Assembly: GCA_002269645.1 (NCBI GenBank)
Contig: NIVC01005214.1
Span: forward strand, 1-20,971
DNA length: 20,971 nt
Source of the DNA: Macrostomum lignano
Taxonomy: Eukaryota
Direction of reading: 5' to 3'
This document shows positions 1-20,971 of the stretch, one piece after another. How positions within the stretch are numbered: position 1 is the stretch's first letter; every line of letters starts with the position of its first letter. Below the pieces are notes generated by a model. It searched no databases. It was not told where the DNA came from and saw only the letters and a list, made by a program, of their open reading frames with translations. A program made the position numbers and the translations under genes.

Positions 1-645
1 AAGCATGTGAAGTTTGTCTGCTTTTTTCTGTTGTTTGTGCCACTCACTCACTCATTCCCCCAGAGCCAGACGAAGGGTCAGGCGATAGGACTGAATGTAC
101 ATAGCAAATGTACAGTGTTTTGGAATAACTTTATTTATAGCCTTCTCCGCACCCCAAGAGTGGAGAGGCTACGTTTAGCCTTGACAGTTTAGTGAGAAAT
201 TCTAACCACTGCCCTCCCCTCTGTATTGGCAAACTCTGCAGCAGTTTAACAGTGGATGGCAATTGGCAAATCGAAAAAAATCCAGCATGGTTTGTAAAAG
301 CGAAAGATTTATGAAAAGGCAATGCGATGCAATGAAATACAACCCTACTAAATTAGGCACACCGCACACCATGGAAATTTTAAGTTTCTCTTAAAAGTAA
401 TCTAAAATTTAAATGGCCTCCTAAGAAATGCGTATTTCCTTGGTTGTTAGACTGATGCAGACTGCAGTGGAGCTGAAGATACACAAATTCCTTTCAGGGC
501 TGCAAATTGGCAAGAAAGATGATGTGATCAAAGCATGAGAACAACCATGAGAGTAGTACGTCCCACAAACTGGCTTTCGAAGCAGGGATCGGCAGACTTT
601 TACTTCAAAAGCCAGATAAAAAATCCAGCTTATGTGCGGGCCAGA

Positions 646-1486
646 TGAGAGTGGAAAGGAGAAGGAATACACTAATTAGTATTAGAAGAGAGGAGAGGCG
701 AGAGGGGATAAGAGAAAACATGGAAGATAAGAGGAGATGCAAGTGGTGAGGAGAGAGCAGAGAAGAAGGGAGGAAGAAGCGAGAGGAGGGGAGAAAGGAG
801 GGAGAGGAAAGAGTAAATGTAAGAAGAGGGGAGAGATGAGACAGAGGATCGATGAGAGGAAAGTAGAGAAGAGTGAGAAGAGAGTAGAGATGAGAGAGCA
901 GAAAGAAGATGACAGAGGGTCAAGAGGAGGAGAGGAGAGGAGAGAGTAGAAAGGATAGAGAAGAGAGGAGATAAGAGGGGAGAGAGGAGTGAGAAGAGAA
1001 GAGATAGAGATAAGAGAGGGGTGTAAGAAGAGGGGAGAAAAGAGAGATGAGATTGTAGAGATGAGACAGATTAAAGGAGAGATGAGAGAGTAAAGATGAG
1101 AGATGAAAAAGGTGAGAGGAGAGTGCAGAGAGACGAGAGAAGACAAGAGAGGGAGACAGTATAGAAGAGGGAAGAGAAGAGAAGAGGAGAGGAGAAAGGA
1201 GAAAGGAAAGAGAGGAGTCAGAAGAGGTGAAAGAGAAGAGTACAGAGGAGATAAGTGAGAGAACGTATAAGAGAGTAAAGATGATAGATGAGAGAGCAGA
1301 GATGAGGGTGAACAGACGAGAGATGGGAGAGTAGAGAGAACAGAGGAGAGAGAAGAGAGAAGAGATTACAGAGACTAGAGGAGAGAGGAGAGACAGGGAG
1401 AGAGAAGAGGAAATAGGAGAATGAAGAGGGGAGAGAGTAGAGAGGAGAAGAGAGATGGGAGAGGAGAGATAAGAGAGAGAGAGAGG

Positions 1487-1553
<67 letters not shown>

Positions 1554-2030
1554 GAGCATAGAGAAACGAGAAGAGATAAGAGAGAAAAGATAAAAGAATA
1601 GAAAGGAGAGATGAGAGAGTAGAGGAGAGAGTTAAGAGATGAGAGAAAAGAATAGAGAGGAGAAGGAAGAGACGAGAGAGAAGAGGGGGAGAGAGGAGAG
1701 AGGAGAGGAGGGTCAACGAGAAACGAAAACGAAAACGAAAAAGTAGAGAGGAGGGAGGAGAGGAGAGAGAAAAGAAGAGGGAATTGAGATGAGATAAGAG
1801 ATATGAAAGAGAAGAAAGATGAGGGAGGATACGAAAGAAGATGGGAGAGAGAAGAGAGGAGAGCAGAGAGAAAACAAAAAGTAGAAAGGAGAGAGGAGAG
1901 GAGAGAGAAAAGAATGGGGAAGAGATGAGGGAAGATATGAGAGAAGAGAGGAGAGAAGAGAGAGGAGAGACGAGGGACAAGAGAGAAGAAAGGAAACAGA
2001 AGAGACGATAGAAATTTTAAAGGATCCAAG
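646..2030 (+). repeat. ~1.4-kb purine-rich (GA/GGA/GAA) low-complexity tract
   Basis: The + strand is almost all G and A. The Leu/Ser-rich minus-strand ORFs 682-2147 are by-products of this composition. Confidence 0.95.
1493..1548 (+). repeat. Perfect (GA)28 microsatellite
   Basis: Uninterrupted GA run near the middle of the low-complexity tract. Confidence 0.95.
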
Positions 2031-2486
2031 GGACATAGGGAGAGTCAGGGAAAGGCCAGAGTTTGCCAATACATGTTTTAGAGTCAGACAGACATTGCCT
2101 GACATTCTGCGCAGTACCCCAGCCAACAATATCAACGTTTGCCTCAAACCCTAATTTTATACGAATGTGCTCCATTTTATGTCTACCTCTATCCTACTAA
2201 CTATTAACAAGTTTTTGTTTGTGTATGGCCTTAGATTTCAGAATACGTGTAAAAGTAGTTCCGGGTATTGGAATTCCCTGGTTCAAAATCCGCGGGTTTC
2301 AACAGCTTGTCTATACTAAAATTAAAATAGTTTGTCTGTGTTGTCTTTATTTATTTGTGAGTGTGATAATGATTCTATAATTGATTTTTAAAAAAAATAA
2401 TGTCTTGTCTAAGCCCAAAATCTAGGCTAAATAGATCCCATATAGGCCTAACTATCGGAAGTGGTTATCACTATACCATGGTCTTA

Positions 2487-2622
2487 TGTCAATAATTCCA
2501 ATTTTATCCATATAGATCCGTGTCAATAATTTCCAGCTTATCCCCATGGCATGGCAGCTTATTGAAATAGCTGCCACCATTCAAGTCTATAGGCCATGTC
2601 AATAATTTTTAGCTTATCCCCA
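2487..2622. repeat. Three short direct repeats (tgtcaataatt...agcttatcccc) with an intervening hairpin
   Basis: tgtcaataatt occurs at 2487, 2521 and 2597, and the last two continue into agcttatcccca. There is an 8-bp inverted repeat tggcagct (2552-2559) / agctgcca (2569-2576). Confidence 0.75.
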
Positions 2623-2787
2623 CAGCTAAGATTGTGCAATTGTTTGTGTTTATTTTTGTGTGGATGTTAAATTGATATTGTTATTATTATTAGTATTATT
2701 ACTCATTGACATTATTATTATTGAGTTTTAGACTTTTGAATTTTGCAAATTGCAAGTCTCATTTGCCTCAATCTTAGGGTCTGTTTA

Positions 2788-2811
2788 GGGTAAGATCTCA
2801 TCAACCGAACA
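2788..2811 (+). repeat. Left terminal inverted repeat (24 bp)
   Basis: gggtaagatctcatcaaccgaaca is the exact reverse complement of 18622-18645. It is immediately followed by a second motif, agggatcttcaaaaccgaaca (2812-2832). Confidence 0.9.
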
Positions 2812-3179
2812 AGGGATCTTCAAAACCGAACATGCAAGTGACTTTCGTTTTTACTGTCTCATTGGAAATATATTTAAAGAGTCTATAAAAGTGCCATATC
2901 ATTTGAAAGAAAACATTCTCATCTACAAAATGAGATAAAGTTTAGACAATCTACTCAATAGATACTCGAGAAAATGAGCATTATTGATAGAAATTATTAA
3001 AGAAATACGCGTTTCAGAGTTTTTTCTTGATTTGGGATGTCTGCAGAAGAATTAATCTACAGACCACAATTTTTAACTTACATTCAAAACAAAATACTTT
3101 TTGAATTCAGTGTTAAATTTTCTACAAAGTAATATAACACACATACCAATCTGATGTATAGTTAAGCAAAAAATTCTAG

Positions 3180-3268
3180 TGTTCGGTTGATGATACCAAA
3201 TTACATGTTCGGTTCGGTTTTCAGATTTCAGAATCATCAACCGAACAGAAGAATCTTCAAAACCGAAC
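3180..3268. repeat. Left internal cluster of TIR-derived CCGAAC motifs (candidate transposase-binding repeats)
   Basis: tgttcggttgatga (3180-3193) and tgttcggttcggtttt (3206) are inverted. tcatcaaccgaacagaagaatcttcaaaaccgaac (3234-3268) nearly copies the terminal doublet 2798-2831. Confidence 0.8.
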
Positions 3269-3912
3269 GAACAAAAATTGTCCAAAAAAACTTATTTCTC
3301 GCTTGATTCTTCTACCTTACATTGAATAAGATCTTTTTTTAAAAGAACAACTCATTTAAGCCACGTAATTGCAAATATTTTTTGCTTAAAAATGTACCAA
3401 TTTTAATGCAAAATACATAGGAGGATTTTTCCATTTTGACAAAATATTCCTATTAAATGCTTTTATTTCTACTAACAGTAGCTAAAAGCGACATATAATT
3501 CCATATACATTTTCTTTTAAGAATTCTGCAACATAGAAAAGAAGATCGAATCAACAAGACAGGCCAAGATAGGCGCGGCCTACTAGGCCTAATGGTTGCC
3601 GCTTTACTGTATAATTGAAGAGTAAAAGGCCTAGTAAACGTCTAATTTAATTTAATTGTAAATAAGTACAATTACGAGTATTGTAACTGTAAGTAATACG
3701 AGCAAAGCCAAAGGCACAATATAAAATTTAATAATATGACTACAATAATATACATTTAGTAAAACCCTTATTAGAAAAGAAACAGATATATGCTAGGCTA
3801 TAGGCCTAGGCCCTATCAGAACGGGGAAATTTCAAAGATCTGACAAATTATATGATGGTAGGACGGAGAACTATACAAGGCGGTGAAGAGTCGCCTACTC
3901 CCAGATATATTA

Positions 3913-6900
3913 ATAGACAAATGCAGAGAGGCGCCCTTAATACATGTAGATTGATGGACAGAAGCAGTTAGAGAGGCGCCCTTCATACATGTAGATTGAT
4001 GGACAGAAGCAGTTAGAGAGGCGCCCTTCATACATGTAGATTGATGGACAGAAACAGTTAGAGAGGCGCCCTTCATACATGTAGATTGATGGACAGAAGC
4101 AGTTAGAGAGCGCCCTTGATCCAAGTAGATTGATAGACAGAAGCAGTTAGAGAGGCGCCATTCATACATGTAGATTGATAGACAGAAGCAGTTAGAGAGG
4201 CGCCCTTCATACATGTAGATTGATAGACAGAAGCAGTTAGAGAGGCGCCCTTCATACATGTAGATTGATAGACAGAAGCAGTTAGAGAGGCGCCCTTCAT
4301 ACATGTAGATTGATAGACAGAAGCAGTTAGAGAGGCGCCCTTCATACATGTAGATTGATGGAAAGAATTCGCAGTTAGAGAGGCGCCCTTCATACAAGTA
4401 GATTGATGGACAGAATTCGCAGTTAGAGAGGCGCCATTCATACATGTAGATTGATGGACAGAAGCAGTTAGAGAGGCGCCCTTCATACATGTAGATTGAT
4501 GGACAGAAGCAGTTAGAGAGGCGCCCTTCATACATGTAGATTGATAGACAGAAGCAGTTAGAGAGGCGCCCTTCATACATGTAGATTGATAGACAGAAGC
4601 AGTTAGAGAGGCGCCATTCATACATGTAGATTGATAGACAGAAGCAGTTAGAGAAGCGCCCTTCATACAAGTAGATTGATGGACAGAATTCGCAGTTAGA
4701 GAGGCGCCATTCATACATGTAGATTGATGGACAGAATTCGCAGTTAGAGAGGCGCCCTTCATACATGTAGATTGATGGACAGAAGCAGTTAGAGAGGCGC
4801 CCTTCATACATGTAGATTGATGCAGGACAGAAGCAGTTAGAGAGGCGCCCTTCATACAAGTAGATTGATGGACAGAAGCAGTTAGAGAGGCGCCCTTCAT
4901 ACATGTAGATTGATGGACGGAAGCAGTTAGAGAGGCGCCCTTCATACATGTAGATTGATGGACGGAAGCAGTTAGAGAGGCGCCCTTGATCCAAGTAGAT
5001 TGATAGACAGAAGCAGTTAGAGAGGCGCCCTTCATACATGTAGATTGATGGACAGAAGCAGTTAGAGAGGCGCCCTTCATACATGTAGATTGATAGACAG
5101 AAGCAGTTAGAGAGGCGCCCTTCATACATGTAGATTGATGGACAGAATTCGCAGTTAGAGAGGCGCCCTTCATACATGTAGATTGATAGACAGAAGCAGT
5201 TAGAGAGGCGCCCTTCATACATGTAGATTGATGGACAGAAGCAGTTAGAGAGGCGCCCTTGATCCAAGTAGATTGATAGACAGAAGCAGTTAGAGAGGCG
5301 CCCTTGATCCAAGTAGATTGATAGACAGAAGCAGTTAGAGAGGCGCCCTTCATACATGTAGATTGATGGACAGAAGCAGTTAGAGAGCGCCCTTGATCCA
5401 AGTAGATTGATAGACAGAAGCAGTTAGAGAGGCGCCATTCATACATGTAGATTGATAGACAGAAGCAGTTAGAGAGGCGCCTTCATACAAGTAGATTGAT
5501 GGACAGAATTCGCAGTTAGAGAGGCGCCCTTCATACATGTAGATTGATGGACAGAAGCAGTTAGAGAGGCGCCCTTGATCCAAGTAGATTGATAGACAGA
5601 AGCAGTTAGAGAGGCGCCCTTGATCCAAGTAGATTGATAGACAGAAGCAGTTAGAGAGGCGCCCTTGATCCAAGTAGATTGATAGACAGAAGCAGTTAGA
5701 GAGGCGCCCTTCATACATGTAGATTGATGGACAGAAGCAGTTAGAGAGGCGCCCTTCATACATGTAGATTGATGGACAGAAGCAGTTAGAGAGGCGCCCT
5801 TGATCCAAGTAGATTGATAGACAGAAGCAGTTAGAGAGGCGCCCTTGATCCAAGTAGATTGATAGACAGAAGCAGTTAGAGAGGCGCCCTTGATCCAAGT
5901 AGATTGATAGACAGAAGCAGTTAGAGAGGCGCCCTTCATACATGTAGATTGATGGACAGAAGCAGTTAGAGAGGCGCCCTTCATACATGTAGATTGATGG
6001 ACAGAAGCAGTTAGAGAGGCGCCCTTCATACATGTAGATTGATGGACAGAAGCAGTTAGAGAGGCGCCTTCATACATGTAGATTGATGGACAGAAGCAGT
6101 TAGAGAGGCGCCCTTCATACATGTAGATTGATGGACAGAAGCAGTTAGAGAGGCGCCCTTCATACATGTAGATTGATGGACAGAAGCAGTTAGAGAGGCG
6201 CCCTTCATACATGTAGATTGATAGACAGAAGCAGTTAGAGAGGCGCCCTTGATCCAAGTAGATTGATAGACAGAAGCAGTTAGAGAGGCGCCCTTGATCC
6301 AAGTAGATTGATAGACAGAAGCAGTTAGAGAGGCGCCCTTCATACAAGTAGATTGATGGACAGAAGCAGTTAGAGAGGCGCCCTTCATACATGTAGATTG
6401 ATGGACAGAAGCAGTTAGAGAGGCGCCCTTGATCCAAGTAGATTGATAGACAGAAGCAGTTAGAGAGGCGCCCTTGATCAAGTAGATTGATAGACAGAAG
6501 CAGTTAGAGAGGCGCCCTTCATACATGTAGATTGATGGACAGAAGCAGTTAGAGAGGCGCCCTTCATACATGTAGATTGATGGACAGAAGCAGTTAGAGA
6601 GGCGCCCTTCATACATGTAGATTGATGGACAGAAGCAGTTAGAGAGGCGCCCTTCATACATGTAGATTGATGGACAGAAGCAGTTAGAGAGGCGCCCTTC
6701 ATACATGTAGATTGATGGACAGAAGCAGTTAGAGAGGCGCCCTTGATCCAAGTAGATTGATAGACAGAAGCAGTTAGAGAGGCGCCCTTCATACATGTAG
6801 ATTGATAGACAGAAGCAGTTAGAGAGGCGCCCTTCATACATGTAGATTGATAGACAGAAGCAGTTAGAGAGGCGCCCTTCATACATGTAGATTGATAGAC

Positions 6901-9900
6901 AGAAGCAGTTAGAGAGGCGCCCTTCATACATGTAGATTGATAGACAGAAGCAGTTAGAGAGGCGCCCTTCATACATGTAGATTGATGGAAGAAGCAGTTA
7001 GAGAGGCGCCCTTCATACAAGTAGATTGATGGACAGAAGCAGTTAGAGAGGCGCCATTCATACATGTAGATTGATGGACAGAAGCAGTTAGAGAGGCGCC
7101 CTTCATACATGTAGATTGATGGACAGAAGCAGTTAGAGAGGCGCCCTTCATACATGTAGATTGATAGACAGAAGCAGTTAGAGAGGCGCCCTTCATACAT
7201 GTAGATTGATAGACAGAAGCAGTTAGAGAGGCGCCATTCATACATGTAGATTGATAGACAGAAGCAGTTAGAGAGGCGCCCTTCATACAAGTAGATTGAT
7301 GGACAGAAGCAGTTAGAGAGGCGCCATTCATACATGTAGATTGATGGACAGAAGCAGTTAGAGAGGCGCCCTTCATACATGTAGATTGATGGACAGAAGC
7401 AGTTAGAGAGGCGCCCTTCATACATGTAGATTGATGGACAGAAGCAGTTAGAGAGGCGCCCTTCATACAAGTAGATTGATGGACAGAAGCAGTTAGAGAG
7501 GCGCCCTTCATACATGTAGATTGATGGACGAAGCAGTTAGAGAGGCGCCCTTCATACATGTAGATTGATGGACAGAAGCAGTTAGAGAGGCGCCCTTGAT
7601 CCAAGTAGATTGATAGACAGAAGCAGTTAGAGAGGCGCCCTTCATACATGTAGATTGATGGACAGAAGCAGTTAGAGAGGCGCCCTTCATACATGTAGAT
7701 TGATAGACAGAAGCAGTTAGAGAGGCGCCCTTCATACATGTAGATTGATGGACAGAAGCAGTTAGAGAGGCGCCCTTCATACATGTAGATTGATAGACAG
7801 AAGCAGTTAGAGAGGCGCCCTTCATACATGTAGATTGATGGACAGAAGCAGTTAGAGAGGCGCCCTTGATCAAGTAGATTGATAGACAGAAGCAGTTAGA
7901 GAGGCGCCCTTGATCCAAGTAGATTGATAGACAGAAGCAGTTAGAGAGGCGCCCTTCATACATGTAGATTGATGGACAGAAGCAGTTAGAGAGCGCCCTT
8001 GATCCAAGTAGATTGATAGACAGAAGCAGTTAGAGAGGCGCCCTTCATACATGTAGATTGATAGACAGAAGCAGTTAGAGAGGCGCCTTCATACAAGTAG
8101 ATTGATGGACAGAAGCAGTTAGAGAGGCGCCCTTCATACATGTAGATTGATGGACAGAAGCAGTTAGAGAGGCGCCCTTGATCCAAGTAGATTGATAGAC
8201 AGAAGCAGTTAGAGAGGCGCCCTTGATCCAAGTAGATTGATAGACAGAAGCAGTTAGAGAGGCGCCCTTGATCCAAGTAGATTGATAGACAGAAGCAGTT
8301 AGAGAGGCGCCCTTCATACATGTAGATTGATGGACAGATGCAGTTAGAGAGGCGCCCTTCATACATGTAGATTGATGGACAGAAGCAGTTAGAGAGGCGC
8401 CCTTGATCCAAGTAGATTGATAGACAGAAGCAGTTAGAGAGGCGCCCTTGATCCAAGTAGATTGATAGACAGAAGCAGTTAGAGAGGCGCCCTTGATCCA
8501 AGTAGATTGATAGACAGAAGCAGTTAGAGAGGCGCCCTTCATACATGTAGATTGATGGACAGAAGCAGTTAGAGAGGCGCCCTTCATACATGTAGATTGA
8601 TGGACAGAAGCAGTTAGAGAGGCGCCCTTCATACATGTAGATTGATGGACAGAAGCAGTTAGAGAGGCGCCTTCATACATGTAGATTGATGGACAGAAGC
8701 AGTTAGAGAGGCGCCCTTCATACATGTAGATTGATGGACAGAAGCAGTTAGAGAGGCGCCCTTCATACATGTAGATTGATGGACAGAAGCAGTTAGAGAG
8801 GCGCCCTTCATACATGTAGATTGATAGACAGAAGCAGTTAGAGAGGCGCCCTTGATCCAAGTAGATTGATAGACAGAAGCAGTTAGAGAGGCGCCCTTGA
8901 TCCAAGTAGATTGATAGACAGAAGCAGTTAGAGAGGCGCCCTTCATACAAGTAGATTGATGGACAGAATTCGCAGTTAGAGAGGCGCCCTTCATACATGT
9001 AGATTGATGGACAGAAGCAGTTAGAGAGGCGCCCTTGATCCAAGTAGATTGATAGACAGAAGCAGTTAGAGAGGCGCCCTTGATCCAAGTAGATTGATAG
9101 ACAGAAGCAGTTAGAGAGGCGCCCTTCATACATGTAGATTGATGGACAGAAGCAGTTAGAGAGGCGCCCTTCATACATGTAGATTGATGGACAGAAGCAG
9201 TTAGAGAGGCGCCCTTCATACATGTAGATTGATGGACAGAAGCAGTTAGAGAGGCGCCTTTCATACATGTAGATTGATGGACAGAAGCAGTTAGAGAGGC
9301 GCCCTTGATCCAAGTAGATTGATAGACAGAAGCAGTTAGAGAGGCGCCCTTGATCCAAGTAGATTGATAGACAGAAGCAGTTAGAGAGGCGCCCTTCATA
9401 CATGTAGATTGATAGACAGAAGCAGTTAGAGAGGCGCCCTTGATCAAGTAGATTGATAGACAGAAGCAGTTAGAGAGGCGCCCTTGATCCAAGTAGATTG
9501 ATAGACAGAAGCAGTTAGAGAGGCGCCCTTCATACAAGTAGATTGATGGACAGAAGCAGTTAGAGAGGCGCCCTTCATACATGTAGATTGATGGACAGAA
9601 GCAGTTAGAGAGGCGCCCTTCATACATGTAGATTGATGGACAGAAGCAGTTAGAGAGGCGCCCTTCATACATGTAGATTGATAGACAGAAGCAGTTAGAG
9701 AGGCGCCCTTCATACATGTAGATTGATAGACAGAAGCAGTTAGAGAGGCGCCCTTGATCCAAGTAGATTGATAGACAGAAGCAGTTAGAGAGGCGCCCTT
9801 GATCCAAGTAGATTGATAGACAGAAGCAGTTAGAGAGGCGCCCTTCATACAAGTAGATTGATGGACAGAATTCGCAGTTAGAGAGGCGCCCTTCATACAT

Positions 9901-10820
9901 GTAGATTGATGGACAGAAGCAGTTAGAGAGGCGCCCTTGATCCAAGTAGATTGATAGACAGAAGCAGTTAGAGAGGCGCCCTTGATCCAAGTAGATTGAT
10001 AGACAGAAGCAGTTAGAGAGGCGCCCTTCATACATGTAGATTGATGGACAGAAGCAGTTAGAGAGGCGCCCTTGATCCAAGTAGATTGATAGACAGAAGC
10101 AGTTAGAGAGGCGCCCTTGATCCAAGTAGATTGATAGACAGAAGCAGTTAGAGAGGCGCCCTTCATACATGTAGATTGATGGACAGAATTCGCAGTTAGA
10201 GAGGCGCCCTTCATACATGTAGATTGATGGACAGAAGCAGTTAGAGAGGCGCCCTTGATCCAAGTAGATTGATAGACAGAAGCAGTTAGAGAGGCGCCCT
10301 TGATCCAAGTAGATTGATAGACAGAAGCAGTTAGAGAGGCGCCCTTGATCCAAGTAGATTGATAGACAGAAGCAGTTAGAGAGGCGCCCTTCATACATGT
10401 AGATTGATGGACAGATGCAGTTAGAGAGGCGCCCTTCATACATGTAGATTGATGGACAGAAGCAGTTAGAGAGGCGCCCTTGATCCAAGTAGATTGATAG
10501 ACAGAAGCAGTTAGAGAGGCGCCCTTGATCCAAGTAGATTGATAGACAGAAGCAGTTAGAGAGGCACCCTTGATCCAAGTAGATTGATAGACAGAAGCAG
10601 TTAGAGAGGCGCCCTTGATCCAAGTAGATTGATAGACAGAAGCAGTTAGAGAGGCACCCTTGATCCAAGTAGATTGATAGACAGAAGCAGTTAGAGAGGC
10701 ACCCTTGATCCAAGTAGATTGATAGACAGAAGCAGTTAGAGAGGCGCCCTTGATCCAAGTAGATTGATAGACAGAAGCAGTTAGAGAGGCACCCTTGATC
10801 CAAGTAGATTGATAGACAGA
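3913..10820. repeat. 45-bp tandem satellite, ~153 copies, two main monomer types
   Basis: The unit is gaagcagttagagaggcgccctt(catacat/gatccaa)gtagattgat(g/a)gaca. The 15-aa periodicity in the ORF track confirms the 45-nt period. Confidence 0.98.
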
Positions 10821-11265
10821 CTCCCTGTAAGCCTGTTTTTTGAAAATTGAATGGAAAATAGGTTTGATATTATTGTAAAAGTTTAATGTACTTTACCTTA
10901 AAAGCTGGTTGTCAATTGATAGGCGTTACTCAAGAGCTTTACTACAGCTAGATATATTTCCAAAATGGCCTAAATGATAACAAGACTTGGATAAATACTC
11001 AGGGCCTAGCCTTCTTAGAGCTAGCCTATGCCTAGTTTTAAAGCTGGCCTGTAGTGAGGAAATACTAGGCCTACCAATGTAAGAGTCAGCCTACTTGAGC
11101 TGTGGGATTTCAAACCAGCCAATAGGAACCAGACCGCGAATTTTTACTCTTGGATGACTAACGCGAATTCTCACATTCACATGCCACAGCCAGGCTCCAT
11201 ATCCTTATTTTTGCGCAGAACTAGGACCATTGCGCGTACGTCGGCCTAGGCCTCATCAATACAAC

Positions 11266-11542
11266 CAGTGGCGGCGCCAAGTTGGGGGGCAGAGAGGGCT
11301 GCTGCCCCCGGGTGACCACCCTCCTAAGACCACCCTACCATCCTTCCGTGGGGTGACCCACCATTAGTTTTTTAGCGCTCGTTGTATGCGTTTTTGTGAG
11401 ATTATAGCGTATACTCTAATTTTAAAAATTCGCTGAGGGAGGGGTTTGAAAACCCAACCACCGCCCCTCCCCCCTTAATCCACAGAATTTACCTTAATCA
11501 GCATCGCCGCCACTGCGCACCGCCAAGGCTGCACCGCCACTA
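11266..11542. mobile_element. hAT-type MITE (277 bp) with 8-bp TSD
   Basis: The left end is cagtggcggcgc and the outer right end is gcaccgccacta (10/12 inverted match). The flanks aatacaac (11258-11265) and aatagaac (11543-11550) match 7/8. A perfect 11-bp inner TIR copy lies at 11505-11515. Confidence 0.8.
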
Positions 11543-11865
11543 AATAGAACCAACATTAATGGGCATATCGAAAGAAAATATACATTTGGCCTATCGGAAA
11601 TTTCAGTCACTAGGGCCTAAAGCAAAACGTAGGCCTATAGTACTCGTATAGGCCTAAAACACCTTGTTTAAAGATTAGTAATTGAAGATACATATCTACA
11701 TAACTTAATAAACTCTAATTTGTACCTAAACTCCTAATTTTCTCCGAGAACTCATCCTAGATTTATGGCTATCAATTACTAACTACCGTAATTAGCCCTA
11801 ATTGGTTGTTCTGGTCAATTACGCGAAAGAGCGAAAGAGCGAAATGGTTTCTGTATTTTAAAGTT

Positions 11866-14522
11866 AAAATGCTGAGCTAGGCCAAACTCAGCTCATTCTG
11901 AATTCATGATAGACTCAGGTGCTGGGATACACAGAGACAGTTAGAGAAGGAATCAGCCGGTTTGATGAAGATTATAGCGGCTCTCAAGTCCTCTCTGTGT
12001 TTGAGTGAAAATGCTGAGCTAGGCCAAACTCAGCTCATTCTGAATTCATGATAGACTCAGGTGCTGGGATACACAGAGACAGTTAGAGAAGGAATCAGCC
12101 GGTTTGATGAAGATTATAGCGGCTCTCAAGTCCTCTCTGTGTTTGAGTGAAAATGCTGAGCTAGGCCAAACTCAGCTCATTCTGAATTCATGATAGACTC
12201 AGGTGCTGGGACACACAGAGACAGTTAGAGAAGGAATCAGCCGGTTTGATGAAGATTATAGCGGCTCTCAAGTCCTCTCTGTGTTTGAGTGAAAATGCTG
12301 AGCTAGGCCAAACTCAGCTCATTCTGAATTCATGATAGACTCAGGTGCTGGGATACACAGAGACAGTTAGAGAAGGAATCAGCCGGTTTGATGAAGATTA
12401 TAGCGGCTCTCAAGTCCTCTGTGTTTGAGTGAAAATGCTGAGCTAGGCCAAACTCAGCTCATTCTGAATTCATGATAGACTCAGGTGCTGGGATACACAG
12501 AGACAGTTAGAGAAGGAATCAGCCGGTTTGATGAAGATTATAGCGGCTCTCAAGTCCTCTCTGTGTTTGAGTGAAAATGCTGAGCTAGGCCAAACTCAGC
12601 TCATTCTGAATTCATGATAGACTCAGGTGCTGGGATACACAGAGACAGTTAGAGAAGGAATCAGCCGGTTTGATGAAGATTATAGCGGCTCTCAAGTCCT
12701 CTCTGTGTTTGAGTGAAAATGCTGAGCTAGGCCAAACTCAGCTCATTCTGAATTCATGATAGACTCAGGTGCTGGGATACACAGAGACAGTTAGAGAAGG
12801 AATCAGCCGGTTTGATGAAGATTATAGCGGCTCTCAAGTCCTCTCTGTGTTTGAGTGAAAATGCTGAGCTAGGCCAAACTCAGCTCATTCTGAATTCATG
12901 ATAGACTCAGGTGCTGGGATACACAGAGACAGTTAGAGAAGGAATCAGCCGGTTTGATGAAGATTATAGCGGCTCTCAAGTCCTCTGTGTTTGAGTGAAA
13001 ATGCTGAGCTAGGCCAAACTCAGCTCATTCTGAATTCATGATAGACTCAGGTGCTGGGATACACAGAGACAGTTAGAGAAGGAATCAGCCGGTTTGATGA
13101 AGATTATAGCGGCTCTCAAGTCCTCTCTGTGTTTGAGTGAAAATGCTGAGCTAGGCCAAACTCAGCTCATTCTGAATTCATGATAGACTCAGGTGCTGGG
13201 ATACACAGAGACAGTTAGAGAAGGAATCAGCCGGTTTGATGAAGATTATAGCGGCTCTCAAGTCCTCTCTGTGTTTGAGTGAAAATGCTGAGCTAGGCCA
13301 AACTCAGCTCATTCTGAATTCATGATAGACTCAGGTGCTGGGATACACAGAGACAGTTAGAGAAGGAATCAGCCGGTTTGATGAAGATTATAGCGGCTCT
13401 CAAGTCCTCTCTGTGTTTGAGTGAAAATGCTGAGCTAGGCCAAACTCAGCTCATTCTGAATTCATGATAGACTCAGGTGCTGGGATACACAGAGACAGTT
13501 AGAGAAGGAATCAGCCGGTTTGATGAAGATTATAGCGGCTCTCAAGTCCTCTCTGTGTTTGAGTGAAAATGCTGAGCTAGGCCAAACTCAGCTCATTCTG
13601 AATTCATGATAGACTCAGGTGCTGGGATACACAGAGACAGTTAGAGAAGGAATCAGCCGGTTTGATGAAGATTATAGCGGCTCTCAAGTCCTCTGTGTTT
13701 GAGTGAAAATGCTGAGCTAGGCCAAACTCAGCTCATTCTGAATTCATGATAGACTCAGGTGCTGGGATACACAGAGACAGTTAGAGAAGGAATCAGCCGG
13801 TTTGATGAAGATTATAGCGGCTCTCAAGTCCTCTCTGTGTTTGAGTGAAAATGCTGAGCTAGGCCAAACTCAGCTCATTCTGAATTCATGATAGACTCAG
13901 GTGCTGGGATACACAGAGACAGTTAGAGAAGGAATCAGCCGGTTTGATGAAGATTATAGCGGCTCTCAAGTCCTCTCTGTGTTTGAGTGAAAATGCTGAG
14001 CTAGGCCAAACTCAGCTCATTCTGAATTCATGATAGACTCAGGTGCTGGGATACACAGAGACAGTTAGAGAAGGAATCAGCCGGTTTGATGAAGATTATA
14101 GCGGCTCTCAAGTCCTCTCTGTGTTTGAGTGAAAATGCTGAGCTAGGCCAAACTCAGCTCATTCTGAATTCATGATAGACTCAGGTGCTGGACACACAGA
14201 GACAGTTAGAGAAGGAATCAGCCGGTTTGATGAAGATTATAGCGGCTCTCAAGTCCTCTGTGTTTGAGTGAAAATGCTGAGCTAGGCCAAACTCAGCTCA
14301 TTCTGAATTCATGATAGACTCAGGTGCTGGGACACACAGAGACAGTTAGAGAAGGAATCAGCCGGTTTGATGAAGATTATAGCGGCTCTCAAGTCCTCTC
14401 TGTGTTTGAGTGAAAATGCTGAGCTAGGCCAAACTCAGCTCATTCTGAATTCATGATAGACTCAGGTGCTGGGATACACAGAGACAGTTAGAGAAGGAAT
14501 CAGCCGGTTTGATGAAGATTAT
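11866..14522. repeat. 142-bp tandem satellite, 18 full copies plus one partial
   Basis: The gctgagctag anchor starts at 11871, 12013, 12155, 12297, 12437 ... 14418. Copies are near-identical and differ only by a CT deletion, a T>C change and one G deletion. Confidence 0.98.
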
Positions 14523-15183
14523 ACGCAAACAAAAAGTATGAAATCTTTCAGTCCTTTTACGAATTGATGAGTGGCCGAAGCTGCCTTGGGCAATTCCATC
14601 TTCACACCCGTGCCAAAACATAGACAACGTGTGCGAATTGAGCCGATTTTCGAGTTACTTTTTACTCGTAGGTGCGAAAAAGACAGTTGGAAGACAGACG
14701 GTTTGCGATAAGGGCTGTGTCTATTAATTCATTTTTACTGGGAACCGAATTTAAATTCGCACATTTTAAGTCCGTAGGATTAGGCTCAAATTCTAAGCAC
14801 GATTTTTCGCACCCAATAGTCAAGTATTGGTCTATTGTCTAGAATCCCAGACCCTGGGCCTTTTCTGAGGCAATAGCGGCATGATCCACCTATCCTTATC
14901 TCTGACTATCGACTGTTTTGCAAAATTCGGTTTGTTTTCGCACTTCGTGGTGAGCCTGGAACCAATTCGCGCACATTTTAGACATGATGGGCCTAACGAA
15001 GCGCCAGAAGCATTATGTCATAACTTCACGCCCTTTCCACGAAGTAAATAAATGATATGGCCTAAATAGCGACCGCAATGAAGCGAGAGAGATAAATCCA
15101 TGCTTTGCATGCAGCATCCCGTTCATACTCCTGTTGCTCAATTTTGATATTTATTTTTAGAAGGAGCAGATGGAAAGAAAAAA

Positions 15184-16357
15184 GCAGATGGAGAGGAAGA
15201 GGCGGATGCAGAGGAAGGGCGGATGCAGAGGAAGGGATGGATGAAGAGGAAGGGATGGAATCAGAGGAAGGGCAGATGCAGAGGAAGGGGCGGATGCAGA
15301 GGAAGGGCGGATGCAGAGGAAGGGCGGGTGTAGAGGAAGGGGCAGATGCAGAGGAAGGGCGGATGCAGAGGAAGGGGCGGATGCAGAGGAAGGGCGGATG
15401 CAGAGGAAGGGCGGGTGTAGAGGAAGGGGCAGATGCAGAGGAAGGGCGGATGCAGAGGAAGGGGCGGATGCAGAGGAAGGGCGGATGCAGAGGAAGGGGC
15501 GGATGCAGAGGAAGGGATGGATGAAGAGGAAGGGATGGAATCAGAGGAAGGGATGGAATCAGAGGAAGGGCGGATGCAGAGGAAGGGGCGGATGCAGAGG
15601 AAGGGATGGAATCAGAGGAAGGGATGGAATCAGAGGAAGGGCGGATGCAGAGGAAGGGGCGGATGCAGAGGAAGGGGCGGATGCAGAGGAAGGGGCGGAT
15701 GCAGAGGAAGGGCGGATGCAGAGGAAGGGCGGATGCAGAGGAAGGGGGGTGTAGAGGAAGGGGCAGATGCAGAGGAAGGGCGGATGCAGAGGAAGGGGCG
15801 GATGCAGAGGAAGGGCGGATGCAGAGGAAGGGCGGGTGTAGAGGAAGGGGCAGATGCAGAGGAAGGGATGCATGCAGAGGAAGGGCGGATGCAGAGGAAG
15901 GGCGGATGCAGAGGAAGGGCAGATGCAGAGGAAGGGATGCATGCAGAGGAAGGGCGGATGCAGAGGAAGGGATGGAATCAGAGGAAGGGCAGATGCAGAG
16001 GAAGGGCGGGTGTAAGGAAGGGGCGGATGCAGAGGAAGGGCGGATGCAGAGGAAGGGCGGATGCAGAGGAAGGGCGGATGCAGAGGAAGGGCGGATGCAG
16101 AGGAAGGCGGGTGTAGAGGAAGGGGCGGATGCAGAGGAAGGGATGCATGCAGAGGAAGGGCGGATGCAGAGGAAGGGATGCATGCAGAGGAAGGGCAGAT
16201 GCAGAGGAAGGGATGGAATCAGAGGAAGGGCAGATGCAGAGGAAGGGCGGGTGTAGAGGAAGGGGCGGATGCAGAGGAAGGGCAGATGCAGAGGAAGGGC
16301 GGATGCAGAGGAAGGGCAGATGCAGAGGAAGGGCGGATGCAGAGGAAGGGGCGGATG
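15184..16357 (+). repeat. 17/18-bp G-rich minisatellite (gatgcagaggaaggg(g)cg), ~65 copies
   Basis: The core cagaggaaggg repeats with variant linkers cggatg, cagatg, cgggtgt, atggaat and atgcatg. Confidence 0.95.
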
Positions 16358-16903
16358 GAAAAGGAGTGGATAGGGAGAAAGGATCCGCTGGCTTATTCTA
16401 GTCCCAGTGTCAGCAGATTTAAGCATAAAAAATCCTTTGGCTGATCCAGAATTTGGGATTCCAACTGTAAATAAAAAAGCGCTACATATAGATGTGGCCA
16501 GAGTGAGAGATGGATAATTCCCATCTAAAGTTCTTGCATCCAGATTTCAAAAACTGAACGACGAGGAGAAAATTTGGCCTACGCAGACATGACCAGTTTT
16601 CCTCGTGCTGTCATTGGTTAGCCGAATTCCTTGCGCAGTCATGAGGATTGGCTGTTTCTGTTTGCTTTCCTGCGGCACCAATCAACTTTCCAACGTCCAT
16701 TCATGCGTTTAAAATATTTGAATCAGGTTAAAAACCAATTGGCCCTAGCTACGTTAGACATTTGATTTTCAAGGCTCATCAATATCAACTGACATCTGCA
16801 ACATCGTTTCGAGATCGGACATCCGGATTACTGCTGCCTTCGCGAAACGCTTAAAAATTTTGCTTCTAATTATTGACTTTGTATTCATAGTCTACGTTAA
16901 CGG

Positions 16904-17594
16904 CCTCTCTATCTCTCCATCAGCCGCCCGTCTACTCTCTATCAGCCGCCCGTCTCCTCTCTATCAGCCGCCCGTCTCCTCTCTATCAGCCGCCCGTCTC
17001 CTCTCTATCAGCTGCCTGTCTCCTCTCTATCAGCCGCCCGTCTCCTCTCTATCAGCCGCTTGTCTATCTCCTCTCTATAAGCTGCCTGTCTCCTCTCTCT
17101 CTATCAGCCGCCCGTCTCCTCTCTATCAGCCGCTTGTCTATCTCCTCTCTATAAGCTGCCTGTCTGTCTCCTCTCTATCAGCCGCCCGTCTCCTCTCTAT
17201 CAGCCGCCCGTCTCCTTTCTATCAGCCGCTTGTCTATCTCCTCTCTATCAGCTTTCTGTCTCCTCTCTATCAGCCGCCCGTCTCCTCTCTATCAGCCGCT
17301 TGTCTATCTCCTCTCTATCAGCGGCTTGTCTCCTCTCTATCAGCCGCCTGCCTGTCTCCTCTTTATCAGCTTTCTGTCTATCTCCACTCTATCAGCCGCC
17401 CGTCTCCCCTCTATCAGCCACCCGTCTCCTCTCTATCAGCCGCCCGTCTCCTCTCTATCAGCCGCCCGTCTCCTCTCTATCAGCCGCCCGTCTCCTCTCT
17501 ATCAGCCGCCTGCCTGTCTCCTCTCTATCAGCTGCCTGTCTATCTCCTCTCTATCAGCTGCCTGTCTATCTCCTCTCTATCAGCTCTCTATCAG
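16904..17594 (+). repeat. 22-bp C/T-rich minisatellite (ctctctatcagccgcccgtctc), ~30 copies
   Basis: cagccg recurs at 16921, 16943 and 16965 (period 22). Variants include cagctgcctgtc and cagccgcttgtctatc. Confidence 0.95.
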
Positions 17595-18400
17595 ATTTTG
17601 AATATTTATTGCGAGCTTTTTCTTTCTTGTCTTTGCAAAAAATCTACATGTATACAAGGCTGGGGTAAACAGATGAAGCCAATGAGCCTATGGTTTTGGC
17701 GGTCCACCTTGTTGCAGTGATTGCAGTTTGAGAACGAGGTGATGGTTTTCTGGAAAATTTTAAGAATCCACAGCATTTTTTCTTCACATCTTGCATGCGA
17801 CTACTTGAAGTAAAAATTTACGAGTATGATGAGAAAAAATAAAATATAAAATTACAAGAACTTGTTTGCAAAAAAATCGTTTTTTTACAATTTTTTACTT
17901 TTACTTTATTCTTCTTCCTTAAGTTTTTGAAAAATATTAACTATATGATAAAAAAAGGTTAAAAGTATACTAGAGGTACTTTTTTCTTTCAAAAAAAGGT
18001 AATAATGCCAAAATAAATGCTTATGTTGAAAGCTGAAACATTAGTAGGTCCTTCAGAAGAACTCCGAAATGGGCAAAGTATCAGCTCTGCTTTAAAGAAC
18101 TTGTGTTTTTTAAAAATTCTTTAATGCTTTTCCGATTTGACTGTCTAAAATAAGTAGAAAAATATGGCTTTTTATCAATTTAGCATGAAAGAGTTTAAAG
18201 AAATGGCAAAAAGGTAAAAATCACGATTTTTCTATTCAATGGGGGTACTCTATTCAAATGCAGATAAACAATATTTTTCTACATTTATCTAAGCGAAAGT
18301 TATACTTTTTAGAAAGAGTATGAATTAATCTTTACAATGATATATATTTTAGAAAAAACGAACGAGAAATAAAAAAGTTATTAGTGTTCAAACACAAAAA

Positions 18401-18462
18401 CCGAACGTCAGATACCCTGTTCGGTTTGAAGATACCCTAGAATCATCGTTCGGTTTTGAGAT
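18401..18462. repeat. Right internal cluster of CCGAAC motifs
   Basis: ccgaac lies at 18401. tgttcggtttgaagataccct (18418-18438) reverse-complements to agggtatcttcaaaccgaaca, which closely resembles left 2812-2832. cgttcggttttgagat lies at 18447. Confidence 0.8.
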
Positions 18463-18621
18463 AAAATCATCAATAACTTTTTTTCTACTTGTGCAATAAA
18501 GTAAAGCAAACATTCATTTGAAAGAAAAAAATGTTTTAAACAACTTCGGAGTAGTTTCATTTTATTACACATTAAACTTTTTTTGCTATCTATGAGAGAA
18601 TGTCGAAAAATGACACTTTCA

Positions 18622-18645
18622 TGTTCGGTTGATGAGATCTTACCC
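18622..18645 (-). repeat. Right terminal inverted repeat (24 bp)
   Basis: tgttcggttgatgagatcttaccc followed by TA. Confidence 0.9.
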
Positions 18646-19945
18646 TATGTTGTATAATTATAGAGTGTAACATTATAAGATAGTTAAAGTTATTAAAATA
18701 CATTATTATAGCTTTTCTATCATTTCATTAGACTCATTTTAGGTCGTAATTAAACTTACCGTTTTAACAAATCATTTTATTAAAAATAAAGCTATACAAA
18801 AATAATTTGTGCTTTAATAGACTTTTTTACCTTTTAAAAACTTGAATAAATTTATTTTATAGCTTTATTGCTTTCAAATTGCCAAAAAACGAATTTTCAT
18901 AAAACTTGCCCCTGATTTTTGGATTTCACCATTATCAATGAAAATGGTAACATACAATTATTGTAAAAAGATTTATAACTTTTTACTTGACAAATTTCAA
19001 AAGCAAGATGTCTTTTTATCCAGGCAAATAAATTTTATCAAATACAGTTAAAAAGTACTAATAAAATAACTAGGCCTATCAAAATCTCACTGGGCTGGAG
19101 TCCCTACTTATGGTTATACTCAACTTAAATGGGAATAAAGATTACATACTACCATCTAATATACTAAATACAGACATACTAAATTTACTTACCCCCATAT
19201 AATGTAATTAGTCTTTGTACTCTTAGGATAGGCAAAGTCTCCAAAGATAACTTCATCATCTTTTTCTACTATTTCTTTATTTTTTATAGTGTAGTCTCGA
19301 ATTATTGAAAGAACATCAGCCATGACAATACAAATTATTAACTACTTTAATTTTTAAGGACTTGATCAGAAAAAAATTCACTGTAATTTTAGCCTGCAAA
19401 TTTACAACGATTTCTTTCTAAGGCTCTAAACTCAACTAGCTCTCTAGCGGCTACCGAACAACACTATACTATACACTCGTCGTCATGCAATACAATATTT
19501 TTTCGTTGACTAGTTTTAAAAACTAGTTTTAATTCTTTAAAAATAACAAAATTGTATAAAAAAGCAAATGCTAAAAAGCAATGAAAGTTAAAAAATTTTC
19601 AAAAAAATTAAACGAAATGTTTTTTATATGCTTTACTTTGGATCCAAATTCTTTTTTAAAAATTACTGTTTTCTAACTCAAATCCTCGCGCGCCAACTCC
19701 AACGCGACACTCTGGATAGATCACTCCACTCTCGCCCATTTTCATTTATGGATGTTGATCTAAACTGAAACTTGAAGGTAAAAACACTGAGTTACTGACT
19801 TGACTATAGGTCACATGGGCAAAAATTACGCAACTGGTGTGGTGTACAATGCTATAATTATATACTTTTTTTATTTAGACCTACAATACAATATGTGGCT
19901 TGTGGCCTAATGGTGCCCTAACCCACTGACCAAGAGCAATGGCTA

Positions 19946-20230
19946 GAGTTCCAGCACTGGAACCCATTTTCTAATAGCTATGGATCGGCAGTCTTCTGCA
20001 GGCAGTTATCTACTAATACTAATGACATCTTTGAACATTAGAAGTATCTTCTTTTGAATCTCATCATTTTGTTTTGATCTCAGGCCCTATTTTGAACAAA
20101 ATCTCAATATAAACCACCTGTCAAAAATTAAAATGTTTCTGCTATATTATACCCATAAACTGCACTACAGGAATACCATTGCTAGATCCAAAGCCATTAA
20201 AAATGGGTTCCAATGCCAGAACTGGAACTC
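19946..20230. mobile_element. Small MITE with ~45-bp imperfect TIRs, TA-flanked
   Basis: The left end ta|gagttccagcactggaacccattttctaatagctatggatc aligns to the reverse complement of the right end, ta|gagttccagttctggcattggaacccatttttaatggctttggatc. Confidence 0.75.
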
Positions 20231-20447
20231 TAAGTCTCGAGCCTTTGCCCTGACCAAGACCTGATAGGCCTATGAGACCTACACCCTAGGCCCCTAGCCT
20301 AAACCTAGGCTAGTCAATGAGTCAAGCTAGGCATAATATTTTTAATAAAAAATAATGTATTCTTATAGTTATGCCTTCAGGTTGTTCTACAATTGGGTCC
20401 CATCATGTTTTTGAACTTTAAGCACTTGTAACTTTTGAAGGTGCGCA

Positions 20448-20492
20448 GTCATTTCGTCTGCCGCCTTTTCGTCTGCCGGCAGACAAAACGAC
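20448..20492. repeat. Palindromic/direct gtctgcc cluster; possible left terminus of another DNA transposon
   Basis: tttcgtctgcc occurs twice, there is a perfect 14-bp palindrome gtctgccggcagac (20471-20484), and the outer arms gtcatttcgtctgcc / ggcagacaaaacgac match 13/15. Confidence 0.55.
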
Positions 20493-20971
20493 TTTTTAAA
20501 ATAAGTAGCAAAATAAGTTTTATAAATGGCTGAAATTAATTTATAGTTTATTTTTAATACTTATAATTTACTAGTAATTTTCAGATTTAGAATTAGATGT
20601 AGTCTTTGTATTTTTTATTTTGCTTATCGCAATGTTTCAAGAAATACAATTATTCGTATATAAGCTTTAATTGAATCTACGTAGTGAGCTATGAATGGGA
20701 TTTATAATTTGTGCGCGTGTAACCTACTTATAATAAGTAAAATAATTCCAACTCGACTAATTGCTTTTGAGCTTTGAAGCTTTGAGACGGTTAAGAGATA
20801 GTATGGCGTCTGCCATATCATGACGAAAATGCATTGAATTCGTTCAATTGCGTAGTTTAATAAATATAAAAAAATATTTAGAAATTACTCGTTTAAGTCA
20901 TTACTACTAAGAAATGATCCCAATATCTTAGTCATTGTTATCTTAAATATCTCAAATCTCAAATTAATGAC

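What the first reader, a model, noticed from the sequence alone, without database searches (positions are those of the whole stretch)
2788..18645. Giant 15.9-kb TIR element loaded with four different satellites and no transposase
Seen: perfect 24-bp TIRs with TA flanks lie 15,858 bp apart. Between them are 45-bp (6.9 kb), 142-bp (2.7 kb), 17/18-bp (1.2 kb) and 22-bp (0.7 kb) arrays and a nested MITE. Removing the arrays leaves about 4.4 kb. Established: TA duplication and multiple sub-terminal binding repeats are typical of Tc1/mariner-pogo elements, and TEs are known to seed satellites. Inference: this is a non-autonomous satellite carrier or incubator. The ends are still identical, so it may be young or mobilisable in trans. 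TA is a weak TSD, so two independent half-elements remain possible.
Basis: partly seen in the sequence, partly recalled or inferred. Interest (0 to 1): 0.8.

Follow-up and report, generated by a model that had tools for sequence, protein, structure and literature searches.

The report
Satellite-filled transposon-like element in an intron
Two perfect matching transposon ends lie 15.9 kb apart in the first intron of an animal parafibromin (CDC73) gene and enclose four tandem-repeat arrays and no gene; this is probably one non-autonomous DNA transposon swollen by satellites, a known kind of thing, but no other copy or empty site could be found to prove it.

Summary
A perfect inverted repeat sits at 2786-2811 and 18622-18647. 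It can be read as a 24-bp TIR plus TA, or as a 26-bp TIR. The four arrays have the stated sizes, and about 4.4 kb of unique DNA remains with no transposase trace.

The two ends clearly belong to one family. The 9-mer AACCGAACA occurs 11 times within 490 bp of the left end or 250 bp of the right end, and only once elsewhere in 21 kb.

New findings:
- The junction has a second consistent reading: a 26-bp TAGGG... TIR flanked by a 4-bp direct repeat, TGTT/TGTT (chance about 0.7-1%). Unlike TA, this would argue for a single insertion.
- The element lies in intron 1 of a CDC73/parafibromin gene, 544 bp from exon 1.
- A satellite-like GA-rich array also lies outside the ends.
- The superfamily is unresolved. 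The ends look hAT-like, but there is no 8-bp TSD. Tc1/mariner and ISL2EU-like remain possible.

No related sequence was found in any collection searched, so single-element status, family structure and mobility remain untested. My best reading (about 0.55) is one non-autonomous TIR element whose internal arrays expanded in place. The main rival (about 0.3) is two separate partial copies bracketing satellite-rich intron DNA. Transposons carrying satellites are well documented, so interest is modest.

The parts
2782..2785 (.). Left flank TGTT. It forms a 4-bp direct repeat with 18648-18651 and is a candidate TSD if the TIR is 26 bp.
   Evidence: The empirical chance of a 4-bp flank match is 0.0066, and of any match of 4 bp or more is 0.0098.
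2786..2787 (.). Left TA. It is either a TA target duplication or the first two bases of a 26-bp TIR.
   Evidence: TA/TA arises by chance at 0.008.
2788..2811 (+). Left terminal inverted repeat, GGGTAAGATCTCATCAACCGAACA (site A).
   Evidence: repeat I1, 100% complementary to 18622-18645.
2812..2832 (+). Second, tandem terminal site (site B), AGGGATCTTCAAAACCGAACA. It is missing at the right terminus.
3170..3275 (.). Inner left cluster of end-like sites. An inverted pair at 3180-3225 includes a degenerate right-end-like TGTTCGGTTGATGATACC. It is followed by a direct copy of sites A+B (3234-3268, 91% identical to 2798-2831).
   Evidence: (I2).
3906..10820 (+). 45-bp satellite array of 153 monomers in two main variants (CATACATG and GATCCAAG). 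It contains an internal segmental duplication of about 56 monomers. The left edge is degenerate.
   Evidence: (3906-6768 vs 7965-10820, 94%).
11266..11542 (.). Nested hAT-like MITE with TIR YAGTGGCGG and 8-bp flanks AATACAAC/AATAGAAC.
11862..14523 (+). 142-bp satellite array of 18.8 monomers, most of them identical. Every fourth or fifth monomer is 2 bp shorter, and the last monomer is truncated.
15187..16357 (+). 17-bp array (GATGCAGAGGAAGGGCG), purine-rich on the + strand, with degenerate edges.
16913..17592 (+). 22-bp array (CTCTCTATCAGCCGCCCGTCTC), pyrimidine-rich on the + strand. It shows weak inverted similarity to the 17-bp unit.
   Evidence: 15 of 300 shuffles reach the observed score.
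18398..18465 (.). Inner right cluster of end-like sites, including TGTTCGGTTTGAAGATACCCTA, a degenerate copy of the right terminus.
18622..18645 (-). Right terminal inverted repeat.
   Evidence: repeat I1.
18646..18651 (.). Right TA (18646-18647) followed by TGTT (18648-18651).
19192..19323 (-). Context: exon 1 of a CDC73/parafibromin orthologue (44 codons, then a GTAAGT donor). The element starts 544 bp into intron 1. Exon 2 is not in the window.
   Evidence: 196 hits, best 73% identity; Pfam CDC73_N in full-length hits.
660..2030 (+). Context: a GA-rich low-complexity array lying outside the TIR pair.

Best explanation
This is one copy of a non-autonomous cut-and-paste (TIR) DNA transposon, inserted once into intron 1 of the host's parafibromin gene.

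Its recognisable transposon parts are two AT-rich terminal domains. The left one is about 490 bp and the right about 250 bp. Each starts with the identical 24/26-bp TIR and holds clusters of the 9-bp motif AACCGAACA in both orientations. These are presumably binding sites for a transposase supplied in trans by an unseen autonomous relative.

The body carries no gene. It is a string of four short-unit repeats that expanded where they sit, by unequal exchange and slippage. It was later hit by a small hAT-type MITE.

Shown: the ends, the motifs, the arrays, the in-place duplication, the absence of coding capacity, and the intronic position.
Inferred: that both ends arrived together, that the motifs bind a transposase, and that the element can still move.
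The superfamily is left open.
For: - Perfect 26-nt inverted repeat in the correct outward orientation.
- 11 of 12 AACCGAACA sites are confined to the two terminal domains (shuffles 1.8 +/- 1.2).
- No full second copy of either terminus lies between them. The internal end-like sequences lack the terminal GGGTAAGATCT or are degenerate, so two complete independent elements are excluded.
- The 4-bp TGTT direct repeat immediately outside the 26-bp repeat has a chance probability of 0.0066 to 0.0098.
- Array growth in situ: a 2.9-kb stretch of the 45-bp array is duplicated at 94% with the same order of monomer variants. The 17-bp array has decayed edges. The 142-bp monomers are near-identical.
- No transposase or any Pfam domain in the 4.4 kb of unique DNA.
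- Precedent: MITEs and foldback elements with internal satellites, such as miDNA4, Xstir and Tetris (PMC12628747, PMC9659126, PMC4079207).
Against: - No other copy, empty site or autonomous partner was found anywhere, so the family consensus is unknown.
- TA is uninformative, and TGTT was noticed after the fact among several TSD lengths tried.
- The arms share nothing beyond the TIR and the short motifs.
- A satellite-like array also lies outside the ends (660-2030). The palindromic word TAGGCCTA occurs both in the flanks and in the interior spacers, but not in the terminal domains. The interior could therefore be ordinary intron DNA.
- The interior GC content (40-60%) differs from that of the ends and flanks (24-36%).
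Confidence: 0.55

Rival explanations
1. Two separate insertions of the same short element family. Each is now partial or has a degenerate inner end, and they happen to face each other across about 15 kb of pre-existing, satellite-rich intron DNA. The pair might at most move together as a composite ('macrotransposon'), as closely linked Ac/Ds ends do in maize (my own knowledge).
For: - Degenerate right-end-like sequence at 3180-3197 (TGTTCGGTTGATGA..TACC), which would close a unit of about 410 bp (2788-3197).
- A second right-end-like sequence ending ACCCTA at 18418-18441.
- Another tandem array lies outside the pair.
- TAGGCCTA words are shared by the interior spacers and the flanks but are absent from the terminal domains.
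- The interior composition is unlike the ends.
- No similarity between the arms.
- TA flanks would accompany every insertion of a TA-targeting family.
Against: - It needs both copies to have lost or degraded their inner ends while the two outer ends stayed 26/26 identical.
- It needs the TGTT/TGTT flank match to be chance (about 0.7-1%).
- The inner end-like sequences are equally well explained as accessory binding sites.
Confidence: 0.3
2. An assembly artefact. Array collapse, expansion or a false join has brought together two ends, or arrays, that are not contiguous in the real chromosome.
For: The 142-bp monomers are 99-100% identical over 2.7 kb, and the 45-bp array runs 6.9 kb. These are the kinds of sequence assemblers mishandle. 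No reads were available to check.
Against: - All array borders run into unique sequence without N gaps.
- The 45-bp array has an ordered, non-trivial variant pattern.
- The flanks on both sides are similar AT-rich intron DNA.
Confidence: 0.07

Closest known systems
miDNA4 (Tc1/mariner MITE of Xenopus tropicalis carrying an internal satellite) and the Xstir/Xmix MITE-satellite composites
   Same: Non-autonomous TIR element with TA-type flanks. A tandem repeat sits between the ends and varies by in-place expansion, and it is proposed as a seed for satellite DNA (PMC12628747, PMC9659126).
   Different: Those elements carry one satellite, and copy-number series were documented across many copies. 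Here there are four unrelated or weakly related arrays totalling 11.4 kb in a single copy, with no family data. The TIR does not start like known Tc1/mariner ends.
Tetris / foldback elements of Drosophila virilis
   Same: Apparently non-autonomous and modular, with internal tandem repeats that grow into kb-size arrays (PMC4079207).
   Different: In Tetris the repeats lie inside long TIRs, so the arms are homologous. Here the arms share only 24-26 bp plus short motifs, and the arrays are central and not mirrored.
hAT elements (Ac/Ds type)
   Same: The 26-bp repeat starts TAGGG, which fits the YARNG terminal pattern and resembles Ac's TAGGGATGAAA. Many short sub-terminal motifs occur in both orientations within a few hundred bp of each end (my own knowledge of Ac).
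   Different: The 8-bp flanks do not match (GGTCTGTT vs TGTTGTAT). No hAT transposase remnant is present.
ISL2EU group of the PHIS superfamily
   Same: 2-bp target duplication and TIRs that usually start GG. The group is restricted to animals (PMC4122938, PMC4482050).
   Different: The reported duplication is typically AT, not TA. No THAP transposase or YqaJ gene is present here.
CACTA elements with sub-terminal or internal satellite arrays (e.g. Jozin in Chenopodium)
   Same: Large non-autonomous TIR elements whose bulk is tandem repeats that also give rise to satellites (PMC8978399, PMC9659126 Table 1).
   Different: No CACTA termini and no 3-bp TSD. The host is an animal.

Membership tests
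Tc1/mariner-pogo (non-autonomous derivative) | TA target-site duplication | tested here: met
   TA lies on both sides of the 24-bp TIR. It is also explicable as part of a 26-bp TIR, and its chance probability is 0.008.
Tc1/mariner-pogo (non-autonomous derivative) | Ends shared with an autonomous DD(E/D) transposase-encoding copy | not testable with these tools
   There is no transposase in the window. The host genome is absent from every collection searched.
Tc1/mariner-pogo (non-autonomous derivative) | Terminal nucleotides like known families (CAGT.., YCAGG.., CTCCCTCC..) | tested here: inconclusive
   The TIR starts GGGTAAG, unlike the termini I recall for Tc1, mariner, pogo or Stowaway. 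This rests on memory, not on a database comparison.
hAT | 8-bp target-site duplication | tested here: not met
   GGTCTGTT vs TGTTGTAT, 3 of 8 positions match.
hAT | TIR beginning YARNG plus short sub-terminal repeats in both orientations | tested here: met
   TAGGG start. AACCGAACA occurs 11 times in the terminal domains, on both strands.
ISL2EU (PHIS superfamily) | 2-bp TSD (typically AT) and a GG-initial TIR | tested here: inconclusive
   The GG start is met, but the dinucleotide is TA, not AT (PMC4122938, PMC4482050).
Families with a 4-bp TSD (Sola, Ginger) | 4-bp direct repeat flanking the TIR | tested here: inconclusive
   TGTT/TGTT flanks the 26-bp repeat. However, reported Sola2 TSDs are AT-rich AWWT (PMC3627910), and there is no transposase to compare.
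Satellite-carrying MITE/TIR elements (miDNA4, Xstir, Tetris type) | Tandem repeats located between the two ends of a non-autonomous TIR element | tested here: met
   Four arrays lie within 2788-18645.
Satellite-carrying MITE/TIR elements (miDNA4, Xstir, Tetris type) | The same repeats are present, in varying copy number, in other copies of the element and/or as free arrays | not testable with these tools
   No related DNA or ORF was retrieved.
Foldback elements | Long inverted arms built of the repeats | tested here: not met
   The arms share only the 24-bp TIR (score 48 vs shuffles 27 +/- 3). No mirrored arrays exist apart from a weak 17-bp vs 22-bp resemblance.

The most novel reading that the evidence does not exclude
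The element is a still-mobilisable member of a family of giant non-autonomous transposons that carries several different satellites as one cassette and spreads them through the genome. It may belong to an undescribed lineage with TAGGG termini and a 4-bp target duplication.
Probability: 0.12. Interest if true: 0.6.

Novelty: new member of a known kind. Interest (0 to 1): 0.35.

Why it matters
If it is a single mobile unit, it would be an unusually large and heavily loaded example of a transposon acting as a carrier and nursery for satellite DNA. It would hold four arrays at different stages: one near-identical, one with higher-order structure, and two decaying. That would make a convenient natural series for studying how satellites are born and dispersed. 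It also lies 544 bp from exon 1 of a conserved Paf1-complex gene and inflates that gene's first intron to more than 19 kb. The general phenomenon is already well documented, however, so without family data this is an interesting locus rather than a new principle.

Tried and rejected
- Searches for other copies with the 18-20-nt TIR core: viral contigs and metagenome contigs gave nothing. Prokaryotic genome contigs gave one hit in an Erysipelotrichaceae MAG. That matches chance expectation for a 20-mer, and its flanks differ.
- A 31-nt core of the 45-bp satellite is absent from metagenome and viral contigs.
- Protein-space trick for finding other copies through ORF calls on raw assemblies: a 4,608-aa chimera of all unique-region ORFs of 38 aa or more gave no hit. 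A 1,933-aa chimera of array ORFs gave one spurious low-complexity hit.
- Exon 1 alone gave no word-index hit and is not on record as an exact product. The closest contig (L002, Logan run SRR16767946; its ORF is nearly identical over exon 1 to that of the tapeworm Anoplocephala perfoliata) shares no DNA with the window.
- Full-text search of papers for the TIR and satellite strings found nothing.
- Rfam and tRNA scans found nothing.
- TSD readings of 3, 5, 6, 8 and 9 bp are rejected by inspection.
- An isolated inverted fragment of the 45-bp unit at 17641-17660 looked like a mirror-image seed. It does not beat shuffled controls (score 26 vs 22 +/- 3, maximum 35).
- Common origin of the satellites: the 45-bp and 142-bp units share ACAGArrCAGTTAGAGA (2 of 300 shuffles reach the score). 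The 17-bp unit vs the reverse-complemented 22-bp unit reaches it in 15 of 300. This is suggestive only.
- Polinton/Maverick, Helitron and foldback readings are rejected: there are no ORFs, no matching termini and no long arms.
- The host species could not be identified. The best named exon-1 relatives are flatworms at 68-73% identity.
Full report
**Observation**

The longest inverted repeat in the window is TAGGGTAAGATCTCATCAACCGAACA at 2786-2811, paired with 18622-18647. It is 26 nt and perfectly complementary. This equals the reported 24-bp TIR plus TA on each side, and the element spans 15,858 bp.

Tandem Repeats Finder gives four arrays:
- a 45-bp array at 3925-10820 (153 copies);
- a 142-bp array at 11862-14523 (18.8 copies, 99% matches);
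- a 17-bp array at 15187-16357;
- a 22-bp array at 16913-17567, extending to about 17592.

Together these cover about 11.4 kb and leave about 4.4 kb. A perfect 26-mer inverted match in 21 kb is not a chance event.

**The two ends are related beyond the TIR**

The 9-mer AACCGAACA (up to one mismatch) occurs 12 times, against 1.8 +/- 1.2 in shuffles. Eleven occurrences lie within 490 bp of the left end or 250 bp of the right end, on both strands.
- The left terminus holds two tandem sites: A (GATCTCATCAACCGAACA) and B (GATCTTCAAAACCGAACA).
- The A+B pair recurs as a direct copy at 3234-3268 (91% identical) and as an inverted copy at 3180-3225.
- The right terminus has only site A. It looks like the left end minus one unit of about 21 bp.
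- The right end also has B-like sites at 18398-18465.
- Apart from these motifs the arms share nothing.

This is the layout of transposase-binding sub-terminal repeats.

**Interior**

No ORF, chimeric ORF query or Pfam scan shows any transposase trace.

The arrays grew where they are:
- The 45-bp array has two main monomer variants in an ordered pattern, and a block of about 56 monomers is duplicated (3906-6768 vs 7965-10820, 94% identical).
- The 142-bp monomers are mostly identical, with a recurring 2-bp-shorter variant.
- The 17-bp array fades into degenerate copies at both edges.
- The 17-bp and 22-bp arrays have opposite strand bias.

Similarity among the four units is weak: 2 of 300 and 15 of 300 shuffles reach the observed scores for the two best pairs. 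A hAT-type MITE (11266-11542, TIR YAGTGGCGG, 8-bp flanks matching 7 of 8) is nested in one spacer.

**Context**

On the minus strand, 19323-19192 encodes [44 protein letters not shown], followed by GTAAGT.
- A full HMMER scan found 196 relatives. All align to the N-terminus of proteins whose full-length members carry Pfam CDC73_N and CDC73_C, so this is parafibromin.
- The best named relatives are flatworms, at 68-73% identity. This does not identify the host.
- Exon 2 is not in the window.

The element, together with a separate GA-rich array at about 660-2030, therefore lies in an intron 1 of more than 19 kb. The element starts 544 bp from the splice donor.

**The junction**

Two readings are self-consistent.
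1. A 24-bp TIR with a TA/TA duplication.
2. A 26-bp TIR starting TAGGG, flanked by the 4-bp direct repeat TGTT (2782-2785 and 18648-18651).

Random position pairs in the window's unique DNA give these chance rates:

| Flank match | Chance |
|---|---|
| 4-bp match | 0.0066 |
| Any match of 4 bp or more | 0.0098 |
| TA/TA | 0.0082 |

TA says nothing about a single event if the family always targets TA. TGTT would, although I noticed it only after trying several lengths. Flanks of 3, 5, 6, 8 and 9 bp do not match.

**Superfamily**

The superfamily remains unresolved.
- The TAGGG start and the many two-orientation sub-terminal motifs look hAT-like (my own knowledge of Ac), but the 8-bp TSD test fails.
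- Tc1/mariner fits TA but not the terminal bases I know.
- ISL2EU has a 2-bp TSD and GG-initial TIRs, but the duplication is typically AT (PMC4122938, PMC4482050).
- Known Sola2 4-bp TSDs are AT-rich (PMC3627910).

**One element or two?**

For one element:
- The outer ends are perfectly identical, and no complete partner end lies inside.
- The TGTT repeat flanks the pair.
- The orientation is correct.

For two partial copies around satellite-rich intron DNA:
- Degenerate right-end-like sequences lie at 3180-3197 and 18418-18441.
- An array lies outside the pair.
- The palindromic word TAGGCCTA is shared by the flanks and the interior spacers but is absent from the terminal domains.
- The interior is richer in GC.

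I put one element at about 0.55, two insertions (possibly acting as a composite) at about 0.30, and misassembly at about 0.07.

**External evidence**

None could be obtained.
- The TIR core and a satellite core are absent from viral, metagenome and prokaryotic genome collections. The one exception is a single chance 20-mer.
- ORF chimeras of the unique regions and of the arrays have no relatives among 5.8 billion proteins.
- No paper prints these sequences.

The host genome is evidently not in any collection available here.

**Comparison and verdict**

Non-autonomous DNA transposons that hold, expand and seed satellites are well described. Examples are miDNA4 and Xstir in Xenopus, Tetris in Drosophila virilis, the pearl/CvA MITEs in bivalves, and CACTA elements in plants (PMC12628747, PMC9659126, PMC4079207, PMC8978399).

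This locus is best filed as a new, unusually large and multi-satellite member of that kind, with single-element status unproven and the superfamily open. The decisive test is a genome-wide and population-level search for paired copies and for one of the two predicted empty sites.

Noticed in passing
window 2443, 3584, 3627, 3801, 11066, 11247, 11630, 11649, 19071, 20265: The palindromic word TAGGCCTA/AGGCCTA is strongly over-represented in unique DNA. It often sits in runs such as ctaggctaTAGGCCTAggccctat. It occurs inside and outside the TIR pair but not in the terminal domains. Its origin is unknown; it could be a decayed short repeat or a genome-wide signature.
   Followed up: partly
window 2774-2791: TTAGGGT occurs twice, 11 bp apart, at the left junction: once in the flank and once spanning the flank/TIR border. 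It may be coincidence, a target preference, or a footprint of an earlier insertion.
   Followed up: no
window 660-2030: A 1.4-kb purine-rich (GA-rich) low-complexity array with a pure (GA)n core near 1490-1550 lies outside the element. It shows that this intron accumulates tandem repeats independently of the TIR pair.
   Followed up: partly
window 19947-19986 and 20185-20223: A 40-bp inverted repeat pair (85% identical) bounds a unit of about 277 bp upstream of the CDC73 exon 1. It is probably another MITE.
   Followed up: no
window 11266-11542: A GC-rich hAT-like MITE with TIR YAGTGGCGG and 8-bp flanks AATACAAC/AATAGAAC. The right end carries a tandem second copy of the TIR motif.
   Followed up: yes
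window 2489-2625: Three copies of a motif of about 25 bp (GTCAATAATTyCCAGCTTATCCCCA-like) lie in the left flank.
   Followed up: no
window 19192-19323 (minus strand): Exon 1 of a parafibromin/CDC73 orthologue. No sequence above 73% identity exists among 1.84 billion cluster representatives, so the host lineage is poorly sampled in protein databases.
   Followed up: yes
window 15187-17592: The purine-rich 17-bp array and the pyrimidine-rich 22-bp array flank a 556-bp spacer like a loose inverted pair. The unit similarity is only marginal (15 of 300 shuffles reach the score).
   Followed up: partly
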